In this document: positions 1-44,859 of the stretch, one piece after another
Layout of the letters: every line of letters starts with the position of its first letter
Position numbering within the stretch: the first letter of the stretch is position 1
DNA from: a phage
Sequence record: PX290280.1
Direction: 5' to 3' (one strand)
Length of the DNA: 44,859 bases
Program-made: the position numbers and the translations under genes
Notes under the pieces: model-generated
Told to the model about the DNA's origin: nothing
The model's input: only the letters and a program-made list of their open reading frames with translations
Databases searched by the model: none

Positions 1-49
1 TCTGTTCGTTTCGTTCACTCCGCTTGCGCTACGTTCACTCGCTCACGTG

Positions 50-190
50 TACCTTAGGTTATTCCTTAATGGGTGGCTTAGGTTAGCCTTAGTGGGCTAC
101 CTTAGTTAAAGCCTTAGTGCTTAGCTTAGTATCAGCTTAGTAGTGTACCTTAGTAAGTCTTAGTGTCTTCTCTTAGTGATTGCATAGCTA
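50..190. repeat. Left-end array of short CTTAG(T/G) repeats
   Basis: Many closely spaced copies of ccttag/cttagt read directly in the first 200 nt; typical of T7-group genome termini. Confidence 0.6.
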
Positions 191-324
191 AAGCTATAAG
201 ATGCAATTAGGTCGCGGTCGGTAGACCGCTAAGAGTAGGTAATAGTAATAAGATGCAGTAGGAGGAACACCAGAAACCTAGCCAACCTAGTCTATGCTAG
301 CTCTGTATCTATTGCTTTGCCTTA

Positions 325-340
325 GTCTAACATGTGAGAC
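325..340. repeat. Degenerate copy of the 16-bp palindrome (gtctaacatgtgagac)
   Basis: One mismatch relative to the GTCTCACATGTGAGAC palindrome found at six other sites. Confidence 0.5.
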
Positions 341-374
341 AACCTAGATTTATCTTAGTGATGATAGCTTAGTA

Positions 375-403
375 TTGACAAGGTCGGTTTAGTGTAATAC
401 TAT
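375..403 (+). promoter_or_regulatory. Candidate host sigma70 early promoter
   Basis: TTGACA (375-380), 17-nt spacer, TACTAT (398-403), upstream of the first early ORFs. The -10 is weak. Confidence 0.35.
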
Positions 404-475
404 TCATCACGTAGGCAGCACTGAGGTGCTTAGTAGCCAGCTAGTAAGGCGTACGAAGAGACTAGTGCCTACATT

Positions 476-491
476 GCTCTTTAACAATCTG
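476..491 (+). promoter_or_regulatory. Conserved early-region element, copy A (GCTCTTTAACAATCTG)
   Basis: One of four copies of a 16-17 nt motif placed about 40-90 nt upstream of consecutive early start codons. Confidence 0.5.
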
Positions 492-546
492 CTTAGTGTA
501 ACCTATGTATGCCGTGGTTAATTACTTATTGAATGAGGTATTAACT

Positions 547-678
547 ATGAGTTTAGCAACGCTGAGTTATGAAGAAATGTATGCAGCCTACTACAACGCA
601 TTAGATGAAGGAGAAGAAGCATTGACCTTCGCTGAGTTTATGGAGGCTTTATGGAGTTTCTATCATGACTCTAAATAA
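547..678 (+). CDS. Hypothetical early protein (43 aa)
   Basis: ATG with GAGGT ribosome-binding site; first of a chain of overlapping small ORFs; below the ORF-track size cutoff. Confidence 0.45.
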   Translation: MSLATLSYEEMYAAYYNALDEGEEALTFAEFMEALWSFYHDSK

Positions 679-850
679 CCGTGAACTATCCGTTCTCTTC
701 ACTCTGTTATGCTACATGATTCGTAACAACGAATTGCTTACAGATGACGAGTTGGCACTATATCACCGCTTTCTTAACGAAGGTTGGACAGATACAGTTA
801 ACCAGAAACGTGACTTGATGAAGGAGTTAAGTAATGATTCAGTTGACTGA
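665..850 (+). CDS. Hypothetical early protein (61 aa)
   Basis: ORF track entry; GGAG upstream; overlaps the previous ORF by 14 nt. Confidence 0.5.
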   Translation: MTLNNRELSVLFTLLCYMIRNNELLTDDELALYHRFLNEGWTDTVNQKRDLMKELSNDSVD

Positions 851-989
851 AGACCAACTAAAGCAACTCTTAGTCGATGCGTGGTTTGCTGGCCATGAAA
901 CCTCGCAATACACACCTAACGCTTACGGCGATGCTAACAGATATGCACGTTCTACATTAAAGGAGGTTAAAGAGGATGTATCAGCATGA
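834..989 (+). CDS. Hypothetical early protein (51 aa)
   Basis: AAGGAG 7 nt upstream of ATG 834; overlaps neighbours at both ends. Confidence 0.45.
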   Translation: MIQLTEDQLKQLLVDAWFAGHETSQYTPNAYGDANRYARSTLKEVKEDVSA

Positions 990-1200
990 GGTTTTCTTTG
1001 AATCAGCTAAAGAAGCTATTCGATTGCATGATGATATGAAGTTAGCAGATATGAAGGTTGGCTTGACCAGCTTCCTGCTGGATTACAACATGGAATATCA
1101 CCGAGTTACCTTAGTATCTGAGTATGACAACCAAGTCATTACTGAGTATCTAGGCAGTGAAGATTACGATTACGATGAAGTAATCACAACAAATCTCTAA
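976..1200 (+). CDS. Hypothetical early protein (74 aa, acidic)
   Basis: AAGGAGG ribosome-binding site; ORF track entry. Confidence 0.6.
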   Translation: MYQHEVFFESAKEAIRLHDDMKLADMKVGLTSFLLDYNMEYHRVTLVSEYDNQVITEYLGSEDYDYDEVITTNL

Positions 1201-1208
1201 ATTAACTA

Positions 1209-1237
1209 TTGACAGCCACGGCATACAAGGTTACATT
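1209..1237 (+). promoter_or_regulatory. Candidate host sigma70 promoter
   Basis: TTGACA (1209-1214), 17-nt spacer, TACATT (1232-1237). Confidence 0.3.
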
Positions 1238-1270
1238 AAGCATCAAGACGGCGACGTCTTTAAACATCCC

Positions 1271-1287
1271 GCTCTTTAACAATCTGG
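1271..1287 (+). promoter_or_regulatory. Conserved early-region element, copy B (GCTCTTTAACAATCTGG)
   Basis: Preceded by a GC hairpin (aagacggcgacgtctt) and followed by TTGGTAGGCT and the start codon at 1327. Confidence 0.5.
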
Positions 1288-1326
1288 CTAGTGCCTTGGT
1301 AGGCTAACTACTTACTAAGGTGAACT

Positions 1327-1539
1327 ATGAACTACTGCGACATCGCTCACGAATTACGCATGGAACGTGAGAAACAAGAAAGGCGGATTATCAAGAAGAT
1401 GGCTGTACTGCTTGCACACTATAAGGCAGACAAACAGCCAACACATGATGAGTTCGTGGACTTCTGTAACATGTATCTTAATGTGAGTAAGGCCACTGGT
1501 TACAGATGGCTTAAAGCACTGAATGATGGAGAATTGTAG
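1327..1539 (+). CDS. Hypothetical early protein (70 aa), possible helix-turn-helix at the C-terminus
   Basis: AAGGTG ribosome-binding site; C-terminal SKATGYRWLKAL resembles a helix-turn-helix recognition helix. Confidence 0.55.
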   Translation: MNYCDIAHELRMEREKQERRIIKKMAVLLAHYKADKQPTHDEFVDFCNMYLNVSKATGYRWLKALNDGEL

Positions 1540-1582
1540 TAATAAGCCAGCTTAATAGCTGGCCTATCAAGGCACTAACCTA

Positions 1583-1599
1583 GCTCTTTAACAATCTGG
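1583..1599 (+). promoter_or_regulatory. Conserved early-region element, copy C
   Basis: Preceded by hairpin ccagcttaatagctgg plus cctatcaaggcac; the downstream 40 nt are nearly identical to copy B. Confidence 0.5.
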
Positions 1600-1638
1600 T
1601 TTGTGTCTTGATAGGCTTACTAACAAAGGTGGACTATC

Positions 1639-1803
1639 ATGACTAACGCACAACGTAAACGCTATGATTCATTGCAAGAGAAACTTGCTGTAGCTTATGC
1701 CGCTTGGCAAGCTAACACAGACAAGAGCAAACACGATAAACTTTATAGTAAAGTGGTTGCAATTAATGCTAAAATAGATAAACTTGTGAATAGTATCTTA
1801 TAA
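1639..1803 (+). CDS. Hypothetical early protein (54 aa)
   Basis: AAAGGTGG ribosome-binding site; below the ORF-track size cutoff. Confidence 0.5.
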   Translation: MTNAQRKRYDSLQEKLAVAYAAWQANTDKSKHDKLYSKVVAINAKIDKLVNSIL

Positions 1804-1845
1804 GATAGTTGCTGGCACTAGCCAGCCTATCAAGGCACAAGCCAC

Positions 1846-1862
1846 GCTCTTTAACAATATGG
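1846..1862 (+). promoter_or_regulatory. Conserved early-region element, copy D (GCTCTTTAACAATATGG)
   Basis: Preceded by hairpin gctggcactagccagc plus cctatcaaggcac. Confidence 0.5.
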
Positions 1863-1952
1863 GTAGTCGCTTCTTAGTCTGGATAGGTTAAACCTAGGGT
1901 ATTCTTTTGAGTGCCCTATAATGTAACCTAACTAACTAATGAGGATTAAATC

Positions 1953-2282
1953 ATGGAACGCAACGCTAACGCTTACTACAACCTTCTGGCTGCAACTGTT
2001 GAAGCATTCAACGAGCGCATCAAGCACGATGAGATTCGTGAAGATGATGATTACTCTGATGCACTGCATGAGGTTGTAGATAGCATGGTGCCAGTTTATT
2101 ACAGCGAAATCTTTACTGTGATGGCTGCTGATGGCATTGATGTTGATTTTGAAGATGCTGGTTTGATTCCTGATACGAAGGATGTAACCAAGATTCTACA
2201 AGCTCGCATCTATGAAGCTCTTTATAATGATGTACCAAATGACAGCGATGTAGTTTGGTATGAAGGCGAAGAAGAGGAATAA
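1953..2282 (+). CDS. ocr: Ocr-like DNA-mimic anti-restriction protein (T7 gene 0.3 homolog)
   Basis: 109-aa highly acidic protein. The segment [43 protein letters not shown] aligns with T7 Ocr as recalled ([43 protein letters not shown]). GAGGA ribosome-binding site. Confidence 0.8.
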   Translation: [109 protein letters not shown]

Positions 2283-2286
2283 TAAG

Positions 2287-2400
2287 ATGGAAAGGCAATA
2301 TAACTTCATCTTCTCAGACGGTGTAACCCTGAAATGTTCCTTACGATTTGCGCAGATTCGTGAGGAAGTGCTAGGTACTACATACAAACTATTTAGCTGA
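2287..2400 (+). CDS. Hypothetical small protein (37 aa)
   Basis: GAGGAA ribosome-binding site directly after the ocr stop codon. Confidence 0.4.
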   Translation: MERQYNFIFSDGVTLKCSLRFAQIREEVLGTTYKLFS

Positions 2401-2415
2401 CACTATAAGAGAAGG
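2391..2415 (+). promoter_or_regulatory. Degenerate phage-promoter-like sequence (ATTTAGCTGACACTATAAGAGAAGG)
   Basis: Matches the phage promoter core but has an extra A before the initiating G; upstream of the RNAP gene. Confidence 0.35.
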
Positions 2416-2476
2416 CTTAACAAGGCGTTGCTACGGTAGCGCCTGATTAAACTTTCACTTACTAGGAGTTGAGATT

Positions 2477-2662
2477 ATGAAAACCTTGATTGGATGCTTC
2501 TTGTTGGCTTCTCTTGCTCTGGCATTTACCGCTAAAGCTGGTTATGACGCTTATAAAGTAGAACAAGCCCAGCAAGACTGGGCCAAAAAGTTCAACTTGT
2601 GCAGCAAGAGCAACACCTACGAGTACTGCAACAAAACACTAAGACACTTATGGAAAGAGTAA
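2477..2662 (+). CDS. Small secreted protein (61 aa) with a signal peptide
   Basis: N-terminus MKTLIGCFLLASLALAFTAKA-GYD looks like a Sec signal peptide with an AKA cleavage site; mature part carries two Cys; AGGAG ribosome-binding site. Confidence 0.6.
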   Translation: MKTLIGCFLLASLALAFTAKAGYDAYKVEQAQQDWAKKFNLCSKSNTYEYCNKTLRHLWKE

Positions 2663-2725
2663 CTAGCCTATAGCCTACCTGAGTGGGCTATGTGATATTT
2701 ACTTACACTATATAAGGTGATTACT

Positions 2726-3610
2726 ATGACTACTGAAAACACCCTCGTGTCTGTCCGTGAAGCTGCAACCGCTGAAATCAAGCAACATTTAGACAATATC
2801 GGCACTTCTTACATCAAAGTTGGCGCTTGTCTGAATGAATTACGCGGTGATTTCGAAGGTCAAAAAGACTTTTTAGCTTATGTAGAATCAGAGTTCGGCA
2901 TCAAGAAGGCACAATGCTACAAGCTGATGAGTGTAGCCCGTGTCTTTGAAGGAGACGAACGCTTTAAAGGTGTGGCTATGCGTGTAATGCTGGCGCTTGT
3001 TCCTTTCGCTGATGAAAATATAATCATGGAGAAGGCCGCAGAACTCGCCGCAGCTGGCAAGCTGGACACTAATGCCGTAAACGCCCTGATTGAACCTAAG
3101 AAAGAGATAAAGACTGAAACGGTACAATCTAAGGCTGTGGCGGTAAAACCGCAGGAGAACGCGACTAAGGCCGCAGAATCACAGGAAATGCAAGCGCCGC
3201 AGGTAGTGACACCCGCGAGCGAGCAGGAGGCCGACGAATCAGCACCATGGGAAGAGGAAAGCAAGCCGGAAGCGCCAAAGGTAGCGCCGCTGGATAACAC
3301 GGCTAATACCGAAAACGCCGCTATGGCTAGCCTCTTAGCACAAATTAAGGCACTGACTGAGCAATTACAGGCAGCTAATGACCGCATCGCCTCCTTAAGT
3401 AGCGCACGCGAAAGCAAGAAGGCAGCCGCACCTATGCTGCCGCAATTCAAATCTTCCTGCTTCTATGCTCGCTTAGGTTTAAGCGCTGAGGAGGCAACGA
3501 AGAAAACAGCAGTTAACAAGGCACGCCGCGAACTGGTTAAGCTAGGCTATGGTGAAGGCCATGAAGCATGGCCCTTAATCTCTGAGGCAGTAGAAGAGTT
3601 GACTAAGTAA
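2726..3610 (+). CDS. Early protein with a KfrA/DUF3102-like N-terminal domain and an Ala/Glu/Lys-rich coiled-coil tail
   Basis: ATG 2726 with AAGGTGA ribosome-binding site (the track's GTG at 2717 is less likely). N-terminal FLAYVESEFGIKKAQCYKLMSVARVF resembles a DNA-binding domain; C-terminal half is low-complexity coiled coil. Confidence 0.6.
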   Translation: MTTENTLVSVREAATAEIKQHLDNIGTSYIKVGACLNELRGDFEGQKDFLAYVESEFGIKKAQCYKLMSVARVFEGDERFKGVAMRVMLALVPFADENIIMEKAAELAAAGKLDTNAVNALIEPKKEIKTETVQSKAVAVKPQENATKAAESQEMQAPQVVTPASEQEADESAPWEEESKPEAPKVAPLDNTANTENAAMASLLAQIKALTEQLQAANDRIASLSSARESKKAAAPMLPQFKSSCFYARLGLSAEEATKKTAVNKARRELVKLGYGEGHEAWPLISEAVEELTK

Positions 3611-3673
3611 CCTTATCGGTGGCATCTTCTTAGGTGTCACCTATTAAGGTTTCTTTCACTAGGAGTAAACAAG

Positions 3674-6301
3674 ATGCAAGACCTACACGCTATTCAACTT
3701 CAACTTGAAGAAGAAATGTTTAACGGCGGTATCCGTCGCTTTGAAGCGGACCAACAACGCCAGATTGCATCCGGTAATGAATCAGACACGGCATGGAATC
3801 GCCGCTTATTGTCCGAACTAATCGCACCTATGGCGGAAGGTATTCAGGCTTACAAGGAAGAATACGAAGGCAAGAGAGGTCGTGCACCACGTGCATTAGC
3901 TTTCATTAACTGCGTAGGAAACGAAGTGGCAGCATATATCACCATGAAAATCGTTATGGATATGCTGAATACAGACGTTACCTTACAAGCAATCGCTATG
4001 AATGTAGCGGACCGCATCGAAGACCAAGTACGTTTTAGCAAGCTGGAAGGTCACGCAGCTAAGTACTTTGAGAAAGTGAAGAAGTCACTTAAGGCTAGCA
4101 AGACTAAATCTTATCGTCATGCGCACAACGTAGCGGTAGTAGCTGAGAAATCTGTTGCTGACCGTGACGCGGATTTCTCCCGTTGGGAGGCATGGCCTAA
4201 AGACACCTTGCTGCAAATCGGTATGACCTTGCTCGAAATATTGGAGAATAGTGTATTCTTCAATGGTCAACCTGTCTTCCTTCGTACCTTGCGCACTAAC
4301 GGCGGAAAGCATGGTGTTTACTATTTACAGACCAGTGAACATGTTGGAGAGTGGATAACTGCATTTAAGGAACATGTAGCGCAGCTCAGCCCTGCCTATG
4401 CACCTTGCGTTATACCTCCCCGCCCTTGGGTATCACCTTTTAACGGTGGGTTTCATACTGAGAAAGTAGCAAGCCGTATTCGTCTGGTAAAAGGCAATCG
4501 TGAGCACGTCCGCAAGCTGACCAAAAAGCAAATGCCAGCCGTTTATAAGGCTGTTAACGCTTTGCAGGCAACTAAGTGGCAGGTTAATAAAGAGGTTTTA
4601 CAGGTTGTGGAGGACGTTATACGTCTAGACCTCGGCTATGGTGTGCCTTCCTTTAAACCACTCATCGACCGTGAGAACAAGCCAGCTAATCCAGTGCCGT
4701 TAGAGTTCCAGCACCTGCGAGGCCGTGAACTTAAAGAGATGCTAACGCCGGAACAATGGCAAGCCTTCATCAACTGGAAAGGCGAATGTACCAAGCTGTA
4801 TACCGCTGAAACTAAGCGCGGCAGCAAATCGGCGGCGACCGTCCGCATGGTTGGGCAGGCACGTAAATACAGCCAGTTTGACGCCATCTACTTCGTGTAT
4901 GCACTGGACAGCCGCAGCCGCGTCTACGCGCAATCTAGCACGCTCTCTCCGCAATCAAACGACTTAGGCAAGGCATTGCTCCGTTTTACCGAAGGGCAGC
5001 GTCTTGATAGCGCTGAGGCGCTTAAGTGGTTTTTGGTGAACGGGGCTAATAACTGGGGTTGGGATAAGAAAACTTTTGACGTGCGCACCGCTAACGTGCT
5101 GGATAGTGAATTTCAAGACATGTGCCGCGACATTGCAGCGGATCCGCTTACCTTCACTCAATGGGTAAATGCCGACTCCCCTTACGGCTTCCTTGCATGG
5201 TGCTTTGAATATGCGCGTTATCTGGATGCACTGGATGAAGGCACGCAAGACCAATTCATGACGCACCTCCCAGTCCATCAAGATGGTAGTTGCTCTGGTA
5301 TCCAGCACTATAGCGCGATGTTACGCGATGCAGTAGGTGCGAAAGCGGTAAACCTTAAGCCCTCTGACTCCCCTCAAGATATTTATGGTGCCGTTGCGCA
5401 GGTAGTAATTCAGAAGAATTATGCATACATGAATGCAGAGGATGCGGAAACCTTCACTTCTGGCAGCGTGACTTTAACAGGTGCGGAACTGCGTAGCATG
5501 GCTAGTGCGTGGGATATGATAGGAATCACTCGCGGCCTGACCAAAAAGCCCGTAATGACACTACCTTATGGCAGCACACGTCTAACCTGCCGTGAGTCAG
5601 TGATTGATTATATCGTTGATTTAGAAGAAAAAGAGGCCCAACGGGCTATTGCGGAAGGGCGTACCGCCAACCCTGTACATCCTTTTGATAATGACCGTAA
5701 GGACAGCCTGACACCTAGCGCAGCTTATAACTATATGACAGCTTTAATCTGGCCTTCTATTTCGGAAGTGGTTAAAGCTCCTATAGTGGCAATGAAAATG
5801 ATTCGTCAGCTTGCACGTTTCGCAGCTAAAAGAAACGAAGGCTTAGAATATCCCTTACCAACTGGCTTCATCTTGCAACAAAAGATAATGGCTACCGATA
5901 TGCTCCGCGTATCCACTTGCTTGATGGGTGAAATCAAGATGAGTCTCCAGATTGAAACAGATGTAGTTGATGAAACGGCAATGATGGGTGCGGCTGCTCC
6001 TAACTTCGTCCATGGTCACGATGCTAGCCACCTGATTCTGACTGTATGTGACCTAGTGGATAAAGGTATTACATCCATTGCAGTCATCCATGATTCTTTC
6101 GGTACTCATGCAGGACGTACCGCAGACCTGCGGGATAGCTTAAGGGAAGAAATGGTTAAGATGTATCAAAACCATAATGCCCTGCAAAACCTGCTAGATG
6201 TGCACGAAGAGCGTTGGTTAGTAGACACCGGAATCCAAGTACCAGAGCAAGGAGAGTTTGACCTTAACGAAATCTTAGTTTCAGACTATTGTTTCGCATA
6301 A
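3674..6301 (+). CDS. Single-subunit DNA-directed RNA polymerase (SP6-type)
   Basis: 875 aa; N-terminus [32 protein letters not shown] and much of the body match SP6 RNA polymerase as recalled; T7-RNAP-family segments [18 protein letters not shown] and IHDSFGTHA are present. Confidence 0.95.
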
Positions 6302-6308
6302 TATTAAT

Positions 6309-6340
6309 AGGCCATTCCTTAGGGAGTGGCCTTTTTCTTT
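6309..6340 (+). terminator. Intrinsic-type terminator after the RNAP gene
   Basis: 10-bp stem aggccattcc / ggagtggcct with a 4-nt loop, followed by TTTTTCTTT. Confidence 0.6.
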
Positions 6341-6374
6341 ACCTACTACCTGTAACATTTCATTAACATAAAGT

Positions 6375-6390
6375 GTCTCACATGTGAGAC
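6375..6390. repeat. 16-bp palindrome GTCTCACATGTGAGAC
   Basis: Perfect inverted repeat, ending 2 nt before the phage promoter at 6393. Confidence 0.8.
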
Positions 6391-6392
6391 TT

Positions 6393-6415
6393 ATTTACCG
6401 GACACTATAGGATAG
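6393..6415 (+). promoter_or_regulatory. Phage RNAP promoter (ATTTACCGGACACTATAGGATAG)
   Basis: Matches the 23-nt consensus shared by 12 sites. Confidence 0.7.
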
Positions 6416-6419
6416 CCGT

Positions 6420-6530
6420 CGGAGACGGGAAAGAAAGGGAAGATAAAGGATATAAAGGAAGTAATAGGTATTAAAGGTTATATAGGTTATCTAGGAATAC
6501 CTAGGAATACCTATTACCTTCTTCCTTCCT
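6420..6530. other. AT-rich iteron-like region between two phage promoters (candidate primary replication origin)
   Basis: Reiterated ATAAAGGA / ATAGGT motifs and a tandem CTAGGAATAC x2 (6491-6510), flanked by promoters at 6393 and 6587; same position as the T7 primary origin. Confidence 0.4.
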
Positions 6531-6565
6531 CTTATTACCACTTAGAGGAAGGGCAGACCTAGGTT

Positions 6566-6581
6566 GTCTCACATGTGAGAC
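6566..6581. repeat. 16-bp palindrome GTCTCACATGTGAGAC
   Basis: Perfect copy, ending 5 nt before the promoter at 6587; preceded by AAGGGCAGACCTAGGTT, which recurs at 44438-44454. Confidence 0.8.
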
Positions 6582-6586
6582 TTCGT

Positions 6587-6609
6587 ATTTACCGGACAGT
6601 ATAGATAAG
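6587..6609 (+). promoter_or_regulatory. Phage RNAP promoter variant (ATTTACCGGACAGTATAGATAAG)
   Basis: Consensus match with a C-to-G change in the core (GACAGTATAG). Confidence 0.55.
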
Positions 6610-6636
6610 ACTAACTCACTTTGGAGATTTTTAACC

Positions 6637-6765
6637 ATGCGTAACTTTGAGAAGATGACCCGTAAAGCTAACCGTTTTGACACGGAAGAAGGGCAGACGA
6701 AAGGCAAGAAGCTGAATAAACCTGTCCGTGACCGTGCATCTAAACGCGCTGCGTGGGAGTTCTAA
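6637..6765 (+). CDS. Hypothetical small basic protein (42 aa)
   Basis: GGAGA ribosome-binding site; immediately upstream of the primase gene. Confidence 0.45.
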   Translation: MRNFEKMTRKANRFDTEEGQTKGKKLNKPVRDRASKRAAWEF

Positions 6766-6768
6766 GTT

Positions 6769-8757
6769 ATGGCTATTATTCAGAATGTACCGTGTCCTGC
6801 CTGTCAAAAGAATGGACATGATATTACTGGCAACCATCTTATGATATTTGAGGATGGCGCTGGTTACTGTAACCGTGGTCACTTCCATGATAACGGCAAG
6901 CCTTATTACCATAAGCCAGAGGGTGGCATCGAGATAACCGAATTACCTATTACTGGCAATATCAAATATACACCTTCTCAGTTTAAAGAGATGGAGAAGG
7001 AAGGGAAGATTAGCGACCCTAAGCTACGCGCCATCGCACTTGGTGGTATGCGTATGAAAGACCGTTGGGAGGTCATGAATGAGCAAGAAAGGGCAGAACA
7101 AGAAGCAGAGTGGAAACTTGATGTTGAATGGTTCCTCACGCTTAAGCGTAAGAACCTTGTATCCCGTCACATTCGAGGTGACATCGCAGCAATGTACGAT
7201 GTGCGCGTTGGACACGATGAAGAGGGAAGAGTCAACCGTCACTATTATCCACGATATGAAAAGGGTGTGCTTGTTGGAGCAAAATGCCGGACGTTGCCGA
7301 AGGATTTTAAGTTCGGACACCTAGGTAAACTCTTTGGTATGCAAGACCTTTTCGGTATGAACACTTTGTCTCACGTGTTAGACAAGGGAAGACGAAAGGA
7401 TTGCTTGCTTATTGTGGGCGGCGAACTGGATGCACTAGCAGCACAGCAGATGCTCCTTGATTCTGCCAAGGGTACTAAGTGGGAAGGCCAGCCTTACCAT
7501 GTATGGTCTGTCAATAAAGGTGAGTCTTGCCTTGAAGAGATAGTGCAGAGCCGTGAGCATATCGCCCAATTCAAGAAGATTATATGGGGTTTTGATGGAG
7601 ATGAGGTGGGGCAGAAGCAGAACCAACAAGCTGCTCGCCTGTTTCCTGGCAAATCCTACATCCTCGAATACCCCTCTGGTTGCAAAGATGCTAACAAGGC
7701 ATTGATGGCTGGCAAGGCTAAAGAATTTGTGGATGCTTGGTTTAATGCAAAGTCATCTGATGAAGTCTTTGGTAGCCAGATTAAATCTATCGCATCTCAA
7801 AGGGATAAGCTCAAGGCTGCACGTCCAGAGCAAGGACTATCATGGCCTTGGCCTAAGCTGAACAAGGTAACGCTGGGTATTCGTAAGAACCAGCTTATCA
7901 TTATAGGTGCAGGCTCTGGTGTAGGTAAGACTGAGTTCCTTCGTGAAGTTGTTAAGCACCTCATTGAAGAACACGGTGAATCTGTAGGCATCATTTCTAC
8001 AGAAGACCCAATGGTCAAGGTGTCCCGTGCTTTTATCGGTAAGTGGATTGATAAGCGTATTGAGTTACCACCAACCAACGACCCGAAAGAAGACGGATAC
8101 CGTGAGGTGTTCGATTACACCGAGGAAGAAGCTAACGCTGCCATTGATTATGTGGCTGATACAGGAAAGCTATTTGTGGCTGACCTAGAAGGCGACTATT
8201 CGATGGAGAAGGTAGAGCAAACTTGCCTAGAGTTTGAGGCTATGGGAATTTCTAATATCATCATTGATAACTTAACGGGGATTAAATTAGATGAGCGTGC
8301 TTTTGGTGGGAAGGTTGGTGCACTTGATGAATGCGTCAAACGAATTGGTACTATCAAAGACCGACATGCGGTTACGATTTTCCTTGTCTCTCACCTTACA
8401 CGTCCTCCGGCAAACCGTACCCAACACGAAGAAGGTGGCGAAGTTATCCTTTCTGACTTCCGAGGCTCAGGCGCTATCGGATTCTGGGCATCTTACGCCT
8501 TGGGGATTGAGCGTAATACAAGAGCTGAAACGCTTGATGAAAGGACTACCACGTACATCTCTTGTGTCAAAGACCGCGACCAAGGTATCTACACAGGAAC
8601 CAAAGTCATGCTCAAGGGTGACATTCAGACCGGACGCTTGAGAGAACCACAAGCTAGAACAAGGTCGTTTGATACAGGCGAAGCAAGGCAACAAGAAGTA
8701 CCGGATTTACCGGACACTATAGAAGAGACAACATTTGACGATGAACAGGAGTTTTAA
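6769..8757 (+). CDS. DNA primase/helicase (T7 gp4-like)
   Basis: N-terminal zinc ribbon CPACQ...CNRGH, DnaB-type Walker A GAGSGVGKTE, and an acidic C-terminal tail ending DDEQEF. Confidence 0.9.
   Translation: MAIIQNVPCPACQKNGHDITGNHLMIFEDGAGYCNRGHFHDNGKPYYHKPEGGIEITELPITGNIKYTPSQFKEMEKEGKISDPKLRAIALGGMRMKDRWEVMNEQERAEQEAEWKLDVEWFLTLKRKNLVSRHIRGDIAAMYDVRVGHDEEGRVNRHYYPRYEKGVLVGAKCRTLPKDFKFGHLGKLFGMQDLFGMNTLSHVLDKGRRKDCLLIVGGELDALAAQQMLLDSAKGTKWEGQPYHVWSVNKGESCLEEIVQSREHIAQFKKIIWGFDGDEVGQKQNQQAARLFPGKSYILEYPSGCKDANKALMAGKAKEFVDAWFNAKSSDEVFGSQIKSIASQRDKLKAARPEQGLSWPWPKLNKVTLGIRKNQLIIIGAGSGVGKTEFLREVVKHLIEEHGESVGIISTEDPMVKVSRAFIGKWIDKRIELPPTNDPKEDGYREVFDYTEEEANAAIDYVADTGKLFVADLEGDYSMEKVEQTCLEFEAMGISNIIIDNLTGIKLDERAFGGKVGALDECVKRIGTIKDRHAVTIFLVSHLTRPPANRTQHEEGGEVILSDFRGSGAIGFWASYALGIERNTRAETLDERTTTYISCVKDRDQGIYTGTKVMLKGDIQTGRLREPQARTRSFDTGEARQQEVPDLPDTIEETTFDDEQEF
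8705..8727 (+). promoter_or_regulatory. Phage RNAP promoter inside the 3' end of the primase/helicase gene
   Basis: ATTTACCGGACACTATAGAAGAG. Confidence 0.7.
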
Positions 8758-8918
8758 TGGAAATTATTAAACCAGTATTGAATATCGGTATTGAAATCCT
8801 ATTCATGCTTGTGATCGCAGATTATGCTGCACGATATGGATTCAAGAAAGCTGTGAAACTTATCGTTGCATCTGGTTTTATGATGTCAATGTTCTTTATT
8901 GTAACACGCCTTATCTAG
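8757..8918 (+). CDS. Small membrane protein (53 aa, two predicted transmembrane segments)
   Basis: ATG overlaps the primase stop (TAATG); hydrophobic sequence. Confidence 0.45.
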   Translation: MEIIKPVLNIGIEILFMLVIADYAARYGFKKAVKLIVASGFMMSMFFIVTRLI

Positions 8919-8931
8919 TGTATTTATCAGG

Positions 8932-8955
8932 GCTTGTCTCACATGTGAGACAGGC
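8932..8955. repeat. Extended palindrome hairpin (gcttGTCTCACATGTGAGACaggc)
   Basis: Core palindrome plus flanking complementarity, followed by TCTTATT. Confidence 0.8.
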
Positions 8956-8990
8956 TCTTATTAAGTACATTAAATAACTGGAGATTGATT

Positions 8991-9713
8991 ATGTATAAAT
9001 TAGTATTGAATGTAGGTGATTATGTTCGTAACATCAATGAAGCCTCACGTCGTTATCGTTGCCGTGGTGTAGTGGCTCGTGTAAGTGAGAACATGTATCA
9101 TGTAGAATATGATGATGATATTAAGGCTTCTTATCACAAGAAAACCACACATAAATATCTTGAAAAGGTTGTAGAGGTAAACAATCAATGTAAGTGCATA
9201 CATGATGAGGTTTGCGATAAGTGTGCACGTCAGGTAGTTAAAGCCTTTACCTTTGCTCAACGCTATGGTTCTATGTATGGTGCTGGTAACAAGACCCTTG
9301 CAGAAGCAGCTTGGAAGACATTGCAGTTTGAGCGTTCAAATGGACGACGCACCGCACTTAAGAAAGAGCGCCGCAATGTAATCACTGGTAAGACTCAAAG
9401 TGAGATGATTAAGCAATATGGCACTGCATTAGGTGTTACACAGTTCAATACTCGTGCATTGGGTAAATCCACAGGGCAAGCTATGGTGAAAATTGGTGAA
9501 GCTATGATGCACCCAAATGTGCCTGTGCGAATCTTGGATGTTGACCATGCAATCACAGAGCATGGCACACCACGCCGTGTAGCTAACAATCATTTTGCCG
9601 ACACTATAGAAGGTATTATTCTTAAGCAAGGGTTGAAGGGTCTTCACATCTTAAATGGTGAAGAATTACTGTACCTACCTATCGTTACTGAAGAAACATA
9701 CGTGAATATCTAA
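8991..9713 (+). CDS. Hypothetical protein (240 aa) with a Cys cluster
   Basis: ATG 8991 with GGAGA ribosome-binding site (the track's upstream TTG is less likely); CKCIHDEVCDKC motif. Confidence 0.6.
   Translation: MYKLVLNVGDYVRNINEASRRYRCRGVVARVSENMYHVEYDDDIKASYHKKTTHKYLEKVVEVNNQCKCIHDEVCDKCARQVVKAFTFAQRYGSMYGAGNKTLAEAAWKTLQFERSNGRRTALKKERRNVITGKTQSEMIKQYGTALGVTQFNTRALGKSTGQAMVKIGEAMMHPNVPVRILDVDHAITEHGTPRRVANNHFADTIEGIILKQGLKGLHILNGEELLYLPIVTEETYVNI
9592..9614 (+). promoter_or_regulatory. Phage RNAP promoter inside a coding region
   Basis: ATTTTGCCGACACTATAGAAGGT. Confidence 0.55.
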
Positions 9714-9723
9714 GGAGTTAATC

Positions 9724-9942
9724 ATGACTAAGGTATTAATTTATATGCGTGGACCTCATAAATGCTATGCAGTTGTAGCACCTGATGGTGTTAAGCCCTA
9801 TGGTACTTCAAAGGGGTTTGCATTAATAGGTGCCAGTCTTAGTGCAAGTTTTCAGATGGAACTTTTCGGTCATTTGACTGAAAAAGAGTTCCGTGAGGAG
9901 TTTAATGTAATCGGCAGCTTTATGGTGAAACATGCAGAATAA
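9724..9942 (+). CDS. Hypothetical protein (72 aa)
   Basis: AAGGAG ribosome-binding site. Confidence 0.6.
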   Translation: MTKVLIYMRGPHKCYAVVAPDGVKPYGTSKGFALIGASLSASFQMELFGHLTEKEFREEFNVIGSFMVKHAE

Positions 9943-10108
9943 ACATAGTCTTAAAATGTTCGATGGTCATGAAGACCTGCAAGCCAAGATTACTAACCAA
10001 GCCTTCCTGTTCGCACAGTTAACTATGGCTGAAGCAAAGAAGAATAGCCTGACGCGTGAACAGGTTATCAAGGAAAGTGAAGTGAAACGTAAGATTCGCA
10101 GTCGATAA
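9932..10108 (+). CDS. Hypothetical protein (58 aa)
   Basis: Overlaps the previous ORF by 11 nt; GGTGA upstream. Confidence 0.4.
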   Translation: MQNKHSLKMFDGHEDLQAKITNQAFLFAQLTMAEAKKNSLTREQVIKESEVKRKIRSR

Positions 10109-10114
10109 GTCAAG

Positions 10115-10138
10115 GGTTGTCTCACACGTGAGACAGCC
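10115..10138. repeat. Palindrome hairpin variant (ggtTGTCTCACACGTGAGACAgcc)
   Basis: CACGTG centre instead of CATG; followed by TTTCAT. Confidence 0.75.
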
Positions 10139-10165
10139 TTTCATCATATTGATTGGAGGTGCATT

Positions 10166-10273
10166 ATGCCACGTGATTATGATTCTGATTGGGACTACTA
10201 TGACTCAATGAATCCAAAACCCGAACGTTCAGATGATTACTACGAAACAGAGGCAATGTATGAAGACTATTAA
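10166..10273 (+). CDS. Hypothetical small acidic protein (35 aa)
   Basis: Strong GGAGGTG ribosome-binding site; rich in D, Y and E. Confidence 0.45.
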   Translation: MPRDYDSDWDYYDSMNPKPERSDDYYETEAMYEDY

Positions 10274-10478
10274 ATTAAGCAAGGTTTGCTCTTGCGGTAA
10301 AGGTTATCGCAGTCGTATTGATGGCAAGTGTGAAAACTGCCGCACTAAAAGGCAGAAAGATCACAATAATAAATACCACATGCACTTAATGTATCTTGAC
10401 CTTAAAGCTACACCTGATTCTGTATTAGGTAAAAGTCTTAGAGTTAAATACTTTGGAGCAATCTATGAAATCAATTGA
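10260..10478 (+). CDS. Small zinc-finger-like protein (about 72 aa)
   Basis: CSCGKG...CENC motif; GAGG upstream; start taken at ATG 10260 rather than the track's 10233. Confidence 0.5.
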   Translation: MKTIKLSKVCSCGKGYRSRIDGKCENCRTKRQKDHNNKYHMHLMYLDLKATPDSVLGKSLRVKYFGAIYEIN

Positions 10479-12884
10479 TTGGAAGAAGGAAGCAGAAGGT
10501 CGTATCTTAGTAATGGATGCGGAAGCTAAAGGTCTGCTGGATACTATCCGCTACGGTCATCGTGAAGATGTACACATCATTTGCTGCATGGATTTGCTTA
10601 CTACAGAGGAGTTCTTATTCTTTGACCCATATGAGATGCGTGACCCTGAAGCAAGGGAACACCTGAAAGAGTGGGAAGGCCATCAAGATGGAACCTTGGT
10701 TGATGGTGTTAACTTCCTAAAGCACTGTGAAGCCATCGTCTCACAGAACTTCCTAGGGTACGACGGCCTTCTATTTGAGAAAGCATTCCCTGATATCTGG
10801 AAAGGCTTTAACTATACCGAGAGACGCGGCAAGGGCAGACTCCGCGCTGACCTGTGTCCGGTACGCGTCATGGATACGCTGGTCATGAGTCGCCTGTTAA
10901 ACCCCGATAGACGCCTTCCTCCGCAAGCATATGCCAAAGGTATGGGTAACGTCGCCCCTCACTCAATTGAGGCGCACGGCATCCGTATAGGCCGCTATAA
11001 ACCGGAGAACGAGGACTGGTCTAAACTAACTGACCACATGGTTCACCGTGTACGCGAGGACGTGGCGATAGGCCGTGACCTATTCCTCTGGCTATTTAAC
11101 GGAGAATGGACGGAGCACAAACGCCGTGGCGTGAATAAACGCACTGGCCTAGGTATTGAGACAGCCTTCCACATGGAGTCCATTGTGGCGCTGGAGATGA
11201 GCCGTCAGGCCGAGCGTGGATTCCGTCTGGATATAGATAAAGCATTAGCACGATGCGAAGAACTGGACGCTAAGATTGATGAGACAGTCGCAGCGTTCCG
11301 CCCTCACATGCCTATGCGTATCAAGTCTAAACCTTTTAAACCGGAAGAAAAGAATGAAGTATGCCAACGCGCAAATGAGTATGGAGCTAGCAACAATATA
11401 CCTACTGTCCTTGACCCCTCACACTTTCTTCATGCCGAGAGACGAGGAGATCGCAAGACAGTATGGAGTGTCACTACTAAGTCTGGTGATTGGTCGGCTA
11501 GTGTCAAGAAAGACTTTCCTCACCTTAGAGGAAACCGTAATGACACGCCAAGTATCAAGTGGATTGGCGCTTACTCGCCTGTTACTTTCGAAGAGATTCC
11601 CTTGGGTAACAGGGATACAGTTAAGCAAGTGCTCTATGATTATGGATGGAAAGGTGTTGAATTTAACGATACCGAGCAAGCGCATCTGGATGAGTATGGA
11701 GTGTTACCCAAACCTTGGAGTGGGAAGATAAATGAAAAGTCCCTTACTTTATGGCAAGAGAGAGCCGCACGTGAAGGTAAAACAGTCCCTGATTGGTGCT
11801 TGGGTATCGCTGCATGGTACATACTCGTATCCCGTCGTGGTACGATCCTTAACCGTGGTGACGTTGAAGCCTTCGACCAGAAGGGGGTGTGGCCTTCGCA
11901 AGCTGGTGTACGAAAGTGTCGCGGCCTTGTACCTGTAGCATTTAACAAGGAGTTAGGAATCAATGCGCAGCAATACTATGAGAGGTATGGGTGTTGGCCT
12001 ACGTCTGACAAGGATGACGGAGAGTGGCGTGTTCCGGCTGTGATGGTGCTGGTCTTGAACTACGTGTACTATCTCACTTCATGAATGACCCTGAGTATCA
12101 AGATATTGTACTGCATGGTGATATACATACTCATAACCAGATGAAGGCTGGTCTTCCCAAGCGTGATATGGCGAAGACATTTATATATGCCTTCTTATAT
12201 GGGTCTGGTATAGCTAACCTTGCAGCAGTATGCGGTGTTACTGAGGAAGAAATGAAGGAAGTTGTGGCAAGATTTGAGATTGAACTACCTTCCCTTGCAC
12301 GTCTTCGTGAGAATGTTATCGCACAAGGTAACAAGTTTGGCTATCTACAAGCACCTGATGGGCATTGGGGTCGCATCCGTATGTCTGGTGGTGAACTTAA
12401 AGAGCACACTATGCTTAACGTACTACTCCAGATGACTGGCTCTCTGTGTATGAAATACGCATTGGTCAGAGCGTTTGCAGTGATGCGCAAGGAGGGTGTG
12501 GCTCTAGATAGCATGGGTAACCCTTGCGGTGTAGCTAACGTGCACGATGAAATCCAGATGGAAGTACCTGAAGATGAGGTCTTGTATCTCAACTACGACT
12601 TGCCTTTCACCGTAGAAGGGTTCGAAACAGAGAAGGCTGCTGTGAAAGCAGTGTTCGATGCAGAGGAGAAACGTGTTCATGTGGATTCTGAAGGACGTAT
12701 GTGGTCTGCTGCAAATCTCGTTAGCGTTGATGCTGATGCTGGTGTACTTCATTGCCAGCGTCGTTATCACCGTGCAGGGCATATCATTGCCGATGCAATG
12801 ACTTGGGCTGGTCATTATTTGAAGATGCGTTGTCCGATGGCAGGTGAGTATAAGATTGGTGCAAGCTGGAAGGAAACACACTGA
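10465..12884 (+). CDS. DNA polymerase (family A, T7 gp5-like), interrupted by an apparent -1 frameshift near 12042
   Basis: The first frame reaches ...GEWRVPAV and stops at 12084. The next frame carries motif A DGAGLELRVLSHFM, motif B KTFIYAFLYGSG and motif C VHDEIQ, matching T7 DNAP as recalled. Re-reading G12042 joins them into one polypeptide. Confidence 0.85.
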
Positions 12885-13000
12885 TGGACAGGTTTGATGT
12901 TGTTTGCCTATTCTCTATCTTCTTTCTTATATTCCTTATGCTTGCTTGCTATGGAAGTATACGATTAGATATACCTGATGAAGAGGAGGGTTACGATTGA
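12884..13000 (+). CDS. Small hydrophobic peptide (38 aa)
   Basis: ATG overlaps the DNAP stop (TGATG); one predicted transmembrane helix. Confidence 0.4.
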   Translation: MDRFDVVCLFSIFFLIFLMLACYGSIRLDIPDEEEGYD

Positions 13001-13098
13001 TGCAAACTTCTTTTATCATTCTTGGGATCATATTATTTATGGTAGTATTCTGGGCTTTCTCTGGCATTGACCCAGATTGTGATGGTAACTACGACTGA
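13000..13098 (+). CDS. Small hydrophobic peptide (32 aa)
   Basis: ATG overlaps the previous stop (TGATG); one predicted transmembrane helix. Confidence 0.4.
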   Translation: MQTSFIILGIILFMVVFWAFSGIDPDCDGNYD

Positions 13099-13156
13099 GT
13101 TATACTCAAGGTCACTTACGAGTGGCCTTTATGAATAACTTAACTAAGGAAATATT

Positions 13157-13417
13157 ATGATTAAATATACTGCTTATCAGTTAACTAAAGACCGTAAGAT
13201 AGGTATTGAGGTTAAGGCTTGGGAGCGAGGTCATATCTCTGGAGTAATAGAGGTGCGTTCCAACGAAGGTATGATGATTAGAAGACACTTTAGTTTCGCT
13301 AAATCTACTTGTAAGCATTTAACAGAGGAACAATTCTTACATCATATTATTAATAATATTAAAGCTATCCAGCCTTATGCCAAGCAAGTTGTAGGTAATG
13401 TCACAGTAGTACATTGA
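13157..13417 (+). CDS. Hypothetical protein (86 aa)
   Basis: AAGGA ribosome-binding site; ORF track entry. Confidence 0.6.
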   Translation: MIKYTAYQLTKDRKIGIEVKAWERGHISGVIEVRSNEGMMIRRHFSFAKSTCKHLTEEQFLHHIINNIKAIQPYAKQVVGNVTVVH

Positions 13418-13439
13418 TTTACTGGACACTATAGAAGGA
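13417..13439 (+). promoter_or_regulatory. Phage RNAP promoter (consensus copy)
   Basis: ATTTACTGGACACTATAGAAGGA. Confidence 0.8.
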
Positions 13440-13502
13440 AAGCCTAGACAATCTAGGTTTATAAGGTAGTATAGGTAATTAAGTAAATATAGGAGATAAA
13501 AC

Positions 13503-13880
13503 ATGTCTATGGTAACTACTCTGGTATTTGTAGCTCAATACTTTCGTGGTCTGGCTAATAAGTTCAAGTCCAAGGCTATCAAAGCTATTGAGTCTCGCAT
13601 CGAGGCAGTACAGGCAGAGCAAGTTAAAGTTGAAGAACATCGTAGTTCTCAAATGATTGACTGCCATAACCGCTACTATGTGTCTCGTGATGACCTTAAT
13701 GCACGCCAAGTCAAAGAGGTTGAAGATATGATGGCACGTCACCAGCAAGAGCGTGACAGCCTGAAAGCTGAATTTGAAGAGAACAAGGCATCCATTGCTC
13801 GGGTACACCAAGCTGCATCTGACAGTCTGAAGAAAGAGATTGTTATGCTGGAAATAGAACTGGATAACCTGACCAAATAA
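13503..13880 (+). CDS. Hypothetical coiled-coil protein (125 aa)
   Basis: AGGAG ribosome-binding site; charged, helical sequence. Confidence 0.65.
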   Translation: MSMVTTLVFVAQYFRGLANKFKSKAIKAIESRIEAVQAEQVKVEEHRSSQMIDCHNRYYVSRDDLNARQVKEVEDMMARHQQERDSLKAEFEENKASIARVHQAASDSLKKEIVMLEIELDNLTK

Positions 13881-13886
13881 GGAGTT

Positions 13887-14186
13887 ATGATGGAAGAAGT
13901 AATTCAAGCTAAACATGTAGGTATTATCTTTCGTGATCTAGAGCAGCGTAAAGTAGCAGGTCATATTCGTCTGGCTAAAGAGGAAGACACCGCAATCACT
14001 ACTGTAGAACAAGCAGATGCCTATCGTGGTCCAGAGTTTACTCAAGGTGAAACTTGTCATCAATTGAGCCTTTCACTTTGTGACACTATGGCTAGTGTAA
14101 ATGTACAAGAGGTTGAAGATGGTGAATGTGTTAGTTATGTCTACCCTCTCGATACTATTGCACGTATTAAGGTAGTTCATAAGTAA
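13887..14186 (+). CDS. Hypothetical protein (99 aa)
   Basis: AGGAG ribosome-binding site. Confidence 0.65.
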   Translation: MMEEVIQAKHVGIIFRDLEQRKVAGHIRLAKEEDTAITTVEQADAYRGPEFTQGETCHQLSLSLCDTMASVNVQEVEDGECVSYVYPLDTIARIKVVHK

Positions 14187-14207
14187 TTACTGGACACTAT
14201 AGAACAA
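14185..14207 (+). promoter_or_regulatory. Phage RNAP promoter
   Basis: AATTACTGGACACTATAGAACAA. Confidence 0.75.
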
Positions 14208-14263
14208 TAGGTCGGCTTAGTTCGGCCTATGATTGTGTAGTGTAACAATAGGAGACTAAATAA

Positions 14264-15070
14264 ATGGCACGTGGTGATTTTGATTTTGGTGCTCAGGTTA
14301 CTAAAGCTGAAGGTAAAGTATTTAAGAACCCTGAAGTTGGTGATCATGAAGCAGTAATCTCTGGCATCATTCATGTTGGTTCCTTCCAAGACATCTTTAA
14401 GAAAGGTAATACCACTGAAGTTAAGAAGCCAGCAAACTTTGTTCTTGTTAAGATTATCCTGATGGGTGACGACGATAAGAATGAAGACGATTCTCGCATG
14501 GAACAATGGATGGCTGTGCCTCTGAAGTCTGGTGATAAGGCAACACTGACTAAGTTCCTGAATGCAGTTGACCCTAAAGAGTTGCTGGGTGGCTTCGATG
14601 ATTTTATCGGTGAATGTCTGACTGCAACTATGGTTGGCTCTGGCGACAAGAATGATGATGGTACTTTCAAGTATGTTAACTGGAAAGGCTTTGGCGGTAC
14701 GCCTGATAAGTTGAAGAAGCTTGTACTGGCTCAGGTAGAAGAGGAAGGTCTGTCTATGACAGGTCATATCACCTTCGACAAGCTGACCAAAGAAATCCTT
14801 GATGACATCCCAGCTAACTTGGTACGTCAATACTTCCTGAATGAGACACCTCGTGGTAAGAACCTGTCTGTTGCTGGCTCTCACGTAGAAGCTATTATCA
14901 AAGCTGCTCGTGAAGAAGACCCTGAATGGAAGAAGGCTAAGAAGAAAGACGAGGAAGATGCTACCCCAGCTAATCGTAAATCTCTGGATACTGGTGAGTC
15001 TGTTCCACAGGAAGTACCTGAAGCAGAAGATACTCCTGCACCGGAGATGGATGAGGACGCGGAATATTAA
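14264..15070 (+). CDS. Abundant DNA-metabolism protein with an acidic C-terminal tail; possible single-stranded DNA-binding protein
   Basis: 268 aa, codon usage of a highly expressed gene, C-terminus PEMDEDAEY; sits directly downstream of a phage promoter. The function is inferred and not motif-proven. Confidence 0.4.
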   Translation: MARGDFDFGAQVTKAEGKVFKNPEVGDHEAVISGIIHVGSFQDIFKKGNTTEVKKPANFVLVKIILMGDDDKNEDDSRMEQWMAVPLKSGDKATLTKFLNAVDPKELLGGFDDFIGECLTATMVGSGDKNDDGTFKYVNWKGFGGTPDKLKKLVLAQVEEEGLSMTGHITFDKLTKEILDDIPANLVRQYFLNETPRGKNLSVAGSHVEAIIKAAREEDPEWKKAKKKDEEDATPANRKSLDTGESVPQEVPEAEDTPAPEMDEDAEY

Positions 15071-15079
15071 GGAGAAAGG

Positions 15080-15298
15080 ATGAAAGTACAAATCGTAACC
15101 CTGCACTGCAAGAAAGGAATTACAACTCTTGGCGGCAACACTTTTCACTCCTTCTCTGAAGGGGACACATATGCCGACCTGCACTACATCTGGCGCGACG
15201 GACAGCACGTGGTGAACTACAGCGACCCAGCTACGGGGAAACGCCACGGCGTATCGCTTCCGGCGCATGACATTGCTCAGGTGAACACAGTTTTATAA
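15080..15298 (+). CDS. Hypothetical protein (72 aa)
   Basis: AAGGAG ribosome-binding site. Confidence 0.6.
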   Translation: MKVQIVTLHCKKGITTLGGNTFHSFSEGDTYADLHYIWRDGQHVVNYSDPATGKRHGVSLPAHDIAQVNTVL

Positions 15299-15299
15299 A

Positions 15300-15315
15300 G
15301 TCTCACGTGTGAGAC
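15300..15315. repeat. Palindrome variant (GTCTCACGTGTGAGAC)
   Basis: Stem GTCTCAC / GTGAGAC, located between a stop codon and the promoter at 15331. Confidence 0.7.
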
Positions 15316-15330
15316 AAGTCGGTGTCTGGT

Positions 15331-15353
15331 ATTTACTGGACACTATAGAAGAG
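15331..15353 (+). promoter_or_regulatory. Phage RNAP promoter
   Basis: ATTTACTGGACACTATAGAAGAG. Confidence 0.8.
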
Positions 15354-15403
15354 AAGAATTTTAATCGGCGATAATGCCATAACCAACAAAAGGAGAATTT
15401 AAT

Positions 15404-15775
15404 ATGTTCAAGATTGAAACTATCGTAAACCGTGTTGTTAAAGGTGCTGCTCTGGTATCCGTTGAGTCTTTCATTATCGTCGATGAAGCTGATCAACTGG
15501 TAGCTGGTACTAAGGCTTACGATACCCGTGAAGAAGCTCAGGCTAAGATTGACAGCATGGGTAACTTCGCTGCTGGTCTGGAGTTCGCTCGTGCTTGCTT
15601 CCCTGAGCAGGCTGACAAAGCTCAGATTGGTAAGGCTAATATCGTAGCTGAATATCTGGATTGGGTTGCTGCTGGTAAACCAGTGAAAGAAGTTAAAGCT
15701 GCTGAAGAAGCTGAAGCTCCGGCAGTAGAAGTGTCTGCACCGGAAGCTCCGGTTAGCGAAGAGGAAGAGTTTTGA
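15404..15775 (+). CDS. Hypothetical abundant protein (123 aa) with an acidic C-terminus ending EEEEF
   Basis: AAGGAG ribosome-binding site, strong codon bias, followed by a terminator-like hairpin. Confidence 0.65.
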   Translation: MFKIETIVNRVVKGAALVSVESFIIVDEADQLVAGTKAYDTREEAQAKIDSMGNFAAGLEFARACFPEQADKAQIGKANIVAEYLDWVAAGKPVKEVKAAEEAEAPAVEVSAPEAPVSEEEEF

Positions 15776-15833
15776 TAATAGCAGGTGTTTCCTCTGTTAG
15801 TCCTAGTTGACTATCACGCTCACCTCATCTAAT

Positions 15834-15867
15834 GCCCTGTCTGCCTTAGTGTAGGCAGGGTCTTTTG
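15834..15867 (+). terminator. Candidate terminator hairpin
   Basis: gccctgtctgcc-ttagtgt-aggcaggg followed by TCTTTTG. Confidence 0.5.
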
Positions 15868-15892
15868 CGTAATAGTTATTGGAGAATGAATT

Positions 15893-16198
15893 ATGCCGAC
15901 TATTAGATCTCGTTTAGTAGCAGACTATGTTTATGGTCGTGACTTAAAGTTAATGCAAGATTATTTTAAAGTAATTATCTTGCTGGATGGAGAGGTATTT
16001 CACACTAAAACATTCACCTTACCCGAGTTGTTTGATTTAGGTTATTGGGGTTATACTTATCAGGCCATAGCAGACAAGGTGCTACTCAGTGTGTTAGAGG
16101 AGTGGCCTACATGCGACCAAACTTCGACTTCGGAGCTACAGTATCGGAGGACAATAATCTCATCCTGTGGCCGACTGAAGGTAATAGAATCGCTTTAA
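15893..16198 (+). CDS. Hypothetical protein (up to 101 aa)
   Basis: GGAGA ribosome-binding site; the 3' part overlaps the exonuclease gene in another frame, so the true end is uncertain. Confidence 0.4.
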   Translation: MPTIRSRLVADYVYGRDLKLMQDYFKVIILLDGEVFHTKTFTLPELFDLGYWGYTYQAIADKVLLSVLEEWPTCDQTSTSELQYRRTIISSCGRLKVIESL

Positions 16199-17139
16199 TA
16201 GATGCTGATATGCTACCCTACATCGTAGGTTATACAATCAGTGACATGACTTATGTACGAGCCACAACTCGTGTTAAGTCAGGACAAGTCACATCAATCA
16301 AAGATACACCTGAGTGTAAGCAGGCGTGTGACCGTGTGAACTCATTGCTCAACTCTTGGGTGTATGCAGCAGAGTGTGATGCAGCTAAGTTATTCATGAC
16401 GAAATCAGAAGCAAACTTCCGTGTCCGCCTAGCATTCACCAAACCTTATAAGGGTCAACGTAAGACAGAGAAGCCTCCATTCTTCTATGAATTGCGAGAG
16501 CATCTCTTAGGGGTTCATGGTGCAATCTTAGCAGATGGAGAGGAAGCAGACGACCTCATGAGTATCGCACAATGGGATAGCCACCGCCGCTTCCAGCAAG
16601 ATACAGGTAACGAGTTTCCTATTGGTAGTCCAGAGCATAAAGCATTCTCTGATACTTGCATCGTTTCCTTGGATAAGGATTTGATGATTGTTCCTGGTTG
16701 GCATCTACAGCCGGGTCAAGAGAAGAAATGGGTAGAGCCTATGGGCTGGCTTGAGTTACGCCGCAAAGCTAATGGTCAAGTCAAAGACCTAAAAGGTGCT
16801 GGCCTTATGTTCCATTATGCACAGATGATTATCGGTGATGATATTGATAACTATGCTGGCATACCTGGTCGTGGTGCTAAATATGCCTATGATCTTCTCA
16901 AAGGTTGTAAGACAGAGAAAGAATTGTACATGGCAGTGCTTGGTGCTTACAAAGCTAAGTTCGGCCATGGACAGGTTAAGATTAAGAATTACCGAGGTGG
17001 TTATCGGGTTGGCAAAGCCTTTGACCTTATGCTTGAATGCGGTCGCTTAGCTCACATGGCTAGGTTCAAAGGTGATATATGGCGAGCCGATAAGAGCCCA
17101 ATCTTGTGGGGAGATGATGCTGAATGGTTAGCAAATTAA
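16110..17139 (+). CDS. 5'-3' exonuclease (T7 gp6-like, FEN family)
   Basis: Acidic active-site blocks IALIDADM, ADGEEADD, SLDKDL and IGDDIDNYAGIPG parallel T7 gene 6 as recalled; start taken at ATG 16110. Confidence 0.8.
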
Positions 17140-17537
17140 AAGCATCGGAGGTGGCAGCTTATAAGAAGGAATTGCTAGATAAGCAAGGATGGAAATGCCT
17201 TCTGTGTGGTGGCAGTCTCAAAGCTGTCACACCTGTAAACCGTGTACTTGACCATGACCATGAGACAGGATTCTGCCGTGCTGTTGTATGCCGAGGTTGC
17301 AATGGTGCGGAAGGGAAGATTAAGGGTGTTATCTCCGGTTATGGCAAGGCGGGTAATAACCGTTACTTCCAGCTTCAATGGTTAGAGAGATTGTATGAAT
17401 ACTGGAAGTTACATAGTACGCCTCAGACAGATAAGTTATACCACAAACATCAAACGGAGGCAGAGAAGCGCGAGGCTAAGAACCGTAAGGCACGCCTTGC
17501 TTATGCAAGAAAGAAGAAGGAGGTTAAAGTTGGGTAA
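17124..17537 (+). CDS. Endonuclease VII-type Holliday junction resolvase
   Basis: CLLCGG...DHDHETGFCRAVVCRGCN motif typical of the T4 endonuclease VII / HNH family. Confidence 0.75.
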   Translation: MVSKLKASEVAAYKKELLDKQGWKCLLCGGSLKAVTPVNRVLDHDHETGFCRAVVCRGCNGAEGKIKGVISGYGKAGNNRYFQLQWLERLYEYWKLHSTPQTDKLYHKHQTEAEKREAKNRKARLAYARKKKEVKVG

Positions 17538-18537
17538 GCTTCGCAGCTTGTACAAAGACTCCGAGGTACTTGATGCAATCGAGCAAGCTACCGACGAGAA
17601 AGGTAATGTTAACTACAACGAGATGGCACGGGTATTATCGTGTCACCCTGTGGGTAAGAAGATTACCCGCCAGTTGGCTCGATACTGGCATGGTCAATTC
17701 AAGAAGACCAAGAAGAATGGTGATTACTACCAGACTCTTCTGCAAGAGGATAAGCGTATCAAAGAGGAGCGTAAGCTCAGGACTCCTGACCGCTACGAGG
17801 ATTTGGCTATTGTACCATTGCCTGACTCGCCTCATCGAAGTGTACTGGTAATCCCTGACACTCATGCACCTTATGAGCACCCAGATACCTTAGAGTTTCT
17901 GGCAGTGGTGGCAGCACGTTACCATCCAGACACTGTAGTTCATCTGGGTGATGAGGCAGATAAACATGCCTTATCGTTCCACGATTCAGACCCCAATCTG
18001 GATAGTGCTGGCATGGAGTTAGAGAAGGCCCGTGTCTTTATGCATAAATTACACAAGATGTTTCCTGTGATGCGCCTGTGTCATTCTAATCACGGCTCTA
18101 TGCACTTCCGTAAGGCAAGCGCCAAAGGTATTCCAGTGCAATATCTTCGTACATACCGTGAAGTCTTCTTCCCAAATGGAGGTGGCGACCAGTGGGATTG
18201 GCAACATACACACGTACTTGAGTTGCCGAATGGTGAACAGGTTGCATTTAAGCATCAACCCGCAGGCTCAGTATTAGCAGATGCAGCGCATGAGCGCATG
18301 AACTTAGTGTGCGGTCACTTGCATGGTAAGATGTCGGTGGAGTATGCACGTAACACACATGAGCAGTATTGGGCTGTGCAGGGCGGCTGTCTGATTGATG
18401 AGTCATCTCGTGCATTTGCCTATGGTCGTGAGTCCAAATACAAGCCAGCATTAGGTTGTGTGGTTATTCTGGAGGGTGTGCCGCACATTGTCCCGATGCA
18501 GACCAATAGTGACAATCGCTGGATTGGTAAGATTTAG
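17530..18537 (+). CDS. Calcineurin-like metallophosphoesterase
   Basis: Start TTG 17530, 6 nt after AAGGAGG. Motifs IPDTHAPY (D-x-H), HLGDEAD (GD-x-x-D), HSNHG (GNH-like) and CGHLHG (GH-x-H). Confidence 0.75.
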   Translation: MGKLRSLYKDSEVLDAIEQATDEKGNVNYNEMARVLSCHPVGKKITRQLARYWHGQFKKTKKNGDYYQTLLQEDKRIKEERKLRTPDRYEDLAIVPLPDSPHRSVLVIPDTHAPYEHPDTLEFLAVVAARYHPDTVVHLGDEADKHALSFHDSDPNLDSAGMELEKARVFMHKLHKMFPVMRLCHSNHGSMHFRKASAKGIPVQYLRTYREVFFPNGGGDQWDWQHTHVLELPNGEQVAFKHQPAGSVLADAAHERMNLVCGHLHGKMSVEYARNTHEQYWAVQGGCLIDESSRAFAYGRESKYKPALGCVVILEGVPHIVPMQTNSDNRWIGKI

Positions 18538-18555
18538 TTGACACTATAGAACAAA
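18533..18555 (+). promoter_or_regulatory. Phage RNAP promoter, SP6-like variant (ATTTAGTTGACACTATAGAACAA)
   Basis: The copy closest to the SP6 consensus. Confidence 0.7.
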
Positions 18556-18604
18556 GGGCAGGTATTAGCTTGCCCTTGATTGTATAGTGAATGGAGGAAT
18601 GAAT

Positions 18605-19144
18605 ATGTCACACTATGTATGTAAGAAATGCCACAATCGCTATGATAATTGCACCTGTGATTACAGTAAAGATGGAAAGATTAAAGCAGGCGATTATGTT
18701 GTACGACGTGAAAATTATCGGAACTTAGATTGGCTTAAGGTGTGTAACAAATTAGGTAAGAAGCCTGATTCAGTTTTCAAAGTTATAAATGACGAATCGG
18801 TTGGTAGCGCCATTATGCTTGAAGGTATAGAAAAGAGAGAATGGTATGCACCTTACTTTGAGCAAGTAGCTACTCCTCCAGTTTTATCTGAGTCCAACAT
18901 GTTGGACAACAATATGGTTACTAAGCCTAAACACTACGAGTTCTTCGAAGGTGTAGAAGTAATCACTGTCATTGCCCGTAGCATGACAGAGAAGCAATTC
19001 GCTGGTTATTGCATGGGTAACGCTTTGAAATATCGTCTGCGTGCAGGTAAGAAATTCAACACTGAAGAAGATCTGAAGAAAGCAGACTACTACAAAGAGC
19101 TATTCCAGAAGCATCGTCACGAATGTATTGATGAGGATATTTAA
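18605..19144 (+). CDS. Conserved phage protein with an N-terminal Cys-rich zinc-binding motif
   Basis: CKKCHNRYDNCTC at the N-terminus; C-terminal block HYEFFEGVEVI...GNALKYRLRAGKK...DLKKADYY looks like a widespread phage domain; GGAGG ribosome-binding site. Confidence 0.6.
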   Translation: MSHYVCKKCHNRYDNCTCDYSKDGKIKAGDYVVRRENYRNLDWLKVCNKLGKKPDSVFKVINDESVGSAIMLEGIEKREWYAPYFEQVATPPVLSESNMLDNNMVTKPKHYEFFEGVEVITVIARSMTEKQFAGYCMGNALKYRLRAGKKFNTEEDLKKADYYKELFQKHRHECIDEDI

Positions 19145-19145
19145 T

Positions 19146-19262
19146 ATGACTTGTCCTAATTGTGGAAGTGAAGAAACAGAACATGTAGTTATGTCAGATA
19201 CTTATCATTTCTACTTCTGTCATAGCTGCGACACCACCATTGAAGAGGAAGAAGTTGTATGA
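19146..19262 (+). CDS. Zinc-ribbon mini-protein (38 aa)
   Basis: CPNCG...CHSCD; overlaps the ligase start. Confidence 0.4.
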   Translation: MTCPNCGSEETEHVVMSDTYHFYFCHSCDTTIEEEEVV

Positions 19263-20206
19263 ATATCTTTGAGTTCCTAGGTCTTCCAGAAGACCACCGC
19301 AATCACCCATTCATGTTGGTGAAACATCGCGGTGAAGTTCCTGAGAAGAAATTAACTTTTCCATGTTATGCACAGGTAAAACGAGATGGTATCTTTTCTG
19401 CTGTTGTTGTTCGCACTGATGGTGTCGTTGGCATTTTTGGTCGCACTGGTAAGAAACTGGCAAACACTGAAGTGCTCGAACAAACCTTTGCTACCTTTCC
19501 GGTTGGCATTTATCTTGGTGAGCTTCAGTCTATGGCCTTTGATATCTACCTTGAGGCACTCTCTGGGGTGGTGAACCCAAATCGCACAGAGCCACTTGAT
19601 TTCATAGGCCAGCAGATTAAAGATAACCTGTATATTGACTTCTTCGATATGTTAACCGTTAAGGCATTCCATGATGGATTCACTGATGTTTCTTATCTCA
19701 AACGTTACGATGCTTTACATCGTCGCATCGGCACTCATCTTAGCGGGTACAACGCTATCCTTCCTATTACTCCTTGCCATAATGAGCGAGAAGTTGAAGC
19801 GTTTGCGCAAGAGCAAATAGACGCAGGCCGAGAGGGTGCTGTGTTTAAACTGGACTGTGATTATGAAGCAGGCCACAAAGGTTATCGTCAGACTAAAGAA
19901 GTCCGTAAGGTAACTTATGACCTTACTTGTATTGGCTTTGAAGAAGGTAAAGGCAAGTACAAAGGTAAGGTAGCTAACCTCATTTTCAAATGGAAAGGGG
20001 GCAAGACAATCAAAGCTATGTTAGGTAAAGGGTGGACTCATGCAGATGCAGAACAGATGTTCCACGATATTAAACATGGTGGACGATTGAATGTCATTGG
20101 TAAAATCTTTGAAGTAAAAGGTCTTCAGGATTCAAGCAAGGGCAACATTCGTCTGCCCAAAGCGGGAGAATTAAGACATGACAAAGATGAACCAGATTTC
20201 TTTTGA
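19259..20206 (+). CDS. ATP-dependent DNA ligase
   Basis: Motif I VKRDG (lysine adenylation site), motif V EGAVFK and a Lys-rich C-terminal region, as in T7 gene 1.3. Confidence 0.85.
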   Translation: MNIFEFLGLPEDHRNHPFMLVKHRGEVPEKKLTFPCYAQVKRDGIFSAVVVRTDGVVGIFGRTGKKLANTEVLEQTFATFPVGIYLGELQSMAFDIYLEALSGVVNPNRTEPLDFIGQQIKDNLYIDFFDMLTVKAFHDGFTDVSYLKRYDALHRRIGTHLSGYNAILPITPCHNEREVEAFAQEQIDAGREGAVFKLDCDYEAGHKGYRQTKEVRKVTYDLTCIGFEEGKGKYKGKVANLIFKWKGGKTIKAMLGKGWTHADAEQMFHDIKHGGRLNVIGKIFEVKGLQDSSKGNIRLPKAGELRHDKDEPDFF

Positions 20207-20393
20207 TAGCATGAAGGCAACTCGTGCAGTTGAGGTAGCAGAAGCTATCTTTGAAACTTTATCATGTGGCATGGAATTGCCGTATACTTTACTGGCTGAT
20301 GCAGAAGAGCTTGGTCTTTCTGTAGAAGCTATCCAAGAGAAGGTTGAAGAACTCTATGGTACAGACGAAGAAGAAACCGACGATTTCATTTGA
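20178..20393 (+). CDS. Hypothetical acidic protein (71 aa)
   Basis: GGGAG ribosome-binding site; overlaps the ligase 3' end. Confidence 0.5.
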   Translation: MTKMNQISFDSMKATRAVEVAEAIFETLSCGMELPYTLLADAEELGLSVEAIQEKVEELYGTDEEETDDFI

Positions 20394-20526
20394 GGGTATG
20401 GAGATGCTTGAGATGATTCTCAAGCCTTCTTCTCCGAAGGTGACTAAGACTCACGAAGAATTAATCGTAGATGAAGTTAAGCGTTACATAATGGATTGTG
20501 TCAGAGCACAACTGGTGGTCCAATGA
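20356..20526 (+). CDS. Small ribbon-helix-helix-like protein (about 56 aa), translationally coupled to the GNAT gene
   Basis: Start uncertain (TTG 20344, ATG 20356 or ATG 20395). PTISFEG (beta strand), MEMLEMILK (helix A) and TKTHEELIVDEVKRYI (helix B with S/T cap) fit the CopG/Arc pattern; its stop overlaps the GNAT start (ATGA). Confidence 0.4.
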   Translation: MVQTKKKPTISFEGMEMLEMILKPSSPKVTKTHEELIVDEVKRYIMDCVRAQLVVQ

Positions 20527-20984
20527 TACGTCCAGCTTCATTCCTAGATATTCCTGAGATTATAAACCTTGGGAATAAGTATGTGGAAGAGGAAGTCAAG
20601 GTTGTAGCCCATCACTCAGCCTCATGGAATGCAGAACAAAGTGCACATAACCTTTGTGCATCTCTTAGTAGAGAAGATTTATTCCTATGGGTTGCTGTAG
20701 ATGAAGGGCGGATTGTAGGGTTCCTGTGGGCTGGCTATCACGAGTTGGCCCCTTGGACACCTGTAATGGTTGCCTCTGACATTCTCTTTTATATTATACC
20801 AGAGAAGCGAGGAACCCTACTTGGTATGCGTCTCATCAAAGCCCTAAAGCAATGGGCTAGTGATAATGAATGCTCTGAGGTTCGCCTGTCTATCGCCTCT
20901 GGTATTAATGAAGAACGTGTCGGACGTATGTATAAGCGACTTGGCTTTGAACCGTTTGGCACTGTGTACAACCTGAAGTTCTAA
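20523..20984 (+). CDS. GNAT-family N-acetyltransferase
   Basis: 153 aa from ATG 20523; acetyl-CoA-binding region EKRGTLLGMRLIKAL and C-terminal YKRLGFEPFG, both typical of GNAT folds. Confidence 0.7.
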   Translation: MIRPASFLDIPEIINLGNKYVEEEVKVVAHHSASWNAEQSAHNLCASLSREDLFLWVAVDEGRIVGFLWAGYHELAPWTPVMVASDILFYIIPEKRGTLLGMRLIKALKQWASDNECSEVRLSIASGINEERVGRMYKRLGFEPFGTVYNLKF

Positions 20985-20993
20985 GGAGATAAC

Positions 20994-21203
20994 ATGGGTG
21001 TTGTAAAGAAAGCATTTAAGGCTATCGGTCTTGCTCAAGATGCACCACGTATTGAAGCCAAAGTCCCAGCACAGCAGCTTGAGCGTAAGCCTGAGACTGA
21101 AGCTGAAGATATTCAAATTGGTGCAGGTGGTGATGATGCGACTGCATCTGCAAAAGGTAAGCGCGGCCTTGTCCGTCCGGTAGCTTCTAGCTTGAAGGTG
21201 TAA
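20994..21203 (+). CDS. Small protein upstream of the portal gene (69 aa)
   Basis: AAGGAG ribosome-binding site; position matches T7 gene 7.3 but no motif support. Confidence 0.5.
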   Translation: MGVVKKAFKAIGLAQDAPRIEAKVPAQQLERKPETEAEDIQIGAGGDDATASAKGKRGLVRPVASSLKV

Positions 21204-21204
21204 T

Positions 21205-22755
21205 ATGAAACAGAGCACAGATTTGGAGTATGGAGGTAAGCGGTCTAAGATACCTAAGCTATGGGAGAAGTTCTCCACTAAACGTAGCTCTTTCCTTGAT
21301 AGGGCGAAGCATTACTCCAAATTAACCTTGCCCTATCTGATGAATGACAAAGGTGATAACGAGACTTCGCAGAATGGATGGCAAGGTGTAGGTGCTCAGG
21401 CAACTAATCATCTAGCCAACAAGCTAGCGCAAGTACTATTCCCTGCACAGCGTTCCTTCTTCCGTGTAGACTTAACTGCACAAGGTGAGAAGGTTCTTAA
21501 TCAGCGTGGCCTGAAGAAGACAGAGCTAGCTACCATCTTCGCTCAAGTGGAAACACGGGCAATGAAAGAGTTAGAGCAACGTCAATTCCGGCCTGCTGTA
21601 GTGGAAGCATTCAAGCATCTTATTGTTGCTGGTAGCTGTATGCTATATAAGCCGAGCAAAGGTGCAATCAGTGCTATCCCAATGCATCACTATGTAGTTA
21701 ACCGTGATACCAATGGCGACCTGTTAGACATTATCTTACTGCAAGAGAAAGCCTTACGCACCTTTGACCCAGCTACACGTGCTGTAGTAGAGGTTGGCCT
21801 GAAAGGTAAGAAGTGCAAGGAGGATGACAGCGTTAAGCTGTACACACATGCTAAGTATCTTGGTGATGGATTTTGGGAACTCAAGCAATCTGCTGATGAT
21901 ATCCCTGTGGGTAAGGTGAGTAAAATCAAATCAGAAAAGCTACCTTTCATCCCATTAACTTGGAAGCGAAGCTATGGTGAGGATTGGGGTCGCCCTCTTG
22001 CAGAGGATTACTCCGGTGATTTATTCGTTATCCAATTCTTATCTGAAGCGGTTGCCCGTGGTGCTGCGCTGATGGCAGATATCAAGTACCTGATTCGTCC
22101 GGGTGCTCAAACTGATGTTGACCACTTTGTTAACTCTGGCACTGGTGAGGTTGTCACTGGTGTAGAAGAAGACATCCATATTGTACAGTTAGGTAAGTAC
22201 GCAGACCTCACACCTATTAGCGCGGTTCTAGAGGTATACACTCGCCGTATCGGTGTTGTCTTCATGATGGAGACAATGACACGCCGTGACGCCGAACGTG
22301 TTACTGCTGTAGAAATCCAGCGAGATGCGTTAGAGATTGAGCAGAACATGGGTGGTGTATACTCCCTCTTTGCTACTACTATGCAATCGCCAGTAGCGAT
22401 GTGGGGTCTGCTGGAGGCAGGGGAGTCCTTCACTAGTGACTTAGTGGACCCTGTGATTATCACAGGTATTGAAGCTTTAGGACGCATGGCTGAGTTGGAT
22501 AAACTGGCTAACTTTGCTCAGTATATGTCACTGCCATTACAATGGCCTGAGCCTGTCCTAGCTGCTGTGAAATGGCCTGACTATATGGATTGGGTGCGTG
22601 GTCAAATCTCTGCTGAACTGCCGTTCCTTAAATCGGCTGAAGAGATGGCACAAGAACAGGAAGCACAGATGCAAGCACAGCAAGCACAGATGCTTGAAGA
22701 AGGTGTGGCTAAGGCCGTGCCGGGTGTAATTCAACAAGAACTTAAGGAGGCGTAA
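21205..22755 (+). CDS. Portal (head-to-tail connector) protein
   Basis: 516 aa; WQGVGAQATNHLANKLAQVLFP parallels the T7 gp8 region WQAVGARGLNNLASKL as recalled; synteny. Confidence 0.85.
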   Translation: MKQSTDLEYGGKRSKIPKLWEKFSTKRSSFLDRAKHYSKLTLPYLMNDKGDNETSQNGWQGVGAQATNHLANKLAQVLFPAQRSFFRVDLTAQGEKVLNQRGLKKTELATIFAQVETRAMKELEQRQFRPAVVEAFKHLIVAGSCMLYKPSKGAISAIPMHHYVVNRDTNGDLLDIILLQEKALRTFDPATRAVVEVGLKGKKCKEDDSVKLYTHAKYLGDGFWELKQSADDIPVGKVSKIKSEKLPFIPLTWKRSYGEDWGRPLAEDYSGDLFVIQFLSEAVARGAALMADIKYLIRPGAQTDVDHFVNSGTGEVVTGVEEDIHIVQLGKYADLTPISAVLEVYTRRIGVVFMMETMTRRDAERVTAVEIQRDALEIEQNMGGVYSLFATTMQSPVAMWGLLEAGESFTSDLVDPVIITGIEALGRMAELDKLANFAQYMSLPLQWPEPVLAAVKWPDYMDWVRGQISAELPFLKSAEEMAQEQEAQMQAQQAQMLEEGVAKAVPGVIQQELKEA

Positions 22756-23675
22756 TGTCTTTCTCATTTACTGAACCGTCAACCACCCACCCTACTGCTG
22801 AAGAAAATCCGGTAGAAACCAAGGAGGTAACAACTGATGCTGCTACTACTGATGTTCCTGCTGATGCTGGCACTGCTGTACAAGACGACAATGCTGGTGC
22901 ACAATCTACTGAAGACGCCGGAGGAGAAGCTTCTGGACAGCCTTCAGAAGAAGGAGACAATGGCGGAGAGAATGGTGAATCTAAGCCAGATGATACCGCG
23001 ACCGACACTGAGGAAGTGCAATACTTCTTCGGAGAACATGAAGTAACAGTAGACATCCCACAGGATGTAACTGACAGCCTTAAAGAGAAAGGCATTGATG
23101 CCAAGCAGGTTGCCAAGGAACTCTATTCCAAAGGTGGCAAGTTTGAACTGTCAGATGCAACCAAGCAGAAATTGTATGATGCTTTTGGCAAGTTTGCGGT
23201 AGATGCTTACCTGTCAGGTCTTAAGGCTCAAAATGAAGCCTTCTTCCTGAAAGAAGCCAACGCAGCTAAAGAGTTGGAAGCAGCTAACACCCAACGCTTC
23301 TCTGATGTTTCTAAGGAAATTGGTGGCGAAGAAGGTTGGTCCCGTCTTGAGGAGTGGGCGCTTGAAACGCTATCCGATGACGAACTCACGGCATTCAATG
23401 CTGTGATGGAGTCTGGCAACCAGTACCTCCAGCAGTACGCTGTGCGTGAACTGGAGAGCCGCCGTAAGGCTGCACAGGGTGATGATAGGCCATCCCTGAT
23501 TGAGCCATCAGCACCTGCTAAGGCTAATGAAGAGAATGGCCCACTGACGCGAGATCAGTACGTTCAAGCAATCGCAACTCTTAGCCAGAAGTACGGCAAT
23601 GACCGTAAAGCTATGGCAGAAGCTCAGGCTAAACTGGACGCCCGTCGCCGTGCTGGCATGGCTCGCGGTATCTAA
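22755..23675 (+). CDS. Capsid assembly (scaffolding) protein
   Basis: 306 aa, acidic and helical, between portal and capsid genes. Confidence 0.7.
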   Translation: MSFSFTEPSTTHPTAEENPVETKEVTTDAATTDVPADAGTAVQDDNAGAQSTEDAGGEASGQPSEEGDNGGENGESKPDDTATDTEEVQYFFGEHEVTVDIPQDVTDSLKEKGIDAKQVAKELYSKGGKFELSDATKQKLYDAFGKFAVDAYLSGLKAQNEAFFLKEANAAKELEAANTQRFSDVSKEIGGEEGWSRLEEWALETLSDDELTAFNAVMESGNQYLQQYAVRELESRRKAAQGDDRPSLIEPSAPAKANEENGPLTRDQYVQAIATLSQKYGNDRKAMAEAQAKLDARRRAGMARGI

Positions 23676-23682
23676 TTCAGTA

Positions 23683-23705
23683 TTTACTGGACACTATAGA
23701 AGGGA
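23683..23705 (+). promoter_or_regulatory. Phage RNAP promoter upstream of the capsid gene
   Basis: ATTTACTGGACACTATAGAAGGG. Confidence 0.85.
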
Positions 23706-23754
23706 GAAAAGTTCTCCCTAGTTATCAATTTGATTTATAAGGAGATTATAATAC

Positions 23755-24963
23755 ATGTCTACACCGAATACTCTGACTAACGTTGCTGTATCTGCATCCG
23801 GTGAGGTTGACAGCCTTCTCATTGAGAAGTTTAATGGTAAGGTCAATGAGCAGTACCTGAAAGGTGAGAACATTCTGTCCTACTTTGATGTACAAACTGT
23901 TACTGGCACTAACACAGTGAGCAACAAATATTTGGGCGAAACTGAGTTGCAGGTGCTAGCACCGGGTCAGTCCCCTAATGCCACCCCTACTCAGGCGGAT
24001 AAAAACCAGTTGGTAATTGATACCACTGTCATTGCTCGTAACACTGTGGCTCACATCCACGATGTACAAGGTGACATCGATAGCCTGAAACCAAAATTGG
24101 CTATGAACCAAGCCAAGCAACTGAAACGTCTGGAAGACCAGATGGCAATTCAGCAGATGCTGTTAGGCGGTATTGCTAACACCAAGACCAAACGTAACAA
24201 ACCGCGTGTTAAAGGGCATGGCTTCTCTATCAACGTTAACGTAACTGAGAGTGAAGCACTGGCTAACCCTCAGTATGTTATGGCTGCGGTAGAGTATGCT
24301 CTGGAGCAACAGCTTGAGCAGGAAGTGGACATCTCTGATGTAGCTATCATGATGCCGTGGAAGTTCTTCAATGCTCTGCGTGATGCAGACCGAATTGTAG
24401 ATAAGACTTACACTATCAGCCAGTCTGGTGCAACCATTAATGGCTTCGTTCTCTCTTCTTATAACTGCCCTGTGATCCCGTCTAACCGATTCCCTACCTT
24501 CGCTCAGAATCAGGCTCACCACCTGTTGTCTAATGAAGATAACGGCTATCGTTATGACCCTATCGCAGAGATGAATGGTGCAGTTGCTGTTCTGTTCACT
24601 GCCGACGCACTGCTGGTGGGTCGTACCATTGAAGTGACTGGTGACATCTTCTATGAGAAGAAAGAGAAGACTTATTACATTGACACCTTCATGGCTGAGG
24701 GTGCAATCCCTGACCGTTGGGAAGCAGTGTCTGTAGTTACCACTAAACGTAATGCAACTACTGGTGCTGCTGAAGGTTCTGGTGATGATCACGCAACCGT
24801 ACTGGCTCGTGCACAGCGTAAGGCTGTATATGTCAAAACCGAAGGTGCTGCGGCTGCATTCTCTGCTGCCCCAGCAGGTATCCAAGCGGAAGACCTTGTA
24901 GCGGCGGTACGTGCTGTAATGACAAATGACATCAAGCCGACTGCAATGAAACCTGCTGAGTAA
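23755..24963 (+). CDS. Major capsid protein
   Basis: 402 aa, strong codon bias, behind a strong promoter and followed by a terminator; synteny. Confidence 0.8.
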   Translation: MSTPNTLTNVAVSASGEVDSLLIEKFNGKVNEQYLKGENILSYFDVQTVTGTNTVSNKYLGETELQVLAPGQSPNATPTQADKNQLVIDTTVIARNTVAHIHDVQGDIDSLKPKLAMNQAKQLKRLEDQMAIQQMLLGGIANTKTKRNKPRVKGHGFSINVNVTESEALANPQYVMAAVEYALEQQLEQEVDISDVAIMMPWKFFNALRDADRIVDKTYTISQSGATINGFVLSSYNCPVIPSNRFPTFAQNQAHHLLSNEDNGYRYDPIAEMNGAVAVLFTADALLVGRTIEVTGDIFYEKKEKTYYIDTFMAEGAIPDRWEAVSVVTTKRNATTGAAEGSGDDHATVLARAQRKAVYVKTEGAAAAFSAAPAGIQAEDLVAAVRAVMTNDIKPTAMKPAE

Positions 24964-24971
24964 TACCTATG

Positions 24972-25007
24972 CCCTATCTACCTTGCGTAGGTAGGGTTCT
25001 TTTTGTT
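24972..25007 (+). terminator. Terminator after the capsid gene (T-phi equivalent)
   Basis: ccctatctacc-ttgc-gtaggtaggg hairpin followed by TTCTTTTTGTT. Confidence 0.75.
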
Positions 25008-25017
25008 AGGAGGATTC

Positions 25018-25755
25018 ATGCCTGTTATTAAACAACAAAGTTACACTGGCTATACTGTCTCAGATGTAGCCTTTCAAGTGATTGATAGTAAGCTGGAGGC
25101 TGTTAACCTTTGTATGCGAGCCATTGGTCGTGAGGGTGTGGATTCTCTCGACTCAGGCGACCTTGATGCTGAAGATGCTAGCAAAATGATTGATATCGTC
25201 TCCCAACGTTTCCAATACAACAAAGGAGGTGGTTGGTGGTTTAACCGTGAGCCTAACTGGCAGCTTGCACCAGATACTAATGGTGAGGTTAATCTACCTA
25301 ATAACTGTCTAGCAGTATTGCAGTGCTATGCTTTAGGTGAGAAGAAAGTACCCATGACTATGCGAGCAGGTAAGCTCTACTCTACTTGGAGTCACACATT
25401 TGATATGCGTAAGCATGTTAATGCTAATGGTATGATTCGTCTTACCTTACTCACCTTACTCCCCTACGAGCATCTACCTACAAGTGTAATGCAGGCTATT
25501 GCCTATCAAGCTGCTGTAGAGTTTATTGTGTCTAAGGATGCAGATCAGACTAAGCTAGCCACTGCACAGCAGATTGCCACTCAGCTTCTTATGGATGTGC
25601 AATCAGAGCAAATGTCACAGAAGCGATTAAACATGCTGGTACATAACCCCACTCAGCGTCAGTTTGGTATCATGGCTGGTGGCTCTCAGAATGTACCTGC
25701 TTACTCTCATTCACCTTATGAGAGTTGGGCGCTCCGTCCGTGGGAGGATCGTTAA
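25018..25755 (+). CDS. Tail tubular protein A (gp11-like)
   Basis: AGGAGG ribosome-binding site; size and position after the capsid gene. Confidence 0.65.
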   Translation: MPVIKQQSYTGYTVSDVAFQVIDSKLEAVNLCMRAIGREGVDSLDSGDLDAEDASKMIDIVSQRFQYNKGGGWWFNREPNWQLAPDTNGEVNLPNNCLAVLQCYALGEKKVPMTMRAGKLYSTWSHTFDMRKHVNANGMIRLTLLTLLPYEHLPTSVMQAIAYQAAVEFIVSKDADQTKLATAQQIATQLLMDVQSEQMSQKRLNMLVHNPTQRQFGIMAGGSQNVPAYSHSPYESWALRPWEDR

Positions 25756-28157
25756 TGGAAGTACAAGGTTCATTAGGTAGACAAATCCAAGGGATTAGCC
25801 AGCAGCCGCCAGCGGTACGCTTGGATGGTCAGTGCACAGCTATGGTTAATATGATACCTGATGTAGTGAATGGTACTCAATCACGCATGGGTACAACTCA
25901 TATTGCAAAGATACTTGATGCGGGGACTGATGACATGGCTACTCATCATTATCGCAGAGGTGATGGTGATGAAGAGTATTTCTTCACGTTGAAGAAAGGA
26001 CAAGTTCCTGAGATATTTGATAAGTATGGGCGCAAATGTAATGTGACTTCACAAGATGCACCTATGACCTACCTCTCTGAGGTTGTTAATCCAAGGGAAG
26101 ATGTGCAATTCATGACGATAGCTGATGTTACTTTCATGCTTAATCGTAGGAAAGTAGTTAAAGCTAGTAACAGGAAGTCACCTAAAGTTGGAAACAAAGC
26201 CATTGTGTTTTGTGCGTATGGTCAATATGGTACATCTTATTCCATTGTAATTAATGGGACCAACGCTGCTAGTTTTAAAACACCGGATGGTGGAAGTGCA
26301 GACCATGTTGAACAAATTCGAACTGAACGTATCACTTCTGAATTGTACGCTAAGTTGCAGCAATGGAGCGGTGTGAGTGACTATGAAATACAAAGAGACG
26401 GTACTAGTATATTTATCGAGAGACGGGATGGTGCTAGCTTTACAATAACAACCACCGATGGTGCAAAAGGTAAGGACTTAGTGGCTATCAAGAATAAAGT
26501 TAGCTCTACTGACCTACTCCCTTCTCGTGCGCCTGCTGGTTATAAAGTACAAGTGTGGCCTACTGGCAGCAAACCTGAGTCTCGTTACTGGCTGCAAGCT
26601 GAGCCTAAAGAGGGAAACCTTGTGTCTTGGAAAGAAACAATAGCTGCTGATGTATTACTTGGGTTTGATAAAGGCACAATGCCTTACATTATTGAACGTA
26701 CAGGTATCATCGACGGCATAGCTCAATTCAAGATAAGACAAGGTGATTGGGAAGATCGTAAAGTAGGGGATGACTTGACTAACCCTATGCCTTCTTTTAT
26801 TGATGAGGAAGTACCCCAGACAATAGGTGGAATGTTCATGGTGCAGAACCGCCTATGCTTTACAGCAGGTGAAGCGGTTATTGCTTCTCGTACATCATAC
26901 TTCTTCGATTTCTTTCGTTATACGGTTATCTCTGCATTGGCAACTGACCCATTTGATATTTTCTCAGATGCTAGTGAAGTCTACCAGCTAAAACATGCAG
27001 TGACCTTAGATGGCGCTACCGTGTTGTTCTCTGATAAGTCACAATTCATACTGCCAGGCGATAAGCCTTTAGAGAAGTCAAATGCACTGCTTAAGCCTGT
27101 TACAACATTTGAAGTGAACAATAAGGTGAAGCCAGTAGTAACTGGTGAATCGGTAATGTTTGCCACTAATGATGGTTCTTACTCTGGTGTACGAGAGTTC
27201 TATACAGACTCTTATAGTGACACTAAGAAGGCACAAGCAATCACAAGTCATGTGAATAAGCTTATCGAAGGTAACATTATCAACATGGCAGCAAGCACCA
27301 ATGTCAACAGGTTACTTGTCACTACCGATAAGTATCGTAACATAATCTACTGCTACGATTGGTTATGGCAAGGAACAGACCGTGTACAATCAGCATGGCA
27401 TGTATGGAAGTGGCCTATAGGTACAAAGGTGCGAGGTATGTTTTATTCTGGCGAATTACTTTACCTGCTCCTTGAGAGAGGCAATGGTGTCTATCTGGAG
27501 AAGATGGATATGGGTGATGCATTAACCTATGGTTTAAATGATCGCATCCGAATGGATAGACAGGCAGAGTTAATCTTCCAGCATTTCAAAGCAGAAGATG
27601 AATGGGTATCTGAACCGCTCCCTTGGGTTCCTACTAACCCAGAACTTTTAGATTGCATCTTAATCGAGGGTTGGGATTCATATATTGGTGGTTCTTTCCT
27701 ATTCAAATACAACCCCGGTGATAACACCTTGTCTACAACCTTTGATATGCATGATGATAGCCACGTAAAAGCGAAGGTTATTGTTGGTCAGATTTACCCT
27801 CAAGAGTTTGAACCAACACCTGTAGTTATCAGAGATAGGCAAGACCGTGTATCCTATATTGATGTACCTGTTGTGGGATTAGTTCACCTTAATCTTGATA
27901 TGTATCCTGATTTCTCCGTGGAGGTTAAGAATGTGAAGAGTGGTAAAGTACGCAGGGTGCTAGCGTCAAACCGTATAGGTGGTGCTCTCAACAATACAGT
28001 AGGTTATGTTGAACCAAGAGAAGGTGTCTTCAGATTCCCACTGAGAGCTAAGAGTACGGATGCTGTTTATCGTATTATTGTAGAATCACCTCACACATTC
28101 CAGCTTCGTGATATTGAGTGGGAAGGGAGCTACAATCCAACCAAAAGGAGGGTCTAA
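25755..28157 (+). CDS. Tail tubular protein B (gp12-like)
   Basis: 800 aa; start overlaps the previous stop (TAATG); synteny. Confidence 0.65.
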   Translation: MEVQGSLGRQIQGISQQPPAVRLDGQCTAMVNMIPDVVNGTQSRMGTTHIAKILDAGTDDMATHHYRRGDGDEEYFFTLKKGQVPEIFDKYGRKCNVTSQDAPMTYLSEVVNPREDVQFMTIADVTFMLNRRKVVKASNRKSPKVGNKAIVFCAYGQYGTSYSIVINGTNAASFKTPDGGSADHVEQIRTERITSELYAKLQQWSGVSDYEIQRDGTSIFIERRDGASFTITTTDGAKGKDLVAIKNKVSSTDLLPSRAPAGYKVQVWPTGSKPESRYWLQAEPKEGNLVSWKETIAADVLLGFDKGTMPYIIERTGIIDGIAQFKIRQGDWEDRKVGDDLTNPMPSFIDEEVPQTIGGMFMVQNRLCFTAGEAVIASRTSYFFDFFRYTVISALATDPFDIFSDASEVYQLKHAVTLDGATVLFSDKSQFILPGDKPLEKSNALLKPVTTFEVNNKVKPVVTGESVMFATNDGSYSGVREFYTDSYSDTKKAQAITSHVNKLIEGNIINMAASTNVNRLLVTTDKYRNIIYCYDWLWQGTDRVQSAWHVWKWPIGTKVRGMFYSGELLYLLLERGNGVYLEKMDMGDALTYGLNDRIRMDRQAELIFQHFKAEDEWVSEPLPWVPTNPELLDCILIEGWDSYIGGSFLFKYNPGDNTLSTTFDMHDDSHVKAKVIVGQIYPQEFEPTPVVIRDRQDRVSYIDVPVVGLVHLNLDMYPDFSVEVKNVKSGKVRRVLASNRIGGALNNTVGYVEPREGVFRFPLRAKSTDAVYRIIVESPHTFQLRDIEWEGSYNPTKRRV

Positions 28158-28879
28158 TGGCTATAGGTTCAGCCGTTATGGCTGGTATGTCTTCTATTGG
28201 TAGCATGTTTGCAGGCAGTGGTGCAGCAGCCGCTGCTGGAGGTGCTGCCGCAGGTGGCGGAGGTTTGCTAGGTTCACTAGGTGGATTCCTAAGTGGCTCT
28301 ACTGCTGGTTTCTCTAATGCTGGCCTTCTTGGTGCTGGCCTTCAAGGGTTAGGATTGATTGGTGATCTATTTGGTGGAAGTGATGAAGCCAAAGCTATGA
28401 AGAAAGCTCAAGAGGAGCAATGGCGGCAGCAACTTATTGCTACACAAGAAGCATACAAAACAGTAGCAGATGCAGAACGCTCTGCTGCTAAACAGTACCA
28501 TGCAGACGCAATAAGCAATCAGGCTTCACTACTGCAGCAGAGAGCACAGGTTGCATTGCTTGCTGGTGCTGCTGGTACTGGTGGCAACTCTGTGTCTTCT
28601 ATGCTGAATGACTTAGCAGCAGAAGGCGGAAGGAACCAGAGTACAATTATTGATAACTATGAGAATCAGAAGATTAATTTCACCAACCAGCTTAAGTCCA
28701 TCCAACGGGGTGGTCAGATGCAGATACGTGAGTTTAAGAAACCTTCTGCCGTGAGCACCTTGGTGCAAGGTATACCAAGTCTGGCATCTGCCTATGTAAC
28801 AGGTAGTAAGTCCGGCATGGCTTTAGGTAAAGCTTTAACTGATTCTCGTACATATTCATCTGGAACAAGAGGTATTTAA
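28157..28879 (+). CDS. Internal virion protein (Gly/Ala-rich)
   Basis: Start overlaps the previous stop; GAAAGGGG-rich N-terminal region. Confidence 0.6.
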   Translation: MAIGSAVMAGMSSIGSMFAGSGAAAAAGGAAAGGGGLLGSLGGFLSGSTAGFSNAGLLGAGLQGLGLIGDLFGGSDEAKAMKKAQEEQWRQQLIATQEAYKTVADAERSAAKQYHADAISNQASLLQQRAQVALLAGAAGTGGNSVSSMLNDLAAEGGRNQSTIIDNYENQKINFTNQLKSIQRGGQMQIREFKKPSAVSTLVQGIPSLASAYVTGSKSGMALGKALTDSRTYSSGTRGI

Positions 28880-31827
28880 TGGCAATTGAGCGACAAGCAG
28901 TACAAGGTCTGCCACAAGTGCAGGCCACTTCTCCTAATGTCATGACCTTTGCACCTCAGCGAGTTGGAGGTGTGGAGGCTGGCGTAGCTTCTACCTCCGG
29001 TAGTCGATTTATCGAAGACCTTATTCGAGCAGCCAGTAGTGTAGCTGATGTAACCACTGGTATCCTTAATCAAAAGATTGAGGAAGATAAGGTTGTTCAA
29101 ATGGAACGGGCATATAACGGATTAATGCCTTCTGAGGATGCAACTCGTGGTGGCGCTCGTGCTAACATGCTTGTCAAAGCTCAACTGCTAGCTAATGATG
29201 AAGCAGCACGAATGAAAGACATGGCTACTCGTTTCCAAGGAACGGATGACGAGTGGACACAACTTATGGTTGACTCTCGTAATGAGATGCAGAATAAGCT
29301 GTTCCAGCAATACCCTGAGTTGCAAGGTGACAAAGATACTATGCGTATGGTCACTAATGTCTTCCAAGAACAGCAGCCTCAGATTTGGGCTACACGAACC
29401 CAGCATAAACTTGACCGTGAACAAGCAGACCGTGAGGATACCTTTGACGGGCGAGTGGCTTCTACTTGGGATTCTAATATTGACCCTGAAGCCTCTGGCT
29501 ATGCTTTACAGGAACGAATCCGCGAAGGTCTTACTCAAGGATTACTACCTGAACAGATGCACAAGAAGTTAGTCCAGCGAGCAATTTCACTTGCACAAGG
29601 CGGTGATGTTAGCATGGCTGAAGCCCTGAAGTATGTGAAGGACGATAAGGGTGTTTCTGTTTATGCTAAGAATCCACAGCTTATCACAGCCATCACTAGT
29701 GGTAATGCAGTTTGGGCTAGGAATAATGTAGCTGATGTAACTCGTATGTCTTTCGAAGTTAAAGAATCCTACCTTGCAGGTGATTTAACTGATGAAGAAT
29801 TGTTGGAACGAGCACAGCACATTAATAATCTGACAGGTAACTCTGTCTTCTCTAATCCAGAGCTAGAGGCACTGATGCGCCAACGGGCTAAGCAGAATGC
29901 AGAGCTAGGTGCAATGCAGGATATGCGACGTGAGCTTTACTCCGACCGCCTGACTGGCTTCCAAGGTAAGACTGATAAAGAGAAGAAGGCTTACATTGAT
30001 GTTATCAAACAGGATAGCCAACTTTATGCAGACCAGCAAATCAAACAACGTGGCTTGGACCCTTACAGTCAAGAGGCTGAAGCTATTCGTGGTGCAGTGG
30101 AAGTGCAGCGCCTGCAATTCATGAACTCCAAAGGCTTAGTGGATGATACCTTTGAGTCTCGTATCAAAGCCATGGAATCTATGCTATCGCCTGAGCACTT
30201 TGCCAAGGGCGAACCACAGGAGTTGATGACTATTCGCCAGTTGTGGGAACAGTTGCCAGAAGAGAGCCGAGGTGTCTTTGGTGACACGGTGAATGGCTAC
30301 ATGGATAACTACAACACTGCACTACAAATGGGAGAGACACCTTTGCAGGCTGCAAGGTTTGCGCGTGAAGCACAGCAGAAATTCTCTCGTACTGAGAAGG
30401 AAACCAAGAAGTTCAACTCAGCTATTGGAGATGCACTGGATGAGGTATCCGGTGCTGGCTGGTTTGATGGTAAAACCGAAGTGTCAGACTTAGGTAAAGC
30501 TATTGCGGAAGAAGAGTTACGAGCTAAGGCCAATATGTTGTGGTCTAGTGGTATGCGTAACATGGATTCTATCAAGAAGGCTTTAATTACTTGGGGCAAT
30601 AAACGCTACACTCAAACAGAGGATGCAAAGACTTCCGGTGGCTATTTCATTAAAGGTGATTACACTTCTGCATCTGATATGCTTATGTCAGTTGGGAAAG
30701 GCGTAAACCCTACCGATGTACCTCTGGCGCTTGGTAGGTATGTAGAAACACAGATGCCAGAATTGAAGAAGGAGCTTCAAGAGTGGGAAACTAAAGATGA
30801 TATATACATTGATTACAATGAACAGAAAGGAACTTTTGTGATTCGTGCTGGTGCAGCAGGTCGCCCTCTTTCTGGAGTAATCCCTGTAACCTCTTTAGAT
30901 ACTGCTTCACTACTAGATTCTGCCTATCAGAAGAAAGTAGAGGAACGAGATAAAGGCGAGTATGTCCACCCGTATCGTACAGATATTGGTGCACAAGAGC
31001 CTATGCCAGCTAAACCAACTGCCAAAGATATTGGTAAATTTGGACTAGCTAACTTCCTCATGTCTTCTGCTTTTGCTTCTGGTGAGAATCTGCCTTCTAA
31101 CTTCGAGATTAACTATCGAGGTAATATGCAACAATTCTATGACAAGCTAGCTATGGATGAGAATAAAGATAAAGTTGGCTTTAATAAGGCAACTGGAACC
31201 TTTACTCCATATAAAGACGCTCGCGGTGAGTCTATCGGTTACGGTCATTTCTTAACGGAAGAAGAGAAGCGAAACGGGTATATTAAGATTGGTGATGAAC
31301 TAGTTCCCTATCGAGGGTCTATGTCTCAGCTTACAGAGAGCAAGGCTCGCGCTCTTATGGAGCAAGATGCTAAGAAGCATGTGCCTCCTACTCGTGACTG
31401 GAAGATTCCGTTTGACCAGATGCATCCTGCACAGCAACGTGGCTTGATGGATTTAACCTACAATTTAGGTAAAGGTGGAATCCAGAACTCACCGCGTGCT
31501 CTTGCTGCATTCAAAGCTGGTAAGCTTACGGAAGGCTTTATCGAAATGCTGGGCACTGCATCAAGTGAAGGTAAGCGTATTCCTGGCCTACTGAAGCGAC
31601 GCGCTGAGGCATACAATATGGCATCTGCTGGTGGTGTGCCTAAGATTACCGAAGTGGAGACTCGTGAAGATGGCTCCATGTGGGTTAGGTTTGGTGGACC
31701 TATGCCAGCAGGTTCTGTCTCGGCATGGACTCATAAACGTATTGGCGCGGATGGTTGGTATCAGGTTTATGAGGCTGCACCTACCAAGTTAGCTAAAGGT
31801 TCTAAGGTAGGTAAAGTTAAGTTGTAG
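28879..31827 (+). CDS. Internal virion protein with a C-terminal lysozyme-like domain
   Basis: 982 aa; the segment YKDARGESIGYGHFLT ... LMDLTYNLGKGG parallels T4 lysozyme (YKDTEGYYTIGIGHLLT ... INMVFQMGETG) as recalled. Confidence 0.7.
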   Translation: MAIERQAVQGLPQVQATSPNVMTFAPQRVGGVEAGVASTSGSRFIEDLIRAASSVADVTTGILNQKIEEDKVVQMERAYNGLMPSEDATRGGARANMLVKAQLLANDEAARMKDMATRFQGTDDEWTQLMVDSRNEMQNKLFQQYPELQGDKDTMRMVTNVFQEQQPQIWATRTQHKLDREQADREDTFDGRVASTWDSNIDPEASGYALQERIREGLTQGLLPEQMHKKLVQRAISLAQGGDVSMAEALKYVKDDKGVSVYAKNPQLITAITSGNAVWARNNVADVTRMSFEVKESYLAGDLTDEELLERAQHINNLTGNSVFSNPELEALMRQRAKQNAELGAMQDMRRELYSDRLTGFQGKTDKEKKAYIDVIKQDSQLYADQQIKQRGLDPYSQEAEAIRGAVEVQRLQFMNSKGLVDDTFESRIKAMESMLSPEHFAKGEPQELMTIRQLWEQLPEESRGVFGDTVNGYMDNYNTALQMGETPLQAARFAREAQQKFSRTEKETKKFNSAIGDALDEVSGAGWFDGKTEVSDLGKAIAEEELRAKANMLWSSGMRNMDSIKKALITWGNKRYTQTEDAKTSGGYFIKGDYTSASDMLMSVGKGVNPTDVPLALGRYVETQMPELKKELQEWETKDDIYIDYNEQKGTFVIRAGAAGRPLSGVIPVTSLDTASLLDSAYQKKVEERDKGEYVHPYRTDIGAQEPMPAKPTAKDIGKFGLANFLMSSAFASGENLPSNFEINYRGNMQQFYDKLAMDENKDKVGFNKATGTFTPYKDARGESIGYGHFLTEEEKRNGYIKIGDELVPYRGSMSQLTESKARALMEQDAKKHVPPTRDWKIPFDQMHPAQQRGLMDLTYNLGKGGIQNSPRALAAFKAGKLTEGFIEMLGTASSEGKRIPGLLKRRAEAYNMASAGGVPKITEVETREDGSMWVRFGGPMPAGSVSAWTHKRIGADGWYQVYEAAPTKLAKGSKVGKVKL

Positions 31828-31841
31828 TACCTAACTCAAGG

Positions 31842-31863
31842 CTTGTCTCACATGTGAGACAGG
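31842..31863. repeat. Extended palindrome hairpin (cttGTCTCACATGTGAGACagg)
   Basis: Perfect core plus flanks, followed by TCTTTAT; between two internal virion protein genes. Confidence 0.8.
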
Positions 31864-31891
31864 TCTTTATGATAGGCACTATGGAGGAATT

Positions 31892-34800
31892 ATGGAACAA
31901 GACATTAAGACTAATTGGGCTGGATATGTCCAGTCTACTCCTGAGCCGTTTTCTATTGAGGCGGCTCCGGTATCGGCTCCTACGATACGCCAGCGTAATG
32001 AGTTACAAGAGCAAGTTCTTGAAGCTAAAGCTGACGCTGATATTTTAGGTGCTGTAGGTGCTGCCTTCCAGAATGAGTGGTTGGCATTCGGAGGCAAGCG
32101 GTGGTATGATCGTGCCACTGCTGATTTCACACCTCAACCAGACTTTGAGATACAACCTGAGCAACGTGAAGCACTACGTTTCAAATATGGTACGGATATG
32201 ATGCAGACAATCACTGAGGGTGTTCGTTCTGAGGATGAATTGAACTTCCGTATTCAGAATGCTGATGAAGACCTTGAGCGCAATAAGCGCATTGCTCAGG
32301 CTGGCTGGGTTGGCTCTGTGGCGACGATTGGCGCTGCTGTGCTTGACCCTGTGGGATGGGTTGCCTCTATTCCAACCGGTGGTGCCGCTAAAGTTGGACT
32401 CGTAGGCCGTGCTGTGCGTGGCGCTATCGCCGCTGGCGTGAGTAATGCCGCTATTGAATCTGTATTGGTCCAAGGTGACATGACTCGTGATTTAGATGAC
32501 ATTATGGTAGCACTAGGTTCCGGCATGGCTATGGGTGGCGTTATTGGCGCTGTAGCGCGTGGTAGGGCCACTAAGCTCAGTGAGCAAGGGGATGACAGGG
32601 CTGCGAGCATTGTGCGCAGTGCAGACGCAGGGGACCGCTATGTGCGTGCTGTTGCTGATGATAGTATCGGTGCGATGCGTGTTAAGGGTGAAGAGGTACT
32701 CACGGAGGGTGCATTTGATGTCTCTAGCAAAGGTGAAGATTTGCTGAAAACCCTACAGCGGGAAGGTAATGCAATTGATATGACCCCTCGCCGCTGGGCC
32801 GGAACTCTGTCTGCCCTTGGTACTGTCGTACATTCCTCTCAGGATGCAAGTGTACGCGGCCTTGGTGCTCGCCTGTTTGAGTCCCCCCAAGGCTTAGGTA
32901 TGCAGAAGGCATCTGCTAGTCTCATGCAGAATACTAACTTGAACCGTCTGAAATCTGCTGATATGAATCGTTTCAACGATGGGTTCGATTTATGGCTCAA
33001 AGAGAATAATATCAACCCGGTTGCAGGTCATACTAACTCTCACTATGTGCAGCAATATAATGAGAAGGTATGGGAAGCTGTACGCATCGGTATGGATGAG
33101 TCTACGCCTAAGTCTATCCGTATGGCAGCAGAGGGGCAGCAAGCTATGTATCGTGAAGCATTAGCATTACGTCAACGCTCTGGTGAAGCTGGGTTTGAAA
33201 AGGTTAAAGCAGATGATAAGTACATGCCTGATATTTTTGACAGTATGAAGGCTCGTCGTCAATTCAGTATGCACGATAAAGAGGACATCATTGAGTTATT
33301 CTCTCGTGCATACCAGAATGGTTCTCGTAAGGTTCCAAAGGAAGTGGCTGATGATATTGCACGAGCACAAGTAAACCGCGTTGCTGATGCCACCTTGACC
33401 GGACAGCTTAGCTTTGAAAAGGCTATGTCTGGTCAAACCAAAGCAGAATATGAAGCACTCATGCGCAAAGCAGGCTTTAGTGATGAAGAGATTGAAAAGA
33501 TGGTAGAAGCTCTGGATAATAAAGAAACCAGAGATAATATCTCTAACCGAGCTAAGATGAGTTTAGGCTTAGATGTTACTCAAGAGTACAATGGTATTCG
33601 TATGCGTGACTTTATGAACACTAACGTGGAAGAGTTAACAGATAACTACATGAAGGAAGCGGCAGGTGGTGCTGCCTTGGCTCGTCAAGGTTTCTCTACC
33701 TATCAGGCTGCACTTAATGCAATTGATCTTGTAGAGCGAAATGCACGAAATGCAGCTAAAGATACAAAAGCACACGCACAATTTGAAGCGGAGTCGGCTA
33801 AGATCCGTCAATCAGAGCCTGATTACAAGAAGGCACAAGAGAAGATTGAAGAGTTAAAGAAGCGACTTAAATTGAAAGAGAAAGATGAAGCAGCAGGTCT
33901 GGCTATTGATGAAGAAATCCGTCAGATGCGAGAGGGGCTTCGCTTGATTATGGGTAAATCTATCGATTCAAACCCACAAGATTTGTCTACTAAAATGCTG
34001 CGTCGTGGGCGTGACATTACAGGCGTACTTCGCTTAGGTCAGATGGGCTTCGCACAGCTAGGTGAACTTGCTAACTTCATGGGTGAGTTTGGCATTGCTG
34101 CCACCACTATGGCTTTAGGTAAGCAATTCCGCTTCACCTCTAAGGCGTTGCGTAATGGCGATGGCTTCTTTCGAGATAAGAATTTAGCTGAGGTTGAGCG
34201 AATGGTAGGTTACATTGGTGAAGACAACTGGCTAACAACTAAGGGTGCGCGTCCAGATGAGTTTGGTGATGTAACCACAGTGCGAGGTATGATGGCCCAT
34301 TTTGACCAGTCCATGAACTCTATACGACGTGCTCAGACAAACCTATCCCTCTTCCGCATGGCACAGGGTTCTCTGGAGCGAATGACCAATAGGCAAATAG
34401 CTTTGTCTTTCATTGACCACCTTGAAGGCAAGAAGATTATTCCTCAGAAGAAACTGGAGGAACTTGGTCTTACTCAGGAGTTCATGACTAACCTACAGAA
34501 GCACTATGATGCTAACTCTAAAGGTTCTGGCTTGCTTGGCTTTGATACAATGCCTTATGCCATGGGTGAAACTTTAGCTAATGCTATTCGTCGTAAGTCA
34601 GGTCTAATTATCCAACGTAACTTCATTGGTGATGAAGGTATCTGGATGAACAAAGCACTAGGTAAGACATTTGCACAGCTTAAGTCATTCTCTCTTGTAT
34701 CTGGTGAGAAGCAATTTGGTCGAGGGATTCGCCACGATAAAATTGGTCTTGCTAAGAAGACAGCTTACGGTTTTGCTTTGGGTTCAATAGTGTATGCGGC

Positions 34801-35200
34801 AAAAGCCTATGTGAACTCTATTGGTCGAGAAGACCAAGATGAATATTTGGAAGAGAAGTTATCGCCTAAAGGGTTGGCCTTTGGTGCAATGGGTATGATG
34901 AGTACAACTGCTGTATTTAGTCTAGGTGGAGATTTCTTAGGTGGCCTAGGTGTTCTACCTTCTGAGTTAGTACAATCCCGTTATGAGGCTGGCTTTCAGA
35001 CTAAGGGTTTGATAGACCAAATACCACTAGTAGGTGTTGGTCAAGATGCATATCGTTTAGCAGATTCTATAACTAAATACGCAGAGGGTGATACAGAAGG
35101 TGTAGATGTGGCACGTAGGGCTTTACGCTTAGTGCCTCTAGCTAATGTAATAGGAATCCAGAACGCATTGCGTTATGGCTTAGATGAACTGGAGGATTAA
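31892..35200 (+). CDS. Large internal virion (core/ejection) protein
   Basis: 1102 aa; GGAGG ribosome-binding site; synteny with T7 gp16-class proteins. Confidence 0.65.
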   Translation: MEQDIKTNWAGYVQSTPEPFSIEAAPVSAPTIRQRNELQEQVLEAKADADILGAVGAAFQNEWLAFGGKRWYDRATADFTPQPDFEIQPEQREALRFKYGTDMMQTITEGVRSEDELNFRIQNADEDLERNKRIAQAGWVGSVATIGAAVLDPVGWVASIPTGGAAKVGLVGRAVRGAIAAGVSNAAIESVLVQGDMTRDLDDIMVALGSGMAMGGVIGAVARGRATKLSEQGDDRAASIVRSADAGDRYVRAVADDSIGAMRVKGEEVLTEGAFDVSSKGEDLLKTLQREGNAIDMTPRRWAGTLSALGTVVHSSQDASVRGLGARLFESPQGLGMQKASASLMQNTNLNRLKSADMNRFNDGFDLWLKENNINPVAGHTNSHYVQQYNEKVWEAVRIGMDESTPKSIRMAAEGQQAMYREALALRQRSGEAGFEKVKADDKYMPDIFDSMKARRQFSMHDKEDIIELFSRAYQNGSRKVPKEVADDIARAQVNRVADATLTGQLSFEKAMSGQTKAEYEALMRKAGFSDEEIEKMVEALDNKETRDNISNRAKMSLGLDVTQEYNGIRMRDFMNTNVEELTDNYMKEAAGGAALARQGFSTYQAALNAIDLVERNARNAAKDTKAHAQFEAESAKIRQSEPDYKKAQEKIEELKKRLKLKEKDEAAGLAIDEEIRQMREGLRLIMGKSIDSNPQDLSTKMLRRGRDITGVLRLGQMGFAQLGELANFMGEFGIAATTMALGKQFRFTSKALRNGDGFFRDKNLAEVERMVGYIGEDNWLTTKGARPDEFGDVTTVRGMMAHFDQSMNSIRRAQTNLSLFRMAQGSLERMTNRQIALSFIDHLEGKKIIPQKKLEELGLTQEFMTNLQKHYDANSKGSGLLGFDTMPYAMGETLANAIRRKSGLIIQRNFIGDEGIWMNKALGKTFAQLKSFSLVSGEKQFGRGIRHDKIGLAKKTAYGFALGSIVYAAKAYVNSIGREDQDEYLEEKLSPKGLAFGAMGMMSTTAVFSLGGDFLGGLGVLPSELVQSRYEAGFQTKGLIDQIPLVGVGQDAYRLADSITKYAEGDTEGVDVARRALRLVPLANVIGIQNALRYGLDELED

Positions 35201-36162
35201 TGAGTTATACTTTCACAGAACATATAGCCAACGGTACGCAAGTAACCTATCCCTTTAGCTTTGCTGGTAGGGATAAAGGTTATCTTCGTGCCTCAGATGT
35301 GATAGTGGAGTCTCTTCAAGGTAACACTTGGATTGAGGTTACATCTGGCTGGCAACTAACTGGCACGCACCAGATTACTTTTGATGTAGCACCAGTTGCA
35401 GGTTTGAAGTTCCGTATTCGAAGGGAAGTACAAAAGGAGTATCCATACGCTGAGTTTGACCGTGGTGTTACCTTGGATATGAAGTCTTTAAATGGTTCTT
35501 TCATTCATATACTGGAGATTACACAGGAGTTACTTGACGGGTTTTATCCAGAAGGATACTTCATTAAACAGAATGTAAGCTGGGGCGGCAATAAGATTAC
35601 TGATTTGGCTGATGGCACAAATCCTGGAGATGCAGTAAATAAAGGGCAGCTTGATGCCATCGACAAGAAGCATACAGATTGGAACGCCAAACAGGACATT
35701 GAGATTGCTGGCCTTAAGGCTGGTATGACTTCTGGTATTGCGCACAGAACTGTTCCTTGGTACACGATAGCCCAAGGTGGTGAGATTTCCGTAAAACCAC
35801 CTTATGAATTTCAAGATGCACTAGTTTTCCTTAATGGGGTATTGCAGCACCAAATTGTAGGCGCATACTCTATAAGCAACAACACTATCACTTTCGCAGA
35901 GCCGCTTGTGGCGGGTACAGAGGTGTATGTGCTGATTGGTAGTCGTGTGGCTACATCTGAACCTAATATTCAGTTAGAGTTGAACTTTGACTTAGTAGAA
36001 GGCCAACAAGTAGTACAGATTGGCTCTGCATTTAAGTACATTGAGGTCTACCTTGATGGATTATTACAACCTAAACTTGCTTATCAGGTAGACGGTGACA
36101 TTGTTACTTTCTCAGAAAGAGTACCAGAATGCCGGATGACTGCTAAGATTATCACAGCATAA
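35200..36162 (+). CDS. Tailspike adaptor protein (equivalent to the T7 gp17 N-terminal domain)
   Basis: 320 aa and located where T7 gene 17 sits; the two tailspikes are encoded separately at the genome end, as in SP6/K1-5-type phages. Confidence 0.65.
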   Translation: MSYTFTEHIANGTQVTYPFSFAGRDKGYLRASDVIVESLQGNTWIEVTSGWQLTGTHQITFDVAPVAGLKFRIRREVQKEYPYAEFDRGVTLDMKSLNGSFIHILEITQELLDGFYPEGYFIKQNVSWGGNKITDLADGTNPGDAVNKGQLDAIDKKHTDWNAKQDIEIAGLKAGMTSGIAHRTVPWYTIAQGGEISVKPPYEFQDALVFLNGVLQHQIVGAYSISNNTITFAEPLVAGTEVYVLIGSRVATSEPNIQLELNFDLVEGQQVVQIGSAFKYIEVYLDGLLQPKLAYQVDGDIVTFSERVPECRMTAKIITA

Positions 36163-36171
36163 GGAGGTGGG

Positions 36172-36366
36172 ATGATTAACTCCGAACTGGTAGATAGTGG
36201 TGTGAAGCTTGCGCCACCTGCACTCGTATCAGGTGGGTACTTCCTCGGTATCAGTTGGGATAATTGGGTGTTAATAGCAACATTCATTTATACCGTGTTG
36301 CAAATTGGGGACTGGTTTTATAATAAGTTCAAGATTTGGAGGGAGAAGCGTGAGCGTACACAATAA
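36172..36366 (+). CDS. Holin (T7 gp17.5-like)
   Basis: 64 aa; NWVLIATFIYTVLQIG parallels the T7 holin segment EWFYVAAIAYTVVQIG as recalled; AAGGAGG ribosome-binding site. Confidence 0.7.
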   Translation: MINSELVDSGVKLAPPALVSGGYFLGISWDNWVLIATFIYTVLQIGDWFYNKFKIWREKRERTQ

Positions 36367-36649
36367 ACATGCAGCTACAGAGGACGAGGTTGGCATTCTG
36401 CATGGTGCTATTACCAAAATCTTCAATAAGAAAGCACAGGCAATACTGGACACTATAGAAGAAGACCCTGATGCAGCATTACATTTAGTGTCTGGTAAGG
36501 ATATTGGTGCGATGTGTAAGTGGGTTCTTGATAACGGCATTACCGCCACACCTGCTGCACAGCAGGAAGAGTCCAAGTTATCTAAGCGCCTCAAGGCTAT
36601 CCGAGAGGCATCCAGTGGTAAGATAATTCAATTCACTAAGGAGGATTGA
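36350..36649 (+). CDS. Terminase small subunit
   Basis: GTG start 4-5 nt after GGAGGGA; position directly upstream of the large subunit. Confidence 0.55.
   Translation: MSVHNKHAATEDEVGILHGAITKIFNKKAQAILDTIEEDPDAALHLVSGKDIGAMCKWVLDNGITATPAAQQEESKLSKRLKAIREASSGKIIQFTKED
36441..36463 (+). promoter_or_regulatory. Partial phage promoter inside the terminase small-subunit gene
   Basis: CAATACTGGACACTATAGAAGAA: core conserved, upstream ATTTA missing. Confidence 0.45.
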
Positions 36650-38547
36650 TGGCTAAGGCAAGAGAATCACAAGCGGAGGCTCTTGCCAGATGGGAGATGC
36701 TACAGGAGTTACAGCAGACCTTTCCTTACACAGCGGAAGGTTTGCTTCTCTTTGCAGATACAGTTATTCATAACTTAATTGCAGGCAACCCTCATCTGAT
36801 TCGTATGCAGGCGGATATCTTGAAGTTCCTATTTTACGGACACAAGTACCGCCTCATCGAAGCGCCTCGTGGTATCGCTAAGACAACACTATCAGCAATC
36901 TATACGGTATTCCGTATTATTCATGAACCGCATAAGCGTATCATGGTTGTGTCCCAAAACGCCAAGCGAGCAGAGGAAATCGCAGGTTGGGTAGTTAAAA
37001 TCTTCCGTGGCTTAGACTTTCTTGAGTTTATGCTGCCGGATATCTACGCTGGGGACCGTGCATCCGTTAAGGCGTTTGAGATTCATTACACCCTACGTGG
37101 TAGTGATAAGTCTCCTTCTGTATCCTGTTACTCAATCGAAGCAGGTATGCAGGGTGCTCGTGCTGATATTATTCTAGCGGATGACGTAGAGTCGATGCAG
37201 AATGCTCGTACGGCAGCGGGCCGTGCCTTGCTTGAGGAACTGACTAAGGAGTTTGAATCTATCAACCAGTTTGGGGATATCATTTACCTTGGTACACCTC
37301 AGAACGTAAACTCTATCTACAACAACCTACCTGCTCGTGGTTACTCTGTTCGTATCTGGACTGCGCGTTACCCTTCAGTAGAGCAAGAGCAATGTTATGG
37401 CGACTTCCTTGCACCTATGATTGTTCAAGATATGAAGGACAACCCAGCACTTCGCTCAGGGTACGGGTTGGATGGTAATAGTGGTGCACCTTGTGCCCCT
37501 GAAATGTATGATGATGAAGTCCTGATTGAGAAGGAAATCTCTCAGGGTGCTGCTAAGTTCCAGCTTCAGTTCATGCTTAACACTCGCATGATGGATGCTG
37601 ACAGATACCCATTACGCCTGAACAATCTAATCTTCACCTCGTTTGGTACAGAGGAAGTCCCTGTGATGCCTACGTGGAGTAATGATTCCATAAACATCAT
37701 TGGTGATGCACCTAAGTATGGTAACAAGCCTACGGATTTCATGTACAGACCTGTAGCTCGCCCATACGAATGGGGTGCTGTCTCCCGCAAGATTATGTAT
37801 ATTGACCCTGCGGGTGGTGGTAAGAACGGAGATGAGACGGGTGTAGCCATCGTATTCCTGCACGGCACATTCATTTATGTGTATCAGTGCTTTGGTGTAC
37901 CTGGCGGATACCGAGAGTCGTCCCTGAATCGCATTGTGCAGGCCGCAAAGCAGGCGGGTGTTAAAGAGGTATTCATTGAGAAGAACTTTGGTCATGGCGC
38001 GTTTGAGGCGGTAATTAAGCCGTACTTTGAACGAGAGTGGCCTGTAACTCTGGAAGAGGATTACGCCACCGGACAGAAAGAGTTGCGTATCATTGAGACG
38101 CTGGAGCCGCTCATGGCAGCCCATAGGCTTATCTTCAATGCAGAGATGGTGAAGTCAGACTTTGAGTCGGTACAGCACTATCCGCTTGAACTACGCATGT
38201 CCTACAGTCTTTTCAATCAAATGTCGAACATAACGATTGAGAAGAACAGCCTCCGGCACGATGACCGCCTAGACGCCCTGTATGGCGCTATACGGCAATT
38301 AACTTCTCAGATAGACTATGACGAGGTTACACGGATTAATCGCCTCAGAGCGCAGGAGATGCGCGATTACATCCATGCTATGAACACACCTCATCTACGC
38401 AGGGCAATGCTATATGGAGATTACGGTACTGAGCGAAGAGTGACCAACACTTCCGTAGCGATGCAGCAGCGAGTTTACGGGCAGAACTACCGAAATAAAT
38501 CGGCAAGCAGAAATACACTTTCTGCAAGGATTTCAAGGACTTATTAA
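36649..38547 (+). CDS. Terminase large subunit
   Basis: 633 aa; Walker A-like EAPRGIAKTT; AAGGAGG ribosome-binding site; synteny. Confidence 0.85.
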   Translation: MAKARESQAEALARWEMLQELQQTFPYTAEGLLLFADTVIHNLIAGNPHLIRMQADILKFLFYGHKYRLIEAPRGIAKTTLSAIYTVFRIIHEPHKRIMVVSQNAKRAEEIAGWVVKIFRGLDFLEFMLPDIYAGDRASVKAFEIHYTLRGSDKSPSVSCYSIEAGMQGARADIILADDVESMQNARTAAGRALLEELTKEFESINQFGDIIYLGTPQNVNSIYNNLPARGYSVRIWTARYPSVEQEQCYGDFLAPMIVQDMKDNPALRSGYGLDGNSGAPCAPEMYDDEVLIEKEISQGAAKFQLQFMLNTRMMDADRYPLRLNNLIFTSFGTEEVPVMPTWSNDSINIIGDAPKYGNKPTDFMYRPVARPYEWGAVSRKIMYIDPAGGGKNGDETGVAIVFLHGTFIYVYQCFGVPGGYRESSLNRIVQAAKQAGVKEVFIEKNFGHGAFEAVIKPYFEREWPVTLEEDYATGQKELRIIETLEPLMAAHRLIFNAEMVKSDFESVQHYPLELRMSYSLFNQMSNITIEKNSLRHDDRLDALYGAIRQLTSQIDYDEVTRINRLRAQEMRDYIHAMNTPHLRRAMLYGDYGTERRVTNTSVAMQQRVYGQNYRNKSASRNTLSARISRTY

Positions 38548-38568
38548 TTACTGGACACTATAGAAGGA
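38546..38568 (+). promoter_or_regulatory. Phage RNAP promoter
   Basis: AATTACTGGACACTATAGAAGGA. Confidence 0.8.
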
Positions 38569-38598
38569 AGGCCCAGATAATAAGATAAATAATAGGTA

Positions 38599-38619
38599 AT
38601 ATATATATATATATATATA
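38599..38619. repeat. (AT)n dinucleotide microsatellite
   Basis: About ten uninterrupted AT units, followed at 38653-38672 by hairpin gggtgtac-tcct-gtacaccc. Confidence 0.7.
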
Positions 38620-38717
38620 GGTTAACCTAGGTTATATAGGTATGCCTTAGTATGGGTGTACTCCTGTACACCCTATTCCTTACTTCCTTACTATATTTAC
38701 ATAATAGGAGAGAGACA

Positions 38718-38996
38718 ATGGCTAATGATTATAGTAGTCAACCATTAACAGGTAAGTCTAAGAGAAAGCAGGTACAACCTGTAAGTGAAGAACTAATGCT
38801 TCCGGTAATCCCAAAAGAGGCAGCTAGTAAGAAAAGCAATGTTATTAATGATGCCACCAAATCAGGTAAACAGAAAGGGGCCATGGTATGCCTTGAAGTG
38901 GAAGGTGGTGTATTGAAGGTTGCTATCGCGGTTGATGGCAAAGAAGATTCAGAGTGGAAGTTAGTAACAGTGGAACCAGCTGTTAACCCAGTTTAA
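38718..38996 (+). CDS. Small late protein, paralog 1 (92 aa)
   Basis: AGGAGAGAG ribosome-binding site; shares SGKQKGAMV-LE...L-IAVA block with the next ORF. Confidence 0.6.
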   Translation: MANDYSSQPLTGKSKRKQVQPVSEELMLPVIPKEAASKKSNVINDATKSGKQKGAMVCLEVEGGVLKVAIAVDGKEDSEWKLVTVEPAVNPV

Positions 38997-39014
38997 GATA
39001 AGGAGGAAGATTAC

Positions 39015-39308
39015 ATGGCTAAATATGGTACTACAGGTTCTGTTACTGGTCAGGCTTTTCGAGTAAAAGCAGTACAAACTATTGCAACGGCAATCCCGAT
39101 GCCTGTTGTTAAAGAAGCAGACCTTAATAGTAAAGATCACCCTATCAACATCAAACATTTATCAGGTAAACAGAAAGGTGCAATGGTTGCTCTTGAGAAA
39201 AGTGACACAACCTTACATATTGCTGTTGCACGTGGTAGTGAACCAACAGACCCTTGGGATGTAACTGGCATGGAATCGCTCGCTGTCACTCCAGCAGGTG
39301 AAGAATAA
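39015..39308 (+). CDS. Small late protein, paralog 2 (97 aa)
   Basis: AAGGAGG ribosome-binding site; paralogous to 38718..38996. Confidence 0.6.
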   Translation: MAKYGTTGSVTGQAFRVKAVQTIATAIPMPVVKEADLNSKDHPINIKHLSGKQKGAMVALEKSDTTLHIAVARGSEPTDPWDVTGMESLAVTPAGEE

Positions 39309-39652
39309 TGCTTAACAAATACTTCAAGCGCCGTGAGTTCGCTTGCCGTTGTGGGTGCGGTACATCCACTGTTGATGCTGAATTACTACAGGTAGTCACA
39401 GATGTGCGTGAGCACTTTGGTTCCCCTGTAGTTATCACTTCGGGGCATCGCTGTGCTAAGCACAATGCTAATGTAGGAGGAGCTAAGAACTCCATGCATC
39501 TTACTGGTAAGGCTGCTGACATTAAAGTGTCTGGCATATTACCTTCTGAAGTGCATAAGTATCTTACTAGCAAATACCAAGGCAAGTATGGTATCGGTAA
39601 GTATAACTCCTTCACTCACATCGATGTACGGGATGGTTGTGCGCGATGGTAA
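39308..39652 (+). CDS. Endolysin, zinc peptidase M15-type
   Basis: ITSGHRCAKHN...GGAKNSMHLTGKAADI matches the SG-R...N...S-H..G-A-D signature of M15 cell-wall peptidases. Confidence 0.8.
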   Translation: MLNKYFKRREFACRCGCGTSTVDAELLQVVTDVREHFGSPVVITSGHRCAKHNANVGGAKNSMHLTGKAADIKVSGILPSEVHKYLTSKYQGKYGIGKYNSFTHIDVRDGCARW

Positions 39653-39777
39653 GATGTGTTGAATGGTGTGAGCGTATGGTTGCCCAAGCTGCCGAGGATG
39701 GCAACTATGATGACTGGAAGAACTACTCTGACTTGTTAGCTCAATGGAAAGGGAGATGCAATGAAAAAGCTGTTTAA
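39646..39777 (+). CDS. Hypothetical small Cys-containing protein (43 aa)
   Basis: ORF overlapping the endolysin stop; weak ribosome-binding site. Confidence 0.25.
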   Translation: MVRCVEWCERMVAQAAEDGNYDDWKNYSDLLAQWKGRCNEKAV

Positions 39778-39910
39778 GTCTAAGAAGGTTGTAGGTGCAC
39801 TGGTTGCACTTGTTATTGCTCTTGTTTCTGTAGGCCTTGGTGTAGACCTTGGCTCTGGCACGGAATCCTCTGTGACAGATGTGGTCTGCCAAGTGATTAC
39901 CTGTGAATAA
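39761..39910 (+). CDS. Small single-pass membrane protein (49 aa), possible second holin or antiholin
   Basis: GGGAG ribosome-binding site; N-terminal KK-rich region, then transmembrane helix VGALVALVIALVSVGLGV. Confidence 0.5.
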   Translation: MKKLFKSKKVVGALVALVIALVSVGLGVDLGSGTESSVTDVVCQVITCE

Positions 39911-40124
39911 GTTTCTAGAAGTGCTGGCAGGTCTTATTGGCCTGCTTGTCTCTGCTAAGAAGAAACAAGAAGAGAAGGAGGCACAAAGTGAAGCGAATCA
40001 TGCTAGCGACAATCCTGCTGATTGGTTCGCTGACCACTTCCGGGTGTCAGCAGGCGTTACCAGAGAAAGCAATGGTGAAACCTCTGGGGCCGACGCTGAC
40101 GGCAGTTTACGAGGTGGAAGATAA
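39903..40124 (+). CDS. i-spanin-like protein (Rz-like)
   Basis: N-terminal transmembrane helix FLEVLAGLIGLLVSA followed by a charged region; overlapped by the lipoprotein ORF. Confidence 0.5.
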   Translation: MNKFLEVLAGLIGLLVSAKKKQEEKEAQSEANHASDNPADWFADHFRVSAGVTRESNGETSGADADGSLRGGR

Positions 40125-40197
40125 GGTCTGTTTCAGTAAGCCTGACGCTACAAAACTTGGTCTGTACATTCTTTCGCTAGAACGAGGATATAATTAA
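39988..40197 (+). CDS. o-spanin-like outer-membrane lipoprotein (Rz1-like)
   Basis: GTG start 6 nt after AAGGAGG; signal peptide with lipobox LTTSG-C; overlaps the i-spanin ORF in another frame. Confidence 0.6.
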   Translation: MKRIMLATILLIGSLTTSGCQQALPEKAMVKPLGPTLTAVYEVEDKVCFSKPDATKLGLYILSLERGYN

Positions 40198-40226
40198 TAC
40201 ATAACTTTATGTATCAGTGTCTTACG

Positions 40227-40249
40227 ATTTACTGGACACTATAGAAGGA
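40227..40249 (+). promoter_or_regulatory. Phage RNAP promoter upstream of the tailspike genes
   Basis: ATTTACTGGACACTATAGAAGGA. Confidence 0.8.
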
Positions 40250-40326
40250 GGAAGAGTGCCGTTCAAATGAACGGCCTATTACTAGCCAATCTTCATAGGG
40301 AGGGTTGGGAAGTAATAGGAGGTTTA

Positions 40327-41766
40327 ATGGCTAATATTACCAAACCTGTCACAACTGGTATTATACATGAAGGAAGGCTGCTATCAGATTATCTAAAACA
40401 AGCATGGGATAACACCTTACACGCTGATAACTACTTTGTTAGTGTTAAAGACTTTGGCGCTAAGGGTGATGGCTCTGCTGATGATACTGCTGCATTCAAA
40501 GCTGCACTTGCTTCTGGTAAGAATGTATATATCCCTGTAGGTATTTATATAATTAGTGAGACTTTGTATTTTAAGAATCAGGTTATAAAAGGGGGCGGAA
40601 TAGCACCTATTCCGAGTCTTGGTACAATACTTGCAATCTCACACAGTGAGCCTGCATTGAAATATGATGTAAGTGCAGGTTACTCTATGGGTGGTTATTT
40701 AGGTGGGTTCTTCATAGATTATGGAGAGAACAAACCAGATAACTATGCAGGCAGAAAAGGCATAGATCTAGGTGATGCCGACCAACAAGCATGGCCTTCT
40801 CAATTTATCATTGAGAACATCATTGTCCGTGGTGCATACTTTGGTTTGCATGATGAAACAGGAGCATTCCAATACTCAATGCGCAATGTGGTTGCTATCA
40901 ATTGCTGGGAGGGGTTCCGTAAGTTCACTGGAACTACAGTCCTTATGGATACATGCTATGCGCTTAATTGCTATCAAGCATATAGACTGGCTAATGTTTA
41001 TAATATGACAATGAATAACTGCGCCATGGATGGATGCAATGATATCCAAGGTTTACAGGCATTTGATATTACAAACTGCAAAGGTCTTGTGATAAATGGC
41101 ATGTATAGTGAGAATTGTGAGATCCATCATAGTGGTAATGCTTCTATATTTATTCATGGAGATTCTACAGTAACAATCAACGGTTATGCCTTACACTCGC
41201 ATAATGTCGTTGTTGATCCATCATCTGGAAGTGAAGAAGCATACTTTCTTAGAGCGCACGACAGCTCTAGGGTCAATGTAGATGGAATCTTCTTCGGTGA
41301 GAACCTTAAATCTACTAGTATCTTCACCTACCCAATTATGGCCTCTGGTGAGTCTAGAATTAAGCTAGGAACTACAGCACTTAAGGCATGGGTAGGTGCT
41401 AAGGGTGGTGCATCTATGGCTGCTGTTGGAGATAGTCTCATTGAATATGACAATACCGTATTTAACCCATCACTTACTGCAGGTTGGTGCAGTAATAATG
41501 GTGTTGTAGCTAAAGGGACACTAGTTGTAAACACAACATTAGAACCTAATGCAGATTTAAATGCAGGAACTATACAATTAGTTGGTGACTATAAACCAAA
41601 TAAAGGTGATGTTCTTACATATGGTTCTACTTTCGATGTTCAATCATGTGCTATTATTCTGAAGCCACAAGGTGATAATAGTTGTAATGTTTACATTAAA
41701 AACCTAAGTGCAGGTAGTAGTGTTACACTTAACGGAATATTGCACGTACAGGCAATTCGTAGGTAA
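40327..41766 (+). CDS. Tailspike 1: beta-helix polysaccharide depolymerase-like
   Basis: ATG 40327 with AGGAGG ribosome-binding site; VKDFGAKGDGSADDTAAFKAAL signature of pectate-lyase-type beta-helix proteins; no T7 gp17 N-terminal domain. Confidence 0.75.
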   Translation: MANITKPVTTGIIHEGRLLSDYLKQAWDNTLHADNYFVSVKDFGAKGDGSADDTAAFKAALASGKNVYIPVGIYIISETLYFKNQVIKGGGIAPIPSLGTILAISHSEPALKYDVSAGYSMGGYLGGFFIDYGENKPDNYAGRKGIDLGDADQQAWPSQFIIENIIVRGAYFGLHDETGAFQYSMRNVVAINCWEGFRKFTGTTVLMDTCYALNCYQAYRLANVYNMTMNNCAMDGCNDIQGLQAFDITNCKGLVINGMYSENCEIHHSGNASIFIHGDSTVTINGYALHSHNVVVDPSSGSEEAYFLRAHDSSRVNVDGIFFGENLKSTSIFTYPIMASGESRIKLGTTALKAWVGAKGGASMAAVGDSLIEYDNTVFNPSLTAGWCSNNGVVAKGTLVVNTTLEPNADLNAGTIQLVGDYKPNKGDVLTYGSTFDVQSCAIILKPQGDNSCNVYIKNLSAGSSVTLNGILHVQAIRR

Positions 41767-41850
41767 TCACAGGCAGTGCTTACGCACTGCTTTTCGCGCA
41801 ACTTTTCTTAAAGGTTATCATGATGGTAGCCTTTCAGAAGAGGAGGTTAC

Positions 41851-44286
41851 ATGATTCAAAGACTAGGTTCTTCATTAGTTAAATTCAAGAGTAAAATAGC
41901 AGGTGCAATCTGGCGTAACTTGGATGACAAGCTCACCGAGGTTGTATCGCTTAAAGATTTTGGAGCCAAAGGTGATGGTAAGACAAACGACCAAGATGCA
42001 GTAAATGCAGCGATGGCTTCAGGTAAGAGAATTGACGGTGCTGGTGCTACTTACAAAGTATCATCTTTACCTGATATGGAGCGATTCTATAACACCCGCT
42101 TCGTATGGGAACGTTTAGCAGGTCAACCTCTTTACTATGTGAGTAAAGGTTTTATCAATGGTGAACTCTATAAAATCACGGACAACCCTTATTACAATGC
42201 TTGGCCTCAAGACAAGGCGTTTGTATATGAGAATGTGATATATGCACCCTACATGGGTAGCGACCGTCATGGTGTTAGTCGTCTGCATGTATCATGGGTT
42301 AAGTCTGGTGACGATGGTCAAACATGGTCTACTCCAGAGTGGTTAACTGATCTGCATCCAGATTACCCTACAGTGAACTATCATTGTATGAGTATGGGTG
42401 TATGTCGCAACCGTCTGTTTGCCATGATTGAAACACGTACTTTAGCCAAGAACGAACTAACCAATTGTGCATTGTGGGATCGTCCTATGTCTCGTAGTCT
42501 GCACCTTACTGGTGGTATCACTAAAGCTGCAAATCAGAGATATGCAACAATCCATGTACCTGATCACGGACTATTCGTGGGCGATTTTGTTAACTTCTCT
42601 AATTCTGCGGTAACAGGTGTATCAGGTGATATGACTGTTGCAACGGTAATAGATAAGGACAACTTCACGGTCCTTACACCTAACCAGCAGACTTCAGATT
42701 TGAATAACGCTGGAAAGAGTTGGCACATGGGTACTTCTTTCCATAAGTCTCCATGGCGTAAGACAGATCTTGGTCTAATCCCTAGTGTCACAGAGGTGCA
42801 TAGCTTTGCTACTATTGATAACAATGGCTTTGTTATGGGCTATCATCAAGGTGATGTAGCTCCACGAGAAGTTGGTCTTTTCTACTTCCCTGATGCTTTC
42901 AATAGCCCATCTAATTATGTTCGTCGTCAGATACCATCTGAGTATGAACCAGATGCGTCAGAGCCATGCATCAAGTACTATGACGGTGTATTATACCTTA
43001 TCACTCGTGGCACTCGTGGTGACAGACTTGGAAGCTCTTTGCATCGTAGTAGAGATATAGGTCAGACTTGGGAGTCACTGAGATTTCCACATAATGTTCA
43101 TCATACTACCTTACCTTTTGCTAAAGTAGGAGATGACCTTATTATGTTTGGTTCAGAACGTGCAGAAAATGAATGGGAAGCAGGTGCACCAGATGATCGT
43201 TACAAGGCATCTTATCCTCGTACCTTCTATGCACGATTGAATGTAAACAATTGGAATGCAGATGATATTGAATGGGTTAACATCACAGACCAAATCTATC
43301 AAGGTGACATTGTGAACTCTAGTGTAGGTGTAGGTTCTGTTGTAGTTAAAGACAGCTACATTTACTATATCTTTGGTGGTGAAAACCATTTCAACCCAAT
43401 GACTTATGGTGACAACAAAGATAAAGACCCATTTAAAGGTCATGGACACCCTACTGATATATACTGCTATAAGATGCAGATTGCAAATGACAATCGTGTA
43501 TCTCGTAAGTTTACATATGGTGCAACTCCTGGTCAAGCTATACCTACTTTCATGGGTACTGATGGGATACGAAATATCCCTGCACCTTTGTATTTCTCAG
43601 ATAACATTGTTACAGAGGATACTAAAGTTGGACACTTAACAATTAAAGCAAGCACAAGTTCCAATATACGATCTGAAGCGCAGATGGAAGGTGAATATGG
43701 CTTTATTGGCAAGTCTGTTCCAAAGGATAACCCAACTGGTCAACGTTTGATTATTTGTGGTGGAGAAGCGACTTCGTCCTCTTCAGGTGCACAGATAACT
43801 TTGCACGGCTCTAATTCAAGTAATGCTAATCGTATCACTTATAACGGAAATGAGCACCTATTCCAAGGTGCACCAATCATGCCTGCTGTAGATAACCAGT
43901 TTGCTGCTGGTGGACCTAGTAACCGATTCACTACCATATACCTAGGTAGTGACCCTGTTACCACTTCAGATGCTGAACACAAGTACGGTATCTCTAGTAT
44001 TAATACCAAGGTGTTAAAGGCTTGGAGTAGAGTTGGTTTTAAACAGTATGGTTTGAATAGTGAAGCAGAGAGAAGTCTTGATAGCATACACTTCGGTGTC
44101 TTGGCTCAGGATATTGTAGCTGCTTTTGAAGCTGAAGGGTTAGATGCCATTAAGTATGGAATTATGTCATTCGAAGAAGGTAGGTACGGTGTGAGGTATA
44201 GTGAAGTTCTAATCCTAGAGGCTGCCTACACTCGCCATCGTCTTGATAAATTAGAGGAGATGTATGCCGCTAATAAAATCAGTTAA
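41851..44286 (+). CDS. Tailspike 2: endosialidase-like, with a C-terminal intramolecular chaperone domain
   Basis: 811 aa; two sialidase Asp-boxes SGDDGQTW and SRDIGQTW; C-terminal about 105 aa with an S-D junction typical of self-cleaving chaperone domains. Confidence 0.75.
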   Translation: MIQRLGSSLVKFKSKIAGAIWRNLDDKLTEVVSLKDFGAKGDGKTNDQDAVNAAMASGKRIDGAGATYKVSSLPDMERFYNTRFVWERLAGQPLYYVSKGFINGELYKITDNPYYNAWPQDKAFVYENVIYAPYMGSDRHGVSRLHVSWVKSGDDGQTWSTPEWLTDLHPDYPTVNYHCMSMGVCRNRLFAMIETRTLAKNELTNCALWDRPMSRSLHLTGGITKAANQRYATIHVPDHGLFVGDFVNFSNSAVTGVSGDMTVATVIDKDNFTVLTPNQQTSDLNNAGKSWHMGTSFHKSPWRKTDLGLIPSVTEVHSFATIDNNGFVMGYHQGDVAPREVGLFYFPDAFNSPSNYVRRQIPSEYEPDASEPCIKYYDGVLYLITRGTRGDRLGSSLHRSRDIGQTWESLRFPHNVHHTTLPFAKVGDDLIMFGSERAENEWEAGAPDDRYKASYPRTFYARLNVNNWNADDIEWVNITDQIYQGDIVNSSVGVGSVVVKDSYIYYIFGGENHFNPMTYGDNKDKDPFKGHGHPTDIYCYKMQIANDNRVSRKFTYGATPGQAIPTFMGTDGIRNIPAPLYFSDNIVTEDTKVGHLTIKASTSSNIRSEAQMEGEYGFIGKSVPKDNPTGQRLIICGGEATSSSSGAQITLHGSNSSNANRITYNGNEHLFQGAPIMPAVDNQFAAGGPSNRFTTIYLGSDPVTTSDAEHKYGISSINTKVLKAWSRVGFKQYGLNSEAERSLDSIHFGVLAQDIVAAFEAEGLDAIKYGIMSFEEGRYGVRYSEVLILEAAYTRHRLDKLEEMYAANKIS

Positions 44287-44413
44287 GCAAGCTGCTGTAC
44301 GCCAGAACGCAGAAGAACTTATTCAATCAGGACGTGACCCTAAGCAGGCATACGCCATTGCCAAGGATGTACAACGTCGTGCCTTGAAGAAACCTTCTGC
44401 ATCTTCTGCTTAA
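44264..44413 (+). CDS. Small basic protein at the right end (50 aa)
   Basis: GAGGAG ribosome-binding site 4 nt upstream; overlaps the tailspike stop. Confidence 0.4.
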   Translation: MPLIKSVKQAAVRQNAEELIQSGRDPKQAYAIAKDVQRRALKKPSASSA

Positions 44414-44419
44414 GCAGGT

Positions 44420-44859
44420 TAATATCTTAGTGTACACAAGGGCAGACCTAGGTTTGCTCTTAGTGTAATCCAAGGAGGTAACATGCAAGAGGGGAATTGG
44501 GATGTGTAATGTTGGATATGGAGAAGGTTGAACCTTAGTGTTGTACAAGGATTAACCAAAGTCAAAATTTTGATATAGGCGTGTGTGAGGTGTCTCGCCC
44601 TCGCCCTCGCCGGATTTCCCCCATATGGGGCCGCGCTGCGGTTGGCTTGGGAATTGGGCTAGGCTGGTCCGTCTTCGACGGGTGGCCTAGGGCTTGCCGA
44701 AGTCTGCTCTTAGTGGCTGCACAAGGAGAACGCCTAGGAAGCGCTAGGGCACGCCTTAGTATTGGACAAGGTGATTGCCTTAGCGCAACCGCTTAGGGCT
44801 TACACAGGCCGTTTTAGGGCCATTCCTGAGCATTTGACAGGGTGAGCGTGGGTGGGCTA
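44420..44859. repeat. Right-end repeat region, GC-rich, probably part of the terminal repeat
   Basis: Reiterated CTTAGTG-N(6-9)-CAAGG units; 44438-44454 is identical to 6549-6565; GC content clearly above the genome average. Confidence 0.55.

Follow-up and report, generated by a model that had tools for sequence, protein, structure and literature searches.

Directly downstream of the RNA polymerase (RNAP) gene, the plus strand of the phage genome analysed here carries, in this order, a terminator, a dyad (dyad 1), a phage-polymerase promoter (P1), a short stem-loop, a purine-rich arm, a tandem 10-mer, a pyrimidine-rich arm, a 17-mer, a second dyad (dyad 2), a second promoter (P2), a 33-nt untranslated region (UTR), gene 8, and the primase-helicase gene (Table 1). 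The window, that is, the entire stretch of DNA analysed (44,859 bp, 44.7% GC), is the whole genome of a Vectrevirus (K1E/K1-5) of the SP6 supergroup, Molineuxvirinae. In sequence comparison, the 451 nt around the locus match more than 100 phage records, with 94-99% identity to K1E, K1-5 and other Vectrevirus and 60-80% to SP6 and its relatives infecting Klebsiella and Proteus, and from these matches we identify the window as a complete SP6-supergroup genome. The product of gene 8 is 59% identical to T7 gp1.1 over 41 aa (E = 1e-13, pairwise comparison), and its counterpart in the SP6 RefSeq record is likewise named gp1.1.

Table 1. Features of the locus downstream of the RNAP gene and of related sites elsewhere in the window
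Feature	Coordinates	Strand	Basis or remark
RNA polymerase gene (RNAP ORF)	3674-6301	+	
Intrinsic (host-type) terminator	6309-6342	+	ten-pair stem, six G-C pairs, TTTTTCTTT tail; directly 3' of the RNAP gene
Dyad 1, GTCTCACATGTGAGAC	6375-6390	+	2 nt upstream of P1
Promoter P1, ATTTACCGGACACTATAG	6393-6410	+	exact match to the 12-member promoter family
5'-proximal stem-loop of the P1 transcript, CCGTC-GGA-GACGG	6416-6428	+	covariation, RNAalifold
C-free, purine-rich, AT-rich arm ("iterons")	6427-6490	+	longest C-free run in the genome, 64 nt
Tandem CTAGGAATAC x2, palindrome centre	6491-6510	+	copies at 6491 and 6501, the only two in the genome
G-free, pyrimidine-rich arm, complementary to the purine arm	6506-6544	+	second-longest G-free run in the genome, 39 nt
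17-mer AAGGGCAGACCTAGGTT	6549-6565	+	exact repeat; conserved in Vectrevirus and Zindervirus but not in Klebsiella phages
Dyad 2, GTCTCACATGTGAGAC	6566-6581	+	5 nt upstream of P2; hairpin with U-rich tail in the P1 transcript
Promoter P2, ATTTACCGGACAGTATAG (variant ..ACAGTATAG)	6587-6604	+	exact match to the promoter family
Gene 8, 42-aa basic protein, T7 gp1.1 homologue	6637-6765	+	pairwise comparison
Primase-helicase gene	6769-8757	+	directly downstream of gene 8
Third, shorter module: promoter and TAGGT-type repeats	13417-13502	+	sequence, stability scan
Terminase large-subunit gene	36646-38547	+	79% identical to SP6 terminase
Post-terminase module: promoter, TAGGT repeats, (TA)n, CCTAGG, GC hairpin, pyrimidine tract	38546-38717	+	alignment
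Right-end 17-mer copy, hairpin AAGGGCAGAC-CUAG-GUUUGCUCUU	44438-44461	+	hand pairing of alignment

Positions 6367-6636 hold no plus-strand ORF of at least 20 aa. A search against Rfam 15 yielded no match above the gathering score, the best being a plant miRNA precursor model with 24.8 bits against a threshold of 85, and a sigma-70 promoter scan of 6200-6800 returned no match. The position of the terminator hairpin is kept across genera, and in phages KAW1A4500 and Premi this hairpin is annotated as a terminator.

The preliminary description of this DNA had placed phage promoters at 6393 and 6587. Both are present as candidates by sequence match and fall in a 12-member family confined to the plus strand, where 0.04 sites would be expected. 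By analogy with the SP6 promoter, we take the +1 positions to be G6410 (P1) and G6604 (P2), which leaves 33 nt between the presumed start of the P2 transcript and the start of gene 8. P1 is kept at the equivalent position in 39 loci, and the stem-loop that follows it covaries: the third pair of the stem is G-C in 27 of these loci, A-T in seven, T-A in four and C-G in one, with no mismatch in any of the 39. Most other phage promoters in this genome, inspected by eye, also precede hairpin-forming sequence, and the P1 stem-loop is therefore probably not origin-specific. Both the covariation and the recurrence of hairpins after promoters would suit an element that acts in transcription or in RNA only, in which tandem middle-class promoters serve the replication genes and the P1 leader combines a 5' stabilising stem-loop with a long AU-rich processing or stability hairpin, the counterpart of T7 R1.1, with no role in replication. 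A 5' stabilising hairpin with a long leader is equally expected of ordinary mRNA, which counts against reading the locus as an origin. On the combined evidence, including the folding results given below, we regard an exclusive role of this kind as the main alternative to an origin, though less likely than not.

Each promoter had also been described as preceded by a 16-bp palindrome. The palindrome is indeed found at 6375 and 6566, but it is a syntenic hairpin that recurs across the genome and is not specific to an origin. With up to two mismatches allowed, GTCTCACATGTGAGAC occurs eight times in the genome (0.01 expected), and it lies upstream of only three of the 12 promoters (6393, 6587 and 15331). 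Dyads are found at syntenic positions in the window, SP6, Proteus phage Pm5460 and Pseudomonas phage Achelous, and their arms change jointly between clades; at the dyad 1 site, for example, SP6 and Klebsiella phages have GTCCAAC..GTTGGAC, with both arms altered. The T7 genome contains no copy of the dyad. At 8936, 10119 and 31845, hand pairing extends the stems to ~13-14 bp with G.U pairs, followed by a U-rich tail, and one of the Pm5460 copies falls within an annotated rho-independent terminator. The dyads, which we found in no paper of the searchable literature, are best read as putative terminator- or insulator-like hairpins rather than as origin-specific elements.

The AT-rich segment reported between the promoters is present, with 29.8% GC at 6430-6523 (28.7% at 6444-6523) against 44.7% for the genome. 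It ranks in the lowest 0.5% of 80-nt windows, yet it is only about the tenth most AT-rich distinct segment, and 5' UTRs are generally AT-rich, which counts against AT-richness as a mark of an origin. The C-free and G-free runs set the locus apart more than its AT content does. Within and just beyond the C-free run, AGG occurs eight times, 9-11 nt apart (6436, 6447, 6456, 6466, 6475, 6484, 6493 and 6503), ATAGGT occurs at 6464 and 6482, and ATAAAGGA is present at 6443 and 6452, its only two positions in the genome. The number of copies of the tandem CTAGGAATAC is polymorphic, with a single copy in K1-5 and most relatives. Thus, the reiterated motifs and the tandem repeat of the preliminary description were all recovered, far above chance expectation.

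The designation of these motifs as iterons, by contrast, misleads. The motifs are short, imperfect and spaced by 9-11 nt, and they form the arms of an imperfect palindrome of ~110 nt (6435-6543; 40 Watson-Crick pairs in the inverted-repeat alignment), with AGG/TAGGT in opposite orientation on the two arms; because the two arms together make up this palindrome, the "iterons" are the halves of an inverted repeat. An origin of the classical iteron type, as in plasmids or lambda, where direct repeats are bound by an initiator protein that opens AT-rich DNA next to them, appears highly improbable here. Reiterated motifs do adjoin AT-rich DNA, as such an origin would have it, but the repeats are imperfect and only 6-10 nt long (8-15 nt if taken as repeat units) rather than 17-22 bp, the overall arrangement is inverted rather than direct, the replication machinery is T7-like, and the neighbouring genes encode RNAP, the gp1.1 homologue and the primase-helicase, with no Rep- or O-type initiator gene seen.

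The 17-mer AAGGGCAGACCTAGGTT occurs exactly twice in the genome, at 6549 and 44438, where no copy would be expected by chance. Its recurrence at 44438-44454, as noted in the preliminary description, is exact, but the right-end copy appears from its sequence to belong to a separate, unrelated conserved hairpin and lends no support to a role in replication. In this hairpin, which sits between the last genes, the 17-mer forms the 5' arm and the loop; SP6 has a compensated version, AAGGGUUGGC-UUAG-GUUGACCCUU, and conservation of the segment extends to 102 phage records. Beside the right-end copy, we detected no phage promoter match and no obvious AT-rich tract.

At the locus itself, the 17-mer holds the sole 5'-GCA-3' between the promoters (6553), with GCA and TGC both absent from 6410-6552; Klebsiella phages lack the GCA of the 17-mer. 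This GCA is the one feature that could tie the 17-mer to replication. The recognition site of the SP6 primase is 5'-GCA-3' (PMC2034472). The primase site inside the AT-rich cluster of T7 is reportedly unused for priming (PMC12839067), so that, by analogy, a primase site in the tract may not be a defining feature of a T7-type origin.

For comparison across relatives, we used seven aligned genomes of four genera and 80 IMG/VR loci retrieved via the RNAP C-terminus. The seven genomes align with the same order of parts, and many of the inspected IMG/VR loci contain the terminator, the dyad, the promoter, short purine-rich repeats recurring every ~10 nt, in many cases another promoter, and the first middle gene. 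This architecture extends to seven genera of enteric phages, to Pseudomonas phages and to Vibrio-phage-like metagenomic contigs. The repeat itself differs by clade: enteric phages carry TAGGTA, Pseudomonas syringae phages AGTAG, and the Vibrio-phage-like contigs a TAAGAG-like motif. The complementary pyrimidine arm is found in the enteric genera only. Other Vectrevirus genomes share 82-100% identity with the window in the non-coding purine arm, compared with 85-92% in the adjacent coding end of the RNAP gene, which argues for purifying selection on the arm.

The RNA-only explanation introduced above makes the palindrome a hairpin in the P1 transcript, and several observations are in line with this. 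The interval between P1 and P2 folds somewhat better than shuffled sequences (z = -2.49), a long central hairpin is predicted in every enteric genus although built from differing sequence, and in all inspected clades it is the RNA-like strand that carries the purine-rich version of the repeats. T7, too, has hairpin-forming sequence between tandem promoters after the RNAP gene, with the R1.1 RNase III site presumably located between phi1.1A and phi1.1B. However, the hairpin of the window is much longer than R1.1, AU-rich and built of repeats, and RNA-specific covariation or wobble bias was not detected in it. Folded as DNA, the interval has z = -2.2, the two strands fold alike (-32.1 and -31.6 kcal/mol), and mismatches between the palindrome arms are of the G.U type in 24 cases and of the A.C type in 22, with no bias towards wobble pairs. 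RNAalifold applied to 25 sequences recovered just two short hairpins, one of them the P1 stem-loop, the long helix being absent from the consensus. In our own reading of the alignment, three Vectrevirus variants have helix-breaking changes, none of which is compensated. Furthermore, the perfect helix comprises only 12 bp, or ~17 bp if one mismatch is allowed, and helices of 12-17 bp are short for RNase III; in the Pseudomonas and Vibrio-like relatives, promoter and repeats are present without the complementary arm. Given the lack of wobble bias, the equal folding of the strands and the uncompensated variants, the symmetry of the palindrome seems to belong to the DNA, or to be neutral; no sign of an RNA-specific structure was seen, although an RNase III site or the like may still be present. 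A function of the locus as an origin and its roles in transcription or RNA need not exclude each other and may coexist, as in T7.

Two further RNA-level candidates were rejected. A sponge for CsrA (GGA motif) does not fit, as the motif varies by clade and, by eye, GGA is absent from the Pseudomonas phages; for an Hfq (ARN triplet) sponge, inspection by eye of the enteric phages revealed no consistent triplet phase.

Duplex stability was scanned with nearest-neighbour energies in 50-nt windows, with the T7 genome as the control. Among the six 50-mers of lowest stability in T7, five directly follow phiOL, phi1.1B, phi6.5, phiOR and phi10; because the scan recovers the T7 origin regions, it can be considered calibrated for known origin regions. 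In the window, the fifth least stable 50-mer (6443-6492) lies behind P1, and in this T7-calibrated test the locus comes out as promoter-proximal unwinding DNA. An easily melted tract follows P1 but not P2, where the 33-nt UTR leads into gene 8. Low stability and AT-richness are not unique to the P1 tract: the least stable 50-mer of the genome, 38575-38624, lies in the post-terminase module, and the sixth, 13450-13499, in the third module. In SP6, the homologous post-polymerase, post-terminase and post-RNAP tracts rank 1, 3 and 4, respectively, and in Achelous the post-RNAP repeat tract ranks 1 for low stability. The P1 tract of Pm5460 is not among the eight least stable segments of that genome.

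Two other genome-wide scans were set aside. The cumulative GC and AT skews are monotonic across the genome, with a change-point at 6980 in the window (p ~0.02), where it is confounded with the boundary between early and middle genes, and at 6690 in SP6 (not significant); at 10,736, SP6 has a weak, non-significant local maximum below that at 6,690. GC skew was discarded as evidence since in the T7 control the breakpoint is at 1083, away from the origin. The second scan compared RNA:DNA with DNA:DNA nearest-neighbour energies in search of potential R-loops. The window covering the first 50 nt of the P1 transcript (6408-6457) ranks second in the genome for hybrid preference; however, the origin tracts of T7 score in the opposite sense and the P1 site of SP6 falls outside the top ten, so that hybrid preference is not a shared property of the family and was rejected as such. 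At R-loop origins such as T4 ori(uvsY) and ori(34) and those of the ColE1 type, a promoter is followed by an unwinding element. P1, with its unwinding tract and hybrid-favouring 6408-6457 segment, resembles this layout, but the T7 and SP6 counterparts do not have the hybrid preference in common with it.

The promoter at 38546, which opens the module downstream of the terminase large-subunit gene, overlaps the terminase stop codon. In the window, in SP6 and in Pm5460, this module aligns lengthwise with the post-RNAP one. In the same three genomes, TAGG/CCTA peaks at the post-RNAP and post-terminase positions, and in Achelous 16 of the 34 genomic copies of AGTAG fall inside the 100-nt windows at these two positions. 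This match of the repeats between the two loci within each genome indicates that the clade-specific repeats evolve in step at two origin-equivalent loci. Together with the shorter module at 13417, the sequences point to the post-RNAP locus being one of two or three equivalent modules in the genome. The preliminary description had called the locus a primary origin; given a paralogous post-terminase module that contains the least stable DNA in the genome, and a third module after the 13417 promoter, this qualifier is unsupported.

Alternatively, the repeats could be phased TAGGT/ACCTA binding sites for a phage or host protein that functions in middle-gene regulation or in concatemer processing and packaging, and not in initiation. 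The spacing of 9-11 nt is close to one helical turn, the motifs are oppositely oriented on the two arms, and the motif varies by clade while matching between the two loci of each genome; one of these loci is at the position of T7 phiOR, which is linked to concatemer processing. On the other hand, no candidate binding protein was seen, the motifs are short and degenerate, and the origin tracts of T7 share k-mers in a similar manner, those enriched in the phi1.1B tract recurring at phi6.5 and phiOL, and we know of no protein that binds the T7 origin tracts. Such an array, with no part in initiation, seems improbable to us.

The origin interpretation draws on the position of the locus relative to that in T7, on the low duplex stability behind P1, on the conserved architecture, on the repeats paired between two loci, and on the lack of coding capacity and of Rfam matches. 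In T7, phi1.1A/phi1.1B are the site where replication begins, phiOR and phi6.5 being secondary origins (PMC8373140), and T7 RNAP transcripts prime the DNA polymerase (bioRxiv 10.1101/2024.07.25.605042). The resemblance to the T7 primary origin pointed out in the preliminary description is a case of true positional homology: gene 8 is the gp1.1 homologue and phi1.1A/phi1.1B are equivalently placed, so that 6375-6636 is the positional counterpart of the T7 promoter pair. Both loci are found at ~14.5% of the genome counted from the left end, with the RNAP gene on one side and the gp1.1 homologue on the other, both comprise two rightward phage promoters and an AT-rich, low-stability tract with short reiterated motifs, and the replication machineries are homologous. 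The layouts differ in several respects. In T7, the +1 positions of phi1.1A and phi1.1B (5848 and 5923) are 75 nt apart between genes 1 and 1.1, and the AT-rich tract follows both promoters, whereas in the window the promoters are spaced by 194 nt, the AT-rich tract lies between them and forms the ~110-nt palindrome, and P2 leads directly into the ribosome-binding site. The placement of the AT-rich tract between the promoters counts against the origin reading. Ahead of P1 are an intrinsic terminator and a dyad, whereas the T7 early terminator TE is located further downstream (7588). T7 phiOR, phiOL and phi6.5 share with the locus a promoter followed by low-stability DNA, and phiOR, ~100 nt after gene 19 (terminase), occupies the position of the 38546-38717 module; the post-RNAP and post-terminase modules are clear paralogues here, which is not obvious for phi1.1B and phiOR.

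Among the elements of the proposed origin, the T7-like position and the low-stability tract behind P1 stand, but the "primary" status, the "iterons" and the specificity of the palindrome and the 17-mer do not. On the evidence as a whole, we put the chances that 6375-6636 acts as a replication origin in vivo at about even; that it is the main origin is doubtful. In the searchable literature, we found no experimentally mapped replication origin for SP6- or K1E-type phages, and two papers on related phage genomes yielded nothing on origins. Against the post-RNAP locus, a secondary source (PMC4837284) credits Dobbins et al. 2004 with placing the SP6 origin at the DNA polymerase gene; the skew scan of SP6 offers only the weak, non-significant maximum at 10,736 noted above.

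The region 6375-6636 marks the start of the DNA-metabolism transcription unit. If it is also a transcription-primed origin, which we consider the best explanation, initiation could proceed as follows. The dyads before each promoter would serve as weak terminator or insulator hairpins. The phage RNA polymerase would initiate at P1 (+1 at 6410) and transcribe into the low-stability, purine-rich AT-rich tract (6430-6523), where the nascent RNA might be taken as a primer by the phage DNA polymerase for rightward synthesis, as in T7. The primase-helicase, encoded just downstream, would then load onto the displaced strand, and P2, 33 nt from gene 8, would sustain expression of the gp1.1 homologue and the primase-helicase. 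A more elaborate and, in our view, unlikely version of this scheme is that the SP6 supergroup possesses sequence-specific origin modules, in which a dedicated factor, for instance the small basic gp1.1 homologue or the primase-helicase, would recognise the clade-specific repeats, while the P2 dyad would be a terminator specific to the phage polymerase, freeing a discrete P1 primer RNA of ~170 nt. To our knowledge, sequence-specific modules of this kind have not been described for T7.

SP6- and K1E-type phages have therapeutic use against encapsulated E. coli, and expression systems make use of their RNA polymerases. Orthogonal replicons have already been built from T7 origins, and a defined origin module of the SP6 supergroup could make further ones possible. 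It would also show whether transcription-primed initiation by a promoter and an unwinding element is general in Autographiviridae. The comparison yields three short fragments that can be cloned (6375-6636, 13417-13502 and 38546-38717), the first and the last of which are predicted to be functionally equivalent.

Apparent insertions were observed in this region in two phages. In ULINTec4, the insertion is a T-rich, low-complexity segment of ~220 nt and is probably an assembly artefact, whereas in PhiNW-E1 it falls downstream of P2; neither phage has a disrupted module.

Besides the candidate origin region, two further modules of the window combine a phage promoter with TAGGT repeats. In the post-terminase module, the promoter is followed by the TAGGT repeats, a (TA)n run (~38600-38620), CCTAGG, a GC hairpin (GGGTGTAC..GTACACCC) and a pyrimidine tract. 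Both the genome minimum of duplex stability and the maximum of AT-richness fall within this module, and its position is that of phiOR, the secondary origin of T7. The third, shorter module is a leader, and its counterpart in SP6 (~12545-12625) is the least stable duplex of that genome.

Features of the window by position
Feature	Position	Context or basis
DNAP ORF, piece 1	10453-12084	matches SP6 DNAP residues 1-531
DNAP ORF, piece 2	12024-12884	matches SP6 DNAP residues 568-849
Post-terminase module, paralogous to the candidate origin region	38546-38717	3' of terminase gene
Third, shorter module: promoter and TAGGT-repeat leader	13417-13502	5' of ORF at 13503
Conserved right-end hairpin, AAGGGCAGAC-CUAG-GUUUGCUCUU	44438-44461	between last two small genes; paired by hand
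Dyad, 16-17 nt	325, 6375, 6566, 7368, 8936, 10119, 15300, 18892, 31845	mostly intergenic

The dyad reads GTCTCAC(N2-3)GTGAGAC in the window, except for the copy at 18892, which is instead of the SP6 type, GTCCAAC..GTTGGAC. Syntenic, mostly intergenic copies are common to the window, SP6, Proteus phage Pm5460 and Pseudomonas phage Achelous; the dyad is absent from T7. Between clades, the dyad arms vary jointly, with both sides altered. When three window copies (8936, 10119 and 31845) were paired by hand, the stems extended with G.U pairs and were followed by a U tail, and an annotated terminator in Pm5460 encloses one copy. The dyad may be a terminator or insulator acting on the phage polymerase; its sequence was not found in any paper of the literature searched.

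For the promoters at 2391, 13417, 14185, 18532, 23682 and 40227, positions +4 to +40 were inspected by eye. Most phage-promoter transcripts in the window open, within this interval, with a short hairpin-forming sequence, a trait shared with the late transcripts of T7.

Of the two 17-mer copies, the one at the right end sits inside the conserved hairpin, the SP6 version of which carries compensated changes. Short repeats of the CTTAGTG/CCTTAGT type are densely arrayed at both window ends (1-540 and 44400-44859), resembling the arrays that T7-like genomes carry close to their termini.

The gene for the gp1.1 homologue (6637-6765) is conserved, with 72-98% nucleotide identity across the enteric genera, and its product is 59% identical to T7 gp1.1. 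On one Salmonella phage contig (locus L034, ~1919 onward), a different ORF follows P2, replacing this gene. ULINTec4 (MZ997839) contains a T-rich, low-complexity run of ~220 nt (~690-900) after the T stretch of the terminator; this run is annotated as a hypothetical protein and is most likely an assembly artefact, not a true insertion into the origin region.

The DNA polymerase ORF of the window (10453-12884) is in two pieces. These match separate stretches of SP6 DNAP, a pattern that suggests either a frameshift or an error in the sequence near 12,030-12,080.

Follow-up and report, generated by a model that had tools for sequence, protein, structure and literature searches.

A predicted OB-fold single-stranded DNA-binding protein and a conserved Glu-Phe/Tyr C-terminal tip on three proteins of an SP6-group phage: a possible variant of T7 tail docking

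Three proteins of an SP6-group phage, the primase-helicase gp9 (6769-8757, + strand; 662 aa, ending ...TTFDDEQEF), gp16 (14264-15070, + strand; 268 aa, ending ...APEMDEDAEY) and gp18 (15404-15775, + strand; 123 aa, ending ...PVSEEEEF), share a common build in which a folded domain is followed by a disordered acidic linker and a conserved Glu-Phe/Tyr-COOH tip. We propose, with a probability of roughly 0.55, that gp16 is an SSB (a protein that binds single-stranded DNA) and that, by analogy with T7, the E-[F/Y] tips of all three proteins would dock on one common site. The arrangement resembles, in varied form, the tail docking by which the T7 replisome is held together. The window, by which we mean the whole 44,859-nucleotide stretch of DNA that was analysed, is an almost complete K1E/K1-5-type phage genome (SP6 group; K1E-like Vectrevirus). 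Its open reading frames and C-termini at these three loci are exactly as stated in the first-pass annotation, which had reported three acidic tails with a terminal aromatic residue. Phages of the SP6, K1-5 and K1E type are in wide use: SP6 supplies an RNA polymerase reagent, and phages specific for the K1 capsule are employed in therapy.

The tails are real and non-random, and in all three families the E-[F/Y] tip is kept while the linkers vary freely. Across 25 helicase, 98 gp16-family and 28 gp18 distinct tails, the penultimate residue is Glu in 88-89% and the last residue is Phe or Tyr in 92-100%; the entropy at the last two residues is 0.5-0.9 bits, versus 2.1-2.7 bits in the linkers upstream. 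The helicase tail (8659..8754, + strand; residues 631-662, net charge -9) ends in the tip ...DDEQEF, and E-F/Y is found in 23 of the 25 distinct tails, down to ~50% identity. The tail of gp16 (14939..15067, + strand; residues 226-268, net charge -10) consists of a variable P/A/E-rich linker and a conserved tip [LM]D..xE[YF], with Tyr or Phe last in 96 of 98 distinct tails. In gp18 the tail (15680..15772, + strand; residues 93-123, net charge -8) combines a hypervariable A/P/E linker of variable length with a conserved SEEEEF tip that resembles the helicase tip; the C-terminal residue is Phe in 120/120 database homologs and Phe or Tyr in all 28 distinct tails.

We regard gp16 (K1E gp16; SP6 'gp18') as the probable SSB of phages in the SP6 group. 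Its AlphaFold model is a five-stranded OB barrel whose best structural matches are the ssDNA binders PrgE, RPA, LEF-3 and POT1, and gp16 itself is predicted to bind ssDNA. The OB-fold core spans approximately residues 20-146 and is followed by a helical subdomain (148-220) and the disordered acidic tail, in which the pLDDT falls below 50 at residues 228-258. The core charge of -8 lies inside the range of validated SSBs (N4 SSB core, -11). The gene occupies a place between those for the DNA polymerase and the exonuclease and has a phage promoter of its own in front; no other recognisable SSB is encoded in the genome. The first-pass annotation had put forward both unannotated proteins as candidate replisome components, one of them the SSB, and had proposed structure prediction for an OB fold; this is partly supported, for gp16 by the predicted fold, the synteny and the lack of another recognisable SSB, while gp18 shows no such fold. 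In the SP6, K1-5 and K1E-type records sampled, the SSB gene is always annotated "hypothetical protein", and PHROGs lists the gp16 family as of unknown function; gp16 as the SSB would close an obvious gap in the replication module of these phages.

To name gp16 from its sequence, Pfam, PHROGs, NCBIfam and PDB sequences were searched by single sequence and by profile, and no match passed the threshold; gp16 has no sequence match to any named SSB, among them T7 gp2.5, E. coli SSB and N4/DUF669 SSB. A sub-threshold NCBIfam match named 'NGO0469 replication initiation protein' may reflect a real family link (P0194, E=6.6e-11), but we did not adopt this function because the name rests only on weak BLAST matches from 2007. 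Against T7 gp2.5, the gp16 family gave an hhalign probability of 0.07%, and tblastn in both directions returned nothing. As gp16 would thus be an OB-fold SSB unrelated in sequence to those of T7, E. coli and N4/DUF669, it would represent a non-orthologous replacement within an otherwise T7-like replisome.

Like gp16, E. coli Ssb has an OB core, a disordered linker and a conserved acidic tip (...PPMDFDDDIPF), and the gp16 terminus ...PEMDEDAEY shares with it the P-x-M-D start, the acidic run and the aromatic end, and distant gp16-family members end in the bacterial tip DDDIPF; in contrast, the SP6-group tip is without I-P-F and gp16 carries the extra helical subdomain. The OB core showed no sequence relationship with Ssb: Pfam gave no match at E up to 0.1, and a tblastn search of the window with E. 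coli SSB gave E of at least 2. The N4 SSB and DUF669 proteins (HK620 SSB; phrog_743) are divergent phage SSBs with an OB fold; they are about as large as gp16 (N4 SSB has 265 aa) and, like it, escape standard SSB models, and their function was deduced on the same grounds (an OB-like fold, an acidic tail and no other SSB) before it was confirmed for HK620. Foldseek (BFVD) matches of the gp16 model include two DUF669 proteins (E=7e-5 and 2e-4; TM 0.3-0.44). At the sequence level, hhalign of the gp16 family gave a probability of 0.09% against a 30-sequence HK620/DUF669 profile and of 0.14% against N4 SSB, none of 65 gp16-family members had a Pfam DUF669 match, and the PHROG families differ (862, 2544, 6599 and 32668 for the gp16 family; 743 for N4/DUF669). 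Among the closest known systems are PrgE of plasmid pCF10 (PDB 8S4S) and the SSBs of the lactococcal-phage type. PrgE is 15% identical to gp16, but with 144 aa it has neither the helical subdomain nor a long acidic tail, and it binds dsDNA besides ssDNA.

The replisome is otherwise T7-like. The helicase gp9 is an ortholog of T7 gp4 (25% identity over 459 aa, E=1e-26; phrog_239, E=3e-186; Pfam DnaB_C and Toprim), and T7 orthologs of the polymerase, the RNAP and the nucleotide kinase are also present; for gp16 and gp18 no T7 ortholog was found. In T7, the tails of the helicase-primase gp4 (...NDTDF) and the SSB gp2.5 (...EDGDF) dock on the DNA polymerase gp5, a mechanism that is documented (PMC12339929). 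The phage described here agrees with T7 in that an acidic residue followed by an aromatic one closes the acidic tails of both its helicase and its predicted SSB, and in that its helicase and polymerase have orthologs in T7. It departs from T7 in having a predicted SSB that is no gp2.5 homolog, E-[F/Y] in place of D-F at the tip, gp18 as a third tailed protein without T7 counterpart, and a polymerase whose thumb insertion exceeds that of T7 in size and shows no relation to the thioredoxin-binding domain. A different OB-fold protein would thus fill the gp2.5 role beside orthologous helicase and polymerase, with apparently the same tip-based assembly logic.

We hypothesize that helicase, SSB and gp18 would use the E-[F/Y] tip as a short docking motif to bind to, and compete for, one site. 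By analogy with the binding of T7 gp4 and gp2.5 to gp5, this site would most probably lie on the phage DNA polymerase, where the tails could tether the polymerase to the helicase and let it strip SSB off the template, and the gp18 tail could bring gp18 to the fork. A T7 mutant whose gp2.5 lacks its terminal aromatic residue is dominant lethal, with suppressors located in gene 5. The gene of this putative docking partner, a family A DNA polymerase, spans 10453..12884 (+ strand) and is present here as two ORFs, being split by an apparent 127-nt frameshifting deletion at ~12036 in the window. One tail-docking site of T7 gp5 is the front basic patch K587/K589/R590/R591 (PMC12339929), and the first-pass annotation had invoked this type of patch. 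In a MAFFT alignment of 29 SP6-group polymerases with T7 gp5, however, the four residues are not conserved: most of the matching stretch is deleted, and of the four positions the first alone carries Lys or Arg in some cases. Any docking site must therefore be elsewhere. A conserved basic cluster, MPMRIKSKPFKP, was found at residues 282-293 of K1E gp13, with a mean net charge of +4 over the 29 polymerases. It stands at the start of the thumb insertion, the position equivalent to the tail-binding basic loops in the T7 thumb insertion, and has no homology to the thioredoxin-binding domain; as an alternative docking site it is a candidate by positional analogy only.

A phage promoter of its own stands before each of gp16 and gp18, comparable to phi2.5 of T7 gene 2.5. 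Promoter cores ACACTATAG were found 11 times in the genome versus 0.78 expected. One of them precedes gp16, in an SP6-type promoter directly upstream of the gene (14184..14205, + strand; context TAATTACTGGACACTATAGAAC), 70 nt ahead of the start codon. Directly upstream of gp18 lies a promoter of consensus strength (15330..15351, + strand), TATTTACTGGACACTATAGAAG, which over that stretch is identical to the major-capsid-gene promoter at 23691.

For gp18 (K1E gp18; SP6_20) a replisome role is tentative. Its conserved N-domain comprises residues 1-94, and the model is weak (pLDDT 61.5), lacks an OB fold and matched no fold that informs on function; the fold search returned generic small beta-beta-beta-alpha domains only. 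The case for gp18 as a replisome component therefore consists of its tail, its position, its promoter and its co-occurrence with gp16. The protein occurs only in SP6-group genomes. It is missing from the more distant relatives L033, L034 and L037, which keep the tailed helicase and SSB, and hence cannot be obligatory for the tail system. We see it as possible, short of probable, that gp18 is a small, abundantly expressed, SP6-group-confined third client of a tail-docking hub. Its E-F tip would then occupy the shared site on the polymerase or the SSB, and gp18 would in this way control the coupling of helicase and polymerase, the exchange of polymerases or the removal of SSB; with the T7 basic patch missing, the site would be a new surface. 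This makes gp18 a concrete candidate for a new replisome accessory factor and, if it is a hub client, a component without equivalent in the model system T7. Alternatively, gp18 might not belong to the replisome and might serve in host takeover or against host defences, as a small inhibitor or a decoy for instance, with a tail that is unrelated to the others or binds a host target; we regard this alternative as unlikely. UPF0339/YegP (DUF1508) was considered as a candidate family for gp18. In two further relatives, L035 and L036, a 91-aa ORF downstream of the SSB gene ends in ...EEAETF; its hhalign comparison with gp18 was not significant (E=0.063), and that it is a divergent gp18 is plausible only.

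The tails might instead work mainly within their own proteins: as acidic stretches that mimic DNA, they would fold back onto the DNA-binding surface and tune its affinity, and the similar tips would reflect this general need rather than a shared receptor. Such fold-back has been demonstrated for gp2.5 of T7, SSB of E. coli and gp32 of T4. For gp2.5 it is documented; the AF2 model places the tail in the protein's own positive DNA groove, and deletion of the tail raises ssDNA affinity (PMC12339929). The acidic, disordered nature of the tails described here would suit this behaviour; however, it leaves unexplained why the same terminal E-[FY] stands on three unrelated folds with drifting upstream sequence, and why gp18, without a predicted DNA-binding fold, has a tail at all. 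We consider it quite improbable as the main function, and since both tail roles coexist in T7, fold-back is more a complement than an alternative to docking.

A further possibility is that the tips imitate the C-terminus of the host SSB (...DDDIPF) and recruit, or compete for, host SSB-interacting enzymes rather than docking on the phage polymerase. The likeness of gp16 to the E. coli terminus would be expected under such mimicry, and distant gp16-family members carry literal tips of this type, ending in DDDIPF, DDVPF, DDEVPF or DDDLPF. The SP6-group tip, however, is without the hydrophobic I-P-F end, and the penultimate Pro is important in partner binding by E. coli SSB. Moreover, the helicase bears this tip as well, which fits a hub internal to the phage like that of T7, and the phage supplies its own polymerase, helicase, exonuclease and ligase. 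Host mimicry therefore seems to us very improbable for the SP6-group tips. Many podophages carry members of the gp16 family, tipped either with E-[FY] or with the host-like DDDIPF, which offers a natural experiment on the retargeting of SSB tails between phage and host partners.

We scored all C-termini by one criterion: Phe, Tyr or Trp as the final residue, with at least 4 Asp/Glu and 0 Lys/Arg within the last 8 residues. Three of the 50 plausible genes of the genome, gp9, gp16 and gp18, satisfied it, compared with 2 of the 12,834 internal 8-mers of the same proteome, which corresponds to 0.008 C-termini expected (Poisson P ~8e-8), and none of 150 minus-strand control ORFs passed. Applied to T7, the criterion selects gp2.5, with gp4 narrowly failing (3 Asp/Glu among the last 8). 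A reading by chance composition would take acidic C-termini as common among phage proteins and their aromatic ends as accidental. The window has several acidic ends that lack the aromatic residue (among them an Ocr-like protein, ...YEGEEEE, and a 71-aa protein, ...EEETDDFI) as well as an unconserved look-alike on the ligase, but this reading is effectively refuted by the conservation of the tip and runs against these counts. The ligase (19259-20206, ending ...DKDEPDFF) was considered as a fourth tailed member and left out because its aromatic end is not conserved in relatives, which end in ...EPDVQ, ...EDADA and ...FADVE, and because it contains Lys; the tail extends only ~6 residues beyond the apparent ligase motif VI (RHDK). 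For covariation of Phe and Tyr among the three tips, independent events were too few for a claim, with Tyr in all three tips of one lineage and Phe in all three of another.

The window is an essentially complete phage genome of the K1E/K1-5 type (genus Vectrevirus, subfamily Molineuxvirinae, the 'SP6 group' of Autographiviridae), with 97-99% identity to K1E and relatives over the 2-kb stretch compared (14000-16000). The three acidic C-termini with a terminal aromatic residue described in the first-pass annotation all read exactly as stated there: the primase-helicase gp9 (6769-8757, + strand; ...DDEQEF), gp16 (14264-15070, +; 268 aa; ...EMDEDAEY) and gp18 (15404-15775, +; 123 aa; ...SEEEEF). 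K1E, whose gene numbers we follow, has gp9 annotated as a putative helicase and gp16 and gp18 without a product name. Searching for C-termini with F, Y or W as the last residue, at least four D/E and no K/R within the last eight residues returned these three among the 50 plausible genes of the window. It picked up only 2 of 12,834 internal 8-mers from this proteome, corresponding to 0.008 expected C-termini (P ~8e-8), and none of 150 minus-strand ORFs. Since the same search on T7 returns gp2.5 and leaves gp4 just under the cut, it points at replisome proteins.

A fourth candidate, the ATP-dependent DNA ligase (19259-20206; ...RHDKDEPDFF, with two Phe), was rejected: its end (...DKDEPDFF) is not conserved, varying among relatives (EPDVF, EPDVQ, EDADA, FADVE), and the ligase is therefore probably outside the tail system. 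Two further proteins have acidic ends of other kinds. The 109-aa Ocr-like anti-restriction protein (1953-2282; phrog_2568, E=8e-51) ends ...YEGEEEE; like T7 gp0.3 (...EEYEEDEE), it is a DNA mimic with an acidic end that lacks an aromatic residue. A 71-aa protein (20178-20393; phrog_5860) has a strongly acidic end, ...EEETDDFI, in which the aromatic residue stands at -2 instead of -1.

Homologs were collected from the protein database and from 35 related viral contigs (flanks of 10 kb included), and their tails, right-justified at the C-terminus, gave 25 distinct helicase, 98 gp16-family and 28 gp18 sequences. Across these sets, 88-89% of tails have Glu in the penultimate position and 92-100% end in Phe or Tyr, with an entropy of 0.5-0.9 bits at the last two positions versus 2.1-2.7 bits at positions -30 to -9. 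The linkers before the tip are P/A/E-rich, variable in length and predicted to be disordered, so that three unrelated folded domains bear the same build, a free linker plus a fixed E-[FY] tip. T7 follows the same logic with another dipeptide (gp4, ...DTDF; gp2.5, ...DGDF). The helicase ORF of SP6 itself runs two residues past the ...QEF end of its closest relatives, to ...TQEFNG.

As with the other functional statements made here on the tailed proteins, we infer the role of gp16: with odds of about three in four, it is the phage protein that binds single-stranded DNA (the SSB). Neither Pfam nor a PDB sequence search gave a match, its PHROGs match (phrog_862) is labeled 'unknown function', and all 40 records sampled among 216 phage matches read 'hypothetical protein'. 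An exhaustive HMM search with the family profile retrieved 75 representatives, and most full-length ones carry the acidic tail with terminal aromatic residue. Several distant members end in DDDIPF, DDVPF, DDEVPF, DDDCPF or DDDLPF, matching the E. coli SSB tip (...PPMDFDDDIPF); because its members thus alternate between a tip of the phage type and that of the host SSB, the family is most simply read as an SSB family. Two of the DDDIPF-tailed genes, on metagenomic contigs (L042, 932-1660; L043, 2815-3774), sit between a T7-type polymerase and a 5'-3' exonuclease, the position of gp16, so either tail type is evidently possible in phages with their own polymerase.

In the window, gp16 belongs to the class II module (polymerase, gp16, exonuclease, endonuclease VII, phosphoesterase, nucleotide kinase, ligase). 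A phage promoter of its own lies 70 nt upstream, comparable to phi2.5 of T7 gene 2.5. No window ORF resembles E. coli SSB, T7 gp2.5, N4 SSB or HK620 SSB. T7 has orthologs of the helicase, polymerase, RNA polymerase and nucleotide kinase, but none of gp16 or gp18. The acidic core of gp16 (charge -8) is no objection to an SSB role, since those of N4 SSB and gp2.5 are at -11 and -3.

The earlier expectation that one unannotated protein is likely an SSB thus stands for gp16 in kind and fails in ancestry, which is not gp2.5-like. Homology to gp2.5 was rejected as undetectable, and homology to the N4/DUF669 SSBs likewise, with none detected even with profiles on both sides; PHROGs separates the two, with N4 and HK620 SSBs in phrog_743 and the gp16 family spread over phrog_862, 2544, 6599 and 32668. 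The OB core gave a sub-threshold NCBIfam match to the 'NGO0469 replication initiation protein' family, which may be a real distant link. We did not adopt that name as a function, as it derives from weak BLAST matches in a 2007 prophage survey.

The same annotation had proposed both unannotated proteins as replisome components; for gp18 this is unproven, the shared tip being the only real argument. All genomes found to carry gp18 belong to the SP6 group and have gp16 as well, with gp18 invariably just downstream; it is absent from the most distant relatives that retain a tailed helicase and SSB. Two related loci (L035, L036) have at its position a 91-aa ORF ending ...EEAETF, which may be a divergent copy; its match to gp18 is not significant. 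The gp18 promoter matches the consensus exactly and has a core identical to that of the capsid-gene promoter, which suggests that gp18 is abundant.

Acidic-tail hubs are already well known from T7, T4 and bacterial replisomes, and the SP6-group system is a variant of that principle. The T7 tails dock on a polymerase basic patch, K587/K589/R590/R591 (PMC12339929). Docking on this patch, as first proposed for the window, needs a revised site: when 29 SP6-group polymerases were aligned with T7 gp5, the patch segment was largely absent from the former, and the site is thus not conserved. The invariant DG[HR]WGRIR adjoining it is presumably a motif common to family A polymerases (Pol A) and not the patch. 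The strongest conserved basic cluster of SP6-group polymerases, MPMRIKSKPFKP (K1E gp13 residues 282-293; mean net charge +4), is a candidate docking site. It lies at the start of a large thumb insertion, where T7 has its thioredoxin-binding domain, a second tail-binding site.

The window's own polymerase gene (10453-12884, +) lacks 127 nt present in K1E gp13 and in the 28 related loci covering that part. About 42 codons (…AIAISIGTSTFRMRHRNVVNIPARGLYPLRDLFIAGKGKLILG…) just before motif A are lost in this deletion (junction ~12036), and the resulting frameshift splits the gene into two ORFs, of 543 and 286 aa. Either this genome is defective, then, or its assembly is wrong, and a wild-type relative is the proper material for experiments.

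Transcription units are defined by 11 SP6-type promoters (consensus ATTTACTGGACACTATAGAAG; chance would give 0.78 core matches), all on the + strand, at 6402, 8714, 9601, 13426, 14194, 15340, 18541, 23691, 36450, 38555 and 40236; one of them lies directly upstream of each of the genes for gp16, gp18, the nucleotide kinase and the major capsid protein. The gp17 stop codon is followed at once by a perfect 16-nt palindrome, GTCTCACGTGTGAGAC (15300-15315), which ends ~15 nt short of the gp18 promoter and could serve as a hairpin, for processing or for protein binding. The 125-aa gp15 (13503-13880) matches phrog_7450, 'polysaccharide chain length determinant protein', a label that looks doubtful for a small protein in a DNA-metabolism region and may be a composition-driven transfer. 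The small genes on either side of gp16, gp15.5 (13887-14186) and gp17 (15080-15298), look like distant paralogs, gp17 matching the gp15.5 family phrog_8057 (E=5e-4).

Follow-up and report, generated by a model that had tools for sequence, protein, structure and literature searches.

A 127-nucleotide gap before motif A in the DNA polymerase gene of a K1E-like phage genome, probably an artefact of assembly

The DNA polymerase gene of the phage genome analysed here is broken between two reading frames immediately before the first of its catalytic motifs, which raises the question of whether this interruption is a sequencing or assembly error, a recoding or splitting of the enzyme, or a genuine lesion in the phage. 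The window, i.e. the whole 44,859-nt stretch of DNA that was analysed, is a complete K1E/K1-5-like coliphage genome (Autographiviridae, Molineuxvirinae, Vectrevirus) that is colinear over its whole length with K1E (NC_007637). In place of a single uninterrupted frame of some 848 codons, its homologue of K1E gene 13 occupies two frames, 10465-12084 and 12018-12884, both on the + strand, as defined by the list of open reading frames (ORFs) and by tblastn with K1E gp13. The frame-1 ORF runs from ATG 10465 (it is listed from TTG 10453) to a stop codon at 12082-12084, and frame 3 is open from 12018, the position that follows the TGA at 12015-12017, to 12884. Residues 1-530 of K1E gp13 match frame 1, and residues 567-848 match frame 3, in both cases at 98% identity. 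The authentic codons of the 5' part are 1-524, up to 12035/12036; the final 16 codons of the frame-1 ORF (AVMVLVLNYVYYLTS and the stop, 12037-12084) are an out-of-frame read-through of the DNA that encodes motif A. The 3' part proper (12036-12884, + strand) corresponds to residues 567-848 of the intact protein and contains all three motifs of a family A polymerase with their catalytic aspartates, i.e. motif A (DGAGLELR, 12042-12065), motif B (KTFIYAFLYG, 12174-12203) and motif C (VHDEIQ, 12540-12557), all in frame 3. Within the same gene, long alternative-frame ORFs at 11276-11731 and 11732-11938 (both +) are counterparts of those annotated in K1E as 13.1 and 13.2; these, and an antisense ORF of 363 aa (14177-15268, - strand) that lies opposite genes 16-17, are probably non-coding chance ORFs.

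The initial annotation had described this arrangement, with frame 1 ending at 12084 and a second frame that opens at 12018 and bears motifs A, B and C, and the sequence and ORF list bear that description out. Re-reading G12042 does, as it had stated, give the continuous ...WRVPAV-DGAGLELR, and the two open frames, which overlap by 67 nt (12018-12084, + strand), are joined by a -1 shift at any point within that interval. Its remark that no classical slippery heptamer is present also holds, since a search of 12016-12084 found neither an X XXY YYZ heptamer nor a homopolymer of at least 4 nt. Upstream of motif A the sole start codon in frame 3 is GTG 12024, and a GGAG lies only 1 nt from it, a spacing too short for a functional ribosome-binding site. 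A tblastn search with the K1E proteins revealed no second polymerase gene in the window.

The alignment against DNA polymerase genes of SP6-type phages that the initial annotation had proposed proved to be the informative step, in that it exposes a gap of 127 nt. A megablast search of 50,697 phage records with 10453-12884 as the query matched 113, of which 40 were listed; all 40 of those listed align in two pieces, which together span 2559 nt of the record and 2432 nt of the window, and they include PhiNW-E1, the polymerase gene of which is 99.9% identical. Further close relatives were obtained by exact-protein look-ups with the primase, gp15 and the portal protein, through which the Logan contig ERR13996023_18460 was retrieved. 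This contig is 99.85-99.87% identical to the window over 8935-19880 and encodes an intact 848-aa polymerase, and its sole indel against the window over that interval is the same 127 nt. Alignments with K1E, PhiNW-E1 and the Logan contig each place a clean gap between 12035 and 12036, where the window (+ strand) reads ..GTGTTCC/GGCTGTG.. and the relatives carry 127 nt (AGCTATTGCT...GCTAATCCTC); the full segment, placed after 12035, is AGCTATTGCTATTAGTATTGGTACTTCTACGTTCCGTATGCGTCATCGTAACGTGGTTAATATTCCTGCCCGTGGCTTGTATCCTTTACGTGATTTATTCATAGCAGGTAAAGGTAAGCTAATCCTC. In all of these alignments the difference is 127 nt, rather than the one base by which relatives should differ from the window had a single nucleotide been lost. 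The segment was not found elsewhere in the window, to which it has only random matches of 10-11 nt.

The missing DNA comprises 42 codons and one further nucleotide, and encodes AIAISIGTSTFRMRHRNVVNIPARGLYPLRDLFIAGKGKLIL (residues 525-566). The peptide is identical in all 16 related loci that were compared, and all ten variable DNA columns are third codon positions, indicating that the segment is protein-coding sequence under purifying selection and not an intron or spacer. A distant blastn search, for which the query was 331 nt with the segment at its centre, found 159 phage records that cover at least 80% of the query, and relatives in Proteus, Klebsiella and Aeromonas phages, among the matches listed, are aligned in one piece. 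All neighbours of the window that were examined have 848-aa polymerases encoded by a single ORF, and the 90%-identity cluster of the Logan relative's polymerase has 542 members, with 11 of the 15 listed being 848 aa long. Re-insertion of the 127 nt into the window restores a protein of 848 aa with 100% identity to the DNA polymerase of the Logan relative; the two genes differ by two synonymous changes in 2547 nt.

The position of these residues within the polymerase fold could be assigned by two approaches. The Pfam family PF00476 matches the intact relative over model positions 119-349; in the window the downstream frame matches only positions 158-349 (E-value 6e-19) and the upstream ORF has no match, so that the missing stretch corresponds approximately to positions 119-157. 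The 52-aa region by itself had no match in a sequence search of the PDB, and the segment was accordingly mapped onto the T7 gene 5 protein by MAFFT. In this alignment the missing residues lie opposite T7 residues ~419-472, just before the catalytic Asp475 of motif A, with R536, H539, N541 and I545-P546 of the window-type protein aligned with T7 R429, H432, N436 and I440-P441. The palm segment that precedes motif A (T-x-R...H..N..IP, T7 R429-P441) is thus absent from the window, and most of the T7 stretch (...TGRATHAFPNLAQIPGVRSPYGEQCRAAFGAEHHLDGITGKPWVQAGIDASGLELR) has no counterpart there; the claim that the joined WRVPAV-DGAGLELR matches T7 DNA polymerase therefore fails. We take the missing element to be the conserved T-G-R...P-N-x-Q-N-I-P, which touches the minor groove of the primer-template in T7 and Klenow/Taq structures. 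Because these 42 invariant residues of the palm domain are missing, the protein obtained by correcting 1 nt or by a -1 frameshift would have ~806 aa and be without part of its core. With 42 invariant residues removed, the frame shifted and no other polymerase gene found, the 127-nt lesion should be lethal.

The remainder of the genome gives a very different picture. A tblastn search with 59 K1E proteins found 56 in the window, with no counterpart for gp5, gp46 or the endonuclease gp40.5; the proteins that were found, with the exception of gp13, each align in one frame over their full or nearly full length, and by this measure the gene content of the window is that of K1E plus one tailspike. 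A generally poor assembly is ruled out by this one-frame alignment of the other matched K1E proteins, and by the finding that the nearest relative has no other indel over 11 kb. The large terminase of the window is one uninterrupted ORF of 632 aa (36649-38547); that of K1E is annotated as 40A, the homing endonuclease 40.5 and 40B, with ~750 nt inserted at the counterpart of 37815/37816. The additional tailspike-like gene (499 aa, 40267-41766, + strand) adjoins the endosialidase tailspike at 41851-44286, a dual arrangement that is K1-5-like and that K1E does not have. Its product contains a pectate-lyase-like beta-helix (PF12708) and has an N-terminus similar to residues 21-61 of gp47, the K1E endosialidase; the exact 499-aa protein had no match in the public protein collection. 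A 70-aa gene 2.5 homologue (1327-1536) is shared by the window and K1E and is missing from the Logan contig, a small difference in gene presence between near-identical genomes. The genome is a mosaic, with the polymerase region (9940-13142) being 99.7-99.9% identical to PhiNW-E1 and most other regions 88-96%; this mosaicism, together with the ~99.9% identity to the Logan contig over the parts of it that were retrieved, suggests that co-circulating K1 phages have recently recombined.

The ends of the window show how it was handled. Its right end is exactly the K1E-type right terminus, its left end lies ~20 nt past the expected end of the left repeat, and the terminal repeat (288 bp, exact, in K1E) is present as a single copy at 44593-44859, at the right end, with no terminal duplicate in the window. 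These features together indicate that the window was opened or re-oriented in silico after assembly, and it follows that a seam at which the sequence was cut and rejoined must lie somewhere within it. The length of the gap is likewise suggestive: 127 is the largest possible k-mer size of SPAdes, and SPAdes leaves overlapping sequence at the ends of contigs that needs to be removed, both as described in the Unicycler paper (PMC5481147). The paper describing PhiNW-E1 concerns three K1 phages, and these were assembled by Unicycler.

Accordingly, the reading that we favour, with a probability of about 70%, is that the polymerase break is an in-silico artefact of assembly, circularisation or re-orientation, in which 127 bp were lost. 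An otherwise flawless, re-oriented genome, a near-homology-free loss within the sole polymerase gene found and a length equal to k make a processing artefact the most economical explanation. In the specific route envisaged, the terminally redundant genome would have been assembled as a de Bruijn-graph contig by SPAdes or Unicycler, with a maximum k of 127, and this contig would close on itself through a k-length overlap at an arbitrary point. If one round of trimming too many had been applied to that overlap, or if both ends had been trimmed, and the circle had only then been re-opened at the genome terminus, gene 13 would contain a seam that is short by exactly k bases. We infer that the original contig had its seam at the gap and that the assembler was run with k = 127, a route to which we give roughly even odds; the rest of the probability of an in-silico origin falls to other joins, e.g. 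two contigs abutted without Ns. The case resembles a k-mer terminal overlap of SPAdes in its length of exactly 127 nt, its clean and near-homology-free junction, its arbitrary site and the flawless genome re-opened at its terminus, but differs in that such errors usually leave k bases in duplicate, whereas here k bases are lost, which needs their removal twice or from both ends. The agreement between 127 and the SPAdes maximum could also be a coincidence. If the artefact reading is correct, the actual phage would possess a normal, single-ORF family A DNA polymerase of 848 aa, with no recoding.

Of the explanations that leave the polymerase functional, the one that the initial annotation had preferred, i.e. 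a 1-nt sequencing or assembly error near 12042 that one added base would correct to the authentic gene, draws on the fact that a -1 shift within 12018-12084 joins the two open frames; it is refuted by the alignments, in which the relatives differ by 127 nt and not by one, and by the joined product, which would still be without 42 invariant residues (PF00476 positions ~119-157), and we give it practically no chance. The general suspicion of an artefact rather than a real recoding was nevertheless probably right, and it is the diagnosis of a single nucleotide that was wrong. Programmed -1 ribosomal frameshifting, or a polymerase split into two pieces, that gives a functional enzyme is hardly more credible. 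The 67-nt overlap and the intact motifs A-C downstream are in its favour, and known examples of programmed -1 frameshifting, dnaX and T7 gene 10A/10B, likewise have a pair of frames that overlap and are offset by a -1 shift. Direct tests contradict both forms of this idea, however: the overlap contains no slippery heptamer or homopolymer, the two-frame arrangement occurs in no relative examined (the neighbours having 848-aa single ORFs), the essential segment before motif A is missing from both pieces, so that even a fused product would be incomplete, and the only frame-3 start before motif A, GTG 12024, has its GGAG too close. Moreover, where the polymerase gene of this clade is naturally interrupted, the interruption is an insertion and not a deletion. 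Introns and homing endonucleases are reported, by Bonocora and Shub, to interrupt the DNA polymerase genes of T7-like phages, and a related Vectrevirus, MZ997839.1, has what looks like an insertion of this type: its polymerase is annotated in two parts, of 625 aa and 210 aa, that are separated by an ORF of 127 aa, and a 597-nt insertion (8867-9463) lies inside motif B (AKTF/IYAFLYG) and contains this ORF (8964-9347), which has an HNH-like motif (AHLDRINPKLGYIKGNVAWISGRANR). Searches of this insertion against Rfam found no family at the gathering threshold, and the 127-aa ORF had no Pfam match. The window shares with MZ997839.1 the annotation of two polymerase ORFs, but in the latter all of the coding sequence is kept on either side of an inserted element; in the window coding sequence is lost before motif A, nothing is inserted, and the two parts are not complete exons. 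Set against the family to which it belongs, the SP6-type family A polymerases of K1E (gp13) and K1-5 (848 aa, relatives of T7 gene 5), the broken gene has motifs A, B and C and 98% identity to K1E gp13 over residues 1-524 and 567-848, and differs in the loss of residues 525-566 and the shift in frame.

A real 127-bp deletion in packaged DNA, the remaining explanation, would require a replication-defective (defective-interfering or cheater) genome abundant enough to become the consensus, arising by illegitimate recombination and spreading at high multiplicity, with wild-type phage in the same cells providing the polymerase in trans. The deletion is present in the sequence as it stands, both halves of the gene are otherwise pristine, as would fit a very recent event, and the same consensus would be obtained from a high-titre lysate in which a real deletion variant predominated. 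T7-group phages are generally known to produce spontaneous deletions, and their deletion mutants and defective genomes resemble the window in having a small internal deletion in an otherwise wild-type genome. Known viable deletions in this group, on the other hand, affect non-essential genes and usually lie between direct repeats of several bp; that in the window destroys the only polymerase gene found, with the consequence that such a genome could not be clonally propagated, and its junction is of another kind. In the nearest relatives the left breakpoint is TTCC/AGCT and the right CCTC/GGCT, and the window has TTCC/GGCT, so that only 1 nt (C) is shared at the crossover and no several-bp direct repeat has been reduced to one copy. 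An imperfect repeat, C[A/G]GCT, does flank both breakpoints and speaks for a natural event, but the retained base (G) puts the crossover outside the GCT repeat, leaving a true microhomology of just 1 nt. No hairpin or inverted repeat that could explain polymerase jumping was found: the single-stranded DNA fold of the region was not significant (z = -1.5), the ends being unpaired and the breakpoints not brought together. Nor does the deletion appear in any other public contig searched (IMG/VR, metagenome and genome collections): the junction pattern had no match in IMG/VR, its 32 metagenome and 42 genome matches were chance ones of no more than 35 nt in unrelated, mostly alphaproteobacterial DNA, and the broken N- and C-terminal polymerase products were absent from a collection of 15 billion proteins. 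Finally, the genome is shortened by just 0.3%, with no obvious replication or packaging advantage over its helper, and the length of the deletion coincides with an assembler constant. On balance we regard a real deletion as unlikely, and more doubtful still is the fuller proposal that the stock is dominated by a polymerase-null Vectrevirus genome, which would then be a cheater or defective-interfering genome of natural origin in a podovirus of the SP6/K1E type.

The most likely reading is therefore that the break in the polymerase gene is not a real biological feature, and the chief value of the finding is in quality control, in that no frameshifted, split or recoded polymerase should be annotated for this record. 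Adding a single base as a 'fix' would produce a spurious 806-aa polymerase with an incomplete core, and the gene should instead be repaired by restoring the 127 nt, once the reads have been checked. The case also illustrates that a frame break judged on one sequence alone can conceal far more extensive damage, and that a SPAdes/Unicycler seam should be suspected when a re-oriented phage genome has an indel of exactly 127 bp. Were the deletion nonetheless real, the phage would exemplify a defective genome that depends on a helper, a case of modest interest.

Follow-up and report, generated by a model that had tools for sequence, protein, structure and literature searches.

Two metallophosphoesterases (MPEs) of phages have been tied to the destruction of host DNA. 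A1 of phage T5, a putative metallophosphatase of 556 amino acids (aa) and the product of a pre-early gene in the Demerecviridae, is both required and sufficient for the degradation of host DNA and is reported to resemble polymerase proofreading subunits and nucleases of double-strand-break repair (bioRxiv 10.64898/2026.04.02.716235). Gp48 of mycobacteriophage A10ZJ24 acts as a phosphodiesterase and inflicts damage on host DNA (PMC12287305); like its counterpart gp66 of D29, it is encoded in a replication module that also holds endonuclease VII. Nuclease chemistry is likewise established for the MPE of Pseudomonas putida (PdeM, TIGR04123), a Mn2+ ssDNA endonuclease (PMC7826289) whose gene has those of an ATP-dependent ligase and an exonuclease nearby. 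Here, we compare these systems with an MPE of podophages whose gene is coupled to that of endonuclease VII. Its best reading, which we hold tentatively and with somewhat less than even confidence, is that of a Mn2+-type DNA phosphodiesterase acting with endonuclease VII and an exonuclease; this reading builds on the conserved metal ligands, the predicted DNA-binding heads, the endonuclease VII neighbourhood and the phage MPE precedents.

The stretch of DNA that was analysed (the window; 44,859 nucleotides, PX290280.1) is that of a Vectrevirus (K1E/K1-5/SP6 group). Its MPE coding sequence (17530..18537, plus strand) specifies 335 aa between a TTG start and a TAG stop at 18535-18537, as supported by the sequence, PHROG and the annotation of phage LL11, in which the same gene has an identical start and length. 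Both this length and the non-ATG start, already proposed in the first-pass annotation, proved correct. An AAGGAGG Shine-Dalgarno sequence (17517..17523, plus strand) lies 6 nt ahead of the TTG, and AAGGAG is kept ahead of the start in LL11, SP6, VLCpiA2a and BD5. At this same position, the window shares its TTG with LL11 and SP6, Klebsiella phage VLCpiA2a starts with GTG and Vibrio phage BD5 with ATG, and the N-termini of the homologues read MGK, MAK or MSK. Because the LL11 annotation, the homologue N-termini and the position-conserved start codon after AAGGAG agree, TTG 17530 is the real start. The program-made open reading frame (ORF) opens at ATG 17395; this start was rejected, since the additional segment is the out-of-frame tail of endonuclease VII, lacks a Shine-Dalgarno sequence and is missing from the homologues. 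We saw no surprising feature in the window copy of the gene.

The gene is real, conserved and already known, being annotated as PHROG 221 ('metallo-phosphoesterase') in hundreds of phage genomes. The PHROG 221 profile matches the window MPE with E = 5.4e-104, residues 1-334 aligning to profile positions 16-358 of 367. Its PHROG and RefSeq members SP6 gp23, K1-5 gene 22, LL11 gp28, NTUH-K2044-K1-1 ORF11 and phi80-18 g34 are the same gene in the same module; the annotation of SP6 in RefSeq leaves out 31 aa at the N-terminus, and there is otherwise no difference of substance. Protein identity amounts to 93-99% with the Vectrevirus and Zindervirus copies and to 43-57% with those of Melnykvirinae and Slopekvirinae. 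The gene was found in 643 of ~50,700 sequenced phage records, and in several subfamilies it is a near-universal syntenic core gene. T7 has no equivalent, as the first-pass annotation had stated: its six frames yielded no tblastn match below E = 0.69 and no match to the family profile. T7 being the model of the whole family, its biology is therefore uninformative on the MPE. Matches among 185,579 bacterial and archaeal species genomes were limited to 12 loci, each on a metagenome-assembled contig, several of these being of phage-genome size, and no chromosomal cellular homologue was found, at a sensitivity bounded by the search patterns; judged from these searches, the family appears essentially confined to phages. 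A literature search on its function returned one-line mentions in genome papers and no characterising study.

The window protein is a member of the calcineurin-like metallophosphoesterase superfamily with an intact active site. The catalytic domain covers aa 101-335 (17830..18534, plus strand) and is also found alone in other phages, in proteins of ~235 aa. The protein retains the full set of seven canonical superfamily metal ligands (motifs IPD110tH112, GD141, sN187H188, H242, GH263lH265). On the plus strand, alignment conservation delineates motif I with a family-specific extension (VIPD110tH112aP114yeH117pD119, 17848..17886), motif II with a family signature (LGD141E142aD144kH146alS149fH151dsdPnldsaG, 17944..18012, also drawn from the predicted model, in which aa 144-153 have low confidence), motif III (CHSN187H188GS, 18079..18099, with SNHG where the textbook has GNH[DE]), motif IV (FKH242Q, 18247..18258) and motif V (CGH263LH265G, 18310..18327). 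The model is likewise uncertain in a second loop specific to the family, aa 189-194. Across 143 relatives, taken as representatives clustered at 50% identity, D141, N187, H188 and H263 are 100% conserved, H242 and H265 99%, D110 93% and H112 92%, and P114, H117, D119, E142, D144, E163, W222, W224 and Y298 are further invariant residues specific to the family. The earlier assignment to this superfamily with all signature metal motifs is thus borne out, the motifs being intact in the correct frame, and the family is under purifying selection. Some homologues carry inteins exactly within motifs I and II, one of them with a LAGLIDADG domain. Pfam Metallophos scores 19.6 bits with the window protein, just below the 21.5-bit cut-off, and matches 68 of 125 relatives at E <= 0.01 (best 2.5e-13); the beta-sandwich phosphoesterase fold was found in the window protein by a structural membership test.

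These motifs bear on whether the MPE could be a protein phosphatase like the lambda Ser/Thr phosphatase, resetting the phosphorylation of host or phage proteins. The PPP motifs GDxHG, GDxVDRG and GNHE are absent, the window reading PDTHAP, GDEADKH (without the DRG arginine) and SNHG; the family profile, searched at E <= 10, found no solved phosphatase by sequence, and PPP folds rank below nuclease and phosphodiesterase folds in the structure comparison. We consider a protein phosphatase highly improbable.

Residues 1-100 are predicted to form a basic, three-helix HTH/Myb-like domain, which is new here. The predicted domain proper spans aa 1-60 (17530..17709, plus strand; helices 10-20, 29-37 and 47-55), and is followed by a basic linker of aa 61-100 with one more helix, 72-80 (17710..17829, plus strand). 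The pI of the domain is about 9.2-9.5, that of aa 40-90, which overlap the linker, is 10.06, and L36, L49, Y52, W53 and Q56 are invariant; a Pfam search with the N-terminal 100 aa gave no meaningful match. The DxHxP motif occurs in 125 of 150 MPE representatives, 71 of which have an N-terminal extension of >20 aa. Outside the MPE domain, Pfam matches in the 125-member alignment are to DNA-binding families (HTH_23, n=9; HTH_28, n=4; MarR_2, n=4; HTH_psq, n=3; HNH_repeat, n=3; and others), modules that stand where the window protein has its N-terminal domain, and no enzymatic fusion partner was found among the 25 of 31 Pfam families listed. The other 54 of the 125 motif-bearing representatives are bare catalytic domains without a DNA-binding extension, an observation that counts against a DNA phosphodiesterase.

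Structure comparison, suggested earlier as a means to assign the subfamily, confirmed the MPE fold but did not discriminate within it, since the generic phosphodiesterases YfcE and MJ0936 score equal to DP1 and LpxH ranks first in Foldseek; this too counts against the DNA phosphodiesterase reading. By sequence, no solved structure was found with the single protein or with the 125-sequence family profile, even at E <= 10, and the Mre11/SbcD/PolD-DP1 branch is only 12-16% identical, without a sequence-level match. Neither the window nor loci L001-L104 yielded a credible SbcC-like partner (Rad50/SbcC ABC ATPase), the sole window match being an 81-aa ORF (E = 0.004). One distant clade with a family MPE does carry an SbcC-like ATPase two genes upstream of it, together with its own canonical SbcD, encoded immediately ahead of this ATPase; because the MPE coexists there with such a pair, it does not simply take the place of SbcD, and this candidate identity was rejected. 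The coexistence is a further observation counted against a DNA phosphodiesterase.

A specific relation of the window family to the two phage precedents could not be shown. T5 A1 is likewise a phage MPE, its relatives carry an N-terminal HTH, and the proteins that it is reported to resemble, break-repair nucleases and proofreading subunits, are those found for the window MPE; specific homology was nevertheless rejected (hhalign probability 5.4% and 7.9%), and A1 differs in size, in timing and in phage family. For D29 gp66, used in the comparison instead of Gp48, homology was also rejected (hhalign probability 1%); this protein has ~200 aa and lacks an N-terminal DNA-binding domain. TIGR04123, the sole NCBIfam model with any match to the window MPE, scored 20 bits, where the cut-off is 150 bits, over a stretch of just 33 residues, so membership of the PdeM family was rejected; the window moreover has no Lhr helicase.

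The MPE gene belongs to the middle transcription unit, that of DNA metabolism, where its translation is coupled to that of endonuclease VII. The nearest promoter upstream of this unit is of the SP6 type, with core TGGACACTATAGAA (15337..15350, plus strand), found by a pattern search with 1 mismatch to the copy at 18538; the pattern occurs 22 times in the window, where 6 matches would be expected. All on the plus strand, the unit comprises a T7 gp6-like 5'-3' exonuclease gene (16111..17139; PHROG 107, E = 2.5e-72), the ATG of which agrees with the LL11 annotation (gp26, 1029 nt) while the program-made ORF begins at 16045, the gene for endonuclease VII, a junction-resolving His-Me nuclease (17124..17537; Pfam Endonuclease_7, E = 2e-12; PHROG 423, E = 2e-47), and the MPE gene, whose start overlaps the endonuclease VII stop (TAA, 17535-17537) by 8 nt. 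A second SP6-type promoter, ATTTAGTTGACACTATAGAACAA (18532..18554, plus strand; exact core match), overlaps the MPE stop codon and starts the next unit, with kinase and ligase; a strong RNA hairpin (18542..18589, plus strand; MFE -26.5 kcal/mol, z = -5.8, 0/200 shuffles equally stable) takes in the core of this promoter and the 5' UTR of the gene that follows. This gene encodes a DUF3310/T7 gp1.7-like nucleotide kinase (18587..19144, plus strand; Pfam DUF3310, E = 1.2e-25; PHROG 1689, E = 2e-49), the program-made ORF running from GTG 18587 and the likely start being ATG 18606, after GGAGG. The ATP-dependent DNA ligase gene is found at 19259..20206 (plus strand; Pfam DNA_ligase_A_M and OB_2; PHROG 114, E = 5e-71). 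With the promoter, the kinase gene and a 44-aa zinc-ribbon ORF intervening, the MPE gene does not directly adjoin the ligase gene, so that 'between the resolvase and ligase genes' describes its position only approximately.

Coupling of endonuclease VII and MPE, in a cassette exonuclease - endonuclease VII - MPE - kinase - ligase, is found in most related phages, which is new here. An endonuclease VII homologue ends <=450 nt from the MPE start in 65 of the 70 IMG/VR loci whose upstream sequence was long enough, and in 48 of those 65 the gap is <=15 nt or the genes overlap. Endonuclease VII is also next to the MPE in Yersinia phi80-18, Aeromonas Ahp1 and a distant short-form clade; short-form MPEs elsewhere adjoin RecA_dep_nuc/DUF968 HNH nucleases, VRR-NUC, NinB, DnaB-type helicases and DUF3310. 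KP34-like phages place the MPE gene elsewhere within the module, as reported (PMC6115819) and as computed here, which counts against the DNA phosphodiesterase reading.

The downstream half of this cassette brings in the main rival, namely that the MPE strips 3'-phosphate or 2',3'-cyclic phosphate ends, like the MPE domain of bacterial Pnkp, while the kinase and ligase restore and seal broken DNA or RNA, the three genes forming a repair cassette. The order MPE - kinase - ligase is conserved, with a ligase <=3 kb downstream in 47/80 loci, the slot after the MPE holds the DUF3310 kinase in 17 loci and an unrelated AAA_18 P-loop kinase in 18, the next two genes after the MPE of Aeromonas phage Ahp1 encode a T4 Pnkp-type HAD 3'-phosphatase (HAD_PNKP, E = 1.9e-17) and an AAA_18 protein, and the GDxxD motif II of the window is that of the lambda-phosphatase/Pnkp group. 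DUF3310 (T7 gp1.7) is known as a nucleoside-monophosphate (NMP) kinase, not as a polynucleotide kinase, and its exchange for an NMP-kinase-like P-loop protein suits nucleotide salvage equally; in Ahp1, the HAD 3'-phosphatase beside the MPE implies that the latter is not needed for 3'-phosphate removal there. Furthermore, the endonuclease VII linkage is tighter and more widespread than the ligase linkage, phi80-18, Ahp1 and Drulisvirus have no adjacent ligase, and the structural match to PnkP is weaker than those to DP1, YfcE, SbcD and Mre11. In comparison with C. thermocellum Pnkp, the three functions are separate genes in the window, the neighbouring kinase is of the DUF3310 NMP-kinase type and the MPE lacks the DRG and GNHE motifs. 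We judge end healing unlikely.

A third alternative is a small-molecule nucleotide phosphodiesterase, directed at cyclic-nucleotide or related immune signals (CBASS, Pycsar, Thoeris, type III CRISPR) or at Ap4A, cNMPs or short oligonucleotides in nucleotide-pool management. The nucleotide enzymes encoded downstream of MPEs (DUF3310, dGTP_diPhyd_N, AAA_18) and the bare catalytic domains would fit it, as would the counter-signal role that Iyer et al. predicted for another phage MPE, T5 A1 (PMC7824862), but A1 has since been shown to degrade host DNA (bioRxiv 10.64898/2026.04.02.716235). Against it, the recurrent fusions are with DNA-binding modules alone, among the Pfam families listed, the gene is coupled to endonuclease VII in a DNA-metabolism unit and not located in an early anti-defence region, its near-universal syntenic presence is unlike that of typical accessory anti-defence genes, no PADLOC defence model matched the window MPE, and a literature search for a phage MPE cleaving immune signals found no such report. 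To our knowledge, the signal-degrading phage enzymes have folds other than that of MPEs: Acb1 has a 2H fold, Apyc1 a metallo-beta-lactamase fold and AcrIII-1 a DUF1874 fold, so the window protein is not a member of these families. We regard the small-molecule alternative as a whole as quite improbable, and the degradation of defence signals, raised as a possibility in the first-pass annotation, gains no support from the basic head, the fusions, the coupling or these searches and is disfavoured.

The putative DNA-binding head of the MPE and the genes around it favour an action on DNA over one on the signalling molecules of host immunity. As a DNA phosphodiesterase, it would be a two-domain enzyme in which a basic HTH/Myb-like N-terminus, joined to a binuclear (Mn2+-type) MPE domain, keeps the protein on DNA while the catalytic domain hydrolyses DNA phosphodiester bonds; DNA as substrate, nuclease activity and a role in this pathway are what we infer. 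Produced alongside endonuclease VII from overlapping, coupled genes, and with the 5'-3' exonuclease from the middle transcription unit, it would most likely break down or trim DNA cut by endonuclease VII, either the host chromosome or branched replication or recombination intermediates, and the breakdown products may pass to the nucleotide kinase encoded next. With an exonuclease and an endonuclease already encoded by the phage, the need for a third nuclease is not obvious, and given the downstream kinases and nucleotide enzymes, an end-healing or nucleotide-level role fits the neighbourhood equally.

In a broader sense, and with rather more reserve, this family might be the founding clade of phage-restricted, DNA-tethered MPEs paired with endonuclease VII, serving either non-T7 Autographiviridae as the missing third nuclease in the demolition of host DNA and the salvage of nucleotides, or as the 3'-end healer of a phosphoesterase-kinase-ligase repair cassette. 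Either way, if true, this would mean a new enzyme activity class, encoded by a gene that belongs to the core of many therapeutic Klebsiella, E. coli K1 and Salmonella phages. The MPE gene is a conserved core gene of the SP6-, K1E/K1-5-, KP34- and PhiM1-like podophages, many of which are used or proposed for therapy. Learning whether its role lies in host DNA decay, nucleic-acid end repair or nucleotide-signal removal would close a gap in our view of phage host takeover, and also bears on the engineering of minimal or safer therapeutic phages.

The metallophosphoesterase (MPE) gene lies at 17530-18537 (+) in an SP6/K1E-type podophage genome and encodes 335 aa. Its frame is open from 17395 to the TAG at 18535-18537; a start at 17395 was rejected, the first 45 codons being the tail of the endonuclease VII (endo VII) gene (17124-17537, +) read out of frame. 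The functional start is TTG 17530, with AAGGAGG 6 nt before it and an overlap of 8 nt with the endo VII stop (TAA 17535-17537), as indicated by the identical start and length annotated in the related phage LL11, by homologue N-termini reading MGK, MAK or MSK, and by the swapping of start codons at this one position between TTG (window, LL11, SP6), GTG (a Klebsiella phage) and ATG (a Vibrio phage), preceded by AAGGAG in every one of these copies. The TTG-initiated ORF proposed in the first-pass annotation is thereby confirmed. The region 17124-18650 matches 100 phage records and is 93-98% identical in DNA sequence to the Vectrevirus phages T145P2, mutPK1A2, K1E and K1-5. The gene is under strong purifying selection, with 68 synonymous and 4 non-synonymous codon differences from LL11, and 122 and 21, respectively, from SP6. 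In the RefSeq record of SP6, gp23 'metallo-phosphoesterase' (NC_004831 16426-17433; locus L009:301-1308) is annotated from an internal ATG at 16519, 31 aa short, while the gene shares the window's AAGGAGG-N6-TTG start and is similar from residue 1 onward. The match in Nitrincola phage 1M3-16 (82 kb; L008:4653-5710) falls in two pieces over the 'hypothetical' orf82 and orf81, which suggests a frameshift, sequencing error or pseudogene.

The gene lies in a middle DNA-metabolism unit and is translationally coupled to a structure-specific DNA endonuclease. The order is an SP6-type promoter (15337), a 123-aa ORF, an exonuclease gene, the overlapping endo VII and MPE genes, a second SP6-type promoter (18532-18554) that runs across the MPE stop codon, a T7 gp1.7-like DUF3310 nucleotide kinase ORF (18587-19144), a 44-aa zinc-ribbon ORF (19128-19262) and the DNA ligase gene; promoters of the form TGGACACTATAGAA are repeated through the window. 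Around the second promoter lies a hairpin (18542-18589) with a strong fold (-26.5 kcal/mol, z = -5.8). Transcripts starting here would carry its inner 10-bp stem at their 5' end; the full stem forms in read-through RNA only, and the element may therefore serve in RNase III-type processing or in stabilisation. The kinase ORF is listed from GTG 18587, although ATG 18606, behind GGAGG (18594-18598), is the more likely start; in its product the DUF3310 domain is preceded by a Cys-rich segment (CxxC...CxC) at the N-terminus. The 44-aa ORF (CxxC...CxxC) overlaps the kinase gene end and the ligase gene start, and since the ligase of relatives starts either directly behind the kinase or about 170 nt further, some Vectreviruses seem to have this small ORF and others to lack it.

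The assignment to the metallophosphoesterase superfamily, made earlier from the sequence, was borne out. Pfam Metallophos scores just under its cut-off (19.6 versus 21.5 bits); PHROG 221 'metallo-phosphoesterase' gives a full-length match (E = 5e-104). All canonical metal ligands (D110, H112, D141, N187, H188, H242, H263, H265) are present and 92-100% conserved among 143 representatives (clusters at 50% identity), and the binuclear active site is intact and strongly conserved; P114, H117, D119, E142, D144, E163, W222, W224 and Y298 are family-specific invariant residues. The fold is certain, as every fold matched by the AlphaFold model (pLDDT 83) is a metallophosphoesterase, with five LpxH entries on top, followed by Mre11, Vps29 and SapH in Foldseek, at 7-20% sequence identity. 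No solved structure was found by sequence at E <= 10, using either the single protein or a 125-sequence profile. Within the superfamily the family forms a clade of its own, and the assignment extends to superfamily level, not to a subfamily. A protein phosphatase is highly improbable, being contradicted by the absence of PPP motifs. Some homologues contain insertions, at least ~300 aa long, with Cys...Asn|Cys boundaries. That of P0121 lies exactly behind motif II (GDE|C), that of P0167 behind motif I (PDLH|C); as the latter contains a LAGLIDADG_3 domain, they look like inteins, and another is probable in P0170, a 586-aa protein whose match falls into two stretches.

The catalytic module spans aa about 101-335 and also stands alone in proteins of about 235 aa; among 125 representatives in which motif I is recognisable, 71 have an N-terminal extension of >20 aa and 54 have none. 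Outside the catalytic domain, the Pfam families matched in the 125-member alignment are DNA-binding modules (HTH_23, HTH_28, MarR_2, HTH_psq, HTH_38, HTH_24 and the homing-endonuclease-associated HNH_repeat), with no enzymatic fusion partner among those listed. Residues 1-100 of the window protein gave no Pfam match; they are basic (pI 9.2), conserve L36, L49, Y52, W53 and Q56, and are confidently modelled as a three-helix bundle (pLDDT 82.6), a predicted DNA-binding-type head. Several relatives (P0343-P0385) of T5 A1 (L005:1706-3376) likewise have N-terminal HTH domains (PF13384, PF13936, PF04218, PF02796), giving the same layout of DNA-binding head plus MPE, though no relation closer than superfamily level could be shown between the two families. 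Comparison by hhalign with mycobacteriophage D29 gp66 (probability 1%) and T5 A1 (5-8%) revealed no specific relation to these phage MPEs.

The family is essentially restricted to phages. By tblastn it occurs in 643 of 50,697 phage records. Nearly all of these are from non-T7 Autographiviridae (SP6-, KP34-, PhiM1-, phi80-18- and Ahp1-like), with a handful from marine and other phages, and T7 has no counterpart, as had been claimed at first. Only 12 loci turned up in 185,579 species genomes of bacteria and archaea, all on metagenome-assembled contigs, several of phage-genome size, while 1,636 relatives (289 below 1e-30) came from 1.84 billion representatives searched.

The neighbourhood was examined in 80 IMG/VR loci whose MPEs are 43-99% identical. 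In 65 of the 70 loci with >=1.2 kb of upstream sequence, the end of an endo VII homologue lies <=450 nt from the MPE start, with a gap of <=15 nt or an overlap in 48 of those. A distant clade of uncultured phages (L105-L114, L099; viral contigs of 13-59 kb) shows the order SbcD-like protein, SbcC-like ATPase, (endo VII), short MPE, small ORF with a presumably lysozyme-like N-terminal sequence, dGTP_diPhyd_N/DUF3310-type protein and DnaB-like helicase. Two different metallophosphoesterases thus sit in one nuclease cluster; the family inhabits a recombination-nuclease neighbourhood yet is not SbcD itself. Among the neighbours of other short forms are RecA_dep_nuc/DUF968 HNH nucleases, VRR-NUC, NinB, DnaB-type helicases and DUF3310. 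In KP34-like phages the MPE instead follows the DNA polymerase and an HNH gene, a relocation also seen in a published genome comparison (PMC6115819).

Downstream, the slot before the ligase holds a DUF3310 kinase in 17 loci and an unrelated AAA_18 P-loop kinase in 18 (L013-L092), which looks like non-homologous replacement; the ligase lies <=3 kb downstream in 47 of 80. This conserved MPE-kinase-ligase order, together with the T4-Pnkp-type HAD phosphatase and AAA_18 protein following the MPE in Aeromonas phage Ahp1, would fit an end-healing phosphoesterase working with the adjacent kinase and ligase, which we consider unlikely. A small-molecule nucleotide phosphodiesterase, including the earlier suggestion that it degrades host defence signals, is compatible with the structure but less likely still: the fusions are of the DNA-binding type, the gene is coupled to endo VII and belongs to the phage core, and no precedent was found. 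Our tentative reading is a Mn2+-type phosphodiesterase whose substrate would be DNA, and which might help to break down or trim endo VII-cut DNA of the host chromosome or of branched intermediates at a step before the nucleotide kinase; the remaining probability belongs to something else. Precedents come from other phage MPEs: mycobacteriophage Gp48 damages host DNA (PMC12287305), and degradation of host DNA requires T5 A1 and can be brought about by it alone (bioRxiv 10.64898/2026.04.02.716235). A small Pseudomonas putida MPE shows that such proteins are able to act as ssDNA endonucleases (PMC7826289).

This is an ordinary annotated gene, and its finding is already known, since gene and superfamily label stand in the public annotation of hundreds of phages, including SP6 gp23 and K1-5 gene 22. 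In the literature searched we did not find the HTH-type head, the quantified endo VII coupling, the kinase displacement, the inteins in catalytic motifs or the separation from SbcD, A1 and PdeM. It is conceivable, if somewhat doubtful, that this core gene of therapeutic phages encodes a new activity, a phosphoesterase tethered to DNA and partnered with endo VII, and its biological function is directly testable.

Follow-up and report, generated by a model that had tools for sequence, protein, structure and literature searches.

The window, the whole 44,859-nucleotide stretch of phage DNA analysed here (PX290280.1), encodes an ordinary and already catalogued set of lysis genes, that of a K1-5/SP6-like coliphage, a podophage, and between positions 36100 and 40300 it shares 98.1% nucleotide identity with phage K1-5. 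The terminase genes, terS and terL, stand between the holin gene and the remaining lysis genes, and the features of the region are:

36172-36366, + strand: T7 gp17.5-type holin, 64 aa (PF10746, phrog_920, match to T7 gp17.5)
36350-36649, + strand: terS, terminase small subunit (PF11123/PF22530 for the two subunits, PHROG terminase families, K1-5 annotation)
36649-38547, + strand: terL, terminase large subunit (evidence as for terS)
38546-38566, + strand: SP6-type phage promoter, one mismatch to ATTTACnnGACACTATAGAAG, opening the post-terminase transcription unit
38718-39308: two paralogous small-protein genes, between this promoter and the endolysin gene
39308-39652, + strand: M15 (Peptidase_M15_3) endolysin, 114 aa (PF08291, phrog_894)
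39637-39777, + strand: gene (a), soluble protein of 43-46 aa with a CxxWC motif (phrog_1312, dN/dS)
39761-39910, + strand: gene (b), 49-aa single-pass membrane protein (transmembrane domain (TMD), dN/dS, phrog_4712, match to T7 gp19.5)
39903-40124, + strand: gene (c), GTG start, 73-aa candidate inner-membrane partner or mini i-spanin (phrog_9219, dN/dS, 84 loci)
39988-40197, + strand: gene (d), 69-aa lipoprotein precursor, candidate o-spanin (phrog_8971, lipobox, +1 frame)
40227-40247, + strand: SP6-type promoter, exact consensus, opening the tailspike unit at the downstream edge of the lysis block

The holin matches PF10746 over its full length with 95.5 bits (cut-off 25.4), phrog_920 (holin) at 5.8e-28 and T7 gp17.5 in BLASTP with 30% identity (E 4e-9), and the same gene is labelled holin in the K1-5 and LL11 records. 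It is preceded by a 320-aa adaptor or tail-fibre gene (35200-36162) and followed by terS, which starts at a GTG at 36350. This is the position of gene 17.5 in T7, and the initial annotation was correct in placing a T7-type holin between adaptor and terS. The distant Gajwadongvirus PP99 has a T7-type holin, unannotated there, in the same position. The endolysin matches PF08291 with 116 bits, phrog_894 (endolysin) and, weakly, the Zn D-Ala-D-Ala carboxypeptidase of PDB entry 1LBU; for both holin and endolysin the family matches far exceed the curated cut-offs. A hydrophobic stretch was looked for at the endolysin N-terminus (MLNKYFKRREFACRCG) and none was seen, the protein being without a signal or SAR segment. 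Such a split layout is the norm in the T7 supergroup and nothing odd for K1-5/SP6-like phages. In T7, likewise, the homologous holin gene comes after the tail-fibre/adaptor gene and before terS, a 49-aa membrane protein ending in VVCxxxTC is encoded beyond terL, after a phage promoter, and the lysis genes are scattered rather than gathered in a single cassette, whereas the T7 endolysin is the amidase of early gene 3.5 and that of the window a late M15 peptidase.

SP6-type promoter sites number 13 across the window against 0 expected, and those at 38546 and 40227 flank the post-terminase block on both sides. Every ORF described in the initial annotation was found where it had been placed, and the comparative evidence favours its account of a separate block after terL with an M15 endolysin, a 49-aa membrane protein and an overlapping spanin-like pair; its inventory of that block was incomplete, however, lacking gene (a), the two paralogues at 38718-39308 and the flanking promoters. 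Pooled over 26 distinct SP6-like loci, the dN/dS values are 0.29 (49-aa gene), 0.20-0.23 (73-aa gene) and 0.09-0.13 (lipoprotein gene), compared with ~1-5, and one extreme value of 14, for the off-frames, so that these three ORFs are not chance features. Gene (a), which starts at a TTG at 39637 or an ATG at 39646 and overlaps the endolysin gene at one end and gene (b) at the other, has a dN/dS of 0.11 against off-frame values of 1.2 and 1.4. It matches phrog_1312 at 2.8e-18 and is found between the endolysin and 49-aa genes in SP6-like phages, Tola, KL01, DT115P1 and Koku003 as well, while in the K1-5 record it is unannotated.

Gene (b), preceded by the Shine-Dalgarno sequence AGGGAG, encodes a basic N-terminus, one strong hydrophobic segment (VVGALVALVIALVSVGLGV; summed deltaG of -1.6 over 19 residues on an approximate Hessa scale) and a tail of ~20 residues with the end VVCQVITCE. 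It matches phrog_4712, labelled 'holin', and elsewhere its labels differ, from 'holin' (RefSeq) to 'putative I-spanin' (LL11) and hypothetical. T7 gp19.5 is likewise 49 aa long, is built alike and shares the C-terminal VVCxxxTC. The two proteins match in pairwise BLASTP with an E of 2e-4 and their families align in hhalign with 77% probability (E 2e-5; 30 shuffled controls at ≤1.8%), while their PHROG families give a weak cross-hit (E 0.03); these similarities, between short and compositionally biased membrane proteins, are moderately significant only. Gene (b) is probably homologous to gp19.5 and, instead of a spanin subunit, a candidate for a factor in lysis timing or an accessory of holin-like type, which fits the earlier suggestion of a second holin or an antiholin-like protein. 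T7 gp19.5 has been tied to lysis timing genetically, by experimental evolution, gene 19.5 having gained A24D and E38G upon removal of the holin or the endolysin.

In K1-5 (NC_008152/AY370674), K1E and SP6 the same genes occur in the same order, as 38 (holin), 43 (endolysin), 44 and 45, with no substantive difference except that the reference records leave the 73-aa and 46-aa ORFs unannotated. The products gp44 and gp45 of K1-5 are nearly identical in sequence to (b) and (d), and for all three phages SpaninDB, in the supplement of Kongari 2018 (PMC6139136), scores a separated pair, with the (b) protein as i-spanin and (d) as o-spanin, which would make the 73-aa ORF irrelevant. The LL11 record and genome announcement annotate the pair in the same way, and the strong TMD and basic N-terminus of (b) give it type II topology, as an i-spanin should have; (b) also has two periplasmic Cys and sits 77 nt upstream of (d). 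Against this, the SpaninDB curators themselves flagged (b) with 'Too small?', its periplasmic part being 18-21 residues only (PMC6139136), the (b) slot of distant relatives holds two-TMD holin-like proteins without a periplasmic tail, and in T7 the probable homologue gp19.5 coexists with a separate, complete spanin, 18.5/18.7. The assignment furthermore leaves unexplained both the purifying selection on (c) and its co-occurrence with (d), and we consider it distinctly unlikely.

Genes (c) and (d), read in different frames, share 137 nt. Gene (d) starts at a GTG at 39988 with AAGGAGG six nt upstream and matches phrog_8971 (Rz-like spanin) at 1.1e-36; in UniRef it is named 'O-spanin'. The lipobox is TSGC and the mature part has 50 aa. 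Both the GTG start and the T at -3 had been recognised previously, but the lipobox is not unusual as then supposed, T being the commonest variant at -3 (32/76 loci), with I, L or V in relatives. The C-terminus is conserved as KPxKPTL...C...DAxKLGxYILxLERGY, the +2 residue is never Asp, and there is exactly one extra, conserved periplasmic Cys in 63/63 distinct sequences. Gene (c) matches phrog_9219 at 2.9e-32; in its product an N-terminal hydrophobic helix and a second, charged one precede the conserved motif NPADWFADHF and a disordered tail. AlphaFold2 models, which are of low confidence (pLDDT 57-60), place helices at residues 3-34 and 38-46 ahead of this tail. Its homologues, nearly all of 49-95 aa, were found at 84 loci (61 clusters at 50% identity), in 83 of which (c) and (d) are both present, down to 28% identity. 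In every scored locus (d) is in the +1 frame relative to (c) and starts 64-118 nt after it, and the motif of (c) is co-conserved with the C-terminal domain of (d). Upstream of the module there is always an endolysin gene, whose product belongs to one of at least five Pfam types (Peptidase_M15_3, VanY/M15_4, Amidase_3, GH108 and phage lysozyme) or is an annotated transglycosylase.

Purifying constraint is partitioned between the two frames. Among the 26 distinct SP6-like loci the dN/dS of (c) is 0.23 ahead of the overlap, and over the signal peptide of (d) it is 0.20 with the (d) frame at 1.0, whereas over the tail of (c) the (d) frame has 0.13 and the (c) frame 1.03; values for (d) are 0.13 and 0.085. 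With a dN/dS of ~0.2, gene (c) is a real gene. Since (c) is under purifying selection and paired with (d) in 83/84 loci, an overlapped spanin is favoured over the separated pair. The combined length of (c) and (d) outside the membrane, ~105 residues, lies within the published spanin range of 62-300.

Membrane topology prediction gives (b) a strong single TMD; the hydrophobic segment of (c) is marginal, having 15 residues only (FLEVLAGLIGLLVSA) with a conserved acidic residue within. On the same approximate Hessa scale, which gives -2.5 for lambda Rz, a favourable 19-residue N-terminal insertion window was found in 0/65 distinct members of the (c) family, and in distant members the N-terminal helix is amphipathic. 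Membrane anchoring of (c) is marginal, and its status as an inner-membrane spanin is something that we infer. It might instead not span the periplasm, but regulate lysis from the cytoplasm or the membrane periphery or act like a holin or antiholin of N-out/C-in orientation; it would be translationally coupled to (b), and (d) would act alone or with another partner. Consistent with this, the short or amphipathic segment is followed by a Lys/Arg-rich stretch, (c) has no Cys and no long coiled coil of the Rz i-spanin kind, its GTG overlaps the stop of (b) (GTGAATAA), as the two genes do by 8 or 4 nt in 26/26 SP6-like loci, and Vibrio phage PVP-XSN has a (d)-like lipoprotein without (c). The near-universal overlap of (c) with (d) and the co-conservation of their domains suggest a functional pair, however, and the flanks of the segment resemble those of lambda Rz, which likewise has a short N-terminal flank with a single charge and a charged C-terminal flank. 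In one metagenomic variant, a single anecdotal case, the soluble part of (c) is fused directly to the first TMD and the loop of the two-TMD protein encoded upstream and would therefore be periplasmic. In SpaninDB, moreover, the direct homologues of (c) and (d) in UAB_Phi78 are scored as an overlapped spanin, with an i-spanin of 69 aa (48-residue periplasmic domain) and an o-spanin of 61 aa; since the same paper scores K1-5, K1E and SP6 as separated by way of the 49-aa protein, the family has been treated inconsistently (PMC6139136). On balance such a non-spanning role of (c) seems rather unlikely.

Gene (d) could also be a superinfection-exclusion or receptor-masking lipoprotein with no role in lysis. 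A small outer-membrane lipoprotein encoded directly upstream of receptor-binding tailspike genes would suit such a function, T5 Llp and Cor being the analogues. However, a promoter divides (d) from the tailspike unit, the cassettes of distant loci have it after the endolysin and not beside tailspike genes, and its C-terminal domain is kept across phages of Escherichia, Salmonella, Klebsiella, Proteus, Pectobacterium, Aeromonas, Vibrio and Edwardsiella with unrelated tailspikes, which makes this very improbable.

The overlapped (c)/(d) pair resembles lambda Rz/Rz1 in joining a partner anchored in the inner membrane to a small lipoprotein of the outer membrane whose gene uses the +1 frame of the same DNA, in the periplasmic Cys of the lipoprotein and in the location after the endolysin. 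Rz1 is wholly embedded in Rz, whereas the overlap of (c) and (d) is partial, and the Rz periplasmic domain, of ~130 residues, contains Cys and two coiled coils, compared with ~55 residues outside the membrane in (c), made up of a short continuation of the N-terminal helix, a nine-residue helix and the disordered tail. No sequence similarity to Rz/Rz1 was detected in the Pfam and PHROG searches. The T7 spanin genes 18.5/18.7 are embedded rather than overlapped, lie between terS and terL, encode much longer proteins, of 143 and 83 aa, that fall in different PHROGs (1327 and 4306, against 9219 and 8971).

The sequence comparisons show directly that the genes exist, how they are conserved, selected and overlapped, and their synteny. 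No functional tests of these lysis genes were found in the literature for the K1-5/SP6-like group, and we infer the biochemical functions of them all, as well as the topology of (c) and its binding to (d). We regard it as probable, though well short of certain, that the window holds a T7-type split lysis set in which (b) is a gp19.5-like accessory and (c)/(d) an overlapped mini spanin. The gp17.5-type holin, encoded between the adaptor gene and terS, would make the membrane lesions by which alone the cytoplasmic M15 endolysin would reach the cell wall. The promoter at 38546 would drive a unit comprising the two paralogues, the endolysin, the 46-aa soluble protein, (b) and (c)/(d), with (b) serving as an accessory in membrane permeabilisation or lysis timing and having no spanin role. 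Gene (c), with its N-terminal membrane helix, and the outer-membrane lipoprotein (d) would most likely work as a two-component spanin in miniature, disrupting the outer membrane once the wall is degraded. Most of these parts were previously annotated or are present in SpaninDB, and the result is a refinement of annotation and no new system. What the comparison with relatives adds is to tell which of the small overlapping genes are real and to place the 49-aa protein, as a probable homologue, with T7 gp19.5 rather than with the spanins.

The stretch from 36100 to 40300 shares 98.1% identity with Escherichia phage K1-5 (Vectrevirus, Molineuxvirinae, Autographiviridae) and 90-97% with dozens of related coliphages, so the lysis genes at issue are those of a well-known phage group. 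All the ORFs described in the initial annotation exist and were placed correctly. The split lysis layout that it pointed out is also present, though ordinary for the T7 supergroup, as it mirrors T7, where the lysis genes 3.5, 17.5, 18.5/18.7 and 19.5 are likewise scattered. The parts are of known kinds, mostly catalogued before, and reveal no new kind of system. The block after the terminase genes is edged by two SP6-type promoters and holds a small gene, here called gene (a), that is absent from the K1-5 annotation and had been overlooked:

38546-38566, + strand: SP6-type promoter, upstream edge of the post-terminase block
39637-39777, + strand: gene (a), conserved soluble protein of 43-46 aa with a CxxWC motif, phrog_1312
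40227-40247, + strand: SP6-type promoter, downstream edge of the post-terminase block

SP6-type promoter-like sites number 13 in the window against 0 expected; a weaker site with three mismatches (CAATACTGGACACTATAGAAG) lies at 36441-36461 (+) within terS, the gene of the terminase small subunit. Scans for sigma-70 promoters and for terminators gave background level only. Downstream of the promoter at 38546, ahead of the unit's first gene, there is a GC-rich hairpin (GGGTGTACTCCTGTACACCC, 38654-38673, +) followed by a T-rich tract; termination, attenuation or RNA processing are possible functions of it. The genes at 38718-38996 and 39015-39308 (+) encode tandem paralogues (92 and 97 aa; 34% identical, E 4e-13) and have a 36-nt core repeat in common, and relatives carry one or two copies of them between terL, the gene of the terminase large subunit, and the endolysin gene; their public label of 'acetyl-CoA acetyltransferase' (phrog_2725) is implausible at 92-97 aa. 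Past the lysis block the first tailspike ORF (40267-41766, +) encodes 499 aa, while its K1-5 equivalent is a CDS of 1899 nt (632 aa), so that the first tailspike may differ from that of K1-5. The second tailspike ORF, 41851-44286, encodes 811 aa.

The ORF at 36172-36366 is, as had been proposed, a predicted T7-type holin for timed permeabilisation of the inner membrane. Residues 4-59 of 64 match PF10746 (Phage_holin_2_2) at 95.5 bits against a cut-off of 25.4, and the protein is 30% identical to T7 gp17.5 (E 4e-9). It was correctly placed between the 320-aa adaptor/tail-fibre gene (35200-36162) and terS (36350-36649), which is exactly the position of gene 17.5 in the T7 order 17, 17.5, 18. Pectobacterium phage PP99 (KY250034) has an unannotated homologue of the T7-type holin in its adaptor-terS gap (37373-37606; tblastn E 3e-6), so the 17.5-type holin is kept at this position beyond the SP6-like phages. 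The assignment of the ORF at 39308-39652 as an M15 peptidase endolysin is likewise borne out by a match of residues 4-106 of 114 to PF08291 (Peptidase_M15_3; 116 bits, cut-off 23.2) and by one to the phrog_894 endolysin (1.2e-45). Its N-terminus (MLNKYFKRREFACRCGCGTS) has no hydrophobic stretch and neither a signal nor a SAR segment, indicating the canonical holin-dependent type, whereas the transglycosylase-type endolysins of Gajwadong-like relatives begin with hydrophobic segments.

Selection and synteny for the small ORFs that follow were assessed on 14 annotated relatives and 69 IMG/VR loci, the latter from a profile search with the 73-aa protein, with dN/dS taken from pooled Nei-Gojobori estimates over 26 distinct SP6-like loci. 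Gene (a) begins inside the last part of the endolysin gene and runs into the gene for the 49-aa membrane protein; it is under strong purifying selection (dN/dS 0.11 versus 1.2 and 1.4), and its 46-aa soluble product belongs to the conserved module. One close relative (L017) has an in-frame stop within it. The gene for the 49-aa protein gave 0.29 in its own frame and 1.47 and 1.48 in the other two. The overlapping pair of the initial annotation is present too, the GTG-start 73-aa ORF (39903-40124) and the ORF at 39988-40197 sharing 137 nt. For the 73-aa gene, dN/dS is 0.23 upstream of the overlap (off-frames 2.0 and 2.9) and 0.20 over the lipoprotein signal peptide, where the lipoprotein frame gave 1.0; over the tail of the 73-aa gene the mature lipoprotein gave 0.13 and the other frame 1.03, and past the overlap the lipoprotein gene gave 0.085. 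Such a complementary partition of constraint between frames is the signature of two genuine overlapping genes, and the odd conserved 'LLIG' of the lipoprotein signal peptides reflects the PADW codons of the overlapping frame. Pfam searches with the 46-, 49-, 73- and 69-aa proteins and distant homologues gave nothing above noise.

Among the 84 loci carrying the motif of the 73-aa ORF, the lipoprotein ORF accompanies it in 83, the sole exception looking truncated; together with the partitioned constraint this is the genetic coupling with an o-spanin gene that is looked for in an i-spanin gene. The lipoprotein gene is always in the +1 frame (74 of 74 loci under strict scoring and, by eye, 9 of the other 10) with its start 64-118 nt downstream, and the pair is retained down to 28% identity. 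Upstream of it in metagenomic phages are endolysins of at least five Pfam types (M15_3, VanY/M15_4, Amidase_3, GH108 lysozyme and GH24 lysozyme), and Gajwadongvirus-like phages, whose endolysin is of the transglycosylase type, have it as well. As judged from sequence, the position, the architecture and the features of the lipoprotein are all consistent with an overlapped two-component spanin, and the combined length of the two proteins outside the membranes, ~105 residues, falls inside the 62-300 reported for catalogued spanins. Homology of the pair to T7 18.5/18.7 was rejected, as these are separate PHROG families with no cross-hits.

The candidate o-spanin gene runs from a GTG (39988), as noted initially, to 40197, with AAGGAGG six nt ahead of its start. 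Its precursor (M/VKRIMLATILLIGSLTTSG, cleaved before the C of the lipobox) has a predicted lipoprotein signal peptide with the lipobox TSGC. The T at -3 does depart from the pattern [LVI][ASTVI][GAS]C, but can hardly be called unusual, as it had been, being the commonest -3 variant in the family; relatives have ISGC, LTAC, LVGC or VTGC, and spanins with deviant lipoboxes are on record. Position +2 is taken by Q, V, S, A, G, T, L or K and in 0 of 63 distinct sequences by D, as expected for sorting to the outer membrane. All 63 have exactly one extra Cys in the mature protein, and the lipoprotein is probably a disulfide-linked dimer through this single conserved Cys. The conserved pattern is KPxKPTL...C...LGxYIxxLE. 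In the literature searched, no experiment was found on complementation of an Rz1 defect or on outer-membrane disruption by this family. Vibrio phage PVP-XSN (locus L012, 1480-1689) encodes a lipoprotein with the same C-terminal ...YILDLERGY domain and no overlapping ORF of the 73-aa type, located after an opposite-strand gene and adjoining an integrase gene.

The hydrophobic stretch of the 73-aa protein, which would have to be the N-terminal TMD if this were a type II (N-in, C-out) inner-membrane protein as an i-spanin should be, is only 15 residues long, with an approximate summed deltaG of +0.9, and a conserved acidic residue lies in it. On an approximate Hessa scale its most favourable 19-residue window comes to +8.3, and all 65 distinct family members stay at +2 or above, compared with -1.6 for the 49-aa protein and -2.5 for lambda Rz. 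In distant members the N-terminal helix is plainly amphipathic. The AlphaFold2 models of the 73-aa protein and the lipoprotein (pLDDT 57-60) serve for secondary structure only; that of the former, at a low-confidence pLDDT of 60, has a helix over residues 3-34, with a charged part of ~16 residues past the membrane segment, a short helix over the motif (38-46) and a disordered tail (51-73), and shows no long coiled coil that would form an extended periplasmic domain. Conserved residues are L11, E23, A27, Q28, P38, W41, F42, H45 and F46. A search of 1.84 billion representative proteins returned 61 matches, of 49-95 aa save two apparent chimeric gene calls, and no long Rz-like relative among them, so nothing ties the protein to canonical i-spanins. 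The family profile gave no meaningful match in a PDB sequence search, and tblastn of the phage collection with a distant homologue gave one weak match only, the distant clade being known from metagenomes only. With a marginal hydrophobic stretch, no coiled coil and no Rz-like relatives, we infer membership of the i-spanin class from genetic architecture and context. A signal-peptidase site at VSA/KKK was dismissed, as it is unconserved and followed by Lys residues. On a single 1.8-kb TARA contig present in two samples (L107), an ORF at 329-616 (protein P0139) is an in-frame fusion: the soluble part of the 73-aa family follows on the first TMD plus loop of the two-TMD protein of the upstream gene, and an overlapping lipoprotein gene comes next. 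The fusion, a single anecdote, would put the soluble part in the periplasm.

Published annotation pairs the genes differently. K1-5, K1E and SP6 are filed as having 'separated' spanins in which the 49-aa protein serves as i-spanin (Kongari et al, 2018; PMC6139136), where the SpaninDB curator notes on this protein read 'Too small?' and 'Too short'; the LL11 record and genome announcement follow the assignment. RefSeq and PHROGs label the 49-aa protein a holin, and the 73-aa ORF is missing from the K1-5, K1E and SP6 records and, as phrog_9219, carries no function in PHROGs. Unlike these three phages, UAB_Phi78 has its homologues listed in the same paper as an overlapped pair (PMC6139136), the type seen here, SpaninDB having accepted the homologue of the 73-aa protein as the i-spanin. 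That the 49-aa protein is the i-spanin of a separated pair seems quite improbable. With ~20 residues past its TMD its reach is too short, and its partnership with the o-spanin is not conserved, as in distant relatives the 73-aa gene is abutted at its start by a gene for an unrelated holin-like protein of 55-80 aa with two TMDs; moreover, the probable T7 homologue of the 49-aa protein occurs alongside separate spanins, 18.5/18.7. On these comparisons the conserved partner of the predicted lipoprotein is the 73-aa gene, which makes for a consistent re-annotation.

The ORF at 39761-39910 does encode 49 residues with one strong hydrophobic segment, and T7 gp19.5 also has 49 aa, a basic N-terminus, one TMD and a similar tail (VVCSILTCSD, here VVCQVITCE). 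The architecture of the gp19.5 family (phrog_2193), ~49 aa with a single TMD and VCxxxxC followed by 1-2 residues, is shared by the protein here (MFRLLLNLLRHRVTYRFLVVLCAALGYASLTGDLSSLESVVCSILTCSD versus MKKLFKSKKVVGALVALVIALVSVGLGVDLGSGTESSVTDVVCQVITCE). Pairwise BLASTP of the two gave E 2e-4. In hhalign, the family of the 49-aa protein (24 homologues) matched the single T7 sequence with 61% probability and the gp19.5 family (18 sequences) with 77% (E 2e-5), collinearly over columns 18-48 against 19-49; the maximum was 1.8% among 30 column-shuffled controls and 13% among other small membrane families. T7 gp19.5 also weakly matches phrog_4712, the family of the 49-aa protein (E 0.03), and a distant two-TMD positional equivalent weakly matches phrog_2193. 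It would seem probable that the 49-aa protein is homologous to gp19.5. As T7 has a complete spanin of its own, gp19.5 is not the T7 i-spanin, and in two independent evolution studies gene 19.5 acquired substitutions (A24D, E38G) upon deletion of 17.5 or disabling of the endolysin, both studies proposing an accessory holin-like or lysis-timing role (PMC2680503, PMC8365609). Taken with the two-TMD equivalents in distant relatives, this argues against a spanin subunit and for an accessory role of the 49-aa protein in permeabilising the inner membrane. Such a role is what is favoured from the earlier suggestion of a second holin, pinholin or antiholin; a pinholin or class II holin would have two TMDs, but here there is no second one, the C-terminal 14 residues being too few and too polar to form it.

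Late in infection, the 17.5-type holin would permeabilise the inner membrane, possibly modulated by the gp19.5-like protein, the cytoplasmic M15 peptidase would then escape and degrade the peptidoglycan, and the lipoprotein and the membrane-attached 73-aa protein would engage through their conserved motifs to breach the outer membrane. It is unlikely that the 49-aa protein, the 73-aa protein and the lipoprotein instead make up a minimal three-component device for disrupting the outer membrane, distinct from Rz/Rz1 and not a scaled-down copy of it. The 73-aa protein, taken to have no true TMD or coiled coil in most of ~60 sequence clusters, might then reach or stay at the membrane only via the translationally coupled upstream gp19.5-like or holin-like protein, or might escape through the holin lesions, and it would bind the lipoprotein at its C-terminal hairpin-helix domain by means of the NPxxWFxxHF helix. 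T7 gp19.5 and its relatives would in that case supply a third component coupling inner-membrane permeabilisation to outer-membrane disruption.

For the favoured assignment, a two-component overlapped spanin with a separate gp19.5-like factor, the practical value lies in annotation. The 73-aa gene is missing or unnamed in K1-5, K1E, SP6 and many therapeutic Vectrevirus, Zindervirus and Klebsiella-phage genomes, in which the label of the 49-aa gene varies inconsistently between holin, i-spanin and hypothetical. The comparative data allow a single consistent assignment across these genomes, with the 73-aa protein as the partner of the lipoprotein, the 49-aa protein as the gp19.5 counterpart and the 46-aa gene added. 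They also raise a testable question, whether the envelope can be fused or breached by a spanin that lacks a coiled coil and has only ~105 residues outside the membranes, and by tying the 49-aa protein to T7 gp19.5, recurrent in lysis-evolution experiments, they may offer a testable handle on gp19.5-type proteins.

Follow-up and report, generated by a model that had tools for sequence, protein, structure and literature searches.

General features of the genome and the spike locus

The window, a stretch of 44,859 nucleotides (PX290280.1), is a K1E/K1-5-like Vectrevirus genome, full-length at approximately 44.9 kb and with the same gene order as K1-5; positions 44553-44859 match the annotated terminal repeat of phage Mt1B1_P10. 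The phage is a further isolate of the group formed by the published phages T145_P2 (OZ035747), AL505_P3 (OZ035802) and Mt1B1_P10 (MT496971), from which it shows point differences only. Region 40200-44400 is 97-99% identical to these three at the DNA level and the backbone 94-97%; Mt1B1_P10 has an additional small ORF between the terminase genes. The right end of the genome carries both spike genes. A sequence-only reading had placed two separate tailspikes there, and both open reading frames were recovered on the + strand: spike 1 (40327-41766, 479 aa) and spike 2 (41851-44286, 811 aa). As in K1-5, the two adjacent genes stand behind a phage promoter and are separated by a spacer with a conserved hairpin. 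The layout is textbook K1-5 except for the gp46 slot, which carries another cassette in place of the K5 lyase.

An SP6/K1E-type phage RNA polymerase promoter (ATTTACTGGACACTATAGAAG; 40227..40247, + strand) is located upstream of the spike cassette. It is one of eight matches to the SP6 promoter consensus in the window, against zero expected in shuffled sequences, and is identical to three other sites. DNA identity with K1-5 ends at 40347 and returns at approximately 41760 (from 41755-41760 for K1-5 and K1E alike). Immediately downstream, within the 84-nt intergenic spacer, a GC-rich hairpin followed by a T-run (41771..41792, + strand; RNAfold stem AGGCAGTGC/GCACTGCTT) looks like a terminator and marks where the cassette ends on its downstream side. 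The same promoter and intergenic hairpin surround the gp46 slot of K1-5, and recombination between this conserved hairpin and the first seven codons, which are also conserved, probably brought in the spike 1 cassette.

The adaptor gene

A gp37-type tail adaptor of 320 aa is encoded at 35200..36162 (+ strand). Its product is identical to K1-5 gp37 at 319 of 320 residues (99.7%), matches phrog_2710 (tail fibre, E=1.6e-148) and carries at residues 3-153 the Phage_T7_tail N-terminal domain (PF03906), which confirms the separate adaptor gene proposed at 35200. The T7 gp17-like tail-binding domain thus lies on gp37, whose gene is separate from the spike genes, and the Pfam search found no PF03906 match in either spike. 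The adaptor role of gp37 was described by Leiman (2007), as summarised in a review (PMC6966330), according to which the K1-5 virion contains both spikes, with six trimers of each.

Spike 2 is an endosialidase

Spike 2 has the size of the K1E enzyme, as had been supposed, and is identical to K1E gp47 at 794 of 811 positions and to K1-5 gp47 at 797. All five endosialidase domains of Pfam were found in it. The N-terminal segment (aa 1-38; 41851..41964, + strand), the presumed gp37-binding anchor, is identical in K1E and K1-5 gp47 and precedes the part of endoNF that was crystallised; residues 2-46 match a phage tail fibre structure (7y5s, E=7e-8). The catalytic six-bladed beta-propeller with its nested beta-barrel follows at aa 103-545 (42157..43485, + strand; PF12217, E=8e-224), with PF12195 at residues 214-296 (E=2e-47). 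It is near-identical to the endoNF crystal sequence (E=0 against PDB) and contains the two Asp-boxes noted earlier, SGDDGQTW (residue 152) and SRDIGQTW (residue 400); formal search recovered the sialidase fold. The stalk, or tail-spike domain (triple-beta-helix/beta-prism; aa 546-705; 43486..43965, + strand; PF12219, E=1.8e-84), aligns with endoNF as far as the mature C-terminus of the latter.

The remainder, aa 706-811 and the stop codon (43966..44286, + strand), is the C-terminal intramolecular chaperone domain. It matches PF13884 (Peptidase_S74) at residues 706-763 (E=1e-9) and the endoNF chaperone (PDB 3gw6) with E=1e-58. Within the motif DPVTT-S706-DAEHKYG, Ser706 is followed by exactly 105 residues, as in K1E gp47, in agreement with the proposed K1-type domain of about 105 aa. 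As a member of this family, spike 2 would be expected to cleave itself at Ser706. The domain set is the same as that of endoNF of phage K1F (PDB 1V0E/3GVL; chaperone 3GW6), the crystallised part of which has a near-identical propeller; endoNF, however, has a T7 gp17-like N-terminal capsid-binding domain, whereas spike 2 has the short K1E-type anchor. Spike 2 is 98% identical to the K1E and K1-5 enzymes, both of which have been characterised, and this, together with the K1-associated host range of the sister phages, suggests that it hydrolyses alpha-2,8-polysialic acid.

Spike 1 is a beta-helix protein in the gp46 slot

Spike 1 matches the pectate-lyase-like family PF12708 (E=1.8e-12) and, weakly, Beta_helix. 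Structure prediction agrees with the beta-helix spike of 479 aa that had been read from the sequence: the AlphaFold2 monomer model (mean pLDDT 84) shows a beta-helix with a beta-sandwich at its C-terminal side. The N-terminal segment (aa 1-35; 40327..40431, + strand; MANITKPVTTGIIHEGRLLSDYL) aligns with the N-termini of the K1-5 K5 lyase and K1E gp46, the resemblance lying in the first 23 residues. This is the same short anchor as in K1-5; it is disordered in the monomer model and presumably binds gp37. The right-handed parallel beta-helix (aa ~37-350; 40435..41376, + strand) is the presumed receptor-binding and catalytic domain. The beta-sandwich (aa ~385-479; 41479..41763, + strand; AlphaFold2 strands at 384-478) is conserved in all close homologues through the terminus ...QAIRR, and no chaperone domain was found, with no Peptidase_S74 match in Pfam.

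Three acidic residues, D176, D235 and E262, are invariant among nine homologues of 27-98% identity, a conservation observed at the level of sequence in a family whose characterised relatives are not close. Lyases, epimerases and hydrolases all occur among the structural neighbours of spike 1, and the fold therefore does not fix the chemistry. The O2 repeat is not known to contain uronic acid, which makes a hydrolase likelier than a lyase if the O2 O-antigen is the substrate.

The amino acid identity of spike 1 is 99.2% to the protein of T145_P2, 98.1% to that of AL505_P3 and 97.9% to that of Mt1B1_P10, where the records give it as a "hypothetical protein" or leave it without annotation. An 81%-identical module forms the C-terminus of the tail fibre in Kayfunavirus pO2. 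In pO2, Vec13 and UFJF_EcSW4 this body (residues 40-479; 81% protein and ~75% DNA identity) differs in being joined to an N-terminal domain of the T7 gp17 type, giving a sole spike of 676 aa. More distant relatives (27% identity) occur in siphophages from T145 (O2:K1) and ECOR57 (O2:K7). The module is found on four phage chassis: the Vectrevirus gp46 slot, the Kayfunavirus gp17 fusion, an N4/G7C-like two-spike module and another 44-kb podophage.

The probable receptor of spike 1

The sister phage Mt1B1_P10, whose endosialidase is ~97% identical to spike 2, uses K1 capsule and O-antigen as alternative receptors, as shown genetically at the level of the whole phage (PMC12361893). Infectivity was lost only when emrR (K1 capsule) and the gene for the O-antigen ligase were both mutated, and clones that became resistant in vivo carried neuB and wzy mutations (PMC12361893). 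These alternative receptors point to the O-antigen, most likely that of serogroup O2, as the target of spike 1, and we infer that spike 1 is the protein that recognises it. Both isolation hosts, Mt1B1 and T145, are O2:H6 K1.

Host range was read from a public interaction matrix of 314 strains. T145_P2 infects 30 of the 35 strains typed K1. Among strains not typed K1, it infects 8 of 12 O2 strains versus 7 of 267 non-O2 strains (Fisher p=3.5e-9, or p=9e-5 when four O2 strains of doubtful capsule typing are left out), p-values that overstate independence since the panel strains are phylogenetically related. Of the eight infected O2 strains, four come from ST79 and ST141, lineages in which K1 is usual, and their capsule may have been mistyped. 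Both O2:K5 strains are infected, against none of 13 non-O2 K5 strains, and AL505_P3, which has the same two spikes, repeats the infection of O2 strains not typed K1. Together, the Mt1B1_P10 literature and the T145_P2 host range indicate that infection depends on both the presence and the type of the O-antigen. Spike 1 would accordingly join the functional class of O-antigen-specific tailspikes, which includes those of P22, Sf6 and HK620, CBA120 TSP2 and SP6 gp46. Considering the Mt1B1_P10 genetics, the O2:K1 hosts, the host range of T145_P2 and the relatives of the module in phages of O2 hosts, spike 1 probably targets the O2 O-antigen.

The reading that best accounts for these data, to which we assign a probability of about 0.7, is a K1-5-type phage that combines an endosialidase spike with a spike 1 most likely directed at the O2 O-antigen. 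The short tail would carry six gp37 adaptors, and to each of them two different trimeric tailspikes would be attached through short peptides at their N-termini. Spike 2 would bind and cut the alpha-2,8-polysialic acid of the K1 capsule, its folding aided by the chaperone that is predicted to cleave itself at Ser706, and spike 1 would most likely bind, and probably hydrolyse, the LPS O-antigen of serogroup O2. That the virion has two specificities, one of them for K1 polysialic acid, had been predicted at the outset, and the formal searches uphold this as a prediction. K1 capsule and O-antigen would then be alternative receptors on one O2:K1 host, so infection would persist after the capsule is lost or switched off; the phage could thus infect cells in either state, plus some non-K1 O2 strains.

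The host range also contains observations that suit a different target, with spike 1 still a working virion depolymerase: the rhamnose-rich backbone of O1/O2-type antigens, an epitope linked to the O-antigen, or a waaL/wzy-dependent glycan. Four O2:H1 strains (ECOR-57, IAI54, IAI72 and NILS71) resist T145_P2, so O2 is insufficient for infection. The isolation host of AL505_P3 is O1:H7 K1, and UFJF_EcSW4, which bears the 81% homologue, was grown on ATCC 11775, which we take to be O1:K1. T145_P2 also scores weak hits in the O1 strains IAI33 and IAI58 (not typed K1) and in two O9/Klebsiella-K55 strains, NILS06 and PDP110. The O1 hits, however, are either weak or in ST59 strains, which are probably K1, while O2 is strongly enriched among the infected strains not typed K1. 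The K5 strains divide by O-type as described, and the mutations that give resistance to Mt1B1_P10 affect wzy and the gene for the O-antigen ligase. We therefore consider another target unlikely.

It is more doubtful that spike 1 binds without enzymatic activity, or is a poorly functional passenger, with the O-antigen route provided by some other factor. Catalytic residues cannot be assigned to it, its PDB sequence matches cover the N-terminal helix cap only, and the truncated gp46 remnant of K1E shows that this slot can decay. Yet the ORF is full-length and 98-99% identical in three other independent isolates, the N-terminal anchor is conserved, the acidic residues along the helix are invariant in homologues at 27-98% identity, and the module is retained on four chassis; nor does the tail region contain a further candidate receptor-binding gene. 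Finally, it is hardly credible that the true product is the uninterrupted 499-aa frame that opens at the in-frame ATG at 40267, which would give a different N-terminus and perhaps a different attachment or a soluble protein, since this ATG lies only 20 nt past the promoter and lacks a ribosome-binding site, whereas AGGAGG stands directly ahead of 40327, the annotated Mt1B1_P10 and K1-5 homologues have the equivalent start codon, and the N-terminus read from 40327 aligns with residue 1 of the K5 lyase.

Comparison with K1-5 and SP6

The K1-5-type phage with an endosialidase and a probable O2 spike can be compared with two known systems. K1-5 (gp37, gp46 K5 lyase and gp47; Scholl 2001, Leiman 2007) belongs to the same genus, and its endosialidase is 98% identical. 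Its gp46, in contrast, is a K5 lyase of 632 aa, and the 479-aa beta-helix spike without chaperone domain that is found here is unrelated to it. In K1-5 the second receptor is another type of capsule, carried by a different host; here it is probably the O-antigen of the same host. SP6 shares the adaptor-based design with two spikes: its gp46, an endorhamnosidase, and its gp47 are both specific for O-antigen and are carried on a rotating V-shaped complex with gp37, so that in SP6 a beta-helix enzyme in the gp46 slot acts on LPS O-antigen (review PMC6966330). The SP6 spikes recognise the O-antigens of different serovars, whereas the pair described here would recognise capsule and, as we infer, O-antigen; the spike bodies of the two phages have no sequence relationship.

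Biological significance

Earlier publications describe both the K1-5/SP6-type architecture and the dual-receptor phenotype, and the value added here is mainly one of annotation, a name for a protein that GenBank still lists as "hypothetical". With odds that we place slightly above even, spike 1 founds a family of O2-antigen-specific tailspike glycosidases whose module is exchanged between phages of at least four chassis, and its pairing with an endosialidase provides redundant entry into O2:K1 ExPEC/APEC, so that resistance evolves more slowly. O2:K1 strains of E. coli are important pathogens, both extraintestinal and avian, and a phage able to enter by way of the K1 capsule or of the O-antigen would be harder to escape. 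For Mt1B1_P10, two mutations are needed for resistance, and loss of the O-antigen is costly in the gut (PMC12361893). If the O-antigen route were assigned to spike 1, the portable 479-aa module would offer a handle for host-range engineering, and the protein would be a candidate for use as a depolymerase specific for O2 or as a reagent for typing.

The genome and its tailspike region

The genome belongs to a Vectrevirus in the K1E/K1-5 group of SP6-like Autographiviridae, and its nearest records are OZ035802.1 and OZ035747.1 ('Vectrevirus T145P2'), with approximately 97% DNA identity across the left 25 kb. Comparison of positions 1-1500 with 43360-44859 found no duplicated terminal repeat in the window; the direct terminal repeat annotated for phage Mt1B1_P10 (P10) has a counterpart only at the right end (44553-44859), and one repeat copy therefore seems to have collapsed during assembly.

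Two tailspike genes at the genome end, as the sequence-only reading had proposed, are found on the + strand at 40327-41766 (479 aa, spike 1) and 41851-44286 (811 aa, spike 2). Between 40200 and 44400 the DNA identity is 98.6% with OZ035747.1 (phage T145_P2), 98.1% with OZ035802.1 (phage AL505_P3) and 97.3% with P10, and the match to K1-5 and K1E is restricted to the endosialidase part. Identity with K1-5 stops at 40347 (codon 7 of spike 1) and restarts at 41760, just 5' of the stop codon; the gp46 slot has therefore exchanged one ORF for another almost exactly.

Eight SP6-like phage promoters, all on the + strand, were identified in the window (2391, 8705, 9592, 13417, 15331, 18532, 23682 and 40227), with none expected by chance. 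The last, ATTTACTGGACACTATAGAAG (40227-40247, +), precedes the spikes, and its sequence is identical at four of the eight sites. An AGGAGG site lies just 5' of the ATG at 40327, and the 479-aa reading of spike 1 is therefore the correct one; a 499-aa reading from 40267 was excluded by the position of the promoter and ribosome-binding site and by the starts of the homologues. A GC-rich hairpin and then a T-run open the 84-nt spacer between the spikes.

Several neighbouring genes were also inspected. The large-subunit terminase gene directly follows that of the small subunit (36305-38547), without the homing-endonuclease insertion (gp40.5) that splits the K1E terminase and without the extra 444-nt ORF that P10 has at this position. 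The gp41 and gp42 equivalents (38715-38996 and 39015-39308) are adjoining small paralogues, 34% identical (E=5e-13), with a common SGKQKGAMV-LE motif and no Pfam match for either. The ORF at 39308-39652 (Peptidase_M15_3, E=1e-33) is probably the endolysin, and stands apart from a T7-type holin (36172-36366). Just 5' of the spike promoter, the ORFs 39903-40124 and 39937-40197 overlap in different frames, neither with a Pfam match; this arrangement, together with a lipobox-like LTTSGC in 39937-40197, suggests a putative Rz/Rz1-type spanin pair.

The endosialidase and the tail adaptor

By its sequence, spike 2 is a typical endosialidase. Pfam identifies an N-terminal extension, the catalytic beta-propeller (E=8e-224), a nested beta-barrel, a stalk domain and the Peptidase_S74 chaperone domain, and among PDB sequences the protein matches the endoNF crystal structures (E=0) and the endoNF chaperone 3gw6 (E=1e-58). 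The protein has the same length as gp47 of K1E and of K1-5, with 794 and 797 of its 811 residues identical, respectively. Two Asp-boxes are present, at residues 152 and 400, and the C-terminus has a DPVTT-S706-DAEHKYG motif with 105 residues past the serine. The earlier description of an enzyme of K1E size, with two Asp-boxes and a C-terminal part of about 105 aa resembling a self-cleaving chaperone, is therefore correct.

A separate adaptor gene had likewise been placed at 35200. This is gp37 (35200-36162), identical to K1-5 gp37 at 319 of 320 residues and carrying a T7 gp17-type N-terminal tail-binding domain. In K1-5, gp37 attaches two kinds of tailspike to the tail, with six copies of each; K1E keeps gp46 only in truncated form, and in SP6 a V-shaped gp37-gp46-gp47 complex rotates, presenting one or other spike (review PMC6966330).

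Fold and origin of the first spike

The predicted beta-helix fold of spike 1, also anticipated from the sequence, is certain. PF12708 matches where the helix begins (E=1.8e-12), with a weak Beta_helix match, and the AlphaFold2 model built with nine homologues (mean pLDDT 84) consists of a disordered segment (residues 1-35), a beta-helix (approximately 37-350) and a C-terminal beta-sandwich. Foldseek agrees, ranking the O-antigen spikes of LKA1, Sf6, Dettilon and HK620 high. The mechanism is left unassigned because the structural neighbours retrieved by the fold searches are a mixture of hydrolases, lyases and epimerases; a sequence search against the PDB matched no more of spike 1 than the helix's N-terminal cap and gave no functional clue.

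Spike 1 as a diverged form of the K5 lyase, which occupies the gp46 slot in K1-5, was rejected: the alignment covers only residues 1-74, at 39% identity, and the chaperone domain is absent. The first 23 residues are similar to both the K5 lyase and K1E gp46, as expected for a common gp37-docking peptide.

Target of the first spike

The genetics of a sister phage, the isolation hosts, the host range and distant relatives of spike 1 point to the O-antigen, serogroup O2, as its target, which the sequence-only reading had left unnamed in predicting a dual-specificity virion. P10, whose proteins are 97.9% (spike 1) and approximately 97% (endosialidase) identical to those described here, infects an emrR mutant that has lost the K1 capsule and also a mutant in the O-antigen ligase, but fails on the strain combining both defects, and P10-resistant clones recovered from mice have neuB and wzy mutations; the authors concluded that the K1 capsule and the O-antigen are alternative receptors, without matching proteins to receptors (PMC12361893). 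Both isolation hosts, Mt1B1 and T145, have serotype O2:H6 and a K1 capsule (strain table, bioRxiv 10.1101/2023.11.22.567924); the serotype of Mt1B1 comes from this supplement (Gaborieau et al.), its genome paper giving none.

Host range was analyzed by crossing the T145_P2 infection scores of 314 strains, those from ECOR-49 onwards in the matrix, with their O and K types (matrix and types from the same source). T145_P2 infects 30 of the 35 K1-typed strains. Among strains not typed K1 it infects 8/12 of serogroup O2 versus 7/267 that are neither O2 nor K1, with Fisher p=3.5e-9, or p=9e-5 without four O2 strains that belong to usually K1-bearing lineages and may be wrongly capsule-typed; these values exaggerate independence because the panel strains are phylogenetically related. 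The cleanest cases are ECOR-49 and ECOR-50, both O2:K5 (scores 2 and 4), against none of the 13 non-O2 K5 strains (p=0.0095). Serogroup O2 does not suffice for infection: resistance was seen in four O2:H1 strains, of which three are K7.

The seven infected strains that are neither O2 nor K1 comprise three O1, two O9/Klebsiella-K55, the rough strain BL21 and one O77/O17/O44/O106:K5 strain (PDP21). Room should be left for a broader, O1/O2-type specificity, since T145_P2 is weakly positive on O1 strains; AL505_P3 was isolated on an O1:K1 host. On the two O9/Klebsiella-type K55 strains seen (NILS06 and PDP110), T145_P2 and the unrelated siphophage T145_P1 score 2 each and AL505_P3, with the same spikes as T145_P2, scores 0; the positive scores may reflect lysis from without or some effect of the lysate.

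AL505_P3 (OZ035802.1, 44,662 bp) repeats the T145_P2 matches on O2 strains not typed K1. It was considered as a control lacking spike 1 and was dropped as such: it carries the same two spikes (spike 1 at 98.1%) and is a replicate. It is not among the matches listed in a K5-lyase tblastn. CLB_P1 ('Kayfunavirus K1F') was discarded as a K1-only control, its matrix column failing to track K1 strains; the appropriate one would be the endosialidase-only phage MT1B1_P3, which lies outside the matrix columns covered. On strain T145 (O2:K1), AL505_P3 scores 0 and T145_P2 scores 3 despite their common spikes; something beyond receptor recognition, for instance a defence system, restricts AL505_P3 there.

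Relatives of spike 1 on other phages

The body of spike 1 (residues 40-479) shares 81% identity with the C-terminal portion of the 676-aa protein that is the sole tail spike in the Kayfunaviruses pO2, Vec13 and UFJF_EcSW4. For Vec13 and UFJF_EcSW4 the literature gave nothing on receptors, and the pO2 database record gives no host serotype. Relatives with 53-66% identity occur as fusions with a Tail_spike_N domain, and one of these adjoins a second spike on a 71-kb N4/G7C-like contig; another relative is the only spike of a distinct 44-kb podophage. This spread is ordinary modular swapping of receptor-binding domains. On the 71-kb metagenomic contig (L008, 3324-7863), the 53%-identical body with its Tail_spike_N lies directly 3' of an 875-aa beta-helix spike, a further two-spike arrangement built with this module.

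More distant homologues (27% identity over residues 63-319/367) occur in the siphophages OZ035767/OZ035793 (Veterinaerplatzvirus T145P1) and MT511058 (SU57), whose isolation hosts, T145 for the T145_P1-like phages and ECOR57 for SU57, are both O2. Eleven of the 20 strains positive for T145_P1 are O2, mostly irrespective of capsule type. The O2 repeat unit consists of rhamnose, GlcNAc and Fuc3NAc and is not known to contain uronic acid; with such a target, spike 1 would more likely be a glycoside hydrolase than a lyase.

The presence of two different spike genes is confirmed, and their interpretation as a dual-specificity apparatus is supported. The two-spike architecture was already known from the K1-5/SP6 paradigm, and this exact pair occurs in published phages with demonstrated dual K1/O-antigen receptor use. 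The sole increment is the reasoned assignment of a 'hypothetical' 479-aa protein as a candidate O2-directed spike.

Follow-up and report, generated by a model that had tools for sequence, protein, structure and literature searches.

The DNA analysed here, a 44,859-nt stretch recorded as PX290280.1 (the window, below), is on sequence grounds a unit-length Vectrevirus genome (K1E/K1-5/SP6-like; Autographiviridae, Molineuxvirinae) in which only the right copy of the direct terminal repeat (DTR) is written. The DTR is placed at 44593(±2)-44859 on the + strand (267 bp, 60% GC) by homology to the DTRs of relatives. The end of the window joined to its start reproduces the concatemer junction of replicating DNA, with short same-strand repeats before, inside and after the DTR. 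The explanation as a whole, comprising the placement of the DTR, the T7-type junction and the proposed role of the repeats, is held at a probability of about 0.8. Taken together and on their own, the identification and the boundaries of the DTR and junction are very probably correct. With the left DTR copy missing from PX290280.1, the virion genome would be ~45,126 bp long (44,859 + 267).

Both ends of the window match K1E/K1-5-like coliphages at 90-99% identity. Over the right 560 nt, identity reaches 98.6% with PhiNW-E1 and 90% with K1E; over the left 540 nt, it is ~93% with many Vectrevirus genomes. The collection searched with both ends held no record identical to the window. The K1E matches carry annotations for RNA polymerase, DNA polymerase and primase/helicase. 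As expected of T7-supergroup phages, the genome has a single-subunit RNA polymerase, promoters of its own and all genes on one strand. Eight SP6-type promoters were found in the window, all on the + strand and the last at 40227, which indicates that late transcription runs into the junction. Neither an Rfam family nor a tRNA was detected in the window. In circularly permuted assemblies, the sequence of the window end continues directly into that of the window start, for example from 8757 to 8758 of OZ035807.1.

Self-comparison of the window ends revealed no shared repeat and no second DTR copy, as a preliminary description of this DNA had stated; the DTR is therefore not definable from the window alone. 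Exact DTRs were computed in the relatives deposited with both copies, namely K1E (288 bp), K1-5 (234 bp), mutPK1A2 (286 bp, where the repeat is also annotated), SP6 (174 bp), phD2B (262 bp) and Klebsiella phage vB_Kp_H01 (KpH01, PP836962.1; 218 bp). The terminal repeat annotated in Mt1B1_P10 is 267 bp long. In all six computed relatives, the right end of the DTR reads ...G(G/C)(C/G)TA and is followed by TCTGT; in K1E, K1-5, mutPK1A2 and SP6, the DTR closes with ...GGGCTA and the next bases are TCTGTTC. The window closes with ...GGGTGGGCTA and opens with TCTGTTCG, which identifies base 1 as the first unique base past the left DTR. At the other boundary, the DTRs of Vectrevirus and SP6 start with (T)CTCG(C/G)CC, as in the window. 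Those of Vectrevirus open with (T)CTCGCCCTCGCCCTCGCCGG, and the same string is located at 44593. Over its full length, the interval 44593-44859 can be aligned to the DTRs of K1E, mutPK1A2 and Mt1B1_P10, with identical boundary strings. Base 287 of mutPK1A2, which lies just past its 286-bp repeat, aligns to base 1 of the window, and the first 45 nt of the window are homologous to unique sequence that follows the DTR in relatives. By homology, base 44859 would be the right physical end and base 1 the first base after the left DTR; for the window itself, which has one DTR copy, we infer the ends and the repeat length from the relatives. This alignment of the window ends to relatives with both DTR copies agrees with the earlier proposal of a terminal-repeat or concatemer-junction region. 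Fixed boundaries and exact short repeats are shared by independent relatives, a pattern other than that of headful (pac) packaging with circular permutation.

The GC content is 0.63 at 44575-44724 and 0.60 over 44593-44859, compared with 0.447 in the whole window, consistent with the GC-rich right end described previously. The GC-rich tract opens with (CTCGCC)x3 at 44594-44611 (Tandem Repeats Finder), and the palindrome CCCCATATGGGG is located at 44619-44630. In the nine-junction alignment, the interior of the DTR varies by insertions and deletions; two bipartite repeat units (D and E), the further CTTAG copies at 44779 and 44792 on the + strand and an invariant TTGACA at 44834-44839 are kept. 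A 71-aa GTG-start ORF at 44581-44796 (+), which is annotated as gp48 in K1E, was considered as a gene and rejected because the relatives carry gaps of 22 and 26 alignment columns, neither of which is a multiple of three. The ORF annotated inside the repeat in some relatives, such as gp48 of K1E, is probably not a gene, which matters for annotation.

The junction was aligned over nine junctions, and two more distant genera were added separately. Its parts follow one order: gene 48, a hairpin with repeat units A and B, a variable stretch of small ORFs, unit C with a conserved pre-DTR block, the DTR, the boundary GCTA|TCTGTT, ~45 variable nt, the CTTAG array, two hairpins and an early sigma70-type promoter. 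The last conserved gene ahead of the junction region is a 49-aa ORF at 44264..44413 (+), the counterpart of K1-5 gene 48 and SP6 gp51. A mini-ORF of 8 codons at 44483..44509 (+) is located behind a strong AAGGAGGT ribosome-binding site; it is the remnant of a variable small gene (K1-5 gene 49, SP6 gp52), and the stretch around it varies in the alignment and carries annotated small genes in relatives. The pre-DTR block at 44545..44592 (+; ACAAGGATTAACCAAAGTCAAAATTTTGATATAGGCGTGTGTGAGGTG) contains the 12-bp palindrome TCAAAATTTTGA at 44562-44573. This block of ~50 nt is nearly invariant across Vectrevirus, Zindervirus, Acadevirus, Tuodvirus and the Klebsiella phages and is retained in the most distant BLAST matches. 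It is likely a signal for making the left genome end. As free single strands, the palindromes CCCCATATGGGG and TCAAAATTTTGA fold no better than shuffled sequence.

The right DTR boundary carries a candidate pause signal. Bases 1..6 of the window (+ strand) read TCTGTT and form, with A44859, the heptamer ATCTGTT, the class II pause/termination signal of T7-type RNA polymerases. The heptamer lies exactly on the boundary, across the window end and start, and is preceded by T; the window sequence across the candidate site is TATCTGTTC. In the circularised window, ATCTGTT occurs on the + strand only at 4150 and 44859, and GCTATCTGTT is invariant in 9/9 aligned junctions. The formation of the signal from A44859 and bases 1-6 marks the window boundary as a junction independently of the DTR alignment. 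A class II signal has been described at the T7 concatemer junction, the right end of which is the one natural ATCTGTT site of T7 RNA polymerase (bioRxiv 10.1101/2021.01.11.426313; 10.64898/2026.02.12.705533).

The short repeats take two forms. Six copies of the bipartite pattern CTTAGTR-N3-7-CAAGG are present in the window, exclusively on the + strand (44426, 44459, 44534, 44709, 44755 and 368); shuffled sequence gave 0.12 copies on average and never more than 1. Five of these units lie at the right end (44426-44771), four with CTTAGTG and one with CTTAGTA, in agreement with the at least five units reported earlier for the last ~440 nt. Units A (44426-44441) and B (44459-44475) follow gene 48. 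Unit C (44534..44550; CTTAGTGTTGTACAAGG) runs with its right half into the pre-DTR block; most Vectrevirus genomes have this unit, but in K1-5, SP6 and PM93 its place is taken by ..TCACAAAG... Units D (44709-44726) and E (44755-44771) lie inside the DTR, and unit F (368-383; CTTAGTATTGACAAGG) extends over the -35 box of the early promoter. The six units fall into more than one class: A and B flank a hairpin and F overlaps a promoter.

The second form is the array after the DTR, at 53..177 on the + strand, where the preliminary description had placed a separate CTTAG array in the first 200 nt. It comprises 11 CTTAG copies, eight of which are CTTAGT, starting at 53, 77, 88, 101, 113, 120, 125, 136, 149, 159 and 172 with a median spacing of 11.5 nt. 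Tandem Repeats Finder reports it at 49-165 with a period of 24, which equals two ~12-nt units. Over the whole window, CTTAGT is observed 55 times against 30.4 expected. The two ends account for the excess, with 13 copies in 1-500 and five in the last 440 nt, exclusively on the + strand; of the 37 copies elsewhere, 16 are on the + strand and 21 on the - strand.

The array has kept its period while the motif changes between genera. The spacing of 11-13 nt is retained in K1E, K1-5, SP6, PM93 and phD2B. The 7-mer is CTTAGT(G) in Vectrevirus, Zindervirus and Acadevirus, CATGATG in the Tuodvirus phD2B and CATAGTG in KpH01, where the motif pattern was picked by eye. The different 7-mers occupy the same positions, and within the subfamily the blocks at the cut sites and ATCTGTT are unchanged. 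Within the array, the CTTAG columns are 92% conserved compared with 75% for the spacers across six divergent relatives (Mann-Whitney p = 3e-7, indicative only, as columns and taxa are non-independent); in and before the DTR, the motif columns are 76-77% conserved compared with 63-65% for the spacers. The better conservation of the motif columns could partly reflect homogenisation of the repeats instead of selection for binding.

A change of the 7-mer at fixed positions next to constant cut-site blocks suggests that the short same-strand repeats are binding sites for a phage protein, although this pattern does not in itself name the protein. Their position in a T7-like layout, one-strand polarity and constant period point in the same direction. 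The earlier proposal that the repeats are candidates for terminase recognition and junction processing is thus plausible, though it does not suit every unit. With the terminase as prime candidate, this assignment stands at slightly less than even odds. Against a uniform binding role, the hairpin persists where unit B has lost CTTAGTG, units A and B lie internally in another phage (St11Ph5, below), and unit F sits on a -35 box. More tentative, and rather doubtful, is the idea that the short repeats form a packaging-specificity code that coevolves with a phage protein; if it is true, swaps of arrays between genera would make the function of T7-type flanking repeats testable.

Among the alternatives, the one that survives best explains the CTTAGTG-N-CAAGG units as halves of hairpins, which would be 3'-end, processing or pause structures of transcripts or cruciforms in DNA instead of protein-binding repeats. 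A palindrome search located a conserved 10-bp hairpin, AAGGGCAGACC-TAG-GTTTGCTCTT, at 44438-44461 (+), flanked and overlapped by units A and B; in the stem, base pairs form between the CAAGG of unit A and the CTCTT(A)G of unit B. RNA folding of 44410-44500 yields -28.9 kcal/mol (z = -3.8). Nine taxa retain the consensus hairpin; two of its pairs show compensatory changes, and several others switch between GU and GC. It is kept in K44PH129C1, where the CTTAGTG of unit B is lost, and in phD2B, which has another motif. In LI10P3, the stem and its T-rich tail score as terminator-like. For the A/B region, at least, the hairpin reading is true. However, single units fold no better than shuffles (z +0.87 to -1.6), units C, D and E have no partner stem, and the 11 simple CTTAG copies after the DTR lack a CAAGG half. 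In SP6, CAAAGG replaces CAAGG in all bipartite units with no matching change in CTTAGTG, which does not fit pairing within the unit. As an account of the units in general, hairpin halves are unlikely.

The region of units A and B also occurs outside the group. Gene 48 and the two units are found inside the N4-like Escherichia phage St11Ph5 (MG208881.1), where 59 nt match window positions 44401-44460 at 93% identity. There they are internal, between two tail-fibre genes and away from the genome end (1364-1640 of the compared stretch), and the loop of the hairpin carries a 65-nt insertion. Their presence with gene 48 inside St11Ph5 indicates that units A and B travel with the tailspike module; they may act at the RNA level. 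The occurrence of gene 48 and the units there points to an exchange of tailspike plus flank between unrelated podovirus families. An insert of ~65 nt (..TCACAGCACACCTAYGAGTGCCGCTCTGGA..) is common to the hairpin loops of St11Ph5 (1551-1615) and Salmonella phage PST_H2 (~552-616), both numbered in the compared stretches. A stretch before the DTR of KpH01 (~383-420 of the compared stretch) is related to it, and the insert is absent from the window. The ~65-nt loop insert may be a small mobile or recombination-prone element.

A role of the arrays in replication or genome entry (priming or an origin near the ends, DTR duplication, or regulation of the DNA that enters the cell first) in place of packaging appears somewhat less likely again. 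This alternative draws on the location of the array within the first 200 nt that enter the host, beside two hairpins with full-stem covariation. Past the CTTAG array and ahead of the early promoter, these hairpins read TTGC-ATAGCT-AA-AGCTAT..GCAA at ~178-205 and GCGGTC-GGTA-GACCGC at ~213-230. In other genera, compensating sequences take the place of the entire stems (ACATGC/GCATGT, ACAAGC/GCTTGT, GCTTGC/GCAAGC and GCTCAC/GTGAGC), with double changes in 6/11 consensus pairs. The hairpin element at 178-265 matches no Rfam family; a duplicated ATAAGATGCA (196-205 and 248-257) follows the hairpins. The DTR of KpH01 is also relevant, since its repeated perfect TGTGGATAA copies show that replication-type sites can sit here. 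T7 has its promoters phiOL and phiOR flanking the ends, and secondary origins of T7 are associated with both. Conversely, the array of the window holds neither DnaA boxes nor AT-rich unwinding tracts, and arrays in one orientation on both sides of and inside the DTR better fit a recognition complex that spans the junction. For T3 and T7, packaging specificity has been traced to gp19 and to sequence no further than 5% from the termini (PMC3276506).

The DTR of KpH01 contains four perfect and two near-perfect copies of TGTGGATAA, and the DTR of the window contains none. TGTGGATAA is the reverse complement of the DnaA-box consensus TTATCCACA. The host initiator may be recruited at the ends of this phage.

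It is far less probable that the units are host sigma70 promoter elements (CTTAGTaTTGACAagg, an upstream element with a -35 box) repeated to capture the host RNA polymerase. The promoter scan identified an early sigma70-type promoter at 375-403 (+; TTGACA-17-TACTAT, 10/12), which is also present in LI10P3. Unit F, at 368, contains the TTGACA of its -35 box, and the genus 7-mer of SP6 and KpH01 abuts the TTGACA of the early promoter. A spacing of 18 nt separates the invariant TTGACA at 44834-44839 from TATCTG at the DTR boundary, and the junction signal of T7 shows promoter activity in E. coli constructs through a TGnTA motif (10.64898/2026.02.12.705533). However, this motif is absent from the window. 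The scan found no sigma70 promoter in 44200-44859 and none across the contiguous junction of LI10P3, where the consensus scan also placed no promoter at the DTR boundary; a promoter reading of units A-E was rejected on these blank scans. In place of TTGACA, units A-E carry TACACA, TCCAAG, GTACAA, GCACAA and GGACAA, with no -10 at the right distance. SP6-type phage promoters were likewise not found in the junction region. Paired with the rightward early promoter in divergent orientation is a leftward sigma70-like promoter (TTGTCA-18-TAAGAT) at 352-381 (-), also conserved in LI10P3. Reminiscent of the leftward A0 annotated in T7, it would drive transcription through the hairpins and the CTTAG array in the direction of the genome end.

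The notion that the window starts inside the terminal repeat, which the preliminary description had entertained in writing that the repeat was present once or split across the ends, accounts for ends without shared duplication and for CTTAG-type repeats at both of them but is barely credible, given that the six relatives with both copies end their repeat at the window end and continue with the window's first bases, which are homologous to unique sequence; the repeat is present once, complete at 44593-44859, and is not split.

T7 packages its DNA leftwards. A packaging mechanism modelled as a whole on T7/T3 biology would proceed as follows in the window. The phage RNA polymerase would start from the last late promoter (40227), read through the tailspike genes and pause at ATCTGTT, where the terminase would be recruited and cut the right DTR boundary. 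With packaging leftwards, the DTR and the bipartite units would enter the capsid first, in a position like that of cosB. One genome later, the motor would pass the CTTAG array, meet the next DTR and cut at |TCTCGCC, and the DTR would be duplicated by repair synthesis. The same-strand repeats would serve as multiple protein-binding sites that give the junction its specificity and polarity. In T7, the complex of polymerase and lysozyme is reported to pause at ATCTGTT and to interact with gp18 and gp19, upon which maturation starts. Each junction of the concatemer holds one copy of the DTR, and the second copy is synthesised (PMC10438801).

The element is already known in kind: it is orthologous to the published and annotated terminal repeats of K1E, K1-5 and SP6 and is built like the T7 junction. 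The repeats of SP6 (NC_004831), K1-5 (AY370674) and K1E (AM084415) share with the window the boundaries, the pre-DTR block, the CTTAG array and the hairpins. The DTR length differs by internal insertions and deletions (174 bp in SP6, 234 bp in K1-5, 288 bp in K1E and 267 bp in the window). Unit C is present in the window but absent in K1-5 and SP6, and the record holds one DTR copy whereas theirs hold two.

Compared with the cos region of lambda (cosQ-cosN-cosB, with its R sites) and pacL/pacR of SPP1, the likeness is a functional analogy only, which consists in short repeats beside terminase cut sites. By this analogy, the bipartite units and the DTR of the window would be packaged first, like cosB of lambda, and the CTTAG array would be met last, like cosQ. 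In contrast to both systems, the window has ends of the blunt type with exact direct repeats, neither cohesive nor headful, and no sequence similarity to them. The repeats of lambda and SPP1 are binding sites of the small terminase, whereas T3/T7 specificity is assigned to the large subunit gp19 (PMC3276506).

The closest structural parallel is T7. The ends of T7 comprise a 160-bp repeat, ...CCCT|ATCTGTT directly after it, and a one-strand CCTAAAG array with 13-nt spacing; the 7-mer recurs within the repeat and ahead of it, and the palindrome CCCCCATAGGGGG is located near the repeat start. The T7 arrays are called SRR and SRL in the literature and, to our knowledge, their function has never been established. 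The window provides a clean example of a T7-type junction in the SP6 group, and its fixed cut sites with a shifting 7-mer offer a handle on the function of flanking repeats. One-strand short-repeat arrays flank the DTR of the window, as at junctions of the T7 supergroup, and the array at 53..177 corresponds in position to the CCTAAAG array of T7. The parts follow the same order in both: few motif copies before the repeat and copies within it, a C-rich/G-rich palindrome near its start (CCCCCATAGGGGG in T7, CCCCATATGGGG in the window), ATCTGTT at the right boundary, a one-strand 7-mer array with 12-13 nt spacing, and then early host promoters. Apart from ATCTGTT and the palindrome, no sequence homology is detectable. 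The motif is CTTAGT(G) in the window and CCTAAAG in T7, and the repeat measures 267 bp with 60% GC compared with 160 bp. The units left of and inside the repeat are bipartite in the window, with ACAAGG added, unlike those of T7. The cut in the window would fall one base inside ATCTGTT, whereas that in T7 falls just before it.
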